DNA of 64,000 nucleotides from an uncultured Acidobacteriota bacterium. GTDB taxonomy: Bacteria > Acidobacteriota > Terriglobia > UBA7540. The DNA lies in assembly GCA_963804995.1 (NCBI GenBank), contig CAWDSK010000003.1:1376001-1440000 (forward strand), read 5' to 3'. The notes beneath the pieces were generated by a model. That model was not told the origin of the DNA. It saw only the letters and a list, made by a program, of their open reading frames with translations, and made no database searches. Of this stretch, positions 1 to 64,000 are shown piece by piece. The position numbers were made by a program, and so were the translations under genes. Position 1 is the first letter of the stretch. The number at the start of each line of letters is the position of its first letter.

Positions 1-990
1 GAGCGCGCGGTGCGCAAACAGGGACTGCATTTTGGCGCTTCCTCGCATCGCGCCGAGCACTGGTTTTTCATGAACGGCGGCCGCGCCTTTGACTCCGACG
101 TCAAGGACCCCCGCTACGCCGATTTCTACGGGCCGGCACAATCGGATAAGATCCAACCCGATAAGGCCCATCTGGATAATTGGCTGGCGCGCACGTCTGA
201 AATCGTCGAGAAGTACCAGCCGGAGGTGGTGTGGTTTGACTGGTGGATTGAGCAGCCCGTCTTCCAACCCTACCTCCAAAGGTTCGCCGCTTACTATTAC
301 AATCGGGGTGCGCAGTGGAACCGCGGTGTAGCCATCAACTACAAACTCAAAACCTTTCCCGAGCATGCGGCGGTGCTTGATATTGAGCGTGGGCAACTGG
401 GCGGAACCCGGCCGCTCTTCTGGCAGACGGACACCTCCGTCAGCGTGAAGTCGTGGGGATACATCCAGGGCGACAAATTCCGTTCCCCTGGTTCACTGGT
501 GGACGAACTGGTGGACATCGTCAGCAAGAACGGCTGCCTGCTGCTGAACGTCGGGCCGCGGCCGGATGGGACGATTCCCGAGGAGGCGCAAACCGTCCTG
601 CTGGCCATGGGGCGATGGCTCGGGGTGAATGGCGAGGCGATATACGGCACGCGGCCCTGGAAGACCTACGGCGAGGGCCCGACGAAGGTGAACACCGGCC
701 GTTTTGGTGACGCGGATACGAAACCCTATACGGCGCAGGACATTCGATTCACGATGAAGGGTGACGCGCTTTACGCCATCGCGCTGGGTTGGCCGCAGAA
801 TGGCAAGCTCACCATCAAATCGTTGGCGGCAGGTTCACCCAACACGAAGCGCGAAATTCGTAACGTCAGCCTGCTGGGCTCGCCCGCGAAACTCCAGTGG
901 GCGCGCGGTCCGGAGGGTTTGACCATTCAACTGCCCGCCCAAAAACCCGGCGACTATGCCTTCGCCTTCAAGATTTCGCCTGTAGACTGA
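1..990 (+). CDS. Alpha-L-fucosidase (GH29), 5'-truncated by window edge
   Basis: VWFDWW nucleophile motif, LVDIVSKNGCLLLNVGPRPDGTIP and WLGVNGEAIYGTRPW, all typical of GH29, plus C-terminal beta domain. Confidence 0.9.
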   Translation, partial: ERAVRKQGLHFGASSHRAEHWFFMNGGRAFDSDVKDPRYADFYGPAQSDKIQPDKAHLDNWLARTSEIVEKYQPEVVWFDWWIEQPVFQPYLQRFAAYYYNRGAQWNRGVAINYKLKTFPEHAAVLDIERGQLGGTRPLFWQTDTSVSVKSWGYIQGDKFRSPGSLVDELVDIVSKNGCLLLNVGPRPDGTIPEEAQTVLLAMGRWLGVNGEAIYGTRPWKTYGEGPTKVNTGRFGDADTKPYTAQDIRFTMKGDALYAIALGWPQNGKLTIKSLAAGSPNTKREIRNVSLLGSPAKLQWARGPEGLTIQLPAQKPGDYAFAFKISPVD

Positions 991-1147
991 TCCGCCGGGG
1001 GCAAGTGAGGGTACCAGCATGACAACCGGGGCGTTAGAATGCAAGCTTAACACCCTCGTAACAATTGCTTAACGTCCTCCCGGCCATGATAAGAGATGTT
1101 CCGGCGGTTTTTCGCCGCGCAGCTCATCATTAAACCAACCTGAGGAG

Positions 1148-1559
1148 ATGGCTATGGCGCTCAAGATCATCGAGAAGGAATCACACGGAATTATCATCCT
1201 GGAGATGTCGGGCAGGTTGGTGCTGGGGCAGGAGAGCATGGACTTCCGGGCGAAGGTCAAAGAGGTGCTCGAACAAGAGCGACTGGGTCAAGGAAAAATG
1301 GGGCTGGAATACCCGCATCGTGCTCGATCTCGGCAACGTCGGATTTATCGACAGCGCGGGCCTGGGGGCGCTGGTCCACGCTCGCACCGCAGCCCAGAGC
1401 CGCAAGGCCGGAATGAAACTGGCCAACCTCACCAAAAAGATTAGAGACCAACTGAATATCACTAAATTAGTGACTGTCTTCGACAGTTACGATAGCGTGG
1501 AGGCCGCGGTTAATTCCTACCCGCCGGCGGAATCCTCCACCGAGGCGAGTCCCGCCTAG
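1148..1559 (+). CDS. STAS-domain anti-sigma factor antagonist (frameshift near 1290-1320)
   Basis: N-half (IIILEMSGRLVLG) in one frame, C-half (LDLGNVGFIDSAGLGALV) in another; GAGGAG RBS upstream. Confidence 0.8.
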
Positions 1560-1567
1560 CTTTCAAC

Positions 1568-2926
1568 CTACTTCTTCATCAAGTCCAGCACCGCGCTGGT
1601 CAACGCCTTTACCCCGGTCCGCAGGGTGGGCTCCGGCACGGGCGCCCAAAGGCTTGAATGGAGGCCCGGGAGCAGCGTCCCGGTGCGCTGGCTCTCCGCC
1701 AGCTTATCGGGATCGACAGCCCCCAACCAAAGATCGCAGATCGGGATCTGCTGGTTCTCCAGACCGAATTTGCAGAAATCCTCGCTGCCCATAATCGGCG
1801 CCGCCTCAACAACATTCCCCGCGCCCAGGGCTTTTACGAGAACCGGCGCCAAACGGTCCATGAGTTTTGGATCGTTATAGGTCGCAGCGGTGTATTCCGA
1901 ATCGCTAGGCGTGACGATGGGGGCGCGCGATTCCGGAATGCCATTGGCGCTGGCGATACTTTTGGCCATGCGCTCGATGGAGGCAAGAATGCGCTGGCGT
2001 ACCGCTTCTTTGTAAGTGCGGATGGTGAGCTGCAAATGCACGTCATCGGGAATGATGTTGTACCGCGTGCCCCCCTGAATCGATCCCACCGTGACCACGG
2101 CGGGGTCGAAGGGCGAATTCTCGCGGCTCACGATGGTTTGCAGCGCCAGGATGAACTCCGCGGCCGTCACAATGGGGTCCTTGGTCACCTGGGGCGCTGA
2201 CCCGTGCCCGCCAATGCCGCGGATGAAGACATCGACGGAAGTTGAACTGGCCAGCGCATAGCCACGCGTCAAGCCCACCTTGCCGGCCGCCACAGCCGGT
2301 GTATCGTGTTGTGCCAGGACGTAGTCCGGCCGCGGAAAGCGCGTATACAAGCCGTCGTCCAGCATGGCCTTCGCGCCGTTAATGGTTTCTTCCGCCGGCT
2401 GCCCGATCATCACCAGCGTGCCCTGCCATTGGTCCTTGAGTTCCACCAGCAGCTTGGCGGCGCCCAGGAACGCCGTCATGTGAATGTCGTGCCCGCAGGC
2501 GTGCATGACGCTCACCTCTCGCCCGGCGTCGTCCTGGCCGCGGACTTTACTCGCATATGGGAGACCCGTCTTCTCCTCCACGGGGAGCGCATCGAGTTCG
2601 GTGCGGACGAGCACGGTGGGGCCATCGCCATTCTTCATAACCCCCACGACGCCGTATCCCGTCCAATCCGGATGGTTGTTGTATTTGCCCACGTGTTCGG
2701 TGACCGTGAAACCCAACGCCCGAAGTTGGCCGGCCACATAGGCTGAGGTTTTCACTTCGTGATGCGAAAGCTCAGGCGCAGCATGCAGCCATTTGTAGGT
2801 CGCAAGAAGCGATGGCAAATCGCGGTCCACCAAGCCATCAAGTTTGGATTGCTGACTGCGAGCGGCGGGCGCGATCATAAGTGGGGAAATCACCACAAGG
2901 CAGAAGATGGCAGATCGAAGGTTCAC
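1568..2926 (-). CDS. M20 family amidohydrolase (peptidase M20D), secreted
   Basis: ELDALP, MHACGHD, QPAEE, GHGS, GSEDF, LHS motifs; signal peptide after GTG at 2926 with GGAGG RBS. Confidence 0.9.
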   Translation of the reverse strand: MNLRSAIFCLVVISPLMIAPAARSQQSKLDGLVDRDLPSLLATYKWLHAAPELSHHEVKTSAYVAGQLRALGFTVTEHVGKYNNHPDWTGYGVVGVMKNGDGPTVLVRTELDALPVEEKTGLPYASKVRGQDDAGREVSVMHACGHDIHMTAFLGAAKLLVELKDQWQGTLVMIGQPAEETINGAKAMLDDGLYTRFPRPDYVLAQHDTPAVAAGKVGLTRGYALASSTSVDVFIRGIGGHGSAPQVTKDPIVTAAEFILALQTIVSRENSPFDPAVVTVGSIQGGTRYNIIPDDVHLQLTIRTYKEAVRQRILASIERMAKSIASANGIPESRAPIVTPSDSEYTAATYNDPKLMDRLAPVLVKALGAGNVVEAAPIMGSEDFCKFGLENQQIPICDLWLGAVDPDKLAESQRTGTLLPGLHSSLWAPVPEPTLRTGVKALTSAVLDLMKK

Positions 2927-3189
2927 AGGATCCTCCCTCAGGAATGGCTGGCTCGCCACTTTCGGCGGGCGGCAATCGATTGCACTGCGTGGCGCAGGGC
3001 GAGCCGCTAGGTCCGCGCCAGTATCGCGGAACTCGAAGGTAGAAGGCAAGGGAAACCGGGGTTCGGGATTGTCAAAGGCACCTGAGAGCCCGCGTAGCGG
3101 GCGTCATCCTGTAGCCCATGGCGAGCCAGCGGCGGCTGAAGATTACGATCCTCACCGCCGAGGTGCTGAGACGCAGAGAAAGGCCCACT

Positions 3190-3281
3190 GGCAGGCTGGC
3201 GCAGAGCGAACGCAGATGTGCGATTCTGGTGCGATTAGATGACGTAAAACTCAGAACTGCGCTCTGATGCGCCAGCCCGCC
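3190..3281. repeat. Long imperfect hairpin repeat (REP-like), intact copy; target family of the adjacent IS110
   Basis: Arms ggcaggctggcgca / tgcgccagcccgcc; second copy at ~3463-3541 + 6379-6390 is split by the IS. Confidence 0.75.
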
Positions 3282-3646
3282 TAAGAGACCCCTCATCCGC
3301 TTCGTGCCTCAGCACCTTCTCCCCCTGGGAGAAGGTTGGTAATCAAACCGCCCTCTCCGCGGGGTCGCAGAATCCGCCGTGGCGGGAGAGGGTGTCCCGA
3401 CAAGTCGGGACGCGTGAGGGGTCACTTCGCCAGGCCCTGCGAAAGGGCCGTGGATGAATTAGGCCCGCTGGCGCAGGGTGAGCCCAGCCCTACGATTCTG
3501 GTGCGTTTAGATGACGTGAATCGCAGAGCTGCGCTCTGATGTTATGAAAGCGGCGATGCCTCCTCGGGTGCCGCTAAACTGGAGGTGGTCCAGTTTAGCG
3601 GGCCCTCGGGTTCAGACCGAGAGTTTTGCATCGAGGAGACAAAGCG

Positions 3647-4747
3647 ATGAAGAAGAGTATAACGCCCATTGGAACGCCGGTGGGAGTGGATGTTCACAAG
3701 CGTCGTTGCCAGGTGGTGGAGCTTGATCACGGAGAGATTAAGGCACGGAAGTCGATCGCCAACACGCGGGAGGAGTGGCTGGAGATGTTGACGGAACTTC
3801 CTCCCGACGCCGAGATCGGCCTGGAGGTGAGCACGGCAGGCTACTTTGCCATGAGCGTGCTGGAAGAGGCGGGGTGGCGAGGGCGCGCGCACTGGGTGCA
3901 CACGGCGGGGATCGACAGCAACCGCCGGCAGAAGAATGATCGTTTAGATGCCGAGCGGCTGGCGCGCAAGCTCGCCGCGCACCATCTGGATCCACTGCCG
4001 GAGGCGTGGTTTCCGCCGCCGGAGATTCGCGCCCTGCGTCTGCGCGCACGCCAGCGCTGCTGGTTGGCCCTGCTGCGCACCAAAGCCAAGAATCACCTGC
4101 AAAGCTTGCTGGGGATGCATGGCTTGCAGGCGCCGGGGACCGACCCGTTCGGAGCGGCCGGGGAGAAGTGGCTGGCGGAACAGACCTTGCCGATGCCCTT
4201 GGGCGAAAGCATCCCTCAGATCCAACGCCTGCTGCAGTTCCTGGAGGAGGAGATCGAAATCAGTGAGAAGTACTTGCAGGCGGTGGACGGACAATTCCCC
4301 GAGTTGGCGCTGCTGCGCACAATCCCCAGCATCGGCCCCATCCTGTCCCCGGTGATTTGGAGTGAGATCGGCACGATCGAGCGGTTTCGTTCCGCCAAGG
4401 CCTTGGCCAACGCTACGGGGCTCGTCTCCAGCTTTTACGACAGCGGGGAAGTGAAGGTGTCGGGTCCCATCACCCGCCAGGGATCGCGCTGGCTGCGCTG
4501 GGCCTTCGTCACCGCCGCCCATGTCGCGATTCCATACCCCAATCCTTTCGCGCGGCGCTACCACCGCCTGCGCCGCAGCAAGAAACCCAACGTGGCCAAG
4601 GCCGCCATCGCGCACTCCTTGGCGCGTTGTGCGTATGGAGTTTTGAAGCACGGCTGCCCTTATCGGGAAGACCGTTGGGGCCGCCAAGTCGGCGTACTGG
4701 AGCAGGAAGCCCGTGCTGGCGCTAGGTACACCAAGACCGCGCTCTGA
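3647..4747 (+). CDS. IS110 family transposase/recombinase (DEDD RuvC + Tnp domain)
   Basis: GVDVH, GLEVS, KNDRLDA (D-E-D-D), LRTIPSIGP, GLVSSFYDSG (catalytic Ser), ITRQGSRWLRW; GAGGAG RBS before ATG 3647. Confidence 0.95.
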   Translation: MKKSITPIGTPVGVDVHKRRCQVVELDHGEIKARKSIANTREEWLEMLTELPPDAEIGLEVSTAGYFAMSVLEEAGWRGRAHWVHTAGIDSNRRQKNDRLDAERLARKLAAHHLDPLPEAWFPPPEIRALRLRARQRCWLALLRTKAKNHLQSLLGMHGLQAPGTDPFGAAGEKWLAEQTLPMPLGESIPQIQRLLQFLEEEIEISEKYLQAVDGQFPELALLRTIPSIGPILSPVIWSEIGTIERFRSAKALANATGLVSSFYDSGEVKVSGPITRQGSRWLRWAFVTAAHVAIPYPNPFARRYHRLRRSKKPNVAKAAIAHSLARCAYGVLKHGCPYREDRWGRQVGVLEQEARAGARYTKTAL

Positions 4748-4761
4748 TAGGGACCTGCTCC
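4699..4761 (+). ncRNA. Putative bridge/seek RNA target-binding loop
   Basis: Stem ggagcagg (4699-4706) / cctgctcc (4754-4761) encloses gctggcgc (4715-4722) and gcgctctgat (4739-4748), which match opposite strands of the insertion site. Confidence 0.7.
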
Positions 4762-4796
4762 CGAACAACCTCATGGGGACCAGGACAACCTGGCTA

Positions 4797-5898
4797 TTGA
4801 TTCCTGCATAATAAATGTCCTATACTCCGGCTGGGAGGTGAGTCATGCGCCCAGCCGGAACTCCAGCGGAACTCGAGCGACGGCGTTTGCGAGCTGTCGA
4901 ATTGTTGGCTCAAGGTCATCCCCCCGTGGAAGTAGCGCGGATGGTCGGCGTGGATCGGCGCAGCGTGCGTCGATGGAAAGCGGCCTTCCGAAAGAAAGGG
5001 CGCCCGGCGCTGGAGGCGCGGCCCGCTTGCGGGCGTCCACCCAAATTGTCCGCGTCCTTGACCCGCCGATTGGAGCGCGCGTTGTTGCGCGGAGCGCAGG
5101 CGGCCGGATTTCCCACCGACCTGTGGACCTGCCCGCGCGTCGCGCAGTTGATCGCGCAACGTTTCCGTATCCGTTATCACGTGGACCATATTGGTCGATT
5201 GCTCCATGCGCTGGGTTGGAGTCCGCAAAAGCCCGCCCGGCGGGCCGTCGAGCGGGATGAGGAGGCCATCCGGGCTGGGTCAAGCAAACTTGGCCGGCCC
5301 TTAAAAAAAAGCCCACCGGCTGAACGCCTGGCTGATTTTCCTCGACGAATGCGGCTTTCTCATGGCGCCGCTGGTTCGCCGCAGTTGGCAGCCCCGTGGC
5401 CGGACACCGGTGTTGGTCCAGCGCGGGCGACATCTGCAAAAGGTATCGGCCATTGCCGCCTTGGCCGTGTCTCCCCGCCGCGACCGCGTGCGACTTTACT
5501 TTCGCCTGCATCCCCAGGCCGACATCAGCAGCGACCAAGTCATCGGTTTCCTCCGCTATCTGCACCAGGAATTGCGGGGGCCCTGCCTGCTGGTTTGGGA
5601 CCGTCTCAATGCCCACCGCGCTAAACGCACCACGCAATTCGTCGCCCGCCTTCCGTCACCTGCATACCTTCTTCTTGCCCGCCTATGCCCCCGAACTCAA
5701 TCCCGTCGAGTACGCCTGGGGCTATCTGAAAATGAACCCCCTCGCGAACCGACCGACATTCGAAACTGCGGAATTGGCTGCCCTGGCCCGCCGACACACC
5801 CGGGCGCTGCAGCGCAACCAATCGTTGCTTCGTTCCTTCCTCCGGCACAGCCCACTTTTTTTGCGCCTCACATAGGACATTATTTATGCAGGAATCAA
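4797..5898 (+). mobile_element. IS630 family insertion sequence
   Basis: TIRs ttgattcctgcataataaatgtccta / taggacattatttatgcaggaatcaa; TA duplication at 4795-4796 and 5899-5900. Confidence 0.95.
4845..5875 (+). CDS. IS630 transposase (split over several frames; A8G slippery site at 5303-5311)
   Basis: HTH region (RRSVRRW...GRPPKL...LWT), FLDECGF, VWDRLNAH, YAPELNPVEYAW; extra frameshifts near 5270 and 5655. Confidence 0.9.
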
Positions 5899-6459
5899 TA
5901 GCCCGTAGAGATGAAAGGGACCGAACCGACTCGGCAAACTCGCATGGCAAGAGCAAGAACCCAACGCCCACGGGGCCGTGCTTCATCCCCGGCAGGCGGC
6001 GGGGAGCCAACCCTCCCCGCCCCCCGGGCTCTACATAAAGGAGGAACGACTATAACTTGGAATAATTCTATAAGATAATACGTACAGAATGGCAGCCGAC
6101 GGCGAAGTCGGCAACCCGCCACTTTGCCGATGGGGTCCGGCGCGTTTTTCAGGCATGGGGAAGCTGTGCCCAGAGCTTGGGAGGGGGGCGACCGCAGGCC
6201 GCCCCGGCATCGTTTCCATCAGCCTCCGACCGGCTATTCCTCAGCGGGTTGCTCGCCAGCAGAGCCCGCCTCCGCTTCACCGGCTGCAGGCCATTCTGAA
6301 GTCGAAGGGGGAAGTTTGTCAAAGGCGATTAAGAAATTCAAAAAATCGGCTTGACACGGCATCGCGGTTTCAGAGATGCGCCAGCCCGCCGCAGGTCAGC
6401 GCTCGCTCATGGGACGTGCAGGCGATTGATTTCAGGGGCTTCCGCGTTTGCCTCGAAAC

Positions 6460-7899
6460 TCACTGTCTATGGGATTGGCCGCCGTGCTGGCGCAGCAACT
6501 CCGCCACGGCCGTCCGGCCAAATCTCACAGCTACGTCCAATGGTGTGGCACCTTGCGTCGTCTCGGCATTGACATTAGCACCGTGGGCCAGCAGCAATTC
6601 CGCGAAGGCCTTTTCGCCGCCGAACGCTGCTTCGTGCAAGGCCGTCATGCCGGTGTCGGAGGTCGCATTGACATCGGCGTTGCTGGCAAGCAGCAGTTCC
6701 GCCACGTCCGTGTTGAAATTCTGCACCGCTATGTACAAGGGTGTATCGCCTCGGAGGCCCCTCTTATTGACATCTGCCTTGTACTCCACTAGCAGCTCCG
6801 CCACGTCTATCATATGGTGCAACTCCGCGGCCTCGGACAGGGGCGTTTCGCGCATGACGTTGTCGGCATTGACATCGGCCTTGGCAGCGAGTAGCAGTTC
6901 CACCACGCCCGCGCGGCCGCTGTGTGCCACCGCCCAGAGCAACGGTGTGCTGCGGGCGTTGTCCTGGGCGTTGACATTGGCCTTGCTGGCGAGCAGCAGT
7001 TCCACCATGTTCCTATCACCGTTGTACGCTGCTATGTGCAGAGGAGTCTGGCCGGATTCGTCTCTGCCGAAGACCAGATCAGGTTTCCTCTTGAGCAGCA
7101 ACCTGAGGGTTTCCAAGTCACCAGCGTCGGCCGTCTCGTGCACTTCGCTGACTCGGTTCGCCCGAACCCCCGCTCCTCCGACGATTTGGATGCCGTTGTT
7201 ACCACCCATGGCGGCCAGCGTGTCTCCGTCATGCAGTGGGTGATCCAGGTGTACTACCTGCCCCCCGAGAACGGGGACTGTGCTCTCCTTGGCAACCGGT
7301 CGAGAGGCTTGAGGCCCGGCCGCAACGTCATGGGAGGCTTTTTGCGCGGCGAGCACGGCCGCCGTCTTCTGGTCGAGCTTACCAGTAACGGGCAAGCCGC
7401 GGTCCGATTGAAACTTCCTTAGAGCTGCCATCGTTCTTGATCCCATCGCTCCGTCAGCTAATCCAGGCGCGTAGCCAAGAGCCTGGAGCTGTTGCTGTGC
7501 TTCCTGCACAGCCTCCTTCGTGCCGCGAGAGCCGACGTTCGAGTAACCGCCGTGCTCGCGCAGGATTTCCATCACGTCCTTGCGACCCTCAGCCGAAGCC
7601 CAATGCAGCGGCGTCCACTCGGCACTGTCCTTGGCATTAACATCGGCATTGCTGGCCAGTAGCAATTCCATTATGTCCTTGTGACCCCTAGCCGACGCCC
7701 AGTGCAGGGCCGTCATGCCGTCGCTATCTTTGCTGAAAACCAAATCAGGGTTTTCCTTGAGCAACGCCTTGACTTTGACCAAGTTGTCATTCCTCGCAGC
7801 GTCGTGAATCTCGCCGCCCAAACCGAGGCCGCTGCATGCCAGCGCGACCAGGATGACGGCGATGAGGCGGATGGTCGGGAAGCAAATGAGGCGATGCAT
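6460..7899 (-). CDS. Secreted ankyrin-repeat protein with central peptidoglycan-binding domain
   Basis: Signal peptide; repeated TPLH/ADVNA ankyrin units; QQQLQALGY...DGAMGSRTMAALRKFQSDRGLPVTGKLD (PG_binding_1); GGAGG RBS. Confidence 0.9.
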   Translation of the reverse strand: MHRLICFPTIRLIAVILVALACSGLGLGGEIHDAARNDNLVKVKALLKENPDLVFSKDSDGMTALHWASARGHKDIMELLLASNADVNAKDSAEWTPLHWASAEGRKDVMEILREHGGYSNVGSRGTKEAVQEAQQQLQALGYAPGLADGAMGSRTMAALRKFQSDRGLPVTGKLDQKTAAVLAAQKASHDVAAGPQASRPVAKESTVPVLGGQVVHLDHPLHDGDTLAAMGGNNGIQIVGGAGVRANRVSEVHETADAGDLETLRLLLKRKPDLVFGRDESGQTPLHIAAYNGDRNMVELLLASKANVNAQDNARSTPLLWAVAHSGRAGVVELLLAAKADVNADNVMRETPLSEAAELHHMIDVAELLVEYKADVNKRGLRGDTPLYIAVQNFNTDVAELLLASNADVNATSDTGMTALHEAAFGGEKAFAELLLAHGANVNAETTQGATPLDVAVRFGRTAVAELLRQHGGQSHRQ

Positions 7900-8099
7900 A
7901 TTCGTGACTCCTCCCTTCTCCGGATCAATATATCCGAATCCGGCGAGGCATGCCACGGGATCAGCCACCCGGCAGGAGTTTCGGAATCCATAAGGGGGAA
8001 GGGGCTCGACGATGGCTCGGAGCGCATTCGAGGGCGAGCCGCGTCGGCAGGCTCTTTGCTCTTCGCCGGCCAAGCCCGATCATGATGCGTGACGTTTAG

Positions 8100-10114
8100 C
8101 CGAACTTTCGCACTTCAGGGTGTTGAGTTGGGTTAACTCGCTTCTTTTCAGTACAGGCATTGCCAAGGTCTGGCCTACAAACGCAGCATTCCAGCAGGAA
8201 AGATTTCCGGCTGGACCGTGATCCTGGGCGGTGGCTGAGTGGGGAGCACGAGCTGCAGTTCGTGCAACAGGAGCTTTTGTTCGGGTGTCGGCTCGGTGTA
8301 GCGGGGCATCACTAATCGGCGCCCATCCGTGGTCGGGAAAGACACATCGAGCATCTGCATGCCCGCCAGCTTCTCCAGCACCGCTTTCGGCGTCAGGCCC
8401 GGAGCGTGGGCCTGCAGACGCTGTTTCAGCGTCACCCACAAGCCGTACGCCAGAAAGGCAATGAGGATGTGGGCCTCAACGCGATGTTCTATTTGATGAT
8501 AAATCGGCCGAATTCCCAGCTCACTCTTCAAACACTTAAAGGCCGCTTCGATCTGCGCCAGTTGCATGTAGCGGTCCCACAACACCTCGGGATTTTCCCC
8601 CGTCAGATTGGTGCGCAACAGATAATGTCCATCGCGCCGCTCCGCTTCCTCCAACTTGCTGCGCTCGAGCCGGAACTGGAAGGTCTGGCGAGTCACTTCT
8701 TCCTGGGCCTTGGGCACGCTGATCTTCACGAAACCGAAGGCCCGTCCGGCTTCACTCTTGGCTGCTCCGATCTTCATCAGCAACGCATCACGCGTCGGAC
8801 ACACGCGCCGCAAGGCCCGCAGCCTCCACAACAGCCGTGCCAGCTTGCGTCGACGGATGGCCATCTCTTTCGCCTGGCGGCCTGCGCTCTTCGCCAGCAC
8901 ATACAACTCGCCTTCCTCCGCGAACAGTTTCACCTCTACCGACTCGCGCACCTTCCGCCACGGCAGTTCCGTCCACTTCGCTTCGTACTGCCGGATCTTG
9001 CCCCGTGGCGTCCCCACCAGGTAAAACATCTCCCGCCCCGGGGTGCGCATCTCCGCCAGCAGTTCTTCACTGGGAACTCCCCGATCCATCATCCACACCC
9101 GCCGTGCCTTGCCGTACACGCTCTCGATCTTGTCCAGAAAACCGCGCAAGCTGTTCCGGTCGGAAGTATTCCCCTCCATCACTTCGTAGGCCAGCGGGAA
9201 ACCTTCCGGCGTCAGCACCAGGGCGATCACCACCTGCCGACAGTCGAACCGCCCGTCCCGGCTGTAACCGTGGCGGGCTTTGGGAATCGCTTCCGCCTCT
9301 CCTTCCACATAGGTGCTGGTGAGATCGTAGAGGAGCAGATCAAAGCGCGCCGCAAAGAGGTCTTGCCACCGCAGCCGCAGGTGCTGGAACAACTCCGCCT
9401 TGTGCGCCAGTATTCGATCCAGACAACGATAGAGCCGGTCCTTCTCGGCCACCGCGAAGTTCACTGCCAGCAACTCGGCCATGGCGGTCTGATCGAACCA
9501 GTGCCGATGCACACGGAATTCGCTGCCCGGCTCGATCAACCGGTTCACCACCAGCAGCCGTAGCACCTTCTCCCACGGAACTCCCTCGCGCCCTTCCGGC
9601 AACCTCGCCTGCCAGAACTCGTCCAGCTTCAACTGGCGCCACAGCTCGCAGCCCAACCAACAGCCACCGAAGGTGCGCGGCCGCTCAACGCGCATTTCAC
9701 TCAACTTCACTTGTACGCCGTCCACAGCATCCGCAGGAAGTTCGCGGTCCTCCGGGAAGAGGCTCAGGGACGCGAGGACGCGACGGTCCTCGTCAAAAAC
9801 CTCCAGCGTCTTGCGCCACGCGGATTGTTGGCTGTCGTTGATTTCGCCCAGATACAGCACCGTCCGATGCACGACCTTCGAGCGCGACACGCGCCGACTC
9901 TCGACGATGCTGAAATAACGATGTTCCTTGCCGTCCTTTTTGCGTCGATGAATCTTCAGGTGCACGCCCCAGAATGCCAGACCTTCGCGCCCCAGAAAAG
10001 AGGGTAGGTCGGGCCTACAAGCACTCTTCAACCCGCGCCCATTGAAGGCAAAGACCTTGTGCACCGCAAGCTGCCAAAATCAGCCCGGTAGCGGGTGGAA
10101 GTGCGAAAGGCAGG
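8100..10114 (-). mobile_element. IS1634 family insertion sequence
   Basis: Imperfect TIRs ccgaactttcgcacttc / gaagtgcgaaaggcagg (14/17); TTAG on both flanks (8096-8099, 10115-10118). Confidence 0.85.
8175..9965 (-). CDS. IS1634 family DDE transposase
   Basis: LYDLTSTYVEG, GYSRDGR, MMDRG, IEAAFKCLKSELGIRPIYHQIEHRVEAHI; GTG start at 9965. Confidence 0.93.
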   Translation of the reverse strand: MHLKIHRRKKDGKEHRYFSIVESRRVSRSKVVHRTVLYLGEINDSQQSAWRKTLEVFDEDRRVLASLSLFPEDRELPADAVDGVQVKLSEMRVERPRTFGGCWLGCELWRQLKLDEFWQARLPEGREGVPWEKVLRLLVVNRLIEPGSEFRVHRHWFDQTAMAELLAVNFAVAEKDRLYRCLDRILAHKAELFQHLRLRWQDLFAARFDLLLYDLTSTYVEGEAEAIPKARHGYSRDGRFDCRQVVIALVLTPEGFPLAYEVMEGNTSDRNSLRGFLDKIESVYGKARRVWMMDRGVPSEELLAEMRTPGREMFYLVGTPRGKIRQYEAKWTELPWRKVRESVEVKLFAEEGELYVLAKSAGRQAKEMAIRRRKLARLLWRLRALRRVCPTRDALLMKIGAAKSEAGRAFGFVKISVPKAQEEVTRQTFQFRLERSKLEEAERRDGHYLLRTNLTGENPEVLWDRYMQLAQIEAAFKCLKSELGIRPIYHQIEHRVEAHILIAFLAYGLWVTLKQRLQAHAPGLTPKAVLEKLAGMQMLDVSFPTTDGRRLVMPRYTEPTPEQKLLLHELQLVLPTQPPPRITVQPEIFPAGMLRL

Positions 10115-10168
10115 TTAGCGAAAACAAGATTGGCCGAACAGCATCGAGTCCACATGTAACCAGCGGGT

Positions 10169-10295
10169 AGCGCACAGGTACGCGCATTTTGCGTTCCTGT
10201 GCGGCTTTTGCACTTCGTGTTCGCGACGAGAAACATCGTAACGCTGCTGGAATTTGGGAACATCCGCGGAGGAATCTGTCGGCTGACGGATACCT
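10169..10295. repeat. ~125-bp imperfect direct repeat, copy 1 (copy 2 at 11162-11287)
   Basis: agcgcacagg...cgcgcattttgcg..cctgtgcggctttt...gttcgcgacgagaaacatcg...atccgcggaggaatc.gtcggctgacggatacct present at both sites. Confidence 0.9.
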
Positions 10296-10331
10296 GCCCG
10301 CTGGTTTTGTGCGTCGGGCCTTCCCCGCGAG

Positions 10332-10772
10332 CTAAGGGGAAAGCGCAAGGACGGTAAATCCCGCTGAGGCCGCGGCTTGGGATAGCTGCTGATCGCCGGA
10401 AACAAAATTGCGGTTCTTGGGTTGTTGGTGACACCAAGTGAGAGCCGCCGCCAGTTGCAAGCTGTCGGCAGCTCGAAGCTGATGAATATCCAACAATTGC
10501 CTTGCCAATTCCCGCACCGAATCCGCCGGGAGGATCTCTCTCCATCCCCGGCTCAACAGCTCCAGCCGAGCGAGAGCTCCCTTGCGTTCGCGATCGTTCA
10601 AAAGGGCCAAGCGGTGGAGGCGGGCCACCGCGCTATGGATCTCGACCGGAGTTCCCCACCACACCACCGGCAGGCTCTGTCGCAGGTGGGCCTGAGCTTG
10701 GCGGCTGGTGGCCTCCCGAACACAGAGCGGGACCAGCGCACTGGCATCGAAAAACGCCGGTTGCGGTTTCAT
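10332..10772 (-). CDS. vapC: VapC/PIN-domain toxin
   Basis: FFDASALVPL, LRAADSLQLAAA, FVSGDQQL; start overlaps antitoxin stop (ATGA). Confidence 0.9.
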   Translation of the reverse strand: MKPQPAFFDASALVPLCVREATSRQAQAHLRQSLPVVWWGTPVEIHSAVARLHRLALLNDRERKGALARLELLSRGWREILPADSVRELARQLLDIHQLRAADSLQLAAALTWCHQQPKNRNFVSGDQQLSQAAASAGFTVLALSP

Positions 10773-11059
10773 CTCCCCTCCGCGCGTTCGTCGACCAGGG
10801 CCTGGATGGCTTGACTGTTGGAAACGCGGCCGGTTCGGATCTTGAGTAACTTGTGAATGTCCAAAGGAGCCTGCGGCAAACGCAATTTTCCCGCCGCCAC
10901 TAAAATCAGCTCTTCCTTGCTGGTTTCGGCGACGGAGAGGGGGACGAGCTTCGCCACGGGCAGATTGCGGTCCCGAACGACGATTTCTTCCCCCTGTCTG
11001 GCGTAAGTCAGATACCGGCTCAGGGAGTTCTTCAACTCGGCAACATTGACACTGCGCAT
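10769..11059 (-). CDS. Phd/YefM family antitoxin
   Basis: MRSVNVAELKNSLSRYL...GEEIVVRDRNLPVAKLVP; GGAGG RBS. Confidence 0.9.
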   Translation of the reverse strand: MRSVNVAELKNSLSRYLTYARQGEEIVVRDRNLPVAKLVPLSVAETSKEELILVAAGKLRLPQAPLDIHKLLKIRTGRVSNSQAIQALVDERAEGR

Positions 11060-11075
11060 GCGGTTTCCTCCTGTC

Positions 11076-11092
11076 ATGGCTATTATAGCCAT
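11076..11092. promoter_or_regulatory. Palindromic operator candidate for TA autoregulation
   Basis: atggctat-t-atagccat immediately upstream of antitoxin RBS. Confidence 0.6.
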
Positions 11093-11161
11093 ATCGGAAG
11101 GGGAAAAGGACAACGCTTTTTCCCGAACCCGTGGGCCTGTGGGTCGCGTGCCTGCGAAAGG

Positions 11162-11287
11162 AGCGCACAGGCGCGCGCATTTTGCGCTCCTGTGCGGCTT
11201 TTCATTTCGTGTTCGCGACGAGAAACATCGCAACGCAGCTCGAATTGGGGAAGATCCGCGGAGGAATCCGTCGGCTGACGGATACCT
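11162..11287. repeat. ~125-bp imperfect direct repeat, copy 2
   Basis: Aligns by eye with 10169-10295. Confidence 0.9.
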
Positions 11288-11540
11288 CCTCGCTACCCCC
11301 CTTTTGCCAAAGTCAATTCGGCGGCTTGGCCGACGCCAAAGGATAGTCGAAATTGGCTGTATAGGCATGGGCAGGCGCCAGCGCAGCAACGACTTCGCGC
11401 TCTATGGGGATAGGATTTTGACAAGGAGCACTGTTGCGCAAAACCAACCTTCGAAGCCAGCGCGGCAGGGTGGAGCGGCAACCGAACTGTCGAGCCACGC
11501 TGGCTACCTCGCGCCGCCCCGCCACCTGCCATTCCTCCCA

Positions 11541-12990
11541 CCCCCTCGCAGTACCCCCGACATTCCCCCCTATCGTTATCGACGGTTGCAGCGACGAGGA
11601 TGAAACTTATTTTGAGTTGGGAACTCAGCGCGCTACTGGCTTCGTGAAATTTGTGGCCCAGGGGGTGGAGGATTGAAAGGACCCCCTCACCCGGCCCGCC
11701 CCAGCTGGTGAAAACGCCGGCGGCGGTCCACCCTCTCCCCCAAAGGGGCGAGGGTTATGAATTCCTATCAACGTTCCCCCTCATCCGGGTAGATCAAAAT
11801 GAACTCCCCCCTCGGTCGCCGCGGCGACAGGGGGTTGTAGTTCTTTGGGCAGCGTGGATGCGCCGGTTTTACGCTACCCCCTTGCAGTGCCCCGACACTC
11901 CCCCGTATCGTTATCGGCGGGTGGGGCGACGAACGTGAGAGATTTTGTGGCGAAAGGGACCGTCGAAAACCCTCGGCGAAAATGGGTTGGCTGCGCCGAA
12001 GGCGCTTTGGGAGTGCGGCCGCGAAGCTGCCGCTTTTCTCTCCGCCCGGCGGGTTGCTGTCCCGTCTGCGGCGCGCGGGGGAGCAGAAAGCGGTAGCTCC
12101 GCGACCGCACTCCGAAAGCGCGTCGCGCCCTCGAAGCCACAAGGAACAAAGTTGCGCGGCGCGCGATCGTGCGCCGATCCCTCCGCCGGCGGACGCCGGC
12201 GCTGTGTGGTCTGCGGCTGAGTGCTGGTCGGACTTTCAAACGGCGAACCCGTTCAGGCAAGCACTAAGGCATCCGTTTGGCCCCCGCGCAGTGCCCCCGA
12301 CACTCCCCCCTATCGTTATCGGCGGATTCGAGAAGGAGGGTGACGAAATTTACTGAGGGGTGAAAGCGCCGGGGCGTCCGGCAGGAGCGAATGGAGACGC
12401 CGCAGGGCCGCAAGAGCAAGTCAAAAGGCAAAGCGCAAAAGGCAAAAGTGAGAAGTCGCCACCTGAGAATCCCGCCCCCCTCGCAGTGCCCCCGATACTC
12501 CCCCGTATCGTTATCGGCGGATTCGAGAAGGAGGATGACGAAATTTGCTGCGGGGTGAACGCGCCGGGGCGTCCGGCAGGAGCGAATGGAGACGCCGCAG
12601 GGCCGCAAGAGCAAGTCAAAAGGCAAAGCGCAAAAGACAAAATTGAGAAGTCGCCACCTGAGAATCCCGCCCCCCTCGCAGTGCCCCCGACACTCCCCCC
12701 TATCGTTATCGGCGGTTGCCGCGACGAGGATGAAACTTATTTTGAGTTGGGAACTCCGCGCTACTGGCTTCGTGAAATTTGCGGCCCAGGAGGTGGAGGA
12801 TTGAAAGGACCCCCTCACCCGCCTGCGGGGGGAAGCTGAACTCGTTTACGGTTCCCAGGTACCCCTTCGGTGGGCGTAGGCCCGGCCCGCCCCGGCTGGT
12901 GAAGACGCCGGCTGCGGTCCACCCTCTGTCGCCGCGGCGACCGAGGGTTATGAATTCCAATCAACGTTGCCCGCTCATCCGAGTAGGTCC
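11541..12990. repeat. Non-coding composite repeat array
   Basis: Five copies of gcagtgcccccgacactcccccctatcgttatcggcgg (11541, 11877, 12281, 12476, 12671); 195-bp tandem unit 12281-12670; 11541-11690 re-occurs at 12671-12820. Confidence 0.9.
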
Positions 12991-13319
12991 AAATTAACTC
13001 CCCCCTCAGCCGCCGCGGCGACCGAGGGGCCGGGGGGAGGGGGCTGTAGCGTCCAGCACAGAGACACCACGGGTCGGGGCATCTTGCATTTTGACTTTTG
13101 CACTTTGCCTTTTGCCTTGCCCTTGCAGCCCCGCCGCTCTGCGTCTCCGCGCCTCTGCGGTGAAAAGTATTTCAGGGGATTACTGACCCTCAGGCCCGCT
13201 GTGTTGAAAAATCTTCGTTAGGCCACCCCCGCTGGAAACAAAGTGGTAGGATACTGCCCGCACCGGCGCCCTCGGGGAATGCCGGCAATAGTCGGAATCA
13301 TCAGGAGGTCTCTATCTTC

Positions 13320-14111
13320 ATGCTGCAACGATTCTCAGCTTTACTGGTCTTTACTTTCTGCGCGGTGTCGCTCCTGGCGCAGGCTCCGCCCAAAATCAAA
13401 GTTCTAATCCTTACAGGCGTCAACAATCACAACTGGCGCGCCACCACACCCGTCCTGCGTGACATCCTACAGGCGACCGGACGATTTGATGTTTATGTGA
13501 ACGAGGAAGGAAGAGGCAATGGGCCTGAAACCTTTGCCCCTTACGATGTGCTGTTGCTCAACTACAATGACTACAAGCACACCGCCGGACCGTGGTGGGA
13601 TGCCCGCGCGCGCGAGGCTATGCTTGACTTTGTGCGCAACGGCAAGGGGTTGGTAAGCTACCATTCCTCGAACAACGCCTTCTGGGGCTGGCCTGAATTC
13701 GACAAGATGGTGGGTGGCACCTGGCGTGAAACGGCCGACCACGCGCCTTATCATCCCTACACCGTCAAGATCGTAGACCGCAACGACCCCATCACTCAGG
13801 GCATGCCGGAATCATTCGCGGAGACCGACGAGCTCTATCATCGACTCTCGATGCAACCGAATATCCACCTCCTGGCCACGGCCTGGGATGATCCCAAGAA
13901 CTGCTCCAGGTCGAGCGATGGCTGCGGGACGGGGAACGATGAACCCATGATCTGGACTTTGCCCTACGGCGTGGGGCGGGTGTTCCAAACCGCTCTGGGC
14001 CACGACGTGAAAGCCATGCAAAGCCTCGGCTTCCAGGCAATGCTGGTGCGGGGGACGGAGTGGGCCGCGACGGGGAAAGTCACGATTGCCTTGCCGGCGG
14101 ACATCAATTAA
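13320..14111 (+). CDS. ThuA-like (class I glutamine amidotransferase-like) secreted protein
   Basis: Signal peptide; KVLILTG..NHNW, GKGLVSYH, DELY, GRVFQTALGH, LVRGTEWAATG. Confidence 0.85.
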   Translation: MLQRFSALLVFTFCAVSLLAQAPPKIKVLILTGVNNHNWRATTPVLRDILQATGRFDVYVNEEGRGNGPETFAPYDVLLLNYNDYKHTAGPWWDARAREAMLDFVRNGKGLVSYHSSNNAFWGWPEFDKMVGGTWRETADHAPYHPYTVKIVDRNDPITQGMPESFAETDELYHRLSMQPNIHLLATAWDDPKNCSRSSDGCGTGNDEPMIWTLPYGVGRVFQTALGHDVKAMQSLGFQAMLVRGTEWAATGKVTIALPADIN

Positions 14112-14361
14112 CAAGTGTTACACCGCCCCGTGACGCGCTGTGGTGGGGCTTCGCGATGCTCCCCGATGCCGGGAGGCGGTTCGTCCGTTTTTGATAACAG
14201 AAAGCCGCGGATGTCATCGCCAGGGCTGCGGTACACTCGTTGGCTGCACCGGCCTACGCGCGAATCCGCGTACGCCGGCGCCATCACTTGACCCATGCCC
14301 TCAGATTCGGCATCGCCTGCTTCGCCACCCTACCTTTAAAGGCGCATGACTATTTGTTAAA

Positions 14362-14454
14362 GTGGGACTGTCCCACTTGTTGCTCTCCGCGGGGCATAGC
14401 GCGCGAGGTCCCACGAATTTCCCCATCCTTTTGCGTTTTTTTCCTATGACTTTT
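14362..14454. repeat. Dispersed ~93-bp repeat (second copy 60021-60114)
   Basis: gtgggac(a)tgtcccacttgtt.ctctccgcg.ggcatagcgcgcga.gtcccac...ttccccatcctt.tgcgtttttttcctatgactttt. Confidence 0.9.
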
Positions 14455-14718
14455 CTCCTGACGCTCCGCCACGATTCTCTAACTGCTCCTCAAACGGTCA
14501 TGGATCATGCCACGCCGAAATGTGCTAGCCTGCGCAGGCGCGAGGGCGTCCGACAATCTATTTGCAAACTCTTTACAGTAAACTGTTGGGACACTCGTTA
14601 CAATGAAGGTGATGGACCATGCTTGATGGGTCCATTGCCGGGCAGCAGGAAAGAATTGAAGTGGCGCGCCAAGAACTTGTTCGCGGAAATTGGTAATAGG
14701 CAGCACAGCAGATCTGAA

Positions 14719-15513
14719 ATGGCACAACATTCCGGAACTCCCATGGGACCCAACTTCGCCGCTTACTACGACGCGGTGATCAACTGGAAAAAACGGCTGG
14801 CGCGGGAGATGCCCCTGCTTGAGGAACTGGCGCGCGAGGCTGGTTCCAGAATCCTGGTTCCGGCTTGCGGAACGGGCGGGCATGTGGTGGCGCTCGCCCA
14901 GCGAGGTTTCAACGTCCTGGGCTTTGACGCTGACGCAGACACCGTGGAGTTCACGCGCCGGCGGATCAGCGCTGCGGCCACCGCCATTGCTGCGGCGGGT
15001 GGAAAGGCGGAGGTCAGACTTCTCACCCTGGAGCGTGCCGCCGACCTTCATGCTGAATTCGACGCGGCATTCTGTTTAGGTAATGCCCTTCCCGGCCTTT
15101 CCGCTGAGGGCCAGTTGGTGGCAGCCCTGGGGGGGATGACAAGCGTCCTGCGCAGGGGTGGAATCTTTCTGACTCAAAACTTGAACTACGATCTTCGCTG
15201 GCAGCAACGGGCCAGCCATTTTCCCCTCTTGACCGGCGAGACTCCGCGCGAGGAGATTCTGCTGGTCAAGCTGGCGGACTATCAAGCGGCCCATATCAAT
15301 TTCCACGCCATGTTTCTGGCGCGCGAAAAGCCCGCGGGAAAATGGCAAGTCCACCCCCGTACGTCCCGGCAGATTCCTCTTTTCCAACAGCGCTTGACCG
15401 ACCTCGCGGCGCAGGCCGGCTTGGGCGAATTCATGTTTTGGGGCGACTACGCCCACTCACCTTTCGACCCGGGAAAATCCCACGACTTGATTCTCCGAGC
15501 GCAGAAACTTTAA
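14719..15513 (+). CDS. Class I SAM-dependent methyltransferase
   Basis: ILVPACGTG motif I, GFDAD, FDAAFCLGNAL; start uncertain (14719 or 14743). Confidence 0.8.
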   Translation: MAQHSGTPMGPNFAAYYDAVINWKKRLAREMPLLEELAREAGSRILVPACGTGGHVVALAQRGFNVLGFDADADTVEFTRRRISAAATAIAAAGGKAEVRLLTLERAADLHAEFDAAFCLGNALPGLSAEGQLVAALGGMTSVLRRGGIFLTQNLNYDLRWQQRASHFPLLTGETPREEILLVKLADYQAAHINFHAMFLAREKPAGKWQVHPRTSRQIPLFQQRLTDLAAQAGLGEFMFWGDYAHSPFDPGKSHDLILRAQKL

Positions 15514-15524
15514 CTCGCATACTG

Positions 15525-16391
15525 CTATTGGTTGGGTTCTTTGGGCGGAGCGTTGGGGGGATTGGTCAGGAGCTTGTTCAGCCCCTCCAGGATGTGCTGC
15601 TCCTGTGGAGAGAACTGCTCCTTCACTTTGGGACCGTCTAGGAAGCTCTGCCGTTGGCTGGGAGGAAGATCACGAAGGCGGAGGAAGGCCTGATTGACAG
15701 CTTGGCGCCGCTCCGGAGAGAGCCGGAGCCATTGGGGAAAAATGGCGCGCGCCTCCTGCCGCTGGGCGGCGGAAAGACCCCGGAAGATGTCTTCGCGGTT
15801 ACGCATGACCTCCTGCTGGTCGGGCGTCATGGCGTTCCAGCGCTCCAGGCGCTGGCGGACAATCCGCTGGGTCGCGGGGGAGAGACGCAGGAATCGAGGG
15901 TCGGTCGACATGGCGCGCTCCTGCTCCTCCGGTGACAAGGCGCGCAGACGCTGGATTTCTTCGCGCTCGCGCACGACTTCCCTTTCCGCCGGGGTCATGG
16001 CGTTCCACTTCCGCAAACGCGTGCGAATCTGCTGCTGGCGCGCGGGAGGCAATTGCTGGAAACGGGGATTATTGGCCATGAAATGGTCCTGCTGCTCAGG
16101 TGGCATTTCGCGGAGGCGTTGGAAAAAGCCTCCCTGGCCAGCAGGCGGCGGCTGCGGGCGGCCCGGCAGCCCCCCCGGGTGGAAAGGACCCTGTCCACTC
16201 CACCCCCGGGCCGGGATAGGCGGGGGGGAAAGGAGAATCCAGAAGAACAGAAGGCAGGTCAGGTCAGGGATGCGCCAGCGCCGCCAAAGCAGAGTGCGGG
16301 AAGCAGGCACCGCAAGCTCAGTCGGCAACCTTGGGGTCTCGCTTCGGAAGCTCCGAGAGTATATCGAATTTCGCGACCAGATCATCATCAT
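15525..16391 (-). CDS. DUF3106-like helical repeat protein (true start probably near 16320)
   Basis: Repeated LPPARQQQIR..L..WNAMTP units after a TM/signal segment; third gene of ECF sigma/anti-sigma operon. Confidence 0.7.
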   Translation of the reverse strand: MMMIWSRNSIYSRSFRSETPRLPTELAVPASRTLLWRRWRIPDLTCLLFFWILLSPPPIPARGWSGQGPFHPGGLPGRPQPPPAGQGGFFQRLREMPPEQQDHFMANNPRFQQLPPARQQQIRTRLRKWNAMTPAEREVVREREEIQRLRALSPEEQERAMSTDPRFLRLSPATQRIVRQRLERWNAMTPDQQEVMRNREDIFRGLSAAQRQEARAIFPQWLRLSPERRQAVNQAFLRLRDLPPSQRQSFLDGPKVKEQFSPQEQHILEGLNKLLTNPPNAPPKEPNQ

Positions 16392-16920
16392 CTAATGCCC
16401 GGGCGTCTTCGTCTTCGCCCGAAGATGAACTCATGGACTTAAGCTCGGCGGCCGGCTTAGGCGAATTCTTCACCTGACCAGACGCCGCAAGCGCAGGTCC
16501 AAGCTTTGCCACCTGCGGGGGAGTTTGGGCGGGTGCCGTCTGACCGGACGGCTTCGTCACCAGCGCCGAAAGCTTTGAGACGGGAGGTTGACTGCGAGTC
16601 AGCCACACGACTCCGGCTATGGCCACAACCCCCAGCGAAACCAGCGCCAAGGTTCGGGCCCAGCGGGGGGCCGCCAGGAAGCCCCAGGCGGGGCTGCCCG
16701 CCGGTTGCGCACCCACCGCCTGTCGCACGCGCGCATCAAACCAAGCGGAGGGTTGCGGCGACTTCCACCCCTCCAGCACAGCGTCGAGCCGCTCGAACTG
16801 TTCCGCAGCCTCGCGACACCGGGGACATTCCACCAGATGCATGTGGACCTGTGCCGCCTCCCGTTGATCCAGTAAACGGTGAGCGTAGCTAAACAAGTGT
16901 TCGCGTTCAAGGCATTTCAT
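16318..16920 (-). CDS. Zinc-finger (zf-HC2) transmembrane anti-sigma factor
   Basis: HLVECPRC motif, single TM helix, coupled to sigma gene. Confidence 0.9.
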   Translation of the reverse strand: MKCLEREHLFSYAHRLLDQREAAQVHMHLVECPRCREAAEQFERLDAVLEGWKSPQPSAWFDARVRQAVGAQPAGSPAWGFLAAPRWARTLALVSLGVVAIAGVVWLTRSQPPVSKLSALVTKPSGQTAPAQTPPQVAKLGPALAASGQVKNSPKPAAELKSMSSSSGEDEDARALDDDDLVAKFDILSELPKRDPKVAD

Positions 16921-17498
16921 ATCTGACCCTCCCGGAGCAGGGGCTCAAGGCGCTCACGCAGCGCCTCATAGGCTCGGAAGAGAAGTGATTTCACAGCGCT
17001 TTCCGAAACACTCAGAATTTTGGAGATTTGGCGATAATCCACTTCTTGATACTTGTGCAGAATGACTGCCGCGCGTTGATTCTCCGGCAGCGAGGCGACA
17101 GCTTGGCGAATCAGGCGTGCACGATCGCCTTGGATCAATCGCTGCTCGGCCGTCGGGCGGGTGTCGACGAAGCGATCAAGGGGGATTCCGCCCTCAAGAT
17201 TTTCGCTTGCAGTTTCAGGAACCGCATCTTTCCGGTCGCGAATCGCATTGAGCGCCAGGTTCGTGGCGATTCGATAAAGCCAAGTCGTGAAGCGCGCCTC
17301 AGGCTGATAGCGCTCCCGCGCCTTGTACACGCGCAAGAAGACTTCCTGCGCCAAATCCTCAGCCAACGCGGTGTCACGCACCATGCGAAATAGATAGCTC
17401 ACCAACGGCACACGGTAGCGGCGTAGCAGCGTCTCAAAGGAAGCAGCATCGCCACTCCGAATCCGCTGCATCAAATCGAGGTCGGACTCCATGGCCAT
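16917..17498 (-). CDS. ECF RNA polymerase sigma-70 factor
   Basis: AEDLAQEVFLRVY, FTTWLYRIATN, LPENQRAAVIL, AVKSLLFRA. Confidence 0.95.
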   Translation of the reverse strand: MAMESDLDLMQRIRSGDAASFETLLRRYRVPLVSYLFRMVRDTALAEDLAQEVFLRVYKARERYQPEARFTTWLYRIATNLALNAIRDRKDAVPETASENLEGGIPLDRFVDTRPTAEQRLIQGDRARLIRQAVASLPENQRAAVILHKYQEVDYRQISKILSVSESAVKSLLFRAYEALRERLEPLLREGQI

Positions 17499-17597
17499 GG
17501 TTGCCACACTATATACAACACTTTGGCCGCAAAATAGTTGCGGAGATTTGCCTTTCCCACGCACCAAGCCTTTCCTCTGTTACAATCTGGGTTTCTG

Positions 17598-18002
17598 ATG
17601 ACCGAGCAGAAACCCATCCTGGTCACCGCCGGCATCATACGGAGTGGTGACCGAATTCTGATCTGCCAGCGCCACCGCTCAGACGCGTACGGTTTACAGT
17701 GGGAATTTCCAGGCGGCAAGGTGCAAGAGGGCGAAGGCATGGAGGCGTCACTGCGACGGGAACTTGCCGAAGAATTGGCGATCCAGGCGGAAATCGGTCC
17801 GGAAGTTTTCCGTCTGCGCCACCGATACCCGGACCGTTACGTGGAAGTTGTTTTCTTCGCGATTAAAGGCTACCACAGCGAAGTCCGCAACCAGGTTTTT
17901 GAAGCCATCGAGTGGGTGCCGCGGTCGAGACTTTCTGCTTACAATTTCCTGGAAGCGGACCGTGAGTTGGTAAACCGTATTTCCAAGGGGGAGATTGTCT
18001 AA
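17598..18002 (+). CDS. NUDIX hydrolase (MutT/NudG-like)
   Basis: WEFPGGKVQEGE...LRRELAEEL Nudix box. Confidence 0.9.
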   Translation: MTEQKPILVTAGIIRSGDRILICQRHRSDAYGLQWEFPGGKVQEGEGMEASLRRELAEELAIQAEIGPEVFRLRHRYPDRYVEVVFFAIKGYHSEVRNQVFEAIEWVPRSRLSAYNFLEADRELVNRISKGEIV

Positions 18003-19146
18003 CCATCAACCGTCCAATCCGGCGATGATCATCACCTGCCCCGGCTCGGGAGCCACGCGGTTCGCGGCGTGCGCGCTCGGAATATCGCGCATATTTCTCT
18101 TCCTCGCGACCGTGGCATTTCTGCAACCGGCAATTCTCCCCGCTCAAGTGGAGACAGTGGAAGGTCCCCGTTCGGCGGCCGTCTGGTCCAGCCACGGACG
18201 CATCGAGGGTCATCTGGGTTTGAAAGCTTCGGCAGAGGCCGCGTTCTCACCGGACAGTTCCCTGCTGGCGGTGGTGAGCGAAGAGAAAGTTCTGTTGATG
18301 GACGTCAGCACGAGCGATGTCCATAAAGTTCTGAAGCCGCACTTGCCTGAAATTGAGGACCTGGAAATTCACTCCGCGAGTTTTATCGACCCCCATCAAC
18401 TATTCATGCTGGCCAACGGGGTATTCCACATTAAAGGCAAGGGGCAAAACTTCCCCACACCCTTATTGGCGTTCCAGTGGGATACCACGGACGACAAACA
18501 GATTGGGAAGCTCGATGCCGTGGGCGCCAAAGGTGGATTCACGCCCGCCCGATACTTTCCGCAGATCGGTCATCTGGCAATTTACAAGGATGGCAATTTC
18601 GATCTTTGGAATCCGCGCACGGGCCAGGGTGGCCGCGTCACCGTCCCCGACCTGACCCAAATCCCCAACATTTACGAGTTTTCTCCGGACGGCAATTGGC
18701 TGCTGCTGGCTCAGATTCAGACCAGCTCCACCGCCGACCCCACGGTGGTGGCAATGAAGGAGCACAAGTTTGTGGATTCCCTGCGCGGGCACACGGGCAC
18801 CGTGCTGAGCCTGGCTTTTTCCCGCGACAGCAAGAAAGTGGTGACCTCGTGCGAGGATGGCAAAGTGCGGGTTTTCTCCGCAGGTGATTGGAAGCTCCTC
18901 CAAACGCTCACGGGGCATCACGGCCCGGTACACTGGGCGGAGTTCTCTCCCAACGGAGAGTGGATCGCCTCAGCCGGAGAAGACCATACGGTACGCGTCT
19001 GGTCGGCGGCCGATGGATCGTTGCTCCAAACCTTGCAGGAAAGCCAGGAACCCGTGCTCACGGTTACGTTTTCGCCGGATAGCAAGTTCATCGCAGCATC
19101 CTCGGAGAACCTGGTGCACATCTGGCAGCGGCAGGGGGGAAACTGA
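17995..19146 (+). CDS. WD40-repeat secreted protein
   Basis: GHTGTVLSLAFS, GHHGPVHWAEFSPNG...DHTVRVW repeats; N-terminal hydrophobic segment. Confidence 0.85.
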   Translation: MSNHQPSNPAMIITCPGSGATRFAACALGISRIFLFLATVAFLQPAILPAQVETVEGPRSAAVWSSHGRIEGHLGLKASAEAAFSPDSSLLAVVSEEKVLLMDVSTSDVHKVLKPHLPEIEDLEIHSASFIDPHQLFMLANGVFHIKGKGQNFPTPLLAFQWDTTDDKQIGKLDAVGAKGGFTPARYFPQIGHLAIYKDGNFDLWNPRTGQGGRVTVPDLTQIPNIYEFSPDGNWLLLAQIQTSSTADPTVVAMKEHKFVDSLRGHTGTVLSLAFSRDSKKVVTSCEDGKVRVFSAGDWKLLQTLTGHHGPVHWAEFSPNGEWIASAGEDHTVRVWSAADGSLLQTLQESQEPVLTVTFSPDSKFIAASSENLVHIWQRQGGN

Positions 19147-19296
19147 GGGGGATTAAAGCTTCCACACCCGCCTTGACGGCACACAGATACGATCACCCGC
19201 AGCCGGTCGCCCGCCCCTCAACCCCAAACCTCTTCGACTTGTGATAAAATTTCTTCTGTTCAAACTATTCAGGGGCTTCGACGAAGTAGAACCCTT

Positions 19297-20724
19297 ATGC
19301 TCAAAGTTGGAATGGTGAGTCTGGGTTGTCCCAAAAATCTCGTGGACAGCGAAGTGATGCTGGGATTCCTGGCGCAGCAGGGGTACGAGCTGACGCCGCG
19401 CCCGGACCAGGCGGACGTAATTATCGTCAACACCTGCTCGTTCATCCAGCCCGCCAAGCAGGAATCCATCAACACCATTCTGGAGATGGCCGAGTACAAG
19501 AAATTCGGCAATGCCCGGAAGCTCGTCGTCGCGGGATGTCTGGTGGAGCGCTATCGGCAGGAAATCCTGAAAGAAATCCCGGAAGTGGATTTTGTAATCG
19601 GTACGAATGAGCTTGAGCGGGTGCTCGAAGCGTGCGGGGATTCAGGCGACCGGCGTTCTGCTGCCGCGCCGGCCGAGCCCTACTTGTACCATGAGTTCAC
19701 ACCGCGCGTGCTCTCCACTCCCTCTTACTCTGCGTATCTAAAGATCGCCGAAGGCTGCGACCACCCCTGTGCGTTCTGCGTGATTCCGCAGATGCGCGGG
19801 CGTTTTCGTTCGCGCCGTTTCGCTTCAGTGATTCGCGAGGCTGAGAACCTGGCGAAACAAGGCGTGCGGGAAATCGCTATTGTGGGCCAGGACACGACAA
19901 GTTACGGTGAGGATCTGGGTTTGCGCGACGGCCTGGCTTCCCTGCTGCGGGAGTTGGGCGCCATCCCCGAGCTCGTCTGGGTGCGCTTTCTTTATTGCTA
20001 TCCAAACCGGCTGACCGACGCTTTGATTGCGGCCGTGGCGGAAACCCCCAAGGTGGCCAAGTATTTCGATATTCCGCTGCAACACGCGAGCCCCGACGTC
20101 CTCAGGCTGATGCGGCGCGGCTCCAATGGCAAGCAATTCCTGCGCCTGCTGGAAAAGATTCGCACCGCGATTCCAGGCGTGGCGCTGCGCACGTCGTTCA
20201 TTGTCGGCTTCCCTGGCGAGACCGAGGACGATTTCAAAGCGCTGTTGGATTTTGTCGCGGCGGCGGAGTTTGATCATCTGGGCGTTTTCCTCTATTCCAA
20301 CGAGGAAACCAGCCGGAGTTTTGAGTTGCCGAATCAGGTGCCGCCGCAGGTGGCTCGCCGCCGGCAGAAGCAGTTGATGGCCGCGCAGCAGAAAATTTCC
20401 CGGCGCAAGCTGCGGAGGATGATTGGAGAATCCCTGCCCGTGCTGGTGGAAGGCCGCTCGGAGGAAACGGAGCTCCTCTTCCAGGCCCGCAGTGAGCGGC
20501 AAGCGCCGGGGATTGACGGTTGCATTCTCATCAATGATTTCGACGGACCTGAGCCCCAGGCAGGCGACTTTCGCTGGGCCACGATTACCGGGGCGGGCGA
20601 CTATGATCTGATAGCGCGCCTGGAAGCGCGAGTCTTTGCGGAAAAGCTGGCTGCCACAGTCCCCGTCGCGGCCCTGAGCCCGCTGGTTCAGATCCAACCG
20701 TTAGCGGCGGCGACGTTGAGCTGA
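19297..20724 (+). CDS. rimO: Ribosomal protein S12 methylthiotransferase
   Basis: SLGCPKNLVDSE, NTCSFI, KIAEGCDHPCAFCVIP, IVGFPGET, APGIDG TRAM. Confidence 0.95.
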   Translation: MLKVGMVSLGCPKNLVDSEVMLGFLAQQGYELTPRPDQADVIIVNTCSFIQPAKQESINTILEMAEYKKFGNARKLVVAGCLVERYRQEILKEIPEVDFVIGTNELERVLEACGDSGDRRSAAAPAEPYLYHEFTPRVLSTPSYSAYLKIAEGCDHPCAFCVIPQMRGRFRSRRFASVIREAENLAKQGVREIAIVGQDTTSYGEDLGLRDGLASLLRELGAIPELVWVRFLYCYPNRLTDALIAAVAETPKVAKYFDIPLQHASPDVLRLMRRGSNGKQFLRLLEKIRTAIPGVALRTSFIVGFPGETEDDFKALLDFVAAAEFDHLGVFLYSNEETSRSFELPNQVPPQVARRRQKQLMAAQQKISRRKLRRMIGESLPVLVEGRSEETELLFQARSERQAPGIDGCILINDFDGPEPQAGDFRWATITGAGDYDLIARLEARVFAEKLAATVPVAALSPLVQIQPLAAATLS

Positions 20725-20733
20725 AGTGCGCAC

Positions 20734-20931
20734 ATGCGTTGCCCGATCTGTAAGCATAGCGTGACGTGGGAGGGCAATCCGTTCCGCCCTTTTTGCAGTG
20801 AGCGCTGCAAGATGATCGATCTGGATAATTGGCTGTCCGAGCGCTACCGGGTCACGGCGCCCCTTGAAACTGAAGAGGAGGGCCCGCAAACGGAGAATTC
20901 CGAGCTTGACCTCAAGGGGGAGCGTGACTGA
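20734..20931 (+). CDS. yacG: DNA gyrase inhibitor YacG
   Basis: CPIC...RPFCSERCKMIDLDNW. Confidence 0.95.
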   Translation: MRCPICKHSVTWEGNPFRPFCSERCKMIDLDNWLSERYRVTAPLETEEEGPQTENSELDLKGERD

Positions 20932-21406
20932 ACGGCGGGCGGGGCTGGCCATCTGGATTGCAACCGCCGGGGGCGCTGGTTATTTCCCCATCGCGCCGGG
21001 AACCGCGGGATCAGCGGTGGGTGTCCTGATAGTTGTGGGCCTGGGCTTGCTGCACCTGCCCGGCGTCTGGTCGAGCGTCATTGTAGGGATCGTCGCTCTG
21101 TTCCTTTGCGCGGTGGGAGTTTGGGCAGCGGGAGAAGCGGAGAAGTTTTTCGGGCGTGTCGACCCGGGGCAAGCGGTCATTGACGAAGTTGTGGGCCAGA
21201 TGCTCACGTTTCTCTTGATGCCGCACGCCTCATGGAAATGGCTGCTGGCAGGCTTTTTGCTCTTCCGGGCCTTCGACATTGTCAAGCCCTTTCCGGCCCG
21301 GCAGGCGGAGCGATTTCCGCGCGGCTGGGGTATCATGTTGGATGATGTCGTGGCGGGCTTGTACGGTTTGGTGGTGCTTTCGGTGGCGGGATTAGTCTTC
21401 CCATGA
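20924..21406 (+). CDS. pgpA: Phosphatidylglycerophosphatase A
   Basis: APGTAGS, DPGQAVIDEVVG, FRAFDIVKP, GIMLDDVVAG. Confidence 0.95.
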   Translation: MTERRAGLAIWIATAGGAGYFPIAPGTAGSAVGVLIVVGLGLLHLPGVWSSVIVGIVALFLCAVGVWAAGEAEKFFGRVDPGQAVIDEVVGQMLTFLLMPHASWKWLLAGFLLFRAFDIVKPFPARQAERFPRGWGIMLDDVVAGLYGLVVLSVAGLVFP

Positions 21407-22483
21407 GTCTGTGGAGAAAAACGGAAAAAGCGGAAAACGCTATGGGCACAACAGGAGGGCCAGTTAAGGACCGGCCCCAGGTCGCAAGTGTCATTCCGCG
21501 TGCCGCGATACCCGGCGGAGAAATCTCCGTGCTGGGAAGTGGCTTTGCGGATAACGGCCACAGTCGGCCGCTGGTGCGCTTTGGTGATCGGCCGGGCAGC
21601 GTGTTGCTCAGTTCAGCGGGCCGGCTGATTGTGCGTGTCCCCAACGACGTGGTCAGTGAGGACCTGACCGTGCAAACCGGCTTGGGTATAAGTGCCCCCG
21701 TCCCGGTCGTCGTGGGCGTCACCATTGCTGAAAACCTGCACCCCGTCGCCAATCCCGCCCTGGACACCGCCGGCAACATCTTCACCACCTTCAGTGGCAG
21801 CCGTGGGCAGAAGGTTGCGACTTCTGTTTTCAAGGTCGATCTCAACCGCGTGACGCATCCGTTTCTGCACGACGTGATGAACGCCACGGGCCTGGCCTTC
21901 GATCGCGAGGGCTACCTCTACGTGTTCGAGCCGGATAGAGGGGGCGATCTACCGAGTGACGCCGGACGGCCAGCGCTTGAGCTACGCCGAAGGCATGGGG
22001 GTGGCGACGGGAATCGCCTTCGACGAGAAGGGGAATCTCTACCTCGGCGACCGCACCGGCACCATCTTCAAGATCGGCCAGGACCGCCAAATTTTTGTTT
22101 TCGCCACCATTGAGCCCAGCGTGGCGGCTTACCACCTGGCCTTTGGCCCTCAGGGAAATCTCTACGTGACCGGCCCCACGACTTCCAGCTTCGACCACGT
22201 GATTTGCATCTCTCCCAACGGCCAGGTTACATCCTTTTATCGAGGCCTGGGGCGGCCGCAGGGGTTGGCTTTCGACGTCGAGGGTAATCTTTATGTGACA
22301 GCATCGCTGGCAGGAAAGCGTGGCGTGGTGCGATTGACCCCCGACGCCAAGGCAGAGTTGGTGGTCTCCGGCTATGACATTGTCGGACTCGCCTTTGGCC
22401 GCCACGGCTCCATGATTCTTGCCACCCACAACTCGCTGGTCGATCTCCATGTGGGCATCGAGGGGATGCCGCTGGTGAAATAA
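21403..22483 (+). CDS. IPT/TIG + NHL/SMP-30-like beta-propeller protein (frameshift near 21930)
   Basis: IPT-like N-terminus; repeated GLAFD.EG.LYV blades continue across two frames. Confidence 0.75.
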
Positions 22484-22574
22484 TCTTCTGGCTGTCAGCA
22501 GTTAGTTTTCAGCTTAAAGACCCAACGGCATTGTGCTGGCTGATTGTTAAAGTCCGATCGCTGACTGCTCAACT

Positions 22575-23810
22575 ATGGATGCCGAAATCATCGCCGTCGG
22601 TTCGGAACTTCTGACCCCGCAACACACGGACACCAATTCACTCTACCTCACTGACAAGCTCAACAGCCTGGGGATCCTGGTCCGGTTCAAAACGATTGTC
22701 GGGGATTCGCGGCACGATCTTGGCGCAGTTCTGCGCGCGGCGCTGGCCCGCTCCCCTCTGATCCTTTTGACCGGCGGTCTGGGGCCGACCGACGACAACC
22801 TCACTCGCAACGTCGTGGCCGAAGTCCTGGGCCGCCCCCTGCACGAAGTCCCGGAAATCCGCCGGCGCATCGAAGAACGCTTTGCCCGCCTGGGCCGGAG
22901 CATGCCGGGAAACAACCTGAGGCAAGCCCAGGTGCCGGAGGGCGCGGATTGGCTGGAGAACCGGAATGGCACGGCGCCGGGAATCTGGATCGAGCATCAC
23001 GACAACATTGTGGTGCTGCTACCCGGCCCGCCGCGGGAACTGGAGCCGTTGTTTGACGCAACTTGCGTGTCGCGCCTGGCGCGTGTGTCACCGGGCGAAC
23101 GCATCAAGACGCGCGTGTACAAGGTGGTGGGCTTGCCGGAATCAGAAGTGGACCACCGCATCGCGCCCATCTATCGCGTCTACCACAACCCCGCCACCAC
23201 GATCCTGGCCTCGCTGGGCTCAATCGAAGTCCACCTGCGCGCCCGGTCCGCGAGCGATATCGAGGCCGAAGCCCGACTCTCCGAACTCGGCGACAAGATT
23301 GAGCTGGCCCTTGGCGACCACGTCTATTCGACCCAGGGTGAAAGCCTGGAAGAAGTCGTGGGCATGTACCTGGTGATGCGGCAGAAGACTGTCGCGGTGG
23401 CGGAAAGTTGCACGGGCGGATTGCTGGCGGAGCGCCTGACGCGCACCGCCGGAAGTTCCAGTTACTTCCTGGGCGGGGTCGTCTGCTACAGCAATGAGTT
23501 GAAAACGAAATTCGCAGGAGTGCCCGCCGCCTTAATCGAAGCGCACGGTGCGGTTTCACTGCCCGTGGCGCAGGCGATGGCAGAGGGCGTGCGGGCGCGC
23601 ACGGGCGCCTCGATCGGTGTAGGGATCACCGGGATCGCCGGCCCCGGCGGGGGCAGCGCTGAAAAACCCGTCGGCATGGTTTTCGTTTCACTCGCCGATG
23701 AACGTGGAACCCAGGTACGAGAGTTTCATTTTCCCGGCCCCCGCGACCGCATCCGCCAATGGGCATCGCAAATGGGATTGGAAATAATTCGCCGGAGAAT
23801 TAGAGACTGA
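22575..23810 (+). CDS. cinA: Competence/damage-inducible protein A (NMN deamidase)
   Basis: AEIIAVGSELL, TGGLGPT.D, AESCTGG, ITGIAGPGG. Confidence 0.95.
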   Translation: MDAEIIAVGSELLTPQHTDTNSLYLTDKLNSLGILVRFKTIVGDSRHDLGAVLRAALARSPLILLTGGLGPTDDNLTRNVVAEVLGRPLHEVPEIRRRIEERFARLGRSMPGNNLRQAQVPEGADWLENRNGTAPGIWIEHHDNIVVLLPGPPRELEPLFDATCVSRLARVSPGERIKTRVYKVVGLPESEVDHRIAPIYRVYHNPATTILASLGSIEVHLRARSASDIEAEARLSELGDKIELALGDHVYSTQGESLEEVVGMYLVMRQKTVAVAESCTGGLLAERLTRTAGSSSYFLGGVVCYSNELKTKFAGVPAALIEAHGAVSLPVAQAMAEGVRARTGASIGVGITGIAGPGGGSAEKPVGMVFVSLADERGTQVREFHFPGPRDRIRQWASQMGLEIIRRRIRD

Positions 23811-24359
23811 GTGCGCGCTTTCATTGCCATCGATTTGCCGGATTCTCTCCATGCCGCGCTGCGCGAGACGCAGCAGACCTTTCGCAGCGCTGCGCCGGAC
23901 GCACGCTGGACCCGGCCCGAAGGCATTCACCTTACGTTGAAGTTCCTGGGCGAAATCTCCGACGCGCAGGTGAAACAGGTCGTGGAATCGCTCGCGCAAA
24001 TCGGCAAGTTCGAACCGTTTCGCGTCGACGTACAAGGCTTTGGATTTTTTCCCCAGGCTCGCCGGGCGCGTGTGTTCTGGGTCGGGGTGGAAGCGCCGCC
24101 GGCCCTGGCGGAACTCGCGGCGCGCGTGGAACGCGAGATGGAGAAGGCCGGGTTTCCACGCGAAGACCGTGCCTTCACTCCGCATTTGACGCTGGCGCGT
24201 TTTCAAGTACCGCGCCCGCAGCCCGAACTCGAAGCGGCAGTGGCCCGCCAGGAAACTACTTCCCTGGGCGGGTTCGAAGCCTCGGAATTTTTTCTGTTTG
24301 AGAGCAAGTTATCACCGCAAGGCGCGCAGTACCGGAAGGTGATGCGCTTCCCGCGCTGA
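23811..24359 (+). CDS. thpR: RNA 2',3'-cyclic phosphodiesterase
   Basis: Two HxT motifs (HLTLKFLG, PHLTLAR). Confidence 0.93.
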   Translation: MRAFIAIDLPDSLHAALRETQQTFRSAAPDARWTRPEGIHLTLKFLGEISDAQVKQVVESLAQIGKFEPFRVDVQGFGFFPQARRARVFWVGVEAPPALAELAARVEREMEKAGFPREDRAFTPHLTLARFQVPRPQPELEAAVARQETTSLGGFEASEFFLFESKLSPQGAQYRKVMRFPR

Positions 24360-24397
24360 AACTGCGAAGCCCCGGCGCTCGACCGCCCCGAAAACCC

Positions 24398-25012
24398 ATG
24401 ACTGGCTTACTGACCACCCTGCTCGCTTATCTCCTCGGATCCATTCCCTTCGGATACTTGATTGTCCGCTGGCAAAAAGGCATCGATGTGCGCAGTACGG
24501 GCAGCGGGTCAATTGGCGCCACCAACGTGATGCGCAATCTTGGAATCATCGGCTTCATCGCTACCTTCATTCTGGATTTTGGCAAAGGCATGGGTGCGGT
24601 TTTGCTGGCATCCAGATTGACCGCGGGCGAGCCACGCTGGGTCGCCGCGGCGGCGGTCGCCGCCATCCTGGGGCATTGCTATCCCGTGTGGCTGAAGTTT
24701 CGCGGAGGAAAGGGTGTGGCAACCGGTGTAGGCGTCTTCATTGCGCTCGCACCTTTGCAAGTGGCACTCGTTCTCGTCATATTCGCCATCGTGCTGGCGA
24801 TTTGGCGGTACGTTTCCCTGGGTTCAATCATCGCCACGGCGGCGTTTCCGGTTCTACTCCATTTCATGAAACACGCGCCGTTTCCCATCGTGCTCGGCGC
24901 CGCGGGTGGCGCGCTGATCATTATTAGCCGCCACCACGCGAATATTCGCAGGCTCTTCTGTGGAACGGAGAGTAAGGTAGGAGGGAAGAAGGCAGTGGGC
25001 AGTAGGCAGTAG
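24398..25012 (+). CDS. plsY: Glycerol-3-phosphate acyltransferase
   Basis: YLLGSIPFG, GSGSIGATN, FRGGKGVAT, RHHANIRRL. Confidence 0.95.
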   Translation: MTGLLTTLLAYLLGSIPFGYLIVRWQKGIDVRSTGSGSIGATNVMRNLGIIGFIATFILDFGKGMGAVLLASRLTAGEPRWVAAAAVAAILGHCYPVWLKFRGGKGVATGVGVFIALAPLQVALVLVIFAIVLAIWRYVSLGSIIATAAFPVLLHFMKHAPFPIVLGAAGGALIIISRHHANIRRLFCGTESKVGGKKAVGSRQ

Positions 25013-25382
25013 GCAGTAGGCAGCGAGCGCTTTGTGCGAGTCCCGACAGAGTCGGGATAGGCAGCAACACCTTGGAAGGGCGGGGCTTGTGGTTTTTGAA
25101 TTCACAAGTTTTAAATTGCTCCTAAGCCCCGCGCATGTAAGTGACCCCTCATCCGGCCTCCTACGTCAGCCACCTTCTCCCCAGGGGAGAAGGCTATTAT
25201 CTGAGGGGGGTCGCGGCCACCGGCCAAATTGCAGAACCGTTCTTTGCGTAAACTGCCGGAGAACCATAGATTGAGTAACAGCCCTCTCCGAGGGGAGAGG
25301 GTGGACCGCCGCCGGCGTTTTCATCAGCCGGGGCGGGACGGGTGAGGGGTCACTTGGGAGTTCAGACCACGGACAGCTCTAT

Positions 25383-26382
25383 ATGAAACGTCTTGCCATC
25401 ATTGGCGCGGGAAACTGGGGCACGGCGCTGGCAGCGACGCTCGCCCAGCTCGGCCATAGCGTGACGCTGTGGGCGTACGAGGCTGAGGTCGTCCGAAAGC
25501 ATTCAATCCCGGCACGAAAATGAGCTCTTCATGCCGGGGAGCAGGTTGCCGGAAAGTATTTCCGCTACGGGCGATCTGGCGGAAGCCCTGGCCGGCGCGG
25601 AGATTGTGGTAACGGTGATGCCCTCCCACGTTTGCCGCACGCTCTACCAGCAGATGCTTCCGCACCTCCAGCCCGAGATGATTTTCGTAAGCGCCACCAA
25701 GGGAATTGATAACGACCGCCTGATGCGGATGAGTGAAGTCATTCGCAGCGTGGTGGAACAGAAATTCCCGCCCCGCCTGTGCGTGCTTTCCGGCCCGACC
25801 TTCGCCAAGGAAGTCATGCGTGGCGATCCCACGGCAGTGGTCGTGGCCTCGGACGATCGGGAAGCAGCTCAGACAGTGCAGCGGGAATTTTCTTCGGGCG
25901 TGCTGAGACTCTATACGTCCACCGACGTGGTGGGAGTTGAGCTGGGTGGCGCGGTGAAAAACGTAATCGCCATTGCGGCCGGAGCGGTGGAAGGATTACA
26001 GCTTGGGCACAACCCCACGGCGGCGTTGATCACGCGCGGCCTGGCGGAAATGACGCGCCTGGCGTGCGCCTGCGGGGCGAAACGCGAAACGCTGGCGGGC
26101 CTGGCCGGCATGGGCGACCTGGTGCTGACTTGCACGGGCGAATTGAGCCGCAATCGCACGGTGGGCGTGGAACTGGGAAAGGGCCGCAAGCTGGACGACA
26201 TTATCGGGTCGATGCGAATGGTGGCGGAAGGCGTAAAAACTACCGCAGCCACCGTGGCACTGGCCGCCAAGCACCAGGTGGAAATGCCCATCACCCGGCA
26301 GGTGCACCGGATTCTCGAAGGCGAACTTTCCCCGCGCGAAGCCATCCGCCAACTGATGGAGCGCTCGCTCAAAGAAGAGTAG
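25383..26382 (+). CDS. gpsA: NAD(P)H-dependent glycerol-3-phosphate dehydrogenase (frameshift near 25490-25510)
   Basis: MKRLAIIGAGNWGTALA at 25383; ATKGI, GGAVKNVIAIA, GDLVLTC...SRNR, AEGVKT in downstream frame. Confidence 0.92.
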
Positions 26383-26387
26383 CGAGC

Positions 26388-26882
26388 GTAGCGCCCCGAT
26401 GCATCGGGGCGGTTCTTCCTGACCCGAATCTATCTTGGTGAAGAAACTGGCGCGGCCGCCCGTGGTTGAGGTTTGTGGGTTTTGCAAAAGAAGAGCTGCG
26501 GACCCCAAAAACGGGGGACCGCGCTACAAAACACGTGTGCATCACGCTTGCCCTCTGCACAACACGATCAAATCCCATGAACAAAGGTAGCGCAGACCTC
26601 CGCTGTTGAGGTCTGCGGTTCTTCCTGAGATGCATCCTCCCCAATCCGAGTGCATCCCCCTGTCGTTGAGATTTGTGGTTTTCGGTAAGAAGAGCCGCAG
26701 ACCTCAACAGCGGAGGTCTGCGCTACACCCGCACTTCGTGGGCCAGGCCCGAGCATTCCGCGTGACGTTCAGCGAAAGCCAGATTCGCACGACAGGATCG
26801 GGTCCACAGGTTAACCAACGAGTGGACGTTTATCAAAATAAGAGCCGCAGAGTTTGAATGGCACAAACTCTGATGCGCTACC
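26388..26882. repeat. Cluster of GTAG-type REP palindromes
   Basis: e.g. gtagcgcagacctccgctgttgaggtctgcgg and its inverse agagccgcagacctcaacagcggaggtctgcgctac; related copy at 28062-28099. Confidence 0.85.
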
Positions 26883-26898
26883 CCGTTTATTTCGAGAC

Positions 26899-27900
26899 CT
26901 AGAAATGATAGTCGAGAATGACTTCCGCCGGGGCGGTGGAGGGCGGGGCGAAGCGCATCTTAACCGCCGCTCTTAAGGCGCCGGCTTGCAGGGGCTTGGG
27001 ACCGCTGAGAACTACCACATCCGACACTTCGCCTTTTTGGTCCACGGTAAGTTTGATTTGGAGGTCGCCTCCAAGGTCACGGGCGTCAACGGGGTACTGG
27101 GCCACTTCCGGGTGGGTGATCAGCAAATCCGGCGGCGCCTGAACCACCTTGGGGGCTAAGAACAAGATGGCATCCTTCGAATGGTCGTGGTGAATCAACT
27201 CAAAAGCGAATACCGCCCGTTTTGTACAGGGAGTTGGTTGAGGCGGGGTACAAGCAATCAAGAAGCGGGGGGATTGGATCATACGCACCGCGGCTGACGT
27301 TAGTATTCCATTGTCGCTCTTCAGCATGCGCAAGTCAGCGAGTTGTCCGTTTCTATCGATGGTGACTTCAAGAGCTACCTGCCCTTCGATCCTGCGAAGA
27401 ATAGCTTCCTGAGGGTATTCCGGCGAAAGCGGAGTCAAAACGGACTGCCAGTCTGGGTAATACTTCCACTGCTGCGCGGAGCGGTTCGTGCCAGCCAGCC
27501 CGAATTGCACCTTTACCGTTACATGGACAGGCAACTGCGGACTGGGGTCGAACTTCCATTGGCCTACGGCATCGCAAGCGGCCGCCGCCAACAATGGGTG
27601 CCCGCTCAGGGTTTTGACGGATTGGACACTGCCGTCCGCAGCCACACTGACGTCAAGTGAAACATCCCCTTGCATGCCGGTGATCATGGCCTCCGGCGGA
27701 TACACGGGGTTGACCCTTTGTTTCAAAAGCAGCCCCGCGGGCCCCGAAGTGATGAAGTGGAATTGTGGCTGCACATTTTCACTTCGGCTTTTGTCCTGGT
27801 CCGAATTCTGTCCGGCCGCCGGAGGAGCTGCGGCCAAGAGAATCAAAGCACCGCAAAACATCAGATGGGAAAGAATAGTGAGGGCCGTAGGCTTGGGCAT
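26899..27900 (-). CDS. Energy transducer TonB family protein with three TonB-C domains
   Basis: Three YP..A....G.V...V units (YPPEA, YPQEA, YPVDA); N-terminal signal/TM; GGAGG RBS. Confidence 0.85.
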   Translation of the reverse strand: MPKPTALTILSHLMFCGALILLAAAPPAAGQNSDQDKSRSENVQPQFHFITSGPAGLLLKQRVNPVYPPEAMITGMQGDVSLDVSVAADGSVQSVKTLSGHPLLAAAACDAVGQWKFDPSPQLPVHVTVKVQFGLAGTNRSAQQWKYYPDWQSVLTPLSPEYPQEAILRRIEGQVALEVTIDRNGQLADLRMLKSDNGILTSAAVRMIQSPRFLIACTPPQPTPCTKRAVFAFELIHHDHSKDAILFLAPKVVQAPPDLLITHPEVAQYPVDARDLGGDLQIKLTVDQKGEVSDVVVLSGPKPLQAGALRAAVKMRFAPPSTAPAEVILDYHF

Positions 27901-28114
27901 GTCCACCTCCGCAAGACCATTGGAACCATTATAGCTTGCCTTATTCGAGGTGCAATCTAAAGGTTGCTTGAACACTGAAGGACTGTGGGCTGCCACGGGC
28001 CTCTACACTAAACATGCTTCGGGTGGCTCATCATCCGGCAAGCCGGCCCATTTCTGTAAATGAAGAACCGCGGACCCCAAAAACGGGGGTCCGCGCTACA
28101 AGACATGTTCCCCT

Positions 28115-29495
28115 CTACTTCTTTTTTAAATCCTCCGGCTCATCAATCAGGCGGCCGAGCATTTCATAGACACGCATCAGCGCGTGATTCACCATCCGCT
28201 CACCCGCCCCTACTTCGATAAGCGTGGCGGTGCTGGCGGCGCCGTAGCCACCCCGCGAGGCGGCGAGCACGGTGGGGAAATACCCAAAATCCCCATTCGC
28301 ATAGCCCATGAAAAAGGCGTCGGGGACCGGGCAGCGATTGCGCCAATCGTTTTGGAAATCCACAAAGGGCTCGCCCGGCATGGTCATGAAGGCGATGCGT
28401 TTGTTAATGAGCAGCGTGCCCACAGGCAGCCGCATGGGTTCGTGGTAATTGCGGTCAAAGCTCGCCGCCGCTTCGGCGCCCCAGGAGGTCAGCATGGCGG
28501 CGCGGAATTTTTCCACGTTCCAGCGCAGGTGCATATCCAGCAAATCTTCGGTGAACTGCAACTTCGCCTCGGGCTCCGGCTGGGTCACGATGCTTTTCGC
28601 CACCCGCACGGCTTCCTGGCCAATGCGATCGCCCGTCCAATCGCGGCGCCCCACGGCGTCCTCCGTCAGCGGCGTGACCGCGTAGAAGGGATTGATGTCA
28701 CCGTCCCCGCCTTGCAGGAAGAAGCAGACCGGGGCCGCGCGGGAATTTTCCTTGGCGAACGCCCGCTCCACGGTCACGTCCATCACCCCCGGCCAGTCGG
28801 CGGAGTATTGCAGGTTGTCAGGACCAAAGATTACCGGATGGCAAGCGTAGTTCACCAGGATGGCAATGGGGTCGCCGGCCGTGTTGTCGATGCGCAGGAT
28901 CGACACCGTGGGATCGACGGGCGACGTCGGCACCATGGTGTGGTTGATCATGAACCAGCCGAAGCGGCCGTCGGGTTGCTCGCGCAGGCGGTTATGGCCG
29001 ATGTACGCCACACCGTAGCCCGTCCCCAGTTCGAGCTTCTACGGCACTCTGGAGCGCTGCCCCGAGCGCGCCCTCGACCTTTTCCAAGACCGGGGTTTCC
29101 CAGTCGGGGCCCTCGAGCGGTGGATACTCATCGGGGATGTCAGGACCCGCATGGCTGTGAATGCCTGCCTGCAAGACGTAGGTGATGCCGTATTTCTCCT
29201 TCGCGTCCCGGCGTAAGCGCTCAACCCAGGCCGGAGCGAAAACCCGGCCCAGGTCACAGACCACCATGGCGATCCGCTGCTCCCCGGTCTCCAAAACCAA
29301 CACCCGCGCGTACAGCGGGTCCAGGATGCCGGTCGCCCCTGCCGTGCGGCTGCCGTATCCGTACATCTTCAGTCCCAGAGGCGGAGTAATGTCCACCTTG
29401 GCGGCGCCGGCTTTCATCGTGGCGCCCAGACCAATAATTGGAAACATCCATACGGCTATACACAAGATAGATAATTTCCGCATTGCGCTATGCAT
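28115..29495 (-). CDS. Neutral/alkaline ceramidase N-terminal-domain family hydrolase (frameshift near 29020)
   Basis: GAAKVDITPP, DPLYARVLVL, HSHAGP, NYACHP, PGEPF, GYANG..GYFP. Confidence 0.85.
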
Positions 29496-29802
29496 GAGGC
29501 CTCCCAAACACTCCAGGATCGGATCGCAGGGCGACACTCTACCAGCCCGGGGGACAAGGTTCAAGGGTCTCGGCGTCACCCTCCGGGTTCCATCAAAGTC
29601 CGCACGAGTTGAAAAAGGCCCCTCCCGGGTCGGAAGTCCCGGCGTCAGAAATCCGGGTAAACCTCGCGTCAGGGTTATGCTATGCTACGCGCCGGTGACG
29701 GGTGTTCGGTCATTATGACAGTGGCGGCGTGTCCCACATGTTGCTCAACGCGGGGCAAAGCGGGCGTTGTCCCACGTACTTTTCCAAAAGGAAGGATTTC
29801 GA

Positions 29803-31129
29803 ATGGTTCGAGACCCCAAGGCAATTTTTCCCCGTTCAGCTCAAATGACAGAGATTTCACGCCGCTACGTTGCGGGTGGAGCAAGCAGCGCGGTGCGCTC
29901 CACTGCGAAGCCGTTGCCACTCTTCTTCCAGTCCGCATCCGGCTCACACATGGTCGATGTGGATGGAAGGACGTATATCGATTACGCCCTGGCATGGGGT
30001 CCGTTGATCCTGGGGCATTGTCATCCCGCGATTGTCAAAGCAGTGGAAGAGCAGATCCATAAGTTCATGATCGTCGGCGCCCAGCATGAATTGGAAATCA
30101 AGGTGGGAGAAAAGATTTGCAAGATGGTTCCAGGCGCTGAACTCGTGGCCTTCAGCAGCACAGGCTCTGAGGTCGTGCAAATGGCATTGCGCCTCGCGCG
30201 GGCGTTCACGGGCCGGAGCAAGTTCATAAGGTTTGAAGGACACTATCACGGCTGGCACGATAATGTCCTGGTCGGCTACCATCCCAAACGTGTGGATGGA
30301 AAAGTGGAGAATCCCCCCTATACGGAAGGCGCGAACGAGAAGGCCGGGGAGGAAGTGATTGCTCTCAATTGGAACGACCTCTCCGAGCTTGAATCCGTTT
30401 TGAAGGCCCGGCATGAAGAGATCGCGGCGATCATTACCGAACCTATTCTGTGCAACTGCTCCTGCGTCATGCCGGCGCCCGGATATCTGGCGGGGATGCG
30501 GGAACTGGCCACGCGCTACGGTGTGGTGCTGATCTTCGATGAAGTGATCACGGGATTTCGCGTCGCACCCGGGGGAGCGCAGGAGTTGTACGGAATTACC
30601 CCGGACCTGTTGACTCTCGGCAAGGCCGTAGCGGGCGGCCTCCCGCTGAGCGTGGTGGCGGGAAAAAGAGAAATCATGGACCTGATCGCCCAGCGCCGGG
30701 TCATGCATGGCGGCACCTTCAACGGCCACCCGGTGGCTCTAGCGGCAGCGCTTGCAACGCTTGAGACTCTGGACGCCAATCAGGGCGCGTTGTTGCGACA
30801 GGTCCGAAAAATCGGGGAATCATTGATGGAGGGAATCAGGAAGCTGGCCAACGAAGCGGGAATCCCCATCCTAATCAATGGAGTTGGCTCGGTTTTTCAT
30901 GTATCCTTCACTCATCGGACCGAGATGCGGAATTTCTGGGATACCCTCGATGCCGACGTGCGGGCCCGTGACGTGTTCCTGGGAGCGTTGGTGGAGTCCG
31001 GAGTCTACCCACTCCCGGATGGCCGGTGGTACGTCTCCGCAGCGCATGACGAAGCGGACGTTCGAAGCCTCACTCGCAGCGGTCCGCGAGGTATTTCGAA
31101 AACATAAGCAGCAACTGATTCCGGCCTGA
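29803..31129 (+). CDS. Class III PLP aminotransferase (GSA-aminomutase-like); 3' frameshift near 31070
   Basis: DVDGRTYIDY, FEGHYHG, LIFDEVITGFR, PDLLTLGKAVAGG, GTFNG. Confidence 0.9.
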
Positions 31130-31236
31130 GCCATCAAGCCGTTGTATCTGCAAAAAGGGAATGCGCAGAGTCGCAACAAAAGTGAGAGAATAGGTTCAAG
31201 GGCCAAGAGTTAACGCCAAAAAAGTGAGGTCAAATC

Positions 31237-32577
31237 ATGGATACTAAGCAGCCCCGGTCAAAGTCCAGCAAGACTACCCGAAGGAATTTTCTTGAAACCA
31301 GCAGCGTGGCTCTCTTGGGCCTCTCCCTGCCAGCCCATACACCTGCTGCTGTGCGCAGCGGCTCGTTGGCGGTGTCCGGAGGCACCCCCACCGTTACCGT
31401 CCCCCACGAAAAGTTCGAGGAGATCGTGAAATGGCCGCGCTACGGCGAGGAAGAGAAGAGTGTGATCACGCGCCTCCTCGACAACAATAAGTTCTATGAT
31501 GAGATTCCGGTACTCGAAAAGGAGATGAAGGAGTACTTTCATGCGCCGTTCGTGAAAACGCAGATGAACGGCACCAGCGCCTTGCTCTCCTTGTTCTTCG
31601 CGCTCGATCTACCGCCGGGCAGCGAAATCCTGGCCCCCTCTTACACAGCCTGGGCTACCACCGCGCCGATGCACATTTTCGGTCTGGTGCCGGCCTTTGT
31701 CGACATCAACCCCCGCACCATGACCTTCGATGTCGAGTACGCCAAGAAATGCGTGAACAGTCAAACCAAAGCGGTTCTTCCCATGCACGCGTTTGGAATG
31801 CCCTGCGACATGGACGTGATCTCCGACTTTGCCAAAGAGCACGGCCTGATTGTACTGGAAGATGTTGCGCAGGCGTTCGGAGCTTCGTTAAAAGGAAAGC
31901 TCCTCGGCACCTGGGGTGCAATGGGTATCTGCAGTTTCCAGGCCAGCAAGATCCTGCCGAGCATCGAAGGCGGATTGGGAATCTACCAGACCCGTGAGTA
32001 CTTCGAGCGTGCCACAACCTTCGGCAACTACGAACTGCCACACACATTTCCGGCGGACAGTCAGTATAGAAAGTACGAAGGAACCGGCATGGGGCCCAAG
32101 CTGCGTATCCACCCTCTAGCCGCTGCCATCGCTCGCAAACAGTTGCCCAAGGTTACAGCGCAGAACGCTATGGTCGACAAGCAATTAAGCCACCTGAACC
32201 AGCGGCTTGCCGAGCTGCCGGGCATATCGTATCCGTATGTACGCCCGGATGCGAAGCGCGTCTACTGGGCATCCAACAAGATTTTCATTGATGAGCAAAA
32301 GGCTGGAGCCCCCCTCGGCGAGCTGATCAAAGCCCTGAAAGCTGAGGGCGTGCAAGCCAGCCCCGGACCCTACGATGAGCAGCACAAGTACGCGCTCTAC
32401 CATGAAGCCAAATGGTGGCACCACCCGGTGGTGATTCCGGATGATCTCAAGGGCACCACGCAGGTGAACAAACAGGCCGTGAACCTGCCGATTTTCCGCA
32501 CCGAGGCCTCGGAGCTGATCGAACAGTACATTAAGGCCTTCGAGAAAGTCTGGGCGCACCGGACGGAACTATCCTAG
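31237..32577 (+). CDS. DegT/DnrJ/EryC1/StrS aminotransferase with Tat signal
   Basis: TRRNFL; NGTSAL, EDVAQAFGA, SFQASKIL..EGG. Confidence 0.9.
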   Translation: MDTKQPRSKSSKTTRRNFLETSSVALLGLSLPAHTPAAVRSGSLAVSGGTPTVTVPHEKFEEIVKWPRYGEEEKSVITRLLDNNKFYDEIPVLEKEMKEYFHAPFVKTQMNGTSALLSLFFALDLPPGSEILAPSYTAWATTAPMHIFGLVPAFVDINPRTMTFDVEYAKKCVNSQTKAVLPMHAFGMPCDMDVISDFAKEHGLIVLEDVAQAFGASLKGKLLGTWGAMGICSFQASKILPSIEGGLGIYQTREYFERATTFGNYELPHTFPADSQYRKYEGTGMGPKLRIHPLAAAIARKQLPKVTAQNAMVDKQLSHLNQRLAELPGISYPYVRPDAKRVYWASNKIFIDEQKAGAPLGELIKALKAEGVQASPGPYDEQHKYALYHEAKWWHHPVVIPDDLKGTTQVNKQAVNLPIFRTEASELIEQYIKAFEKVWAHRTELS

Positions 32578-32974
32578 GTCGGAACGGTAAGACAGATTCG
32601 TCGAACGCGGGAAACGGGAAGTTTGTATCCGTCCCGCGTTCGACGATCGTTGTTGAGAAACGCTGACGTCCTTTTCTCTCCCATCAAACTTGGAAGTATT
32701 AGCGGCACAATTTACGAGTCCCTCCACAACAACGTCCTCACTTCCAACGGTTGGTCTCTGAACCGGTCCGTGTACACAGCCGTTAAGGTCGACTCCAACT
32801 TCAATGCCGTCAAACAGCGAAATACTCTTGGAGACAATTTCGCGAGGCTTAAACGGGATTTAGAACCCCTCTGACCCGCCGCCATGCAAGTCCACTTTCC
32901 TTTCTGCCCAAAGTGCGGTAATTTCTCGGTGCACGGGCGGAATCCCACATTGACTCTATCCAAAGGAGAAAGAC

Positions 32975-34288
32975 ATGGCGAAGCATCTGGCGCGAAGAAA
33001 CTTTCTGAAAACTGCGGGCATGGGAGCCTTAGGGGTAGTAGGAAGTGCAAGTCCTGCCTCTAGTCTCATACCGCCTGCGACCGCTGCGGCAATCAATGAC
33101 CTCGAGCCCATGAAGATTACGAAGATTGAAGCGGTGAGATTTCGAAAGGGGCTGACCATTGATGGCGAAGCTCCTGCCTGGATGTGGGTGCGGCTCCACA
33201 CCAACACTGGCATCGTCGGAGTGGGCGAGACTTATCCCTACTCGGATGCTGAGATCGGCGCGCTGCGGGATCTGGTGGGGGATGAGCGCGGTTCACCCGC
33301 CGGACTCTTGGGATTCGACCCGCGCGATATCGACCGCACCTGGTATGAGATTTATGATCGCACCGCCTTTAACGTCATCGGTGGTGCGGAGATGCGAATT
33401 CTCTCCGCCATCAATATCGCGCAATGGGACATCCTGGGTAAATCGTTGGGGACGCCCGTCTACCGCCTTTTGGGCGGAAAAGCTCGCGACAAAATCCGCG
33501 TTTATAACACCTACACGCGCGGCTGGATCATTAACGGTTGGCAGATGGATACGGATGCGGAGAAGGTTTGTAACTTCCTGCGTGGCCGGGGAATCAAAGC
33601 CGTCAAATTCTACCCCTTCGACCCTATCGGCCGTCGCAACGAGGGAAACTACATCTCTCCCATGGAGATCGACAAAGCGCTCGAACCGATCAGGCTGATT
33701 CGCGATAAATTTGGCGACGATATGGAGATTGCCATCGACGTTAATGCGCAGTGGAATCTCACCGCCGCCCTGCGCATTGCCCACGCGATGGAGCCCTACA
33801 AGATCATGTTCCTGGAAGATGCGCTGTACCAGGGCAACATGGAGGCCTACTCGATATTGACCCGGGAAACTTCCATCCCCATCACCGTCAGCGAACGCCT
33901 GGCCACGCGCTACCAGTTCCGGGAAGTGCTGGATAAGAAGGCTGCCAAGATCGTGATGTTTGACGTCACCTGGTGCGGAGGCATCTCCGAAGCGAAGAAG
34001 ATTTCAGACCTCGCCGACACCTACTATATCCCCGTCGCGCCGCATACCTGTGGCGGGCCGCTCCTATGGTTCTCCTCGATCCACACCGCCACCGCCGTTA
34101 AGAACCTCTGGATTATGGAAAGTTGCTACCATTTCTATAATTTCCAGTACCCCTACTTCATCAAAAACGTGCCGGTCCCTCAGGATGGCTACGTGACGGC
34201 GCCCGAGGGCCCCGGATTGGGGGTGGAATTCCGCACCGAGCCCTTCGAGCGCGGCGATGCGATTGTGGAGACGATTGCCGAGTTATAG
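32975..34288 (+). CDS. Mandelate racemase/muconate lactonizing (enolase superfamily) dehydratase with Tat signal
   Basis: ARRNFLK; GIVGVGE, WDILGK...PVYRLLGG, KAVK, D/E/E metal ligands, PEGPGLG. Confidence 0.9.
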   Translation: MAKHLARRNFLKTAGMGALGVVGSASPASSLIPPATAAAINDLEPMKITKIEAVRFRKGLTIDGEAPAWMWVRLHTNTGIVGVGETYPYSDAEIGALRDLVGDERGSPAGLLGFDPRDIDRTWYEIYDRTAFNVIGGAEMRILSAINIAQWDILGKSLGTPVYRLLGGKARDKIRVYNTYTRGWIINGWQMDTDAEKVCNFLRGRGIKAVKFYPFDPIGRRNEGNYISPMEIDKALEPIRLIRDKFGDDMEIAIDVNAQWNLTAALRIAHAMEPYKIMFLEDALYQGNMEAYSILTRETSIPITVSERLATRYQFREVLDKKAAKIVMFDVTWCGGISEAKKISDLADTYYIPVAPHTCGGPLLWFSSIHTATAVKNLWIMESCYHFYNFQYPYFIKNVPVPQDGYVTAPEGPGLGVEFRTEPFERGDAIVETIAEL

Positions 34289-34411
34289 CACGTCGTTCAA
34301 GAACCTGGCGAGCAGGTCATCCTGGGTCTACCGTCAGGGGCCGGAATGATTTGTGTCTGTACAAACCGGCTGGCTCGTCTTGTGCCCGATTTCAGTTAAC
34401 CTAGGAATTTG

Positions 34412-34615
34412 ATGCGACGACTCGTCTGCACTTTTGCATGCTTGCTTGTAGCCTGTAGCCGCGCGTTCGGGCAGGGTTCCCGGGGCGAACCGGACCAGGA
34501 GTGGCGGTATTAGGGCCACGATCCTGAAGATATTTCCATGAATACCTGCGTCAATTGCCATAAGCTCCGCAAGGCTCCACTCTCCTGTGATTGCTGTCAC
34601 GACATCGGGCATTGA
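34412..34615 (+). pseudogene. Internally deleted remnant of a PQQ dehydrogenase-cytochrome c fusion paralogue
   Basis: Reads MRRLVCTFACLLVACSRAFGQ...EWRY*GHDPEDISMNTCVNCHKLRKAPLSCDCCHDIGH*, matching both termini of 43299-45734. Confidence 0.85.
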
Positions 34616-34804
34616 GGAAGGTGTCAGGTGCCAGCTATCGGCTAACTACCCTCGCCCCCTTGGGGGAGAGGGTGGACCGCTGCCGGGGGTTTCATCAGCC
34701 GGAGCGGGCCGGGTGAGGGGGTCACCCAGGATCGAATTGAGAAGTAATCTCTTGAAACCCATTGAGTGCACAGCCTTGAGGCAAGCCCGCCAACGGAACA
34801 TCTC

Positions 34805-36863
34805 ATGAAGCTGAAAACCACGCTCCTCGTCATCGCGACACTTCTGAGCCCCTTATTACTCACTTCGCAGGAGCCCGCCCGCGACCCTTTTCTCCTCTGG
34901 ATGAACGACATCGCGCAGCAGCAACTCGATCAGCGTGAAAAGGCCATCGCCGCTATTCATACCGTTCCTGAGGCGGCGAAACGGCAACAACTGGTGTGCG
35001 AAAAGGTCTTGGCGGCTATGGGCGGTCTACCAGATTACAAGGGGCCGCTCAACGCCCGGATCATGGGTCATATCCAGGCGGATGGCTATGTCATCGAGAA
35101 AGTGATCTTTGAGAGTCTCCCGCACTTCTACGTCACCGCCAATCTTTACCGGCCCAACCAGCCCGGCCGCTATCCCGGGATTCTCCTGCAATCAGGCCAT
35201 GTGCAGGAAGGCAAGCCGGAATCGCAAAGAGTCGCAGCCAATCTGGCTTTAAAAGGCTTCGTGGTCTTGGCGTTCGATCCCCTGGGTGGCGGGGAACGGG
35301 AACAAACCTTTAACCAGCAGGCTAGCCGGCCATTGGCGGGCGGGGCAACCAATGAACATATCCAGGCGGAAGCTCAGAGTCTGCTGATTGGTGAGGGAGT
35401 AGCGCGATTCTTCATCTGGGATGCCATGCGCTCCCTCGACTACCTGCAAAGCCGGCCGGAAGTTGACGGTGCGCGGATCGGTGCCGTGGGTTGCTCGGGC
35501 GGCGGGGCCACGTCAACTTGGATTCGGAGCTCTCGACCCAAGAATCAAAGCAGTCGCTTCGGCCTGTTCTACCAATTCGTTTCGATTAATGTTTGCGCGG
35601 CCGGTTCCGCACGGCGAATTCCACGGTGAGATGGGCCTGCACAGGTTTTTGGCCGATGGGCTGGACACGGCGGATCTTGTGGAGGCGCGCGCCCCAACCC
35701 CCTGGCTTATCCTGGCCACCGAGGGTGACTTCTTCACGCCGGACGCAGCCGAGCTGGTGTATAAGGAAGCGCAACATTGGTACAGCCTCTATGGCGCCGA
35801 AGACAAGGTTCACCTCTTCGTCGCACCCGGCCCTCATGGCATGCCTCTTCCCACGCGCGAGCTGATTTATGAGTGGATGATCCGCTGGCTTAAGGACGGT
35901 AAAGGTGATTTTCACGAACAGCCCGTACACCAGTATCTCAGCCACGAACTCGTGGTAACCAGGAGCGGACATGTCGATGACGAACCCGGCAGTCGCAAGC
36001 TCTATCAGGTAATTCTTGACGACTTTCACGCCAAAAAACGGCAAGGGACGGTTCCAGAACTCATAGCCGAACTTCGGAAATGGGAGGTTCCCACGGCAGG
36101 CGCCCCTCCGGACGTGAAAGTCTTGGAGGAGTCGAACACCCCGGAGGGTCGCGTGCAGCACATTCGCTTTGAGAGTGAGCCCGGCGTGAACATTGAGGGC
36201 AAGCTGTATCTTCCGGGTTCTGCGGGGCAAAAACCTGCCGTCCTACTTGTGGCTGATAAGATCAAGACCTACTATATTCCGTCGACAGAGATGTTGGCGG
36301 AAAGGATGGTCAAGCTGGGCCGAGTCGTCCTCACCCTGGAGGTGCGTGATGATCCCTCGGGGATTGATAGGCGGGAACATATCGGCAATTGGATGGCGAA
36401 CACCCGGGCCGATCATATTGGGCGTAATCTGGCGGCCATGCGGGCTCATGACATTCTGCGCGGTGTAGATGTTTTGAGCGCCACGAGCGACGCCGATCCT
36501 GCTCCGCTTCATGCCGCAGCCCGGGGGGTCGCCGGAGTCTGGCTTTTGCTGGCGGCGGCTGTTGACACCCGTATCAACAAAGTCTGGTTGGATCGAACCC
36601 CCTACAGCTTGCGGGCGGCTCTCAACACCACGATGAACGATAGCCTGTTGGACGCCATGATTCCCGGCTTTGCGCTGCATTGGGACCTCGAGGATTTGAC
36701 TCGGGCCATGGGAACCCGTCCGGTCTTATGGACTGACCCGACCAACTGGATGGATAGGATTATTCCTCTCCATCCCCCCTTTCAGTATCGCTATGTTCTA
36801 GGTGATGCGACGGATTTCTATGATACACAAGATAATATGTATATGGGGGAGTTCCTGAAATAA
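34805..36863 (+). CDS. Acetylxylan esterase-like double alpha/beta hydrolase (frameshift near 35520)
   Basis: Signal peptide; EKVIFES...VTANLY, WDAMRSLDYL, GCSGGG nucleophile motif; continues in second frame. Confidence 0.85.
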
Positions 36864-36883
36864 TCCTCAAGGAGAGGTCAATC

Positions 36884-38833
36884 ATGCTGCTCACAAATAT
36901 TTCGCGCCGCCTGCTCCGTGCTTCGCTGGTGGCCGGCTTGTTACTCGTCGTGGTGTCTTCTGCCAGCATGCAGCAACGTTCTGCCCCGGACACGGCCGAG
37001 GATCTCCGCACCTGGATCAAGGCTAATTATTTAAAGTACGAGTACCGCATTCCCATGCGCGACGGCATCAAGCTCATGACTGCAGTCTACATTCCCAAGG
37101 AGGCCTCGGCATGGCGGACTTTTCCAATCCTGATGCTCCGCTCGCCCTACGGGATAGGTCCCTACGGGACTGATAACTATCCGGGCATGCTGGGGCCGTC
37201 GGAACTGTTTGCGCGGTCGAAATACATCTTTGCCTACCAGGATGTGCGCGGGCAGATGATGTCGGAGGGGGAATACGTCAACATGCGCCCGCACAATCCG
37301 GCCAAAAAAGGCACGGAAACGGATGAGGCCAGTGACACCTATGACAGCATCGATTGGCTTATCCACAACGTTCCCTTTCATAGCGATAAGGTTGGAATAT
37401 GGGGCATTTCCTATTCGGGCTTTTACGCGGCCGAGGGCATGATCGATGCTCATCCCGCGCTGCGCGCCGTTTCCCCCCAGGCGCCTATTGCCGACTGGTT
37501 TATCGGCGACAACTTCCACCACAACGGCGCGGTATGGCTTGCGCACTTTTTCAACTTCATTTCCGGTTTTGGAGTCCCACGAGCGGGACTGTCCACGACG
37601 AGAAGCCAGGGGGGGGTTGAGCCAGGTACCCCCGATGGATACGAATTCTTCAAGGGCATCGAACCCCTCTCCCTGGCCGACGAGAAATACCTGAAGCACC
37701 ACATCGCCTATTGGGACGAATTTTTGCAGCACCCCGACTACGATGCCTTTTGGAAAGCCTGCAACCTGGCGCAACACGTGAAGAATATCCGGCCCGCGAT
37801 ATTGACGGTGGGCGGCTGGTTTGACGCCGAAGATCTCTACGGCACCTTGCACATCTTTGGAGCAGCGGATAAGAACGATCCGCGGGGGTCAATCCGGCTG
37901 GTGATGGGGCCGTGGCACCACGGTGGCTGGGCAAGCAGTGAGGGAGATCGTTTGGGCGACGTGCAGTTCGGTTCCAAAACCTCATTGTTTTTCCGCGAGC
38001 ACATTGAGTTCCCCTTTTTCGAGTATTACCTGAAAGACCGCGGTGAGATGAATCTGCCACACGCCTATGTGTTCGAAACGGGAACGAATTCGTGGCGCAC
38101 ATACGATTCCTGGCCACCCAAGAACGTCAGCCGGAAATCACTCTACCTCAAGCCCTCCCACAAACTCTCCTTTGATTCGCCCCATCAGACGGGAGAGCCT
38201 TTTGACGAGTACACGAGCGATCCGGACAAGCCCGTCCCCTATTACGACAAACCGAATATCGACATGGTCCGCGAGTACATGGCCGGTGACCAGCGGCTCC
38301 AAGGCCAGCGGACGGACGTGCTGGTGTATGAAACGGAGCCCCTGGACGCTGACGTTACCGTGGCCGGTCCCGTCGAGCCCAGCCTGGAGGTTTCTACGAC
38401 CGGGACCGATGCTGACTGGGTTGTAAAGTTAATCGATGTGTACCCGGGGAATATGCCGGATGCCGACCCTCGACCCAGCGGGTATCGAATGGGTGGCTAC
38501 GAGCAACTTGTGCGCGGTGATCTGATGCGAGGCCGCTACCGCAACAGCTTCGAAAAACCGGAGCCTTTCGAACCAGGCAAGATTACCAAAGTGGAGTTTG
38601 TGATGCCCGATGTCAATCACACCTTCCGCACCGGACATCGCATCATGGTACAGGTGCAAAGCTCCTGGTTCCCGCTCGCAGATATCAACCCGCAGGTTTT
38701 CGTAAATATCTACACGGCCAAAGCCTCGGATTTCCGGAAGGCCCAGATGCGGGTGTACCACTCGGCGGCCGCCGCTTCGCACGTGGATGTTTGGGTGCTG
38801 CCCTCAAAGCCCGCGGCCGAGGCCGGTCAGTGA
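36884..38833 (+). CDS. CocE/NonD family hydrolase (alpha-amino acid ester hydrolase/glutaryl-7-ACA acylase-like)
   Basis: IPMRDGIKL, YQDVRG..SEG, WGISYSGF, MGPWHHG, HTFRTGHRIMVQVQSSWFP. Confidence 0.92.
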   Translation: MLLTNISRRLLRASLVAGLLLVVVSSASMQQRSAPDTAEDLRTWIKANYLKYEYRIPMRDGIKLMTAVYIPKEASAWRTFPILMLRSPYGIGPYGTDNYPGMLGPSELFARSKYIFAYQDVRGQMMSEGEYVNMRPHNPAKKGTETDEASDTYDSIDWLIHNVPFHSDKVGIWGISYSGFYAAEGMIDAHPALRAVSPQAPIADWFIGDNFHHNGAVWLAHFFNFISGFGVPRAGLSTTRSQGGVEPGTPDGYEFFKGIEPLSLADEKYLKHHIAYWDEFLQHPDYDAFWKACNLAQHVKNIRPAILTVGGWFDAEDLYGTLHIFGAADKNDPRGSIRLVMGPWHHGGWASSEGDRLGDVQFGSKTSLFFREHIEFPFFEYYLKDRGEMNLPHAYVFETGTNSWRTYDSWPPKNVSRKSLYLKPSHKLSFDSPHQTGEPFDEYTSDPDKPVPYYDKPNIDMVREYMAGDQRLQGQRTDVLVYETEPLDADVTVAGPVEPSLEVSTTGTDADWVVKLIDVYPGNMPDADPRPSGYRMGGYEQLVRGDLMRGRYRNSFEKPEPFEPGKITKVEFVMPDVNHTFRTGHRIMVQVQSSWFPLADINPQVFVNIYTAKASDFRKAQMRVYHSAAAASHVDVWVLPSKPAAEAGQ

Positions 38834-38909
38834 ATGTGCGCCACTCTCTCGGGGGGACGATCCCGCCGCGGTGATCTATTGGTGGGAGCGGAAATGCGGG
38901 CAGATGCCT

Positions 38910-39797
38910 CTAGGCCCGCGCGAGCGATTTGGCAATCATCTTCTGCCAAATCTGATGTTCCTCGATCAGCGCCTGAGCCGGGTCGGGAACCTCCACCGAC
39001 TCCTCCACGATGCACCACCCGTCCCATCCCATGTCGATGAGAAGATCGAATTGCAATTGGTAGGGAAACTCCGTGTCACGATACGGGCGCATGTGGAGGG
39101 TATTATCCAGCCGGTCCTTTACCAGGGCGAAGTTCTGAGCGAACTTGCCGTCGGCGTTGTCTTTAGCGTCGCAATTGAGCTTGATGCGCACATTTTTCTG
39201 ATCAACCAAATCCATAACCTTGCGTAAGGTGGTCAAGCGGCCGGCGGAGCCGTGATTTTCCAGGCGAATGATCTGGCCATAGTCCTTCGCGTAGCGGCCC
39301 AAGGCGTTCAGTGATTCGGCAATTCCGGCGATGGTGTCTGTCTCCGGTACGCCTTCGTGCAGGTCGTTCGGGAAAACGCGGATCCCGCCGGCTCCCGTGT
39401 CGCGGGCAAGCAACACATATTCTTTAGCTTTCTCCACAGCCGCCTTCCGCACTGACGGGTCGGGCGAGTCAAACCGCTCGCCGCAGTTGATGGTGAGTAG
39501 CTTGACCGGGCTGGCAGCGAACCGTTGCTTCACTTCGCGGCGCTGCGCCTCGTTCAGACTCAACTCCACACCATGCTTGTGCTTCTCGTCGGTCCGCACT
39601 TCCACGCCGAAAGCTTTGGCCTTGGCACAGTTGGCAATCAAAGTGGGAAGGTCCCAATCCTTGCCCCACTCGTAAGTGGTGAAGGCAAACTTCAATTTGG
39701 AAACTCGCTTGGCCAGGGCGTTCATCGGTACCAGGGCCGCACAGGCAGCCAGGAAAGTCCGTCGGTCGAACAGAAAGGATTGTTTGTGGTTTGTCAT
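38910..39797 (-). CDS. Sugar phosphate isomerase/epimerase (AP endonuclease 2 TIM barrel) with Tat signal
   Basis: DRRTFL; IRVFPN, RLENHG, GWDGW.IVE. Confidence 0.8.
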   Translation of the reverse strand: MTNHKQSFLFDRRTFLAACAALVPMNALAKRVSKLKFAFTTYEWGKDWDLPTLIANCAKAKAFGVEVRTDEKHKHGVELSLNEAQRREVKQRFAASPVKLLTINCGERFDSPDPSVRKAAVEKAKEYVLLARDTGAGGIRVFPNDLHEGVPETDTIAGIAESLNALGRYAKDYGQIIRLENHGSAGRLTTLRKVMDLVDQKNVRIKLNCDAKDNADGKFAQNFALVKDRLDNTLHMRPYRDTEFPYQLQFDLLIDMGWDGWCIVEESVEVPDPAQALIEEHQIWQKMIAKSLARA

Positions 39798-39981
39798 AGC
39801 GCACAGAACCTACCTATTTGGAACCATCCTTGTCAAGCGAGAAAACTTGCTCCCTGATTGTAGGCGCACGACTTGCCGCACCCTCTTGGTTCGGTCGCGC
39901 GCGGTCATAAAAAGTGAACTGCAACCCGTACCCCCACAACCGGGGCGGCAGCGTCGCTGGCCAATTTTCAGAAATCGCGAG

Positions 39982-41172
39982 CTAATGAGCCAGCCTGTAA
40001 ACCTCACTTCCAGAAAGCAGGAAGGTTCCGGTGACGTATTCGTGCGTGCTTTCCCGCGCCACGAGGTGCGGCTCGCCGTCCACCTGCTGACCCCAAAGAA
40101 CCATTCCCTCCGGGCTGAGGCTTTGGCTCAAGCCGGCCCAGGCCTTTTCGACTGCGGGGAGGTACTCTTTGCGATTCAATATTCCATGATTGATACCCCA
40201 AGCCAGTCCGAAGCAGAAGAAGCCGCTCCCGCTGGTCTCGGGATTCGGAAACTGGTCCGGGTCCTCGAGGTTCACGCGCCACAGGCCATCAGCCCCCTGG
40301 CGCTTGACCAACTCCGCGGCCTGACGGCGGAAGATATCGACATAGTGCTGCCGGCTGGGGTGATTCTTCGGCAGATATTCGAGCACCCGCGCGATGCCGG
40401 CAAACGCCCAACCATTCCCGCGCGACCAGAAGATCTTCTTCCCATTGGCGGTCCGCTGGCCGATGAATCGAGGGTCGCGGTAATACAAGCCGGCCTCCTT
40501 ATCGAGCAACTGTGCTGTGACATCATCGAAGAAGGCATTCATGATGTCGATATATTTACTGTCCCCGGTGGCTTTGGCGAGCATGGCGAGCGCCGGAGCA
40601 CCGTAAAGGGAGTCCACATAGACCTCGTCGCTATTCAGGTGGTAATGGTCGGCATACCAGTGCTTCGAGCCCGCCGGCGTGAGTGGGTCCGGCGTAGCCA
40701 GCCACTTGAGGGCAGGATCGATCATCGCGTGGTCCTTCTTCGCAAGGTAAAGCTCGGCCCAAGTCTCCACACAGAACAAGCGGTTGGCGCCATTGGGCTC
40801 AGTGCCCACTTGCCATTCGTGCAGGCGGCCCCACTCCAGCGCCTGGTCGAGAAAGGTTGGGTCATGGGTTGATTTCCATGCGGCCATGACACCCGTGTAC
40901 CACGTACCTCGTTCCCAATTGCGATCGTCCGGGTTCATCACCGGGTGCGCCAACTGCCAGGCGTTTGCCCTTTTGAGGAGATTCAGGACTTCCGGTCTTT
41001 TCGGGAGCGCCGGAGCAGTCGTCGCCTCCTGGGTCCCCGCCATGGTCCCGGCAGCATGAACCACGTACCCGCCTCGCGGTTTGCCAGTCATGAGCAAAGG
41101 ATTATTGGTTTGAATGATTGCTATAGAGAATAACATCACAACGCGTATGAGCCATCGTTTCGCTTCTTCCAT
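39982..41172 (-). CDS. Glycoside hydrolase family 105/88 (unsaturated rhamnogalacturonyl hydrolase-like)
   Basis: VDSLY, FWSRGNGW, QGADGLW, ETSGSGFF. Confidence 0.9.
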   Translation of the reverse strand: MEEAKRWLIRVVMLFSIAIIQTNNPLLMTGKPRGGYVVHAAGTMAGTQEATTAPALPKRPEVLNLLKRANAWQLAHPVMNPDDRNWERGTWYTGVMAAWKSTHDPTFLDQALEWGRLHEWQVGTEPNGANRLFCVETWAELYLAKKDHAMIDPALKWLATPDPLTPAGSKHWYADHYHLNSDEVYVDSLYGAPALAMLAKATGDSKYIDIMNAFFDDVTAQLLDKEAGLYYRDPRFIGQRTANGKKIFWSRGNGWAFAGIARVLEYLPKNHPSRQHYVDIFRRQAAELVKRQGADGLWRVNLEDPDQFPNPETSGSGFFCFGLAWGINHGILNRKEYLPAVEKAWAGLSQSLSPEGMVLWGQQVDGEPHLVARESTHEYVTGTFLLSGSEVYRLAH

Positions 41173-41335
41173 ACCTCGCCTCCTCGTTTAATTTGAGCCC
41201 GCGCAGCATACCACTTCAGGCGAGCAGGAAACAGGAGGATATCGCTTGGCGGGGGGCAACGTCTGCGAGTTGGTCCGGAATGCTGATTACGCGGCAGGTC
41301 TCTAGCAGGCTGTCGAAAAACCCTTACGGTGCGAC

Positions 41336-41409
41336 GTAGCGGCGGGTCTATCCCGCCATTTTATGCCACGCGATCGCGGGCAGGATGGCGGGGTAAACCC
41401 GCCGCTACC
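41336..41409. repeat. REP pair (GTAG...CTAC)
   Basis: gtagcggcgggtctatcccgcc ... ggcggggtaaacccgccgctac; same family as 58571-58714. Confidence 0.75.
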
Positions 41410-41463
41410 TCATTTTTCATCAGCCTGCTAGGGAGGGTTGGTCGGGGTCAAGGGGGGAAATCC

Positions 41464-42345
41464 TCAAGCCTGGTAGCCTTTTTTCCGCAGGCTGGGGGCT
41501 AGTAATCTGCGCGCATTCCCGCCCAGGATGAGTTCCTTGGCGGAGTCCGGGATGTTGGCGCCCAGAACCTTGGCAAGTTGCGAACCGAAGCTTCGGCCTC
41601 CGCAATCGCTGCCATAAATGACTCGTTCCGCACCCAATTCGCGCACCGCCATTTCTGTGACTCCCACCATCGAATCGCCACCCGCGATTCCGGCATACAC
41701 GTTTTCCGTTTCGCGAATAATGCGCACCGTCGGCTCGATCGTGTGGGCGCATATGATCTGAAGCCGAGGGTGCCGCTTGGCGAGTTCCACCACGTCGTAG
41801 GGCGTGGAATTGCCAGGGGCATTACCGAGGGTATTAAGCCCGGCGTGTTGCAGAATGGGCACATTCAAAGCGACGGCCCGCTCCGCGATGGGATCCATTT
41901 CCGGAACGTTGCAACGCAGGTCCGCCTCGATCTCTCCCACCATAACCATGGGGCCGTCCCGCACACATCGGTCAAACTCCTGCAAACTGAATTCGAGATG
42001 GGCGGGGCTCAAGTACACCGACCCATAGGCGCGGTCGGGAAAGGCTCGCACCGCCCGCATCACCCGATTGTTTTCCTCGCGGAGTTGGTCCGGGGTGGGG
42101 TGTTCGTCGGCAGAGTAGCCCTGGGAAAGGATAAGGCGCTCAACGCCCAAACAATCCATGCATTTCACCAGGAAGGCCATGCGCTCTTCGGGGGTATCGC
42201 CGGGCACTTCGTGAAGATGGCTGTGGAGATCCCAAACGCGAAAGTGCTGAGCCGAGTCCGAGGCAACCGCCTGAGTGGGCATCGCACCGACGAGCCCCAA
42301 GGGCAATCCTGCGCAACAACTTTTTAGAAGGGTTCGGCGGTTCAA
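41464..42345 (-). CDS. Amidohydrolase family 2 protein with Tat signal
   Basis: NRRTLL; DLHSH, ILQH, ICAH, RVIYGSD; TTG start. Confidence 0.85.
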   Translation of the reverse strand: MNRRTLLKSCCAGLPLGLVGAMPTQAVASDSAQHFRVWDLHSHLHEVPGDTPEERMAFLVKCMDCLGVERLILSQGYSADEHPTPDQLREENNRVMRAVRAFPDRAYGSVYLSPAHLEFSLQEFDRCVRDGPMVMVGEIEADLRCNVPEMDPIAERAVALNVPILQHAGLNTLGNAPGNSTPYDVVELAKRHPRLQIICAHTIEPTVRIIRETENVYAGIAGGDSMVGVTEMAVRELGAERVIYGSDCGGRSFGSQLAKVLGANIPDSAKELILGGNARRLLAPSLRKKGYQA

Positions 42346-42389
42346 CGGAGAGAGACCTCTTGGCTAGCACCTAAGGTTGGCGTCGACGG

Positions 42390-43292
42390 TCAAACTTTGT
42401 ATCCCTTCCTTTGCAGCATGGGCGTAAGCAGGCGGCGCAGGTTGCCTCCCAGGATGAGCTCCTTGTGGGCATCAGGGATGTTTGCGCCCAGAACCTTAGC
42501 CATTTGGGACGCGTAGCTCCGGCCACCCTCGTCAGTGCCGTAAATGACTCTTTCCGGACCGAGCTCGCGCACGGCCATTTCCACGAAGCCGGAGGTGGGA
42601 TCCGATCCCGCGATCCCACAGTACACGTTCTTGGTGGAACGGATGGCGCGAATTCCCAGCTCCCAATTGCCTCCCGTGTGCGCGCAGACGATCTGAAGTT
42701 TGGGGTGCCGCTTGGCAAGTTCGACCACGTCCATGGGTGTGGATTCATTAGGCTCATTACCCTGCGTCTTCAGCCACTCGTGTTGCAGGATTACCACATC
42801 CATGGCGACCGCCCGCTCGGCAATGGGATCCATATCCGGGATGTTGCAGCGGGCGTCCGCTTCAATCTCACCGATCATAATCATCGGTCCGTCGCGTACG
42901 CAGCGATCAAATTCCTGCAAACTGAACTCCAGCTTCTCAGGAGTCAAATAGACGGAGCCATAGGCGCGGTCAGGAAAGGCTTTTACCGCGCGCATCACCC
43001 GATCGTTCTCTTCACGAAAATTTTCCTCGGTAGGGTGCTCCATGGAAGAGTAGCCCTGCGAAAGGATGAGCCGCTCGACGCCCACTCGGTCCATGCACTT
43101 CACCAGGAACGCCATGCGCTCTTCGGGGGTGTCGCCGGGGACTTGACCCATATGGCTGTGCTGGCTCCAGATGCGAAAACGCTTACCGGGCGCCGCAGGG
43201 TCCATGTCCCAGGGTTCGGCGTGAGCCAGAGCCAACGATGCCCCCGCCGCAATACCTTTGAGCAATGACCGCCTGGTGAGCGTCATGGTCAT
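42390..43292 (-). CDS. Amidohydrolase family 2 protein with Tat signal (tandem paralogue)
   Basis: TRRSLL; QHSH, CAHTGG, RVIYGTD; long near-identical blocks with the neighbour. Confidence 0.88.
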   Translation of the reverse strand: MTMTLTRRSLLKGIAAGASLALAHAEPWDMDPAAPGKRFRIWSQHSHMGQVPGDTPEERMAFLVKCMDRVGVERLILSQGYSSMEHPTEENFREENDRVMRAVKAFPDRAYGSVYLTPEKLEFSLQEFDRCVRDGPMIMIGEIEADARCNIPDMDPIAERAVAMDVVILQHEWLKTQGNEPNESTPMDVVELAKRHPKLQIVCAHTGGNWELGIRAIRSTKNVYCGIAGSDPTSGFVEMAVRELGPERVIYGTDEGGRSYASQMAKVLGANIPDAHKELILGGNLRRLLTPMLQRKGYKV

Positions 43293-43298
43293 CTCCTC

Positions 43299-45734
43299 CT
43301 AATGGCCTATGTTGTGACAAGTATCGCACGTAACCGGCGCCTTGTGCAGTTTATGGCAATCCACACAGGCGACCATTGAAACATCCTTCTCCTGCCACAG
43401 ATGGTCCCGGTCCTTCACCGGGCTATGGCACACCGCGCATTCCACCTTGGCGCTCAGGTGTTTCTGGTGACTAAAGAAAACAAAATTGGGAAGTTTATAC
43501 AATCGATTCCAGGAAAGCGGCTGGTGGTCATTCTCAAGTTGAGCGAGTTTCTGGATCTCGGGGCTGTCGGTTTTGACACTTTGATGACAGGCCATGCATT
43601 CAGCGACGCCTGGAATTTGCAGCTTTTCGCCAGCCCCCACTGCCTGGTGACACCCCTCACATTCCATTCCTCCCTGCACATGCAGTTGGTGGTTAAACGG
43701 AATTGGCTGCAACAACGGGTGGCTGGGTTCTTTTAAATCCTCCGGCTCTCGCCCCGGCCCTGGTGAAATCGTCCGGGGCTGTTTTGCCAAGCTTGCCGGG
43801 CTGGTCACTCCCTTGGGGAACAGCGTGTAGGCGGCCAGAACCGTCGGGGCCGTGGTGTCGGTATTGAAATACCCTCCCGGCCCGACGGCAATCACGACGA
43901 ATTGCCTTTTCGTTTTTGCCCCCAAATAAGTCATGGGAGTGGCGTGCCCGTTGGATTCGAGCTGGGTGACCCAGACCTCGTCTCCTGTCTTGGCATCGAA
44001 CGCCCGGAAGCGGTGGTCATTCGTTCCGGCTATGAACACCAGCCCACCTGCCGTGGCAATAGACCCTCCGAGGCTGTAGATACCGGTTTTGGGAATCCCC
44101 TTCGCGACCAGTTCATCCACAACCCCCAGCGGAACCTTCCAGGCCAGCTTGCCGGTTTTCAAATCGACGGCGTTCAGGTCTCCCCAGGGCGGCTGCTGAC
44201 AGGGGTAATGATGGTCATCCCATAAGCGCGCATAACCTCCCCACTTGCTGGTGCGGACGTAAGGCTCTTCAGACTCCGGCCGCCCCGGGCTCATCTGCCC
44301 GACGGCGCCGACTTCGCTCACATTGACGAAGAGATAGTCCAGCGCGGGATTGAACGAAACGCCTGACCAATTGCCGCCGCCGAGCGAACCTGGAATAACC
44401 AGGGTAAGTTCCTCCAAGCCCCAGGGCTTAAAGATCTGGGCAGGCAGGGCGGACCCAAAGTTATCGAGGCAGTACTGGCGCGATTCCGGAGTGACCGTGG
44501 TGATGTCATCCAACGTTACCGACGTCTTGGCAAGCTGCAAGGATTGAATGGGGAAGGGTTGCGTGGGCCAAGTCGCCTCGCCGGGCACCACACTTTGCTT
44601 CACCGGGCGCTCTTCAATGGGATAGAGCGGCTTGCCGGTCAGGCGGTCGAACAGGTACAGGAATCCCATCTTGGTTGTTTCCGCCACAGCCGGAATGTCC
44701 TTTCCATCGCGGCGGACGGTTACCAAGCTAGGCGCGCCTGAAACGTCGTAATCCCAAATGTCATGATGCACCATCTGGAAATACCAGATTAGTTTCCCGG
44801 TCGCGGCGTCAAGCGCCACCAGGGAATTGCCGAAGAGGCCTTGGCCCTTGCGGTCGGCGCCATAAAAGTCATACGAAGGTGACCCGAGGGGAACGAAAAC
44901 CATTCCGTGCTCTGTATCCACCGACATGATGGACCAAGCGTTGGTTCCCGAGCGATCGACCCAGGAGTCGCCTTCCCAGGTTTCGTGCCCCAATTCCCCC
45001 GGCCTCGGCACGGTGTGGAATGTCCAGACCAGCTTGCCTGTCCGCACATCGAAAGCGCGAATATCTCCGGCCGGCCCTTTGGAGGGAATCTCCTGGAGAC
45101 CGGTTCCGACCATCACCAGGTCTTTGTAGATGACGGGAGGCGAAGTGGGTTCGTACCTTCCGTTAGGAAACTTGTCCGCAACGCCCACGCGAAGATTAAT
45201 GGCGCCGTCGTCTCCGAAGCCCTTGCAAGGCTGGCCGGTTTGAGGGTTCAACGCAAAGAGGTGCCCATCCATAGTGAAATAAAGGAGGCGCTTGTCGGTC
45301 TGGTGTTCCTTGCCGCCGCAGGTTACGGGCGAGGTTCCCTCCCAGTAGGCCATGCCACGATTGGGCGCCGGACGGCGCGTCTCTCCCTTGCCGTAAAAGG
45401 GATCGAAAACCCAGATTTCCTTTCCCGTGTCTCCATCCACCGCGATGGCGCGGCTCTGAGGCGTGGTGAAATAAAGCACGCCATTAACCATCAAGGGGGT
45501 GCTTTCGAAGGCGTCGATTCCACTGTTGGCAGTGCGCTTCAGTTCGTAGGTCCAGGCCCTTTGCAATTGCCGGACATTCGACCGGTTAATCTGCGTGAGC
45601 GGCGAGAATCTTGCGTCGCCCGCGTCATGGCCGTAGTAACGCCACTCCGTACCGGCCGATCCCGTCGAAGCTTGCCCGAAGGCAATGCCGCAGGTTGGAA
45701 CCAAACAAAGCAGAAGGTATAGGAGTCGCCTCAT
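43299..45734 (-). CDS. PQQ-dependent glucose/quinate dehydrogenase-like protein fused to C-terminal pentaheme cytochrome c
   Basis: WRYYG..RFSPLTQIN, FESTPL, HHDIWDYD, PCQQPPWG, ATPMTY; five CXXCH (CEGCH, CMACH, CAVCH, CVDCH, CDTCH). Confidence 0.9.
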   Translation of the reverse strand: MRRLLYLLLCLVPTCGIAFGQASTGSAGTEWRYYGHDAGDARFSPLTQINRSNVRQLQRAWTYELKRTANSGIDAFESTPLMVNGVLYFTTPQSRAIAVDGDTGKEIWVFDPFYGKGETRRPAPNRGMAYWEGTSPVTCGGKEHQTDKRLLYFTMDGHLFALNPQTGQPCKGFGDDGAINLRVGVADKFPNGRYEPTSPPVIYKDLVMVGTGLQEIPSKGPAGDIRAFDVRTGKLVWTFHTVPRPGELGHETWEGDSWVDRSGTNAWSIMSVDTEHGMVFVPLGSPSYDFYGADRKGQGLFGNSLVALDAATGKLIWYFQMVHHDIWDYDVSGAPSLVTVRRDGKDIPAVAETTKMGFLYLFDRLTGKPLYPIEERPVKQSVVPGEATWPTQPFPIQSLQLAKTSVTLDDITTVTPESRQYCLDNFGSALPAQIFKPWGLEELTLVIPGSLGGGNWSGVSFNPALDYLFVNVSEVGAVGQMSPGRPESEEPYVRTSKWGGYARLWDDHHYPCQQPPWGDLNAVDLKTGKLAWKVPLGVVDELVAKGIPKTGIYSLGGSIATAGGLVFIAGTNDHRFRAFDAKTGDEVWVTQLESNGHATPMTYLGAKTKRQFVVIAVGPGGYFNTDTTAPTVLAAYTLFPKGVTSPASLAKQPRTISPGPGREPEDLKEPSHPLLQPIPFNHQLHVQGGMECEGCHQAVGAGEKLQIPGVAECMACHQSVKTDSPEIQKLAQLENDHQPLSWNRLYKLPNFVFFSHQKHLSAKVECAVCHSPVKDRDHLWQEKDVSMVACVDCHKLHKAPVTCDTCHNIGH

Positions 45735-45932
45735 GGACGTGTGCCTCTTCAGACTGGCGTGGATCGCCACGTGATTAGTTGTTGCAAAGCGGAAGATGGT
45801 GTTCCCTGAATGCTCGTGTGTTGTTAGCCTGACCCTGCCGCGAGCTGCTCATTAAAACACTTTCGCTACGGCACGGCAACTGGAACTAAGCACGAAATCT
45901 GATCTGATCGCTGGGTGGTAAACCAATGCAGG

Positions 45933-48290
45933 CTAGTTTTCGCGGTTGATAGTGACCTTCTTCCACGACCCGCCCAGTTCGATCGCTTCCCTGCTTGCAT
46001 CCCATTTCCAGTTATCTGTTCCAGAGACCGTTACTTTGGGCGTCGTACCGGCTGGGGTTGGCGGTAGGCGGAAAAATACTCTCAATTCTGGGTGTGGCGA
46101 CTCAAGTTCAACCTGCGCCCTGAGCCCGTTCGCAAGTGGCGTCACCTCAAAGCTCACCGCTCCCCAGCGTGTGGGAATGCGGTCAGCGGAAAACCCGTCC
46201 TCAAACCATTTCCTTGGCGCCGCCCGTGCCAGCCACAACTCCTGCTTGTCCCATGGCTCCCACACCAACATCCACCGCAGTAGCTGCGGCACCACCAATT
46301 GCGCCGGCACGCAGTAGTCGCTCGAATAATCCCGCTTGCCATCACCTTTTATCGCCACTGACTCGTAGGCCGTAAAGGTTCCCGGTGTCTGGTGAAATGC
46401 CAGGTGGCCGTAAAATCCCAGGAGGTAATGCGATGTCTGATCGCCCTCGATCAGCCCCCACGCGTAATGGGCGTACGGCCAGTCATCCAGAACATCTTCG
46501 AAGCGAGTCGTTCCTGCCAGCTCTCCGCCGTGGGTCGTCCGGTACTGGATGATCGCATCCCGCATGTCGGGCGTCAGCATGCCTGCGGACAGCATCTCCG
46601 GCCAGTACCGGTAATTCGTATAGGAGGCGATCTCGTCGTTGGTCATGCGGCCGAATGGCTCTGCCAAACCAGCAATCGGCGGAAGAAAAGGCGGGACCGT
46701 TTCTTTCCTCAACGCCCGTCGCAAAGCCGTTTGGACGTCCCCCTGAAAAGTCTCTGCATCTTCGAGCAGGCTCTTCCCAAGCTGCGTGACAGCAGCATCC
46801 CCTGCCCGGCGTCCCTCATCACTCAGCAGGTTTGCCAGTTCCTCCAGCCCGCGCCAGCACCAAACGTCGCTCGAGAAATAAAACTTCGTGTCGTGGCGAG
46901 TATCGGCCTCCGCCGATCCGAAAAGCAGGCCGTAATAGGGTGACCCAGGCGGAAAGCGTTTGCGGCTGGCATCCATCTGCGCCCGTAGCGAATCGGCAAT
47001 CCGTTCGAGTGCCGGCAGGTGTTCTCGCAGCCAACCCGTATCATCGGTCACCCGGACGTACTGGACCGCCAGCGCCAGCATCTGCCCATATTCAGAAATC
47101 GCCGGCCCGTAGTAATCAAAGGTTCCGTCTGGCTTCACATAGTGGGAAAGATAATATCCGAGGCGTGCCTTGACTTCCTCCTTAAATCCCCAATCCAACA
47201 GGCACCGATTCAGAAGAATCGTGGTGGGAGGGAAGGTATCGTGCTGATCGGCCCAGTACGTACCCGCTCCGTACTTGGGATGAAGCCCGACCTCCGAAAT
47301 CAATGCCCGCACGATCGCCGCCTTGCTCGTATCGTTCACCCGAGCCTCAGGAACCTCTAACCGAATTCCCTCCGCAAAGAACCTTTCCCACTCCTGGTGC
47401 ACGCGCAGGAGTGCTTGGTAAAACCCAGTTCCATTCTCAGTTGGCGGGAGCCCCGGCAGCCGCCAATAAGTTCGCTTTCCGCCTGCGGAGCGCAAACGGA
47501 CGTAAGTTGCCAGTTCGGCCTGGCCGGTCGAAAAAGCAATCTCCTCCCAACCTGCGTGCGCGGCGGCATCGAAGAAACCATAATCAATGACCGGCAGGTA
47601 CCGCCCGATCAGGCCTTGCTTAGTGACTGCTGACGCGAGACTCGGATTTCCGAGAACGCTGGCTGGGTCAAACAGCACCTTCTCCAACTGACGCTCCCGC
47701 ACGCCAAACCCCAGACGCCCATCCGGCCACACGATGACCTTCTGGCGCGAGGTCGTTGTCCCCAGAAACGTATAGGCCTCGATTGGCGGAAGGAGGCCGG
47801 CAGCGGCTTCGTAGGAAGGGTCTTGTCCCTTGGCGAGAATCTCCTGGCCCAGCACATCCTCTTGGGCGCTGAGGATCCGATCGAAATACTGTGGCGGGAA
47901 AGTATTCGCGGGGCGCAAGCTATTCAGTTCGCCGACGGCCTTGCGTAATGTGGCGACCAGCCCTGCCATCCCTACGTAGCCCAGGACGCCCCAGCGGTGA
48001 AAATCCCTCTCCAACACCGCTAGCGGTGCTGCTTGGGGAATAATGCCCACCAGCTCCCAACCGCGGTATCGGTCCCCCACGCGCAGTGCACGCGAGGATT
48101 CACCCGGCCATTTCAGCACTATTTGGTGCGCCTGCAATTCCACCAGGCGAGGCCAGACAAGAGTACGGTTTTCCGCCGCCTCTTCAGCCGGGTAGAATTC
48201 ATCTGCTCCCGGCTTGGCGAACCCTGATAGCTGGCCGACCACCATGAGGGCCGCAGCAAAAACAATAAAGTGGGGTTTGAGGCGGTTCAT
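45933..48290 (-). CDS. Secreted protein, probable (alpha/alpha)6 glycosidase-like
   Basis: Signal peptide; EYGQMLAL...TDDTGWL, LWLARAAPRKW...PTRWGAVS C-terminus typical of six-hairpin glycosidases. Confidence 0.55.
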   Translation of the reverse strand: MNRLKPHFIVFAAALMVVGQLSGFAKPGADEFYPAEEAAENRTLVWPRLVELQAHQIVLKWPGESSRALRVGDRYRGWELVGIIPQAAPLAVLERDFHRWGVLGYVGMAGLVATLRKAVGELNSLRPANTFPPQYFDRILSAQEDVLGQEILAKGQDPSYEAAAGLLPPIEAYTFLGTTTSRQKVIVWPDGRLGFGVRERQLEKVLFDPASVLGNPSLASAVTKQGLIGRYLPVIDYGFFDAAAHAGWEEIAFSTGQAELATYVRLRSAGGKRTYWRLPGLPPTENGTGFYQALLRVHQEWERFFAEGIRLEVPEARVNDTSKAAIVRALISEVGLHPKYGAGTYWADQHDTFPPTTILLNRCLLDWGFKEEVKARLGYYLSHYVKPDGTFDYYGPAISEYGQMLALAVQYVRVTDDTGWLREHLPALERIADSLRAQMDASRKRFPPGSPYYGLLFGSAEADTRHDTKFYFSSDVWCWRGLEELANLLSDEGRRAGDAAVTQLGKSLLEDAETFQGDVQTALRRALRKETVPPFLPPIAGLAEPFGRMTNDEIASYTNYRYWPEMLSAGMLTPDMRDAIIQYRTTHGGELAGTTRFEDVLDDWPYAHYAWGLIEGDQTSHYLLGFYGHLAFHQTPGTFTAYESVAIKGDGKRDYSSDYCVPAQLVVPQLLRWMLVWEPWDKQELWLARAAPRKWFEDGFSADRIPTRWGAVSFEVTPLANGLRAQVELESPHPELRVFFRLPPTPAGTTPKVTVSGTDNWKWDASREAIELGGSWKKVTINREN

Positions 48291-48437
48291 TCGTGAAGCT
48301 CGGGACAGTCTTTCAGCGATCCTTAACTTGTGGTTTCTTGCCAGTGGATTTAGTGTGGCGCGCCGTGACCCTTCCTCAGCATTCTGCTCGAATAATTGCG
48401 CCGTGGCCGGGCTGGAACAACTTCCCAGAATTATCTA

Positions 48438-49598
48438 TCAGACTTTAATGAAGATTCGCTTCTTATACATCACAGCCAGTATTGCCAGCCACAGTAATAC
48501 GTAGGTAAAGGCGAACAACTCCGAGCCATGCAAGGGACCGGCCCAGGAAGCAAAGACTCTGGAATAAATCAGCGTATACAAAGAGACCTCGCCGCCCGCC
48601 TGGCTCAGCTTTATATCTTCCAGAGTGTTGTGAAGAAGGATTGTCCCCATCCAGACCGTGAGGGAATTAACCCCGAAGATGACGAACGGTTTCGTCCACC
48701 AGGTGACCTTTTTAACGTCCACCAGATAATAGCAGCCGGCGAAGATCACCATCGCCATACCACACATGAAGACCACCAGAGAGCTCGTCCAGAGGTGTTG
48801 ATTAATTGGGAACCAAACGCTCCACAGAATTCCGAGAAACATCCCCACATTCCCGAGCAAGAAGAAATCCGCGATTTTCTCGAGGGCCGCGCGAGATGAC
48901 CTGAGGTACTGTCCCACCAGCACCCCAATCAGGCAGTTGGCAATAGCGGGCAGCGTGCTCAACAGGCCTTTCGATTCAAAGTTTGCGCTTTGCATATGGC
49001 CCGCCATAAGATGAAGGTCGATATACTGTACCCAGTTACCGTTTTCCTCCAGGATGCCGGCGCCGTGGCCGGGAACCGGCACGAATTTCATCCAGATAAA
49101 ATAGAATACGAGGAGCGATGCGGTAATAAGAGCTTGTCCACGCTCCTTCACGTTCAGATAAATCACGGAGGTAAAGAGGTAGCACAGGGCGATTCTTTGC
49201 AAGATTCCCATAATGCGCAGGGTGGAAAGATGGAACCAGGGAAAGCCGTTCAGGAAGAGACCCAGGGCGAACAGGATGACCGCACGGGATAGGATATGAA
49301 TGTAGAGCTTTCTCTTGTTTTCCCCACGTTCAAGCCGGCCGGCAAACGCGTAGGGAATGGCCACTCCCACAATGAAAAGGAAAAAAGGGAAAACCAGATC
49401 GGTAGGGGTCCACCCGTGCCACCCGGCATGTAGGAATGGTGGATACCCAAGGTTCGGATCTCCATGATCGTTGACGAAAGTCATCAACACCAGAGTAATG
49501 CCGCGAAAAACGTCCAGGGAAAGCAACCGCTCCTTGACACGCGCCGGAGGAGGGGGTGATACCACAGGAATGGCAACTGGCTCCGTTACGGTGCTCAT
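48438..49598 (-). CDS. Heparan-alpha-glucosaminide N-acetyltransferase-like membrane protein (NagX/DUF5009-like)
   Basis: RLLSLDVFRG, HAGWHGWTPTDLVFPFFLFIVG, GILQRIA, PIN..LWTSS. Confidence 0.9.
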   Translation of the reverse strand: MSTVTEPVAIPVVSPPPPARVKERLLSLDVFRGITLVLMTFVNDHGDPNLGYPPFLHAGWHGWTPTDLVFPFFLFIVGVAIPYAFAGRLERGENKRKLYIHILSRAVILFALGLFLNGFPWFHLSTLRIMGILQRIALCYLFTSVIYLNVKERGQALITASLLVFYFIWMKFVPVPGHGAGILEENGNWVQYIDLHLMAGHMQSANFESKGLLSTLPAIANCLIGVLVGQYLRSSRAALEKIADFFLLGNVGMFLGILWSVWFPINQHLWTSSLVVFMCGMAMVIFAGCYYLVDVKKVTWWTKPFVIFGVNSLTVWMGTILLHNTLEDIKLSQAGGEVSLYTLIYSRVFASWAGPLHGSELFAFTYVLLWLAILAVMYKKRIFIKV

Positions 49599-49840
49599 AG
49601 CCGTCTCCGAATTGAAGGGATTCAGGGCCTCAAACCGCTTTTCCGAACCTTGCCGCGAAGCAATCCGTCGCCCCTGGTTCGGGCAAGCGCCGCCATCATA
49701 CATTATTCGCTTGGGCAAGGGAATCGGATGCGTGTATGGTTAGCGCGTGATCAGGCGGTTGGCCGTGAGGTTAGGGTCAGACCACTTGCATTTCTAGTTG
49801 AATGAGGATCCTGCCGAAATTCTAAATGGAGGTTGGATTA

Positions 49841-52045
49841 ATGGAAATGATCAGCCGACGTGAACTCTTCGAGCGCGTGGGTGTGGGTGCGGTAGTAACC
49901 ACGCTTGGAAAGAACGTGGGTTACGCCGTGGCCCCGGCTGCGAGCGAAGTATCTTCTTCTCTAAAACCTTCTTCTGAGTGGATCCGGTCCGCCCGGCTGT
50001 TAATCGCCGAGGCTTACTGCCCGCCCTTTTACCCTTCCCTCGACTACGACCCGGAAAAGGCCCTGGCCATCGCTCGCCGCCTGAACTGCGATTCAATCCG
50101 TTATCCTACGTTTTCGTATGTGTCGTTTTTTCCAACCAAAACCAGACTTCCGCACCACCCTGAACTGGGCACGAAAGACCCCTTCCAGCGCACGATGGAA
50201 CTGTTTCATGGCGCCGGCCTGAAGGTGGTGGCCTACAACCCGCTCATTCATCCCTTCATGGACGTGCACTCGAACAATCCCGATTATCCAGATTGGATGC
50301 GCTACGGCGCGGATGGCAAACCCTACATCACCCGGCATCTGGGGTGGACTGAATTTTACGAAGGGTGCGTGAACAGCCCCCTGCGCGATCAGGTCAAGGA
50401 ACGAGTCAGGGAAGTTGTCACCAACTATCCCGTCGATATGATGTACTTCGATGGCCCCTATGAGGGTATGGATCAGAGCTTGCGTTATTGCCATTGCCAA
50501 TATTGCAAAGCAGCCTACCAGAAGGCGCGGGGGAAAAACATTCCCTTGCAAAACGGCGCCGACACCTTGGAAGACCTTATCGAATACGAGCAGTGGATGA
50601 CGGAAGACGTTGTCCTGGCTTTCATGCAGCAGATTTGCGACATGGTGCGCAAGGTGCGCGACGTGCCCATTGTGTACAACGATACGGATCTGTTGAATCA
50701 CGACGTGAGGGCGCGGGCGTTCCGCTCTACGGATGGCTTCATGTTCGAGGCGGCCGACACGCCGGAGGAGAAGCTCTTTAATATGCGCCTCGGCCAATCC
50801 ACCGGCAAAGTGATTTGGACCTACGTCAGCTCGCATACGGAATACAATTGCGAGCACCTTAAGGACAAATCCATGCGCGGGTGGTACAGCACTTCGGTGG
50901 ACGGTGAGCGCTTGAAGCTGGATGCGGCCGTGGCCACCGCCGCCGGCGTCGGCTATTGTTACTGGGGCCTGAATCGCCTCTTCTACTCGACGGAAGACGT
51001 CCTGAACGACCCCTCCATTCGGGGCATGAAACAGGTCTTCGATTTTGCTCAGCAGAATAAACAACTCCTCATGTCCGTCCACCCCGTCCCCCAGGCGGGA
51101 ATCCTGGTGGGAACGCAGACCTTTTCGTGGTACCGGAGCGATATGTTTGTTCCGGACTCATATTGGAACTACTATTACGGTGCTTGTCAACTCCTGAAGG
51201 ACCTCGCTTACGATGCGGAACCTTTTCTGGATTTTGAAACCACGGCAGACCGTTTGGCAAAATACCAGCTCGTCTATGTGCCCAACGCTCCCTGCTTGAG
51301 TGCGGCCCAGTGCGCCCTGCTGGCAAGTTTCGTAGAGGCCGGCGGCACCCTGGTGGCGACTCACCTGACCTCAGTGGCAGACGAATACGGAAGGCTGCGT
51401 CACAATTACGGCCTTTCCGAGCTCCTCGGCGCCAGCTTCAAGTCAGTGGAGCCCGAGGAACATCCGGATCTGTACCTGCGCATTCTCTCGACTGGTGAGC
51501 TTATTCCGCAAGATCCCCAGGTGATGTCATTTGAAGCGACGGGCGGGTCAGAGGCAATCGCGGAAACCTTCGATCGTGGCCATCGCCGCGCGCTCGGGCC
51601 GGCGGTCATCTCCCGCCAGCATGGCAAAGGCCGGGCGATTTATATTGGCTCCGGCCTCGAGGCTGTCTATCTGGAAACTCTGAACAAGTCTATCCGCGGT
51701 TACTTCCACTCGTTGTTGGATCCGATCTTGGGACCCTCACGAACCTATGAAGTTGACTACCGCGCCGGCCTGATGACCCAGTTCACCGTTTCACAAAACG
51801 CTTTGCTCTTGCACTTGATTGCCAATACTGGAAGTATTTGGAAGAAGCTCCTTGTGCAGGAGGAATTCTTGCCACTCCCCAATGTGCAAGTACGCCTTCG
51901 CCTCCCCCAGGGCCGGACCGCGAAATCCGTGACGCTAATGTGGAGCCGGGCAACGCCGGCCTGGAAGGTACGGGATGGCTGGGTCGAACTCACCGTTCCC
52001 CAGGTGCACCCTTACGAAGTGGTCCATGTGGATCTTAGCGCATGA
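49841..52045 (+). CDS. Glycoside hydrolase-like (GHL6/GH42-related TIM barrel + trimerisation domain) with Tat signal
   Basis: SRRELF; MYFDGP, YCHCQYC zinc motif, LVYVPNAPCLS...FVEAGGTLVAT. Confidence 0.7.
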   Translation: MEMISRRELFERVGVGAVVTTLGKNVGYAVAPAASEVSSSLKPSSEWIRSARLLIAEAYCPPFYPSLDYDPEKALAIARRLNCDSIRYPTFSYVSFFPTKTRLPHHPELGTKDPFQRTMELFHGAGLKVVAYNPLIHPFMDVHSNNPDYPDWMRYGADGKPYITRHLGWTEFYEGCVNSPLRDQVKERVREVVTNYPVDMMYFDGPYEGMDQSLRYCHCQYCKAAYQKARGKNIPLQNGADTLEDLIEYEQWMTEDVVLAFMQQICDMVRKVRDVPIVYNDTDLLNHDVRARAFRSTDGFMFEAADTPEEKLFNMRLGQSTGKVIWTYVSSHTEYNCEHLKDKSMRGWYSTSVDGERLKLDAAVATAAGVGYCYWGLNRLFYSTEDVLNDPSIRGMKQVFDFAQQNKQLLMSVHPVPQAGILVGTQTFSWYRSDMFVPDSYWNYYYGACQLLKDLAYDAEPFLDFETTADRLAKYQLVYVPNAPCLSAAQCALLASFVEAGGTLVATHLTSVADEYGRLRHNYGLSELLGASFKSVEPEEHPDLYLRILSTGELIPQDPQVMSFEATGGSEAIAETFDRGHRRALGPAVISRQHGKGRAIYIGSGLEAVYLETLNKSIRGYFHSLLDPILGPSRTYEVDYRAGLMTQFTVSQNALLLHLIANTGSIWKKLLVQEEFLPLPNVQVRLRLPQGRTAKSVTLMWSRATPAWKVRDGWVELTVPQVHPYEVVHVDLSA

Positions 52046-53274
52046 AACTCACTCACCCTTCCTGGCGATGGTTGATGATCGCGCTGGCGTTCTTCGCCAC
52101 CACCATCAATTATCTGGACCGGCAAACGCTGTCGGTGACGGCGCCCGTCCTCATCGACCAGTTCCGCATGACCCACGAGACGTACTCGCGCGTGGTTTTC
52201 GCCTTCATGCTCGCCTACACGATTGCCAATGGCATTTCCGGTCCTCTCATCGACAGGTTGGGGACCCGGCTGGGATTCGCCCTGACCATGGCGTGGTGGT
52301 CTGGGGCCAGCATGTTGAAAGCCCTGGCGCGCGGGCCGTGGTCGCTGGGTGTTTACCAGTTCCTGCTGGGGCTGGGCGAGGCCGGCAATTGGCCGGCCAG
52401 CGTCAAAGTTGTGGCGGAGTGGTTTCCGGCGGAAGAGCGGGCGCTGGCTTCCGGAATCTTCAACAGCGGTTCCGCCGTGGGAGCCATCCTGGCGCCCCCC
52501 ATCGTGGTATGGATCTTGCTTCGTTACGGCTGGCGGCAGGCCTTCTTTTGGGTGGGATTGAGCGGCTTCGTCTGGATCGCGGTCTGGGCCTGGCTCTACC
52601 GAACTCCCCAAGGCATCATAAAAGAGGTAGCGCCCCCCAAGGTATCAACGTGGAAGTTATTTCGCACCCGGTTTGTCTGGACCTTCACGCTCTCCAAAGT
52701 TCTCCTGGATCCCGTGTGGTACTTTTATATCTTCTGGTTTCCGGAGTATCTCAGCCGCGCCCGCCATTTCAGCATGGCCAACATCGGGAAATACGCCTGG
52801 ATTCCCTTCGGAGTAGCGGGCCTCGGAAACCTTCTGGGTGGGTGGGTATCGGGTTGGATCCTGCGGCGGGGTTTTTCGCTGACCGTGGCTCGCAAGGGAG
52901 GAGTCACGCTGTTTGCTATTCTGATGACGAGCGCCATTCCTGCCGTTCTGGTCGAGGATGTGCGAACATCCATAGCGCTTGTTTCCGTCGCCATGCTCGG
53001 GTATACAGGGTGCTGTTCCATCATGCTGGCCTATCCTGCTGACATCTTCCCGAAGAACCTGGTGGGCTCGATCTGGGGAATCGCCAGCATGGGATCGGGT
53101 TTCGGCGGGATGATCTTCGCTCCCATCACGGGCTGGGTGGTCGACCACTTTTCCTTTACGCCCGTCTTTATTGGTTTCGGGGTCATGCCGCTGCTCTGCG
53201 CGGCCATCCTCTGGACCCTGGTAGGCCCCATTTCGCCCGCATCTTCAGGATTGGATTTGAAGGAGGTTCTATGA
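52042..53274 (+). CDS. MFS transporter (hexuronate ExuT-like)
   Basis: INYLDRQTLS, LGLGEAGNWP, EWFP.EERALASGIFN, WYFYIFWFP. Confidence 0.92.
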   Translation: MKLTHPSWRWLMIALAFFATTINYLDRQTLSVTAPVLIDQFRMTHETYSRVVFAFMLAYTIANGISGPLIDRLGTRLGFALTMAWWSGASMLKALARGPWSLGVYQFLLGLGEAGNWPASVKVVAEWFPAEERALASGIFNSGSAVGAILAPPIVVWILLRYGWRQAFFWVGLSGFVWIAVWAWLYRTPQGIIKEVAPPKVSTWKLFRTRFVWTFTLSKVLLDPVWYFYIFWFPEYLSRARHFSMANIGKYAWIPFGVAGLGNLLGGWVSGWILRRGFSLTVARKGGVTLFAILMTSAIPAVLVEDVRTSIALVSVAMLGYTGCCSIMLAYPADIFPKNLVGSIWGIASMGSGFGGMIFAPITGWVVDHFSFTPVFIGFGVMPLLCAAILWTLVGPISPASSGLDLKEVL

Positions 53275-54038
53275 CGCAGGAAAGTGAATTTCAGGGAATG
53301 ACGGCATTGGTTACCGGAGCGAGCCGCGGCATCGGCGCTGAAACCGCGGTCGCCCTGGCGGCGCACGGCGCTTTTACGCTCATCCACTACCACACGAGTG
53401 AACTGCATGCGGTCGCTGTACTCGAAAGGATTCGCCAAGCCGGGGGTGAGGGAGGGCTGCTTCAGGCTGATCTCAGTAGTTCGGAGGGCATCCATAAGTT
53501 CCTCGAGCTGCTCCATAAAACCGGGCGGCCTATTGACATTCTGGTTAACAATGCCGGCTCGCTGATCCAGCGCACTCCGTTCCTCGACCTGACGGAAGAA
53601 TTATGGAATCGCGTCTTCTTCCTTAACCTTACCAGCGCCTTTATGATCTCCCAGGCCGTGATCCGCGGCATGGTTGAGAGAAAGCGCGGCGTCATCGTCA
53701 ACCTTTCTTCCGCCGCCGCGCGCAATGGCGGAGGGATCGGCGCCACCGCCTATGCCGCTTCCAAGGGTGCGATGTCGCTCATGACGAAAGGGATGGCGAA
53801 GGAATTCGGCCCCCTCGGAATCCGCATCAACGCTGTCTCTCCCGGAGTCATTGACACGGATTACCACCGCAAGTTTTCGAGCGCCGCGGTCCTGGAAGGA
53901 GTCATCAAATCGACGCCCCTGGGTCGGCTGGGGGAATCGGACGAGGTCGCGGACGTGATTGTTTTTCTCTGCTCCGAAGGTGCGCGCTTCATCCAGGGCC
54001 AGGTCATCGAAATAAATGGCGGGCTCCTGATGGTTTGA
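53271..54038 (+). CDS. SDR family oxidoreductase
   Basis: TGASRGIG, NNAG, YAASK, INAVSPG. Confidence 0.95.
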   Translation: MTQESEFQGMTALVTGASRGIGAETAVALAAHGAFTLIHYHTSELHAVAVLERIRQAGGEGGLLQADLSSSEGIHKFLELLHKTGRPIDILVNNAGSLIQRTPFLDLTEELWNRVFFLNLTSAFMISQAVIRGMVERKRGVIVNLSSAAARNGGGIGATAYAASKGAMSLMTKGMAKEFGPLGIRINAVSPGVIDTDYHRKFSSAAVLEGVIKSTPLGRLGESDEVADVIVFLCSEGARFIQGQVIEINGGLLMV

Positions 54039-54135
54039 GATCGGGGGCTAGGGGCTACTTGCACGCGGGGCGCCCGCGGTCGCATTTGACGAATTCGCGA
54101 TCCCTGTTAAACTAATAGCGAAGAGTAAGCTTCTG

Positions 54136-54441
54136 ATGACCGTCACCGTTAGAAACAAAACACCGTTGGTGGTACCCCGCGCGATTCGTCGCCGTGCCGG
54201 TTTCAAGGGCGGCGAGGAGTTGGAGGTGAAGGCTTCCGGTGGGGTCATCACGATACTCCCCAAATTGCCCACTGCTCGCGACGAGTACACGCCCGCCCAG
54301 CGCCGCGTCATCGATGCCCGTTTAGCCGAAGCCCGCAAGGGTCCTTATCATGGGCCGTTCAAAACCGCTGACGAAGCCATTCAGTTTGTCCGCAAAGAAA
54401 TCAAAAGCCGGAGAGGCAGCAAGCGCGGGACAGGAACCTAA
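54136..54441 (+). CDS. AbrB/MazE-type antitoxin
   Basis: LVVPRAIRRRAGFKGGEELEV...VITILP swapped-hairpin; upstream of RelE-like gene. Confidence 0.8.
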   Translation: MTVTVRNKTPLVVPRAIRRRAGFKGGEELEVKASGGVITILPKLPTARDEYTPAQRRVIDARLAEARKGPYHGPFKTADEAIQFVRKEIKSRRGSKRGTGT

Positions 54442-54444
54442 TCG

Positions 54445-54690
54445 ATGAAGGTCGCTCTATCGGACCGTGCGATCGAATCATTGGCAGAGGCTCCACCCAG
54501 CGTCCAGCGGGCTTTTGAAAAGCAGATCCGGTTCTTAATGAACAACCTGCAGCATCCGTCCCTCCACGCTAAGAAATACGACGAATCCCGAAGCCTCTGG
54601 CAGGCGAGAGTTAACAAGGACTGGAGGTTCTACTTTAAAATTTCCGGTGACATCTACCTAGTCGAGGATGTCATTCCGCATCCAAAATAG
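54445..54690 (+). CDS. RelE/ParE superfamily toxin
   Basis: 81 aa; HPSLHAKKY...WQARVNKDWRFYF. Confidence 0.8.
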   Translation: MKVALSDRAIESLAEAPPSVQRAFEKQIRFLMNNLQHPSLHAKKYDESRSLWQARVNKDWRFYFKISGDIYLVEDVIPHPK

Positions 54691-54900
54691 CGGGTAGCGC
54701 AATGCCGCCAAGCCGTTGTGCCCGCATACACGCCAAAATACAGCACGTATGCGCCACCCGCAATAATTCCTCGTAATCGAGTCATCCTTCTGTGCAGACA
54801 ACCGTCCTCCGCAATGACGAAAAAACCACTTGCTTGTTCGCGTTGAAAAGGCGATAAATTTGGAGGGCAATAATAAGACAATCTCGCTTGAGGTGCCGCC

Positions 54901-55833
54901 GTGAAGCCGGACTCCGACCCTCCCCTTCCACGATCTCCCGATGATCCCGACAACCTTCGTCGCCTGCGCGAGGATGCCTTACGCCGCCTGGAAGATGAGG
55001 AGCGCCCATCCCCGGCCGCGGTGTATGGAGGACCGCCCCCGGTCGACAACCTACCAGCCCCAGTGTACGGCGGGCCGGCCCCGGTGTATGGCGGACCGCC
55101 CCCGGTCAACCGCCGGCGGACTCTGTGGGCACTTCTGCTGCTGGCGCTGGGCATGGTGGGGGCCTTCGTCGCCCGGCTGTTCAGAAGGCGCCGCATTGTC
55201 CCTGATGGGTATGGGCAGTCCAGGCCGCCGGCGCCGGTGTATGGAGGGCCTCCGATACCACCGCCGCAACCAACCCCGGTGCAGCCTGACGGCGGAGCGC
55301 AGACCTTGACCGGGGCCATACAAACTCACAATGGCCATTTGTTGACCGCCGTGAACGGTGGAGGACTCGGAGACCCCAAATCGGCGCCCCAGGGAGTGGC
55401 CCTCTCAACCGGTGCAACCACCGCCGGGCCCTTCGAGACATTTACGCTGGTTTGGGTGGATAAGTCTGCGAACACGTTTGCGCTAAAGACCCACGACGGC
55501 CACTTCGTCACTGCCGTGAAAGGCGGCGGCATCGGCGGACCTGACAGCGACCAATCTCCCGTTCATACGGACGTTACAGCGATCGGGCCTGAGGAAACGT
55601 TTACCATCACTCTGCTGGCCGACAACATCCACGCCACGATTCAGACAGCGGATGGCAGGCATTTCCTCAGCGCCGTCAACGGAGGAGGTGTGGGTGGTTC
55701 GAACCAAGTGCCCATTCACACCGATGCCACCACCATGGGAGCGGGGGCAGTATTCCAGCTTATCCTGGCTCGGCAGCCGGAGCGTATGCCGGCGCCCGTG
55801 TACGGAGGGCCGCCTCCCAAGCGTCCCGGCTAA
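54901..55833 (+). CDS. Putative splicease substrate: Pro-rich protein with five VYGGP motifs, one TM helix and a fascin-like beta-trefoil domain
   Basis: (A/P)VYGGP at codons starting 55021, 55063, 55084, 55237, 55798; TM LWALLLLALGMVGAFVA; three internal repeats T.(N/D)G(H)..(T/S)AV.GGG.G...T..T..G...F; GAGG RBS. Confidence 0.75.
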   Translation: MKPDSDPPLPRSPDDPDNLRRLREDALRRLEDEERPSPAAVYGGPPPVDNLPAPVYGGPAPVYGGPPPVNRRRTLWALLLLALGMVGAFVARLFRRRRIVPDGYGQSRPPAPVYGGPPIPPPQPTPVQPDGGAQTLTGAIQTHNGHLLTAVNGGGLGDPKSAPQGVALSTGATTAGPFETFTLVWVDKSANTFALKTHDGHFVTAVKGGGIGGPDSDQSPVHTDVTAIGPEETFTITLLADNIHATIQTADGRHFLSAVNGGGVGGSNQVPIHTDATTMGAGAVFQLILARQPERMPAPVYGGPPPKRPG

Positions 55834-55913
55834 AGCTCCGCCCCCGGACTGATGCAGGATTGGCGGCCTGTCAAGCCCATCAAGACTCGCCCGACTAGTT
55901 TTTTTGAATTCCT

Positions 55914-57164
55914 ATGAAGCCTTTGCGCTACGTCTATGCCGTCTGGGAACTTACCCTGCAATGCAACCTCGGTTGTGTGCATTGCGGTTCACGGGCGGCA
56001 AAGGCACGCGCCGAGGAGCTTTCTACGGCTGAAGCTCTCAACCTGGTTCGGCAAATGCAAGAGGCCGGGGTCACGGAAGTTACGCTCATTGGTGGTGAGG
56101 CGTTTCTGAGGCCGGATTGGCTGGTCATCGTCAAGGCGATTCGCGAGGCGGGACTATCTTGCACACTCACCACGGGCGGGTATGGCATCTCCGCCACGAC
56201 CGCGGAGAACATGCGCGAAGCTGGGATTCAGCAAGTCTCCGTATCCATCGACGGCACGCGTGAAACACATGACTGGCTGCGCGGGAAAAACGGGTCTTGG
56301 GACGCTTGCTTTGCCACCTTGCGCCATCTGCGACGGGCGGCGATTCCAATTTCCTGCAATAGCCAGATTAACCGGCTTTCAGCGCCGGAGTTGCCTTTGA
56401 TCTACGCGGATATTGTTGAGGCCGGTTGCCGGGCGTGGCAGCTCGCCATGACCGTACCCATGGGGCGTGCGGCGGACCGGCCCGAAATCCTGTTACAGCC
56501 ATCGGAATTGCTGGAGGTGTTCCCGCTCCTGAACGAGCTTGCCGGTTGGGCCAAGCGCGACGGATTGCTTTTCTATCCTGGCAACAACATCGGATATTAC
56601 GGGCCCTATGAGCGGCGTCTGCGGAGTATGCAAGGGGCTGGCGCGATCTGGGCAGGCTGCCAGGCGGGTATGAATACCCTTGGCATTGAAGCCAATGGGG
56701 CCATTAAGGGTTGCCCTTCTCTGCCGACGTCGACCTATGTCGGAGGCAACATTCGAGAAAAACCGCTGCGGGAAATTCTTGACACCGCGGAGCTTGAAAT
56801 CAACGCGCACCAGGGAACGCCCCAGGGCGTCTCGCACTTGTGGGGCTTTTGCCGTAATTGCGAGTACGCGGAGTTGTGCCGCGGGGGCTGCACCTGGACT
56901 GCCCATGTTTTCTTCGGCCAACCAGGAAACAATCCGTATTGCCATCATCGAGCCCTGATGCGGAAAAAAGACGGCATGCGGGAGCGGCTGATTCTTGAAA
57001 CTCGCGCCCCGGGGGAGCCGTTTGACCACGGCAGATTCGCTCTCAAGGAAGAGCCCACCCGCGCACCTTGGCCGGACGAAGATCCCCACCGCTTTGTCGC
57101 GGATCGTATTCAGTGGTCGCGCTCTTCATCGGCGGCCAGCGCCGTGCTTCCCATTCTGGGTTAG
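55914..57164 (+). CDS. Radical SAM/SPASM peptide maturase (PlpX/splicease-like group)
   Basis: YAVWELTLQCNLGCVHCGSRA, PGNNIGYYGPYE, GCQAG...KGCPSL, WGFCRNCEYAELCRGGCTWT, NNPYCHHRAL. Confidence 0.88.
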   Translation: MKPLRYVYAVWELTLQCNLGCVHCGSRAAKARAEELSTAEALNLVRQMQEAGVTEVTLIGGEAFLRPDWLVIVKAIREAGLSCTLTTGGYGISATTAENMREAGIQQVSVSIDGTRETHDWLRGKNGSWDACFATLRHLRRAAIPISCNSQINRLSAPELPLIYADIVEAGCRAWQLAMTVPMGRAADRPEILLQPSELLEVFPLLNELAGWAKRDGLLFYPGNNIGYYGPYERRLRSMQGAGAIWAGCQAGMNTLGIEANGAIKGCPSLPTSTYVGGNIREKPLREILDTAELEINAHQGTPQGVSHLWGFCRNCEYAELCRGGCTWTAHVFFGQPGNNPYCHHRALMRKKDGMRERLILETRAPGEPFDHGRFALKEEPTRAPWPDEDPHRFVADRIQWSRSSSAASAVLPILG

Positions 57165-57167
57165 CGG

Positions 57168-57578
57168 GTAGCCACGGTGTCACCGCGGCTGAAAGTCCAC
57201 CAATCTTAATGGCGGGCGACTTTTTCTGACCGTGGGCTTTTCCCTCGATGCCACACCCCAAATCGATCGTGGCCGCAATGACTGCGTTCCCTGTGAGCGG
57301 GGGTAGCCACGGTCAGCGTTTTTTCTGACCGTGGGCTTTTCCCTCGATGCCACACCCCAAATCGATCGTGGCCACAATGACTGCGTTCCCTGTGGGCGGG
57401 GGTAGCCACGGTCAGCGTTTTTTCTGACCGTGGGTTCTTCTCAGCCACGATGCTCCAGCGGCAGGTCGTCAATCGGGATGGAACACGCCGCCACCGTTGC
57501 CCTGTACAAAGTAAGTTTGCCGTTACTCGACAACCGACAGGAAGGACCCACGGTCAGAAAATCGCTGACCGTGGCTAC
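57168..57578. repeat. REP/BIME-like array: 99-bp tandem unit with GTAG hairpin, plus inverted copy
   Basis: gtagccacggtcagcgttttttctgaccgtggg at ~57303 and ~57402, interrupted copy at 57168, inverted copy 57548-57578. Confidence 0.85.
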
Positions 57579-57657
57579 TATCTGCCTTTCCCGACTCCGT
57601 CGGGACTCGCACAAAGCGCTCGCTGCCTACTGGTCTTCCATGTCGCTTATTAATGCA

Positions 57658-58527
57658 CTAGAGACCCGCGGCCTTAAGGAACTCTTCTGCGATTTCAGGG
57701 GTGGGTGCCACGATGAAGGGTTGCTTCTTGACGGTCCAAACCGGCGGGCGGCGGTCAACTCCCCAAACGGTCATGCCGGCTTCCTCCGCAATCACCTGGG
57801 GCGGAATCAAATCGAGCTCATCGCCCGCCCCGAAGTTCGCGTAGACGTGCTGGCCGCCCAGGATGGTCATCATCACGTTGCCGCCTGCCCCGCCCGTGCC
57901 GGTGGTGGAAGCGATAATCCCGGCCTCGTAAACTCTTATGGTGCGGTCCCGCTCGGCAGGAGTCATCTTCGTGCTGAACGGAACGCAGGAGACGTAGGTC
58001 CGGGTCTTCGGCAAGACTCTCCTGGTAAGGCGGCGCGCCTCGGCAAAGTCGAAAGTATTCCCCCTAAACAACGATCGGCGCACGAACGCGCCCTGGCCAC
58101 GAATGGCGAACGCCATCCGCCCGACGCATTCCTCCGCTTCCTCCAAAGGAAGGTAAACCTCCGGCTGGAAGACGACGCCCACCCGTGGCACTCCTTCTTC
58201 CACATAATGGGCCTGGACAGAATACAGGTTGCCGCCGGCCGCGAAGTGATTGGTCCCATCGAGCGGATCGGCCCCAACCTTCTTATTACTGGGAGCGCCG
58301 AAGCTGCCGGACTCTTCGAGCTGGAACGTAATGGCCGGGCCGATCTGTGGCAGTCGCTCTCGAAACACCGCAAGAATCGCGGCGTCCGAACGCTTGTCCG
58401 CCGTGGTCACGAGTTCCTTCGCGTCCTTATACTCGGCCACCATTGATCCCGTGCGCTTTACCATAAGCACCTGAACCGCGCCCAGCGTGACCGCTGCCGT
58501 CAGCACATCCAGAATTTCTTCGAACAT
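57658..58527 (-). CDS. Inositol monophosphatase family protein
   Basis: ELVTTAD, LEES, DPLDGTNHF, D...PQVIAEEAG. Confidence 0.85.
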   Translation of the reverse strand: MFEEILDVLTAAVTLGAVQVLMVKRTGSMVAEYKDAKELVTTADKRSDAAILAVFRERLPQIGPAITFQLEESGSFGAPSNKKVGADPLDGTNHFAAGGNLYSVQAHYVEEGVPRVGVVFQPEVYLPLEEAEECVGRMAFAIRGQGAFVRRSLFRGNTFDFAEARRLTRRVLPKTRTYVSCVPFSTKMTPAERDRTIRVYEAGIIASTTGTGGAGGNVMMTILGGQHVYANFGAGDELDLIPPQVIAEEAGMTVWGVDRRPPVWTVKKQPFIVAPTPEIAEEFLKAAGL

Positions 58528-58570
58528 GGCGTAAGAGCCTCTCTCTCGGAAGCTGTAGGAAAATCCCGTT

Positions 58571-58714
58571 GTAGCAGCGGGTTTACCCCGCCATGTGGCG
58601 AGGTGAACTCGCCGCTACGTACTGGCGTGGCGAGGTGAACTCGCCGCTACGTACTGGCGTGGCGAGGTAAACTCGCCGCTACGTGCTGCGGTGGCGAGGT
58701 AAACTCGCCGCTAC
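58571..58714. repeat. Tandem REP hairpins (~32-bp period)
   Basis: Four copies gtggcgaggt(g/a)aactcgccgctac preceded by an inverted gtagc...copy. Confidence 0.9.
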
Positions 58715-58832
58715 ATCAAACTGACCCACCGCCCCCGCGAATAGTCTCTTTTTAACGGGCCAAAAGTAAAGTAAAGTATTCACCCATTGGGCGGGCTACA
58801 TTCAACAAAATGCTTTGAGAGGAGGCAACAAA

Positions 58833-59873
58833 ATGGACAGAAGGCAATTTGTAAAGGGATCTGCGGCGGGGATGGGCGCTTTGGCCAGCGGGCTGGGCAT
58901 CAAGAACCTCGAAGCCGCGCCAGTCGCCGCGCCACGAGTGGTCCCCGCAGCTCCCACGGGCGACAAGATTGGGCGGCCGGTTCGAGTGGTCAGCATCGCG
59001 TTCACCGATGGCCATCCTCTGAATCAGATCGCTGAGTTGGTGGACCAGGAAGGCGCACGCGGTACGGACCTCATCGCGCTGCCCGAGACTTGTCAAGGTC
59101 AGCACGAAAAGAGTCAAGAACCCCTGGACGGCCCGACCATCACGACCATCTCCCGCTTGGCAAAGAAGCATCAGACCTACATTGTCTGCCCCATCGACCG
59201 CGTCACGAATGGACAGCGCTTCAACTCGGCCGTGTTCATCGACCGTGAGGGGCGCGTGGCCGGCATTTACGACAAGCTCTACCCCGTCTGGCAATCGGAG
59301 TGCATGGTGCGGAAAGTTAATCCCGGGGACTCCGCCACCGTCTGCCAAACTGATTTTGGGCGCGTGGGCTTTGCCATTTGCTTTGACGTGAATTGGGTCG
59401 ACCTGTGGGAGCGCATGGCGAATCAAGGGGCGGAACTGGTGATTTGGCCAAGCGCTTACTCCGCAGGCCGCACGCTCGGGGCGCGCGCCGTTAATTACAA
59501 CTATTACATCGTCAGTTGCACCTGGATCCCCGACTGCCTCGTTTTCGATATCGATGGCGAGCAACTTGTGCACGAAGAAAATAATCGCGGTAACGGCGTC
59601 AACGTCACCCGAACTACGCTGGATTTGGACCGCTGCATTTTCCATCTGGACCTCAACTCTCCTGAAAAGCGAACTAAGTTGCTGACCGAGCACGCCGAGG
59701 ACGTCGCGCTGGATAAGGATCTGCGGCTGGAATCCTGGTTTGTGCTGAAAGCCAAGCGGCCGGGTGTGAGCGCGCGCGAATTGTCCCGACAGTATGGGAT
59801 GGAGGAACTGCGCTCCTACGTGAACCGCGTCCGTTGCGAGATCGATAAGTGCAGAGGGTGGGAGTTTTCCTAG
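58833..59873 (+). CDS. Carbon-nitrogen hydrolase (nitrilase superfamily) with Tat signal
   Basis: DRRQFVK; LPE, YDK, ICFD catalytic E-K-C triad; GGAGG RBS. Confidence 0.9.
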   Translation: MDRRQFVKGSAAGMGALASGLGIKNLEAAPVAAPRVVPAAPTGDKIGRPVRVVSIAFTDGHPLNQIAELVDQEGARGTDLIALPETCQGQHEKSQEPLDGPTITTISRLAKKHQTYIVCPIDRVTNGQRFNSAVFIDREGRVAGIYDKLYPVWQSECMVRKVNPGDSATVCQTDFGRVGFAICFDVNWVDLWERMANQGAELVIWPSAYSAGRTLGARAVNYNYYIVSCTWIPDCLVFDIDGEQLVHEENNRGNGVNVTRTTLDLDRCIFHLDLNSPEKRTKLLTEHAEDVALDKDLRLESWFVLKAKRPGVSARELSRQYGMEELRSYVNRVRCEIDKCRGWEFS

Positions 59874-60020
59874 GGGGGATTGCCCATCTTAGCGAACACA
59901 GTGATCTGAGCGGGGGCGGTTCGAGCAAACCGCCCCTGCTTCTGTTGCCCGCCGATTCAGGCTCGGCGGCGCGAGCTTTCCGACTCGATTTCTGCGGCTC
60001 CGGGACCTTTTTTTGTCAAT

Positions 60021-60114
60021 GTGGGACATGTCCCACTTGTTACTCTCCGCGCGGCATAGCGCGCGACGTCCCACCAACTTCCCCATCCTTATGCGTTTTT
60101 TTCCTATGACTTTT
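60021..60114. repeat. Dispersed ~93-bp repeat (copy of 14362-14454)
   Basis: Aligns by eye with few mismatches. Confidence 0.9.
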
Positions 60115-60138
60115 GATGGGTGGTTCCGCCGCACTGCG

Positions 60139-63100
60139 CTACCCGGTTTTGCGCGGCACACCTGAAACAAACCGGTAACTTCCCGAACCAATCTCGTAGA
60201 CCTCTACCCCCGGCTCCGTTCGCAGATACTTAACTCCAATCGCGCCGCGCGCCGCTTTTCCACTTTCGGTCACCGCTTCTGAAGCACTCGCCGGAACGTA
60301 AATGGTCGCAGTGGTATTGGCGGGCACAGTTATGTTCCAGATGAACTGACCAGCGCTAATTTTCCACTCGCTCACAATCCTGCCGTACGGAGAATCGTGC
60401 GATGCCCGCACTGAAGTCAAATCACCCACCGGCGTCGGGCGCATGATGATGTGCTTGAATGCGGGATGCTCGGGGTCAGGACGAATGCCTGCCAGATTTT
60501 CGTAGAACCAGGTGATGAGGTCGCCCACGAGCATCAAGTGATTGCCTGAGTTCATAGCCGGATTCGCGGTGTCACCGTTCCATAGTTCCCAAATCGTGGT
60601 CGCCCCTTTGCTGATCATGTAACCCCAGCTCGGGTAAGTTTTCTGCGACGCGATTTCGTACGCGACGTCCGAGTGGCCACAATCTGAAAGCACTTGCATC
60701 AGCCATTGGCCGCCCACCAGTCCGGTTCCGATGTGCCCTTTGTTCTGCTCCTCGATCTTGCGCATCAGGGCTTGCGAAACGTTCTGCCGGTCCTCATTCG
60801 GGACCATTCCGAATGCCAGAGGGAGCACGCTGGAGGTCTGCGAGCCATTGCTGTACTGCCCCGTTGGGGGATGGAAATATGCCTTGTTGAACGCTACCAA
60901 TATCCTGTCGGCAAGCTGGTTGAAATCGTTTGCTTCGCCCTGCTTCCCCAGCAAGGTCGCGAAGCGCGCCATCAATCGCAGCAGGTGATAGTAATAGGCC
61001 GTGCCCAGGACTGTGCCATCCGTCTTGCGCGCGGGGTCATTCGAGTGGATCAGCTCAGGAGACTCCGGCGGAACACACCAATCGCCATATTGATCCCGCG
61101 GCATCAGGCCGTCTTTCAAGTACGTTTGCATGTGGGTGATCCACATCTTCATGCCGTCGTAATGCTTTTCTATGACGCGCAAATCACCGTACTGATCGTA
61201 GAGATGGTCGGGAATAATAATGAAACTCGAAGGCCAAGTGACGTTATCGTTGTAGAGGGGCCAATACGCCGGGGACACATCACTGATGCTGCCGTCGCCG
61301 TTCTGCGAATCCGCGAAATCGTCCACCCACTTGGCATACAGGGCGGCAACCCCAAACATGTAAGGCTCGCCGCGGCTCTCCGCTGACCGGTCGCCCAGCC
61401 AACCCTGGCGCTCGTCGCGTTGCGGGCAGTCGGTGGGCATGCTGCGATAGTTGTCTTTGGCGCCCCAAACTACGTTCCTGTAAATCTGATTGAGTAAGGC
61501 ATTGGAGGTCTTGAAATCCGCGTGCTGGTTGACATCATCGTGAACCGCTCGCCCCTCAAGTGAAGCGAGGGTAGGCTTCCCAGGAAAGCCCTGCACCTCT
61601 ACATAGCGGAAGCCGTGATACACGAATCGCGGCTCATAAACCTCCGTGCCTTTACCCTTGAGGATATAGGTGTCGGTCACCTCGGCAGAGCGAAGGTTGT
61701 TGAGATAAAGTGTGCCGTCGGGTCGCAGCCTTTCGGCGTGGCGAAGGGAGACCATGCTGCCCTGCGGTCCCGAGACAGTAAGGCGACACCAACCCACCAA
61801 GTTCTGGCCCATATCGAATATGTAAACGTGGGGGCGCGGTTCGGTCACGGCGATGGGCTTAAGAGTTTCTGTGACCCGGATGGGTTCATTCGGCTGGGCC
61901 GCCAGGGCGCCGGACGGACCTTGCACAATCTGCGCGGGCTGCCATTTATCGTCACGGAAGCTGGCGCGACTCCAGCCATCCATCTCGCGGCGTGCATCGT
62001 AAACCTCGCCGTCATACTCGTTATTCTCCCGGATGGGCCCCGCCGTCGTCAGCTTCCAGCTTTCGTCGCTCGCCACGCGCGTGATCGTTCCGTCCGCCGA
62101 TTCCATTTCGAGTTGTAGAAGCAGCTTGGGATAGCCATAGGTCCGTGTGAAGGTAGGAACCTTGTGGCGCGGGGCGAAGTACCGTCCGTTGCCCAGGATC
62201 ACTCCGAGAGCGTTGTTGCCCGGCTTCAGGAACTTCGTGACGTCATAGGTCAAATAGAAGACGCGCTTGTCGTAATCGGTCAGCCCGGGCACCAATGCGT
62301 CACGGCTGACCTTTTCTCCGTTCACGTAGGCTTCGAATAGCCCCAGGCCCGAAACATAAAGTGTGCCGCGCTTCACCTGATTCTTAACTTCGAAATCCTT
62401 GCGGAGCAGGCGCGCCGGAAGGACAGTGCGCTCCTTAGACCCCACTTCTCCCCAGGGAGCTATGCCGTAAACGCCCAGGATCTTTGCGGTCTCCCACGAC
62501 GCGTCGCCAAAATCACGCCTGTTCCAATTGGGTGCTTCGGTGGAGCTAACCCGCCACTGCTGGTCAGTCTTGACAACCAACGCTTCACGGTCCGCCCGTT
62601 CCAATTCGACCATCCCAATGAGCCCCGGGGAATCGTTGCCTGAAGTCGTGAGGGCAATGGCCAGAACATTTGCGCCTGGGTGCAGCGCCTGAGTGACATC
62701 AGAGGAGATTGGGTCGCCAACCCCCAAGCCTTTTCCCTCCTCTTGCCCATTGATATAGAGCACAGAAGCGCCAGAGCTGACAAAGTATACGAGGGCGTCC
62801 GTTACGGAACTGCCCCGCGGAATGTCAATCGTGCGACGGAAGTATTTTGTCCCGGCGCCGGCATCGGAGGAACCAATCCACTGGGCATTCCTCAACTGTT
62901 CCGGTTTCCCTTCACCGCCGTCGAGCCCGATCCATTTCCCCTTCCAGTCGGTCGCAGCGAGCAAGCCCATGGACCACCGTGCCGGCTCACTCCAAGCCGA
63001 GGCCTTTCCATCCTTATCCCACACTCGCACCTTCCACCAAACTTGCTCACCTGACGACAGGGGCTTGCCGCCATACGGTAGCTGGATGGACTGATCGGAG

Positions 63101-63381
63101 CTCATCTTTCCGGTGTCCCAAAGGTCGCCCTGATCGTGACCCAAAAGGTCTTCGCGGCTCGCCACCAGAATTTGGTAAGCGCTCTCGACCCAACCTCGCC
63201 CACTCGGAATCCTTGACTCAACCTTCCAGCTCAACCGCGGTTGTAATGAGTCGATGCCGAGGGGGTTCTGGCGATACTCACATCGCAGGTCCGTGGGCCG
63301 TATGGCGTTTTCCGCGGCAGTGGCGGAGAAAATTAGGATCAAAAAGGATAGGAAGGAAAAGGCCAGAACCAATCTATGCAT
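60139..63381 (-). CDS. Alpha-L-rhamnosidase (GH78), secreted
   Basis: LRCEY..NPLGID, FDMGQN, PTDCPQRDERQGWLGD, YGDW, GATTIWELW, MNSGNH. Confidence 0.95.
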   Translation of the reverse strand: MHRLVLAFSFLSFLILIFSATAAENAIRPTDLRCEYRQNPLGIDSLQPRLSWKVESRIPSGRGWVESAYQILVASREDLLGHDQGDLWDTGKMSSDQSIQLPYGGKPLSSGEQVWWKVRVWDKDGKASAWSEPARWSMGLLAATDWKGKWIGLDGGEGKPEQLRNAQWIGSSDAGAGTKYFRRTIDIPRGSSVTDALVYFVSSGASVLYINGQEEGKGLGVGDPISSDVTQALHPGANVLAIALTTSGNDSPGLIGMVELERADREALVVKTDQQWRVSSTEAPNWNRRDFGDASWETAKILGVYGIAPWGEVGSKERTVLPARLLRKDFEVKNQVKRGTLYVSGLGLFEAYVNGEKVSRDALVPGLTDYDKRVFYLTYDVTKFLKPGNNALGVILGNGRYFAPRHKVPTFTRTYGYPKLLLQLEMESADGTITRVASDESWKLTTAGPIRENNEYDGEVYDARREMDGWSRASFRDDKWQPAQIVQGPSGALAAQPNEPIRVTETLKPIAVTEPRPHVYIFDMGQNLVGWCRLTVSGPQGSMVSLRHAERLRPDGTLYLNNLRSAEVTDTYILKGKGTEVYEPRFVYHGFRYVEVQGFPGKPTLASLEGRAVHDDVNQHADFKTSNALLNQIYRNVVWGAKDNYRSMPTDCPQRDERQGWLGDRSAESRGEPYMFGVAALYAKWVDDFADSQNGDGSISDVSPAYWPLYNDNVTWPSSFIIIPDHLYDQYGDLRVIEKHYDGMKMWITHMQTYLKDGLMPRDQYGDWCVPPESPELIHSNDPARKTDGTVLGTAYYYHLLRLMARFATLLGKQGEANDFNQLADRILVAFNKAYFHPPTGQYSNGSQTSSVLPLAFGMVPNEDRQNVSQALMRKIEEQNKGHIGTGLVGGQWLMQVLSDCGHSDVAYEIASQKTYPSWGYMISKGATTIWELWNGDTANPAMNSGNHLMLVGDLITWFYENLAGIRPDPEHPAFKHIIMRPTPVGDLTSVRASHDSPYGRIVSEWKISAGQFIWNITVPANTTATIYVPASASEAVTESGKAARGAIGVKYLRTEPGVEVYEIGSGSYRFVSGVPRKTG

Positions 63382-63493
63382 ACCAACACTCCTTGCTAAT
63401 AAGACGCTGGGTAGCGGTAAGGTTGACGTTTGCCGGACGCGCTCGCCCCACAAACGTGGAATCACAAATTGAAATCTGAAATTGCAGGGTCAG

Positions 63494-64000
63494 TTAGGTG
63501 TCGTAGTAACCATACTTTTCGATTTCATCCCACATGGCCAGGACGTTTTCAAGTTTGGCAGCCGGATGGATCTCCGTCGTCGAACCAATCCAGAGGCGCC
63601 CCGTCGCACCGGCCTCATCGATGGTCCTCCGCACGGTCGTCCGCACATCCTCTTCGCTACCGAAGGGCAAGAGTTGCGAAACGTCGATCCCGCCCATTAG
63701 TATCCAATCTGGATATGCCTTATGGACGTTGCCCGCGTACATCCTGGAAAGTGGCTCGAGAGGGTTGATGCCATCAATCCCAACTTGGCGGAAATCCTCC
63801 AGGACCGCCCAGAGGTTTCCGTCGGAATGATAGATCACCTTGACGCCGTGCTGATGCCACGCGTCCACGAGCTTTGTCAGCCGGGGAAAAAATTCCTTCC
63901 GCAGGAAGGCCGGCGAAAACATCAATTGGTCGGTGCCCGCGATGTCCGAATAGACCAAAGCAACAGGAGAAAGGGTAGGGTCGGCAGTCTCATGAACACG
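63494..64000 (-). CDS. Uroporphyrinogen decarboxylase (URO-D/MtaA-like) family protein, 5'-truncated
   Basis: SDIAG, YHSDG, INPLE, LMGGID..LLPFGS, WIGSTTEI. Confidence 0.8.
   Translation of the reverse strand, partial: RVHETADPTLSPVALVYSDIAGTDQLMFSPAFLRKEFFPRLTKLVDAWHQHGVKVIYHSDGNLWAVLEDFRQVGIDGINPLEPLSRMYAGNVHKAYPDWILMGGIDVSQLLPFGSEEDVRTTVRRTIDEAGATGRLWIGSTTEIHPAAKLENVLAMWDEIEKYGYYDT

Follow-up and report, generated by a model that had tools for sequence, protein, structure and literature searches.

Engineering of bridge recombinases for genome editing is under way, and characterized systems of the IS1111 type are few. In the available parts of the published accounts, the closest described systems are the IS1111 elements ISEc11, ISPa11, and ISKpn4, which use seekRNAs and which, like the element described here, have long subterminal inverted repeats, a long non-coding region 3' of the gene, and a top-strand guide that comes first (PMC11187229; 10.1101/2024.04.26.591405). 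ISPa11 likewise targets REP repeats, natural reprogramming as seen here is reported for ISEc11/ISXne4 (PMC11187229), and the combination of a short left end with a long right end is given as an IS1111 feature (PMC11187229; PMC11208160). The same accounts also mark differences: their seekRNAs start after the stop codon (74–227 bases in ISEc11 and 39–210 in ISPa11), whereas here both guides lie inside the reading frame, and their inverted repeats are spaced by 10 or 9 bases, against 12 in the present element if its core is TG. IS621, as far as its descriptions extend (PMC11208160; PMC11208158; PMC13626964), shares the DEDD recombinase fold, target and donor loops, a 2-base core, a REP target, and a handshake dinucleotide AU set against donor AT. 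However, its RNA lies upstream of the gene and its core is CT, whereas here the RNA overlaps the gene end and the core is probably TG; the guides stand in the opposite order here, each loop here carries an internal hairpin, and IS621 excision is reported to restore the target, whereas the +ATG sites described below suggest inexact loss.

A guide RNA overlapping the 3' end of its own gene is known from the TnpB omega-RNA of IS200/IS605 elements, where the overlapped protein tail is disordered and dispensable, a precedent for the design (the relevant parts of PMC10097598). TnpB is an unrelated nuclease, however, and its overlap consists of scaffold (-231 to -10), whereas here programmable guides are translated. 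In the portion of the CazIS110-1 report that could be consulted, an RNA with only the target loop is dominant, which bears on the copy described here with its interrupted donor loop; CazIS110-1 was tested in vitro and in vivo and shows copy-out without a rejoined target, whereas the present element is known from sequence alone (10.1101/2025.10.25.684509). Within the open literature searched, as far as its content was available (including 10.1101/2025.05.14.653916, 10.64898/2026.08.14.744561, and 10.64898/2026.03.19.712850), neither guides inside a recombinase frame nor fixed three-base scars were found; the bridge-RNA table of PMC11208160 may hold such overlaps, and subscription papers lay outside the search. 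IS1111 seekRNAs and bridge RNAs are known, and the variant presented here is a guide loop inside the last codons of the recombinase gene.

Element Architecture and Recombinase

The window (the whole stretch of 64,000 nucleotides analyzed) holds one of four genomic copies of the element, one of which is frameshifted; a paralogue, 58% identical in its recombinase protein, is also present in four copies. Coordinates are those of the window and refer to the + strand unless marked (-). Element ends were set by alignment of the genomic copies, all of which show the same order: left target, TG, ATGTTA, inverted repeat, then the element body, inverted repeat, GAGA, TG, and right target. In the window, sequence and copy alignment place the left part of the interrupted host repeat (5' arm and left target) at 3467–3538, ending in the core TG at 3537–3538. 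The left end occupies 3539–3646, with a subterminal inverted repeat at 3545–3560, 6 bases off the core; GATGT adjoins the repeat in all 79 distinct left junctions. At the right end (6351–6376; sequence and homologues), a -35-like TTGACA (6351–6356) precedes the right subterminal inverted repeat (6358–6372) and GAGA, and copy alignment places the second core TG and the right target at 6377–6385. A TTGACA-like word lies 19–20 bases upstream of the core in 65 of 66 records. The subterminal repeats (an IS1111 feature, about 11–17 bp) vary in a compensatory manner, TGAAAC/GTTTCA becoming TAGAAC/GTTCTA in L098 and L100. Another IS1111 feature, the long 3' non-coding region, is also present, the left non-coding end having 108 bases and the right about 520 once a nested IS630 insertion is discounted.

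That insertion, an IS630-family element at 4797–5898 flanked by a TA duplication (4795–4796/5899–5900), was recognized by homology and copy comparison, is single-copy in the genome, is confined to the window copy among the copies of the element, and starts 36 bases past the target-binding loop, which is intact. It splits the putative donor-binding loop, so the window copy would be unable to produce full-length RNA in cis. The IS630 coding region (4845–5875) is divided between two frames around an A run near 5300, with a possible further break near 5660. Division across two frames at an A run is expected of programmed frameshifting, an IS630 family trait.

The reading frame at 3647–4747 encodes an IS110-family DEDD recombinase of 366 residues (Pfam PF01548 and PF02371; NCBIfam NF033542, the recombinase model, at 190 bits against a cut-off of 140). 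The RuvC-like DEDD domain and the Tnp domain with catalytic serine that define IS110 are both present, and D15, E60, D98, D101, and S266 (the DEDD residues and the catalytic serine) are invariant or nearly so across homologues. The predicted recombinase fold matches IS621 and ISCro4 with an E-value of 3e-16 (structures 8WT9, 8WT6, and 9T56). The family consensus contains a GL-P----SG motif in which the window protein has S instead of P. The best-ranked plasmid relatives of the recombinase are about 32–33% identical, those that are annotated being labeled only 'IS110 family', and no relative was found in viral contigs.

Several features of the surroundings were recorded in passing. One segment of some 60 bases near the right terminus (6229–6290), about 95% identical between the two paralogues, shows very high contig depth in three of four sequencing runs and the highest bin in the fourth; it is probably common to many elements, matches nothing in Rfam, and folds no better than shuffled sequence. 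Right ends of L001 and L055 carry a short tandem duplication of the right inverted repeat and GAGATG ahead of the target flank, which would be a slippage product or an assembly artefact, and in L024 and L030, which belong to a three-copy element, about 15 extra bases interrupt the left inverted repeat. The element is located about 75 bases beyond the stop of a gene (6460–8073, -) for a secreted-looking ankyrin-repeat protein with a peptidoglycan-binding-like segment, whose NCBIfam matches are all below cut-off. An IS1634-family transposase is encoded at 8175–10064 (-), in a region rich in insertion sequences.

The Target-Binding Loop

The segment at 4699–4761 is, judged by the structure and covariation of its homologues, the target-binding loop of an IS1111-type (IS110 family) bridge/seekRNA of a mostly known kind. 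It is closed by a stem of GGAGCAGG (4699–4706) with CCTGCTCC (4754–4761), continued by an inner stem of CCC (4710–4712) with GGG (4750–4752), and contains an internal GGT..ACC hairpin at 4725–4738. The first guide, GCTGGCGC, occupies 4715–4722. The second, at 4741–4748, consists of four variable bases for the left target, the core TG, and an AT that may be a handshake guide; it is part of the word GCGCTCTGAT (4739–4748), in which six bases, counted from 4739, match the left target here. An in-frame stop TGA (4745–4747) lies within the second guide and is followed by a second in-frame stop, TAG. Stems, hairpin, both guide words, and the stop codon are positioned as the earlier note on this sequence had described, and 16 codons (residues 351–366) fall on the loop. 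Both words occurred together in 6 of 100,000 shuffles of the 63 bases of the loop, so that their presence exceeds chance expectation.

Folding of the single sequence was not significant against shuffles (z of -0.40 and -1.46), and an Rfam search with an intact copy found no family with an E-value of 1 or below. RNAalifold, applied to 68 homologues, independently recovered the three stems, in which 10 of 14 pairs show changes on both sides. Stem cells were paired in 96.2% of cases, a value reached by none of 500 shuffles, and 88 cells were changed on both sides, compared with 23 for shuffled and no more than 13 for slid controls.

Covariation of Guides and Targets

Related loci were drawn from species genomes, metagenomes, and genus genomes. 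Protein matches at 133 loci gave 99 distinct records, in 86 of which the loop was found by pattern; the 13 records outside the counts comprise six that end before the loop, one rearranged within it, four with a hairpin variant and TGAT, and two with a changed TGAT. The first guide matched the right flank at 8/8 positions in 50 and at 7/8 in nine of 65 records (59/65 at 7/8 or better), where matching allowed two registers one base apart, in the controls likewise, with manual correction of two right flanks whose end is duplicated. For the second guide, whose variable part has four bases, agreement with the left flank was 4/4 in 48 and 3/4 in 16 of 71 records. When records were collapsed to 11 first-guide and 16 second-guide classes, mean matches were 7.16 and 3.33, whereas permuted class pairings gave 4.48 and 1.64, and the observed means were reached by none of 20,000 permutations. 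Permutation at the level of elements likewise gave 0 of 5,000 reaching the observed guide–target match, counts that overstate independence since the homologues are related.

On the tree, the first guide of the window element recurs in two distant clades, while five different first guides occur inside one clade, and the paralogue in the same genome has another repeat as its target and correspondingly different guides on the same scaffold. Right of the insertion point the first guide pairs with the top strand, and left of it the second pairs with the bottom strand, the order of top before bottom strand being that published for IS1111 in the available part of PMC11187229. Two registers are in use for the first guide (4715–4723 in the window), guides ending in CA covering both core bases (40 records) and those ending in GC only the second (19 records); the junction is unchanged between them, a point against the model given below.

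The proposal that this is the programmable target-binding loop was made from the window sequence alone, and the covariation of both segments with flanking targets that it called for is present across homologues: those with other targets carry other guides, and do not keep the two segments unchanged. The proposal had itself raised the possibility that the segment derives from the host hairpin repeat by degeneration, since both words are present there; such a decayed copy would have been trapped at the gene end. However, the scaffold is kept with compensatory changes while both words vary with unrelated targets, a single scaffold bearing 11 first guides that track different repeats; guide–target covariation rules out the decayed repeat, to which we assign practically no probability. 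As read from these comparisons, related elements have had their guides re-aimed many times in nature.

A Putative Donor-Binding Loop

A donor-binding loop is suggested by homologue loops, in which AGAGATG is near-invariant and a 9-base segment is partly complementary to the left end, donor ends themselves barely varying. Its putative first guide lies at 4765–4773 and is complementary to the left end and core at 7 of 9 positions (column counts, 63 distinct loops); positions 6–7 are mostly mismatched in either register. The putative second guide, AGAGATGA (5907–5914), beyond the IS630 insertion, matches the right end, the core, and one left-end base. RNAalifold predicted no consensus helix in the donor-loop region. 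Contig depth in an RNA run was 86–172 over both loops and 0–42 over the rest of the gene, and was set aside as evidence since contig depth cannot rank parts of a gene.

Core Dinucleotide and Circle Junction

The earlier note had reconstructed a target with a GATG core. That core is probably wrong, as empty host repeats mostly lack the extra ATG, and the reconstructed target is doubtful, its sole exact empty copy in the genome being a repeat in the window itself, at 3259–3276, 272 bases upstream of the element. In this genome, 66 plain copies of the target of this element stand against seven with the extra ATG (+ATG), and 97 plain copies of the paralogue's target against two; across 29 genus genomes the corresponding counts are 455 versus 21 and 563 versus 28. 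A plain target copy lies near 15 of 53 insertions and a +ATG copy near none. A TG core with a plain target is the likely reading. If the core is TG, the AT that follows the second guide lies opposite the first two bases of the donor, and by analogy looks like the handshake guide of IS621, which in its target loop is AU, with AT in the donor at those positions (parts of PMC13626964 and PMC11208158).

Against the TG core, the circle that it implies has inverted repeats 12 bases apart, whereas the short circle has exactly 6+3. As far as PMC11187229 is available, terminal extensions of IS1111 elements beyond the repeats are 7+3 or 6+3 bases; here, 6+3 is obtained only with the +ATG form as target, and a plain-repeat target gives 12 bases in all. 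The same loop could be read in the register of the earlier note, with the rare +ATG repeat as true target and 9 bases between the inverted repeats of the circle, and the two models yield an identical inserted state. Besides agreeing with the 6+3 rule, a +ATG target is matched slightly further by both guides than the plain form is, most clearly in the paralogue, and empty +ATG sites do exist (7 and 2 matches in this genome). It would, however, require a separate +ATG variant in each of the targeted repeat families, whereas plain copies exceed +ATG copies about 20 to 1, a third target class in this genome has nine plain copies and no +ATG copy, partner arms near insertions are plain (the 15 versus 0 of 53 above), and the AT is near-constant while targets vary, as expected of a donor-facing handshake. 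We consider the +ATG target unlikely and retain the plain repeat with a TG core. Of 63 distinct loops, 34 have a last base of the putative first donor-loop guide that fits the long circle and seven have one that fits the short circle, so that the donor loop leans weakly toward a TG core.

The circle-junction pattern was found in none of 162 loci and none of 133 family genomes. Seventeen junction-pattern matches in viral contigs were dismissed as chance, being without inverted repeats. Four sequencing runs compared at 80% likeness (contigs of relatives) gave no end-to-start joint among the matches listed, and a search of sequencing runs returned none that contained half of the stretch. Circles seldom survive in loci, genomes, viral contigs, or runs of this type.

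Repeats Carrying an Additional ATG

The window repeat mentioned above (3195–3276) is an empty host palindromic (REP-like) repeat whose 5' arm, at 3195, has the plain form and whose 3' arm (3259–3276) carries the extra ATG at the insertion point; repeat comparison makes it a candidate scar. In one repeat family, ATG accounts for 13 of 14 three-base inserts at the insertion point (27 inserts of 1–8 bases overall), and in the other for 18 of 27 (40 inserts overall), with ATA providing three more. Most of the 28 second-family +ATG sites are embedded in a repeat, often alongside a plain partner arm, and their surroundings vary; two pairs of +ATG sites are common to genomes by descent. Judged by this comparison, the +ATG repeats, found in two unrelated repeat families, are not random indels. 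Because the same three bases occur in two unrelated repeats, at the exact insertion point, and equal the start of the left end, the rare +ATG repeats are probably scars of element loss, with a crossover at the shared GATG. Their maker would be either host slippage or the recombinase; that the recombinase of this lineage itself excises in a second register, shifted by three bases, and so is not scarless but writes ATG into host repeats, is possible, though we would not expect it. No scar site was occupied by an element in another locus among the loci collected. A larger '+AGATG' insert was seen once and was absent from later genus searches.

At locus L018 (G000:C3:1259723-1259739), a +ATG repeat of the window-element type precedes a paralogue copy by about 80 bases, and the right end of that copy is followed by a plain repeat; the two repeat families and both elements thus cluster.

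Overlap Between the Loop and the Reading Frame

The overlap had been expected to make retargeting alter both the protein tail and the stop codon. The tail does change with the guides (AGARYTKTAL, GSHRSTKTVP, RSARSTKTAV, and DCARSIKTVL), and the stop does not: it lies on TGAT, which 90 of 92 complete loops keep, and the other two have a TAG one codon further on. The stop is conserved because it falls on the RNA core, within this near-constant word. Nor is the implied restraint of the overlap on retargeting seen in guide changes per tree length, the clade that reads through both guides (26 of 71 tree rows) having seven first-guide and 13 second-guide changes over a length of 1.82, and the clade that stops before the guides 6 and 8 over 3.36, in a sampling that favors close relatives.

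Tail classes were assigned from tail residues in the best 120 of 564 homologous proteins. Of these 120, 26 run to the core TGA; 50 and 2 reach the hairpin, each group in its own frame; 11 end within the first guide; 26 end ahead of the guides; and five are fragments or unclear. In all, 89 of the 120 read into the guide region, in three different frames. A C-terminal motif, PEVAIGH and its variants, is present in 50 of the same 120 (P0042–P0118) and appears, by its sequence, to come from translation of the commonest RNA guide in another frame; motifs of this type could mislead protein-motif analyses.

The overlap could be supposed to have a function, in that the tail, or the ribosome translating it, couples recombinase synthesis to RNA processing or restrains retargeting. 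The stop is kept on the core TGA in 22 of the 26 read-through rows, most of the 120 best-ranked proteins enter the guide region, as counted above, and the predicted model has a helix at residues 348–359. The stop, however, is explained by the RNA core, three frames and several stop positions are in use, and short tails are frequent among the protein clusters (one such cluster, P0119, has 105 members). Codon positions show no sign of selection on the protein either: among 19 intact rows, the non-synonymous share of codon differences is 0.79 in the tail and 0.39 upstream, with no third-position excess. In TnpB, moreover, the overlapped tail is disordered and dispensable, according to the part of PMC10097598 cited above, and pLDDT is below 50 at residues 349–366 of the predicted model here. 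A functional overlap seems very unlikely to us. The tail is best read, from sequence and model, as translated RNA scaffold, a passive and dispensable read-through, and the overlap appears to carry no constraint. With a passive tail, RNA function sets the sequence and retargeting is free.

Proposed Mechanism

Taken as a whole, the locus is likely an IS1111-type bridge recombinase element aimed at a palindromic host repeat, with an RNA that begins in the 3' end of the gene, a TG core, a passive tail, and +ATG scars. The guide RNA would start within the 3' end of the recombinase gene and, if IS621 is a guide, would be cut from the mRNA's own transcript, probably under a promoter that the circle junction creates, and bind the recombinase, its second loop reading the joined element ends. 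Exchange would occur at the 2-base TG core, a plain repeat recombining with a circle whose inverted repeats are 12 bases apart. Once strands are exchanged, the constant AT that follows the second guide would grip the donor as a handshake guide, while the protein tail over the loop would be passive read-through. Loss of the element by crossover at the 4-base GATG common to both junctions would then leave the +ATG scars.

Implications

Beyond the known kind, the features of note are the retargeting series, the unusual end spacing, and the probable scars. The clade offers a natural retargeting panel with a probable TG core, in which 11 variants of the first guide and 16 of the second come with matched flanks. 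It indicates that a programmable loop can sit inside coding sequence; pipelines restricted to non-coding ends would miss or truncate such a loop, and recoding of the recombinase gene would destroy it. If the recombinase itself writes the scars, +ATG would be a legible trace of earlier insertions, genus-wide and in at least two repeat families, and translated guides would make retargeting legible from protein sequence alone. The +ATG repeats also allow a test of a standing question: does excision of IS110/IS1111 elements leave a clean site, and at which bases do the elements truly end?

Follow-up and report, generated by a model that had tools for sequence, protein, structure and literature searches.

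The 64,000-nucleotide stretch of Acidobacteriota DNA that we analysed (the window) contains two adjacent genes that we read as a two-gene Acidobacteriota spliceotide system making membrane-tethered, multi-warhead protease inhibitors, a reading to which we give slightly more credence than doubt. Gene 1 (positions 54901 to 55833, + strand, GTG start) encodes a 310-residue precursor composed of a leader helix, three VYGGP motifs, a twin-arginine-like membrane helix, a fourth motif, a beta-trefoil, and a fifth motif. Gene 2 (55914 to 57164, + strand) encodes a 416-residue radical SAM/SPASM enzyme that HMM scores, a tree, and invariant cysteines place in the PlpX/PcpX splicease group. Both open reading frames of the two-gene unit named in the original prediction were found, with 80 nt between them. 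Upstream of gene 1 lie an AbrB/MazE-like gene, a RelE/ParE-like gene, and an SDR gene, and downstream of gene 2, on the opposite strand, an inositol-monophosphatase-family gene; with the neighbours thus identified, the further claim that no protease, exporter, or free PlpY gene adjoins the pair holds. A Y-protein query against the host genome gave a single weak match, away from the locus (E 0.12). A promoter and terminator scan at the locus returned signals no commoner than chance. The downstream phosphatase gene was detected in 1 of 29 genus genomes (E 1e-80), and an empty insertion site was not definable.

A splicease-like enzyme

By sequence, the gene 2 product is closely related to tyramine spliceases that have been characterised. 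TIGR04103 was its best family by more than 260 bits (656.6 bits, against 394.9 for TIGR03913 and at most 148 for every other family), at a score below the TIGR04103 equivalog cut-off of 725 bits, and gene 2 is the sole strong match to this profile in the host genome. The cofactor-biosynthesis radical SAM enzymes (PqqE, NirJ, AhbD, and MoaA) were ruled out at no more than 146 bits; the scores and the tree together bear out the earlier placement of the enzyme with the spliceases rather than with PqqE, NirJ, or Ahb. The motifs that had been named for the enzyme are all present in its translation, and the cysteines of the CxxxCxxC motif (C17, C21, and C24) and of the SPASM region (C249, C267, C313, C316, C322, C326, and C343) are invariant across 47 aligned relatives.

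The enzyme is 60 to 64% identical to cyanobacterial TIGR04103 enzymes and 44 to 48% identical to TIGR03913-type enzymes. One of the former, a Nostoc enzyme from a type I locus (60% identity over 401 residues), is flanked by a Nif11 precursor with an LYG motif and by a Y-like gene. As to membership in the TIGR04103 type I group, the window's locus has no separate Y gene, and gene 1 has no Nif11 match. A by-eye comparison with PcpX, whose sequence is printed in a published supplement (PMC11414181), revealed long shared stretches. In a quick tree, gene 2 fell into a 29-row clade (SH-aLRT 94) whose sister group consisted of cyanobacterial TIGR04103-type enzymes and the enzyme of locus L004 (93; joint node 92). 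We found no solved splicease structure, the nearest solved structures being those of SkfB, BlsE, and PqqE.

V-Y-G sites and leader of the precursor

The five VYGGP copies of gene 1 place tyrosines at residues 42, 56, 63, 114, and 301. Sites 1 to 3 (55021 to 55035, 55063 to 55077, and 55084 to 55098) precede the membrane helix, site 4 (55237 to 55251) is the first after it, and site 5 (55798 to 55812) is C terminal, all on the + strand. The repeat had been described as (A/P)VYGGP; the five motifs stand, with the refinement that the first copy reads AAVYGGP and the other four APVYGGP. The synonymous codon differences claimed for them are likewise present: in all 10 pairwise comparisons of the 15-nt copies, every difference (one to three per pair) lies at a third codon position. 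A six-frame scan of the 7.55-Mb genome detected VYGGP 10 times, 5 of them within the gene 1 open reading frame, and this concentration, together with the synonymous-only differences, rules out a chance repeat.

Site 4 is the family's most constant, with Y114 and G115 conserved at 90% or more in an alignment of 71 rows; a site after the helix occurs in 70 of these rows, and a motif before it in 53. Close homologues carry one to five motifs, the number varying by short duplication, and Val at P1 is strongly conserved. A single GYG is also present at residues 103 to 105 of gene 1. We note that not every YG is spliced in known systems; the DYG of RcsA is left unspliced. A search with the gene 1 sequence for solved relatives yielded only noise (E 0.3 to 0.8). 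Homology to the known systems makes tyramine splicing of the V-Y-G sites highly probable: the enzyme would excise tyramine (C8H9NO, -135.07 Da) in the cytoplasm, converting up to five sites to Val-derived alpha-keto-beta-amides.

The leader (residues 7 to 34; 54919 to 55002, + strand) comprises an LPR element followed by an amphipathic helix and is predicted, from its conservation and a complex model, to be a PlpY-like docking element. P10, R21, L22, and R23 are conserved at 90% or more in the 71 rows, and A26 is invariant. The gene 1-enzyme complex model scored 0.87, against 0.00 for the best control; 116 of 157 solved pairs and 2 of 215 mismatched ones come up to this mark, a rough guide here since our own alignments were used. 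The confident interface lies within residues 7 to 34, the runs share at least 61% of contacts with a partner pLDDT of at least 55, and the VYGGP motifs are not among the confident contacts. A leader profile, run over about 7,556 sequences, placed 12 of 13 Nostoc Y proteins, themselves close kin, within the first 19. The individual matches are weak (best 9.7 bits, E 0.28; hhalign probabilities of 0.9% and 20%), and the reverse search, from Y proteins to the leader, gave no enrichment.

In two-gene spliceotide systems, a Y-like helix is built into the N terminus of the precursor (Richter et al. 2024, PMC11414181). Residues 7 to 34 of gene 1 bind the enzyme in the complex model, and by analogy with those systems we infer that they take the place of a separate PlpY, so that no PlpY gene would be needed; the first step of the proposed pathway would be the docking of the first 34 residues in place of the cyanobacterial protein. 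The original prediction was right that no stand-alone PlpY-like gene is adjacent, but PlpY function is probably not simply missing, given the Y-like helix at the N terminus of gene 1.

Pairing, distribution, and optional cargo

Of 133 host-family genomes, 4 carry the enzyme; gene 1 has a strong match in these same 4, adjacent to the enzyme gene. The precursor gene lies just upstream of the enzyme gene in all nine genomes whose enzyme is at least 69% identical, and the enzyme or its start follows the precursor at all three metagenome loci. Where flanking DNA existed, the motif-bearing gene was always accompanied by the enzyme, and the view that gene 1 behaves as a dedicated substrate of the gene 2 enzyme is supported at the sequence level. 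Across the class, the precursor profile identified at least 3 of 401 genomes, all of the host genus (five candidates scored per genome), and a search in the family of genome G392 identified 1 of 301. Two weak matches, in G482 (E 4e-4) and G421 (C19; E 6e-4), were rejected as gene 1 kin; they lie in unrelated long open reading frames with neither leader nor motifs and are not counted. More distant enzymes (41 to 58% identity; loci L004, L006 to L008, L011 to L013, and L042) are accompanied by other precursors or have YG repeats fused to the enzyme, and the leader profile found no match in three genomes with distant enzymes (G824, G310, and G040). A pair from Granulicella rosea, named by NCBI (WP_089406887.1 and WP_089406888.1), falls within the gene 2 clade.

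The original prediction held that the substrate is a full protein with an anchor and a folded domain. Gene 1 is indeed not of the Nif11 type and has both a helix and a trefoil, but the fold is optional, and the relatives are mostly short: 69 of 78 profile matches are 230 residues or less, the typical one being a Pro-rich leader-motif-helix-motif protein. A second, unrelated cargo defines a subfamily with a single Q-Y-G site directly after the signal, often beside a Cys; this cargo had neither a Pfam nor an Atlas match, and its single-sequence model reached a pLDDT of 37.7. Since most relatives are short and this second cargo exists, a folded domain does not define the system. The trefoil was ruled out as the defining part, a whole trefoil being present in 1 of the 78 profile matches.

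In the model of gene 1, residues 133 to 292 (55297 to 55776, + strand) form a beta-trefoil with pLDDT above 90. Structure comparison identified it as like the CBM92/bacterial fascin-like trefoils (7ZOH and 7ZON; PMC11039641) and DUF7910, with which it shares the fold and the repeat-end xExF motifs (VIA-align Z 7.5, rmsd 2.3 A over 91 residues; Foldseek E 1.5e-4), although identity is 15 to 19% and the Z score, under 8, is tied with those of other trefoils. Unlike in CBM92, the sugar-binding Trp is gone at all three WExF positions (FETF, EETF, and GAVF). Trp occupies the three sites in 0 of 23, 12 of 21, and 0 of 21 motif-bearing trefoils and in 63 of 92, 73 of 92, and 76 of 91 motif-less ones; WExF is also missing from a carrageenan-binding CBM92 member. 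Elsewhere, this trefoil is found in papain-family proteases and in proteins bearing a hydrophobic signal at the N terminus, carriers that suggest an extracytoplasmic module. On our best reading, the trefoil serves as an interchangeable spacer or as a module that binds weakly, and is not the functional core.

Membrane helix and twin-arginine-like motif

The transmembrane anchor foreseen in the original prediction is there as a hydrophobic helix, at about residues 72 to 95 in the model; what had been overlooked is a conserved twin-arginine-type motif before it. In gene 1, this motif reads N70-R71-R72-R73-T74-L75 (55108 to 55125, + strand; family consensus T-R-R-W-T-L-R/K) and sits 70 residues into the protein. 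The hydrophobic core of the helix (about 75 to 94) and its Arg-rich flank (95 to 105) span 55123 to 55215 (+ strand), with a basic stretch, RLFRRRR, at 92 to 98. An uncertain, putative signal-peptidase site after G105 aligns with VYA|Q or AYA|Q in the relatives P0012, P0014, P0015, P0023, and P0025, and AxA-type sites occur in the less hydrophobic relatives.

The RR pair is present in 64 of the 71 selected rows and in 40 of 54 unselected matches that have a hydrophobic segment; among genome controls, the count is 21 of 225. For the strict pattern [ST]RRxx[LIVMF], the corresponding counts are 28 of 54 and 4 of 225. In the two RR columns, Lys fills 1 of 142 cells; of the 156 basic residues in the far flank, 32 are Lys. 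The host genome encodes TatC, above cut-off. In the proposed pathway, the helix would anchor the protein, the twin-arginine motif and the Arg-rich far flank would keep it from Sec, and handover to Tat after modification would put the folded trefoil with its flanking sites 4 and 5 outside and leave sites 1 to 3 inside. We put Tat export of the C-terminal part at a little short of an even chance.

It is conceivable that splicing is the same but that the helix is an ordinary Sec/YidC anchor or a re-entrant helix, with RRW as a membrane-interface or enzyme-contact motif and mainly cytoplasmic ketoamides acting on host membrane proteases or quality-control machinery. At 2.44 (family median 2.49, with 15 of 71 relatives below 2.0), the hydrophobicity of the helix far exceeds that of the RRxF-type Tat signals of the host genome (median 1.19, 90th percentile 1.59, n = 133), as would suit such an anchor. 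Tat HMMs gave no match either: no Tat family was among those listed (for Pfam, 25 of 32) for any of the 71 rows, and the gene 1 site was absent from the 145 TIGR01409 matches in the genome (150 of 345 candidates scored). The position of the Tat consensus Phe holds Thr or Ser in this family. The frequent motif before the helix also points to a cytoplasmic role, as do tail-anchored relatives in which all motifs precede a C-terminal helix (e.g., P0162, P0165, P0167, P0169, and P0175); among the 54 unselected helix-bearing matches, 14 have no RR, and in 10 all motifs precede the helix. However, the Arg pair is not swapped for Lys, the strict pattern is enriched over the controls, and the other carriers of the trefoil suggest an extracytoplasmic module, and we consider the Sec/YidC alternative unlikely.

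Nature of the product

The product may well be the intact membrane-bound protein. A multi-core RiPP precursor, from which housekeeping or signal peptidases free short Pro-rich ketoamide peptides while the helix and trefoil serve as carriers, would fit the change in motif count by short duplication, the mostly short, Pro-rich relatives, the putative signal-peptidase sites in some of them, and a subtilase-type gene upstream at locus L026, which was judged by eye from its sequence. We regard this as distinctly improbable, since the inspected loci have no conserved protease or transporter gene, the family alignments show no conserved cleavage motif between repeats, and two different folded cargos are kept in frame.

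Ala-Pro-Val is an elastase-substrate sequence, and splicing would leave an Ala-Pro-Val-ketoamide in the gene 1 product. The resulting Pro-Ala-Pro-Val-ketoamide would act as a substrate-like trap for serine proteases of the elastase type, which prefer Val at P1. An inhibitor role against Val-preferring proteases, for example from soil competitors or predators, is reasonably likely. Some of the resemblance to AAPV may come from the preference of the splicing enzyme, since Pro or Ala also precedes the X residue in cyanobacterial substrates. A different use, in which the ketoamide is a reactive carbonyl or metal ligand (for cross-linking to envelope amines or cargo tethering) and no protease warhead, draws on its being a unique electrophile in proteins (PMC9811515) and on the lone Q-Y-G of the second-cargo subfamily, which resembles an attachment point. 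Every tested spliceotide inhibits proteases, however (see PMC9811515). The strong conservation of Val at P1 also counts against this use, which we think has little chance of being correct. That the enzyme acts on the Tyr motif by another chemistry, such as a cross-link or backbone cleavage, is very improbable: its clade stands apart from the cyanobacterial enzymes, scores below the family cut-off, and includes no characterised member that we know of, but it is nearer to the cyanobacterial TIGR04103 enzymes than to the TIGR03913 type, and the substrate motif is the canonical XYG.

Relation to known systems

A 2022 survey by Scott et al. (Chem 8:2659) reportedly covers two-gene spliceotides and has "peptides and proteins" in its title, so the idea that spliceases act on proteins is probably not a new one. 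Among the papers listed by our literature searches, none deals with a spliceotide that is membrane-anchored or has a twin-arginine motif, or with this Acidobacteriota family; the 2022 survey may list the family. The type I spliceotides of TIGR04103 (PlpX/PlpY/PlpA and PcpX/PcpY/PcpA; Pleurocapsa) share with the present system the enzyme family and its motifs, XYG in a Pro/Ala context, several sites per precursor (two in PcpA), and an LPR-helix element, predicted in gene 1 to dock on the enzyme. In contrast to these, gene 1 has no Nif11 leader and no separate Y gene, its X is Val rather than Met or Leu, a membrane helix with a twin-arginine-like motif and, optionally, folded domains form part of it, and no peptidase-exporter adjoins it. 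The two-gene types II, III, and V (RhaX/RhaA, RcsX, and RasX; Richter et al. 2024, PMC11414181) are alike in having two genes and, if our prediction for gene 1 holds, a leader helix in place of Y, but RhaA has a single site and, at about 65 residues, is a soluble peptide.

Bufferins (bioRxiv 10.1101/2024.03.18.585515) offer another comparison: a protein-like RiPP precursor is modified in the cytoplasm and uses general export, with no dedicated transporter or protease. However, their Sec signal is N terminal and their chemistry is that of an MNIO on Cys, while the signal of gene 1 is internal, Tat-like, and follows the leader and sites. Internal or uncleaved Tat signals, as in Rieske proteins (PMC7317946), also place a twin-arginine helix off the N terminus or leave it uncleaved, with following positive charges that hinder Sec; unlike gene 1, whose helix is strongly hydrophobic and has no consensus Phe, they combine low-hydrophobicity helices with cofactor domains.

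What spliceotides finally become in their native hosts is still elusive, according to a 2022 review (PMC9811515). The gene 1 product would require neither a protease nor an exporter of its own and should sit intact on membranes, so that the form which a ribosomal ketoamide takes in nature, and its target, would become testable. If the Tat step holds, modified ribosomal products would have another general pathway of export, in addition to the Sec pathway that bufferins use. The short tag PAPVYGGPP, which occurs at N-terminal, internal, and C-terminal positions around a fold and comes with a built-in activating helix, is a candidate tool for making protein Val-ketoamides. The fullest version of the model, in which an enzyme-activating leader is fused to an internal twin-arginine signal and the protein, backbone-spliced in the cytoplasm and exported folded by Tat, forms on the membrane a multivalent "armour" of Ala-Pro-Val-ketoamides against proteases of the elastase type and has room for different folded cargo domains, is rather unlikely; if true, it would be a natural, genetically encoded route to ketoamides on exported proteins.

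Enzyme and locus

The two open reading frames lie on the same strand, gene 1 at 54901-55833 (+, 310 aa) and gene 2, encoding the enzyme, at 55914-57164 (+, 416 aa), with an 80-nt gap between them; this matches the two-gene unit of the original prediction. The VYGGP sites of gene 1 are at Tyr42, Tyr56, Tyr63, Tyr114, and Tyr301, and the synonymous-only variation claimed for them holds, since only third codon positions vary among the five copies. A six-frame search of the 7.55-Mb genome found VYGGP 10 times, 5 of them inside gene 1. A gene 1 model built on 45 sequences has helices at residues 16-34 and 72-95 and a confident beta-trefoil at ~133-292, and all five motifs are placed in low-confidence linkers.

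Neighboring the locus are an AbrB/RelE-like pair of small genes, an SDR gene, and an inositol-monophosphatase-family gene. The small pair, directly 5' of the precursor and absent from the other loci inspected, is a probable type II toxin-antitoxin pair by weak HMM matches (AbrB/MazE-like, 54136-54441 [+], then RelE/ParE-like, 54445-54690 [+]). Positions 57205-57590 hold tandem 99-bp units, some in inverted orientation, that contain GC hairpins and have 118 genome-wide matches; this repeat is a dispersed REP- or MITE-like element bearing no relation to the splicease system.

The enzyme scored 656.6 bits with TIGR04103 (cut-off, 725), 394.9 with TIGR03913, and at most 148 with every other family, and it is the only strong TIGR04103 match in the genome. 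Over 401 residues it shares 60% identity with an enzyme from a Nostoc plasmid that is flanked by a Nif11 precursor with LYG on one side and a 71-residue Y-like gene on the other. Compared by eye with the PcpX sequence in the supplement of PMC11414181, it has long identical stretches, such as EVTLIGGEAFLRPDWL and GNNPYCHHRAL. A quick maximum-likelihood tree covering 49 rows, none of them a characterized enzyme, places it inside a 29-row clade (SH-aLRT, 94) whose sister comprises cyanobacterial TIGR04103-type enzymes and that of locus L004; outside both are the TIGR03913-type enzymes and those with fused YG repeats. The best-scoring family and the position beside the cyanobacterial clade bear out the proposal of a splicease-like radical SAM enzyme. 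PlpX-type enzymes are described as excising tyramine at XYG (PMC11002830, PMC9811515, PMC10533398), and from the relatedness of the enzyme we infer that the gene 1 sites would be spliced in the same way.

In Myxococcota and a deltaproteobacterium, distantly related splicease-like enzymes (L006:3965-5719, L007:3932-5800, and L008:3938-5971) carry five to seven YG motifs, mostly as YGV/YGI repeats in a C-terminal extension, so that enzyme and substrate form one chain. Two more distant enzymes (identity range, 41 to 53%) have, judged by eye, a carbamoyltransferase-like gene (L011:1447-4107) or a B12-type radical SAM gene (L042) downstream; these are larger tailoring clusters of another clade.

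Pairing of enzyme and precursor

Within the host family, the enzyme was found in 4 of 133 genomes, which all belong to the host genus (4 of its 29 genomes), and a strong gene 1 match adjoined it in the same four. In genome G422, frameshifts or stops, which may be errors of assembly, interrupt both genes. Two weak extra gene 1 matches in the host family were unrelated and were discounted. In a sample of the phylum, 4 of 401 genomes had enzyme matches at an E value of 1e-80, of which G392 falls in the gene 2 clade; in the family of genome G823, matches were present in 5 of 301 genomes, four of them within that clade. The named relatives are Acidobacteriota.

The precursor lies directly upstream in 9 of 9 genomes with an enzyme at least 69% identical (G000, G421, G422, G428, G392, G823, G935, G946, and G1042, with named records L001, L003, and L005 kept outside the count against double counting). 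At least three precursor loci were confirmed among 595 metagenome candidates, and in 3 of the 3 confirmed, the enzyme, or the start of it, comes after the precursor. For the precursors with available genomic context, this adjacency upholds the assignment of gene 1 as the substrate. A survey of homologous enzyme neighborhoods found the pair recurring while the remaining flanking genes vary from locus to locus; the two genes form a genuine and conserved system. At L004:3564-3965, upstream of an enzyme with 58% identity, a helix-less ORF carries three MYGMPNP repeats; the leader profile did not match it.

In its enzyme family and its adjacent XYG-bearing precursor, gene 1-gene 2 agrees with the spliceotide class, and it would work like a two-gene spliceotide. 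It is not type I: the enzyme falls under the TIGR04103 cut-off, and Nif11 and a Y gene are absent. Reviews count 27 characterized and 939 predicted splicease systems. Among the papers that literature searches turned up, none is on a membrane-anchored or twin-arginine spliceotide. The title of a 2022 survey (Scott et al.) names "peptides and proteins," and the gene 1-gene 2 family may already be included in it.

A modular precursor family

A profile of the precursor's N-terminal portion matched 78 clusters (50% identity), of which a few, among the weakest, are probably unrelated. The usual plan is a leader, VYGGP, RR with a hydrophobic helix, VYGGP, and a Pro-rich tail with further motifs, which P0153 fits into 86 residues. 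Precursors are at most 230 residues long in 69 of 78 matches, and the whole trefoil is found in 1 of 78; thus, the folded domain of the original prediction is present, but its importance was overstated. The gene 1 trefoil sits between motifs 4 and 5, as in ~16 close relatives (52 to 78% identity). A second cargo, a distinct 200-residue domain without a Pfam or Atlas match, lies behind a single PQYGA site in six proteins (P0152, P0172, P0173, P0176, P0188, and P0191); these share the leader and RR signal with the family and have AxA-type sites, with PQYGA often after Cys. At locus L010, one of the six, at 2712-3596 (-), is encoded upstream of the enzyme.

Tail-anchored relatives (P0162, P0165, P0167, P0169, P0175, P0177, and P0189) have an LPREGF/W-type leader, two to four motifs, and a C-terminal helix, so that every motif would face one side. 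Four weak profile matches (P0180, P0183, P0184, and P0190) follow other plans, namely YGGP repeats after lipoprotein-like signals, in one case with an N-terminal CxxC zinc-ribbon, and YGPPP repeats flanking a helix; they are perhaps substrates of other splicease clades.

Motif-less copies of the gene 1-type trefoil occur in papain-family proteases and in PepSY-like, ferritin-like, and TIR proteins. In P0023 and P0025, helix and trefoil are kept, the YG motifs are gone, and the leader has decayed; the RR signal has an AYA site, and the C-terminal domain resembles that of P0031, which has a weak PepSY match. Signal and trefoil were apparently reused once the motifs were lost. The trefoil resembles fascin and CBM92 at Z 7.5, tied with other trefoils. 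CBM92 uses the Trp residues in its three WExF motifs to bind glucans (PMC11039641); at these positions gene 1 has FETF, EETF, and GAVF. Trp occupies the three sites in 0/23, 12/21, and 0/21 motif-bearing trefoils, which are closely related, so that its absences are not independent losses, and in 63/92, 73/92, and 76/91 motif-less ones. With Trp missing at these positions, multivalent sugar binding by the gene 1 trefoil is unlikely.

A putative Y-like leader

The more interesting features of the precursor, overlooked in the original prediction, are its Y-like leader and twin-arginine-like motif. The Y protein has been shown to be an activating helix, and two-gene systems to have a similar helix in the leader (Richter et al. 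2024, PMC11414181). In PlpY and PcpY, LPR precedes a helix, as in the gene 1 leader, and some precursor relatives have LPREGW or LPREGF, near the LPRSGW of Nostoc Y proteins. A hand-picked alignment of 71 rows takes in 51 of the 78 profile matches and leaves out fragments, doubtful rows, and those that are tail-anchored or helix-less. Every row of it has A26, and conservation is at least 90% for P10, R21, L22, and R23. The leader profile placed 12 of 13 Nostoc Y proteins, which are close kin, in the top 19 of ~7,556 sequences with weak scores (best E value, 0.28); the reverse search gave no enrichment, and hhalign of leader against Y gave 0.9% and 20%.

Modeled as a complex, the enzyme and gene 1 residues 1-68 scored 0.87, against 0.00 for the best control; runs share at least 61% of contacts, with a partner pLDDT of at least 55. 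Of 157 solved pairs, 116 pass the mark used, which is roughly applicable here, as do 2 of 215 mismatched ones. The confident interface joins gene 1 residues 7-34 to enzyme residues around 229-256 and 297-321, and its contacts do not include the splice motifs. The model supports a leader that would bind the enzyme in place of PlpY.

The twin-arginine-like motif and possible export

In the first alignment, all 26 rows have both R71 and R72; in the larger one, 64 of the 71 rows have the two Arg. Lys fills 1 of 142 cells of the two RR columns, compared to 32 of 156 basic residues past the helix. Among unselected matches with a hydrophobic segment, RR lies ahead of it in 40 of 54 and [ST]RRxx[LIVMF] in 28 of 54, compared to 21 of 225 and 4 of 225 control proteins, which are single-pass proteins of the host genome with a helix at similar depth (from our own rough gene calls). 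The consensus T-R-R-W-T-L-R/K resembles the Tat motif S-R-R-x-F-L-K as given in PMC7317946, with Thr or Ser at the Phe position. The genome encodes TatC and has ~100 TIGR01409 matches above the cut-off. Besides the missing Phe, several findings speak against Tat: Tat models did not match the precursor family; the gene 1 helix is much more hydrophobic (2.44) than the RRxF-type signals of the genome (median, 1.19); and in 10 profile matches, all motifs are ahead of the helix, several with a C-terminal helix and no RR.

A radical SAM enzyme works in the cytoplasm, where it draws on SAM, Fe-S clusters, and reductant, yet in 70 of 71 rows a site lies past the helix; export, if any, must therefore follow modification, and Tat would be expected. 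Rieske proteins are known to have Tat signals that are internal and uncleaved, their basic residues stalling Sec (PMC7317946). Spliceotides are otherwise counted among the users of peptidase-containing transporters (PMC10885120). Bufferins, protein-like RiPPs, provide a precedent for export by a general pathway, although their reported route is Sec (bioRxiv 10.1101/2024.03.18.585515) and that of our system is possibly Tat. We put Tat export of the gene 1 product at just short of an even chance.

Likely function

Spliced Rheinheimera peptides are reported to inhibit elastase, chymotrypsin, and cathepsin B, an effect absent from the unspliced forms (PMC11626197). Of 220 motifs, 180 have Val at P1, the commonest P4-P1 being Pro-Ala-Pro-Val; cyanobacterial substrates, too, have Pro or Ala at P2, so only Val is distinctive. 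Plausible targets are serine proteases that soil bacteria secrete and that prefer Val at P1, probably among them alpha-lytic protease of Lysobacter; the alternative targets would be the membrane proteases of the host itself. Display of a Tat-exported inhibitor seems rather doubtful.
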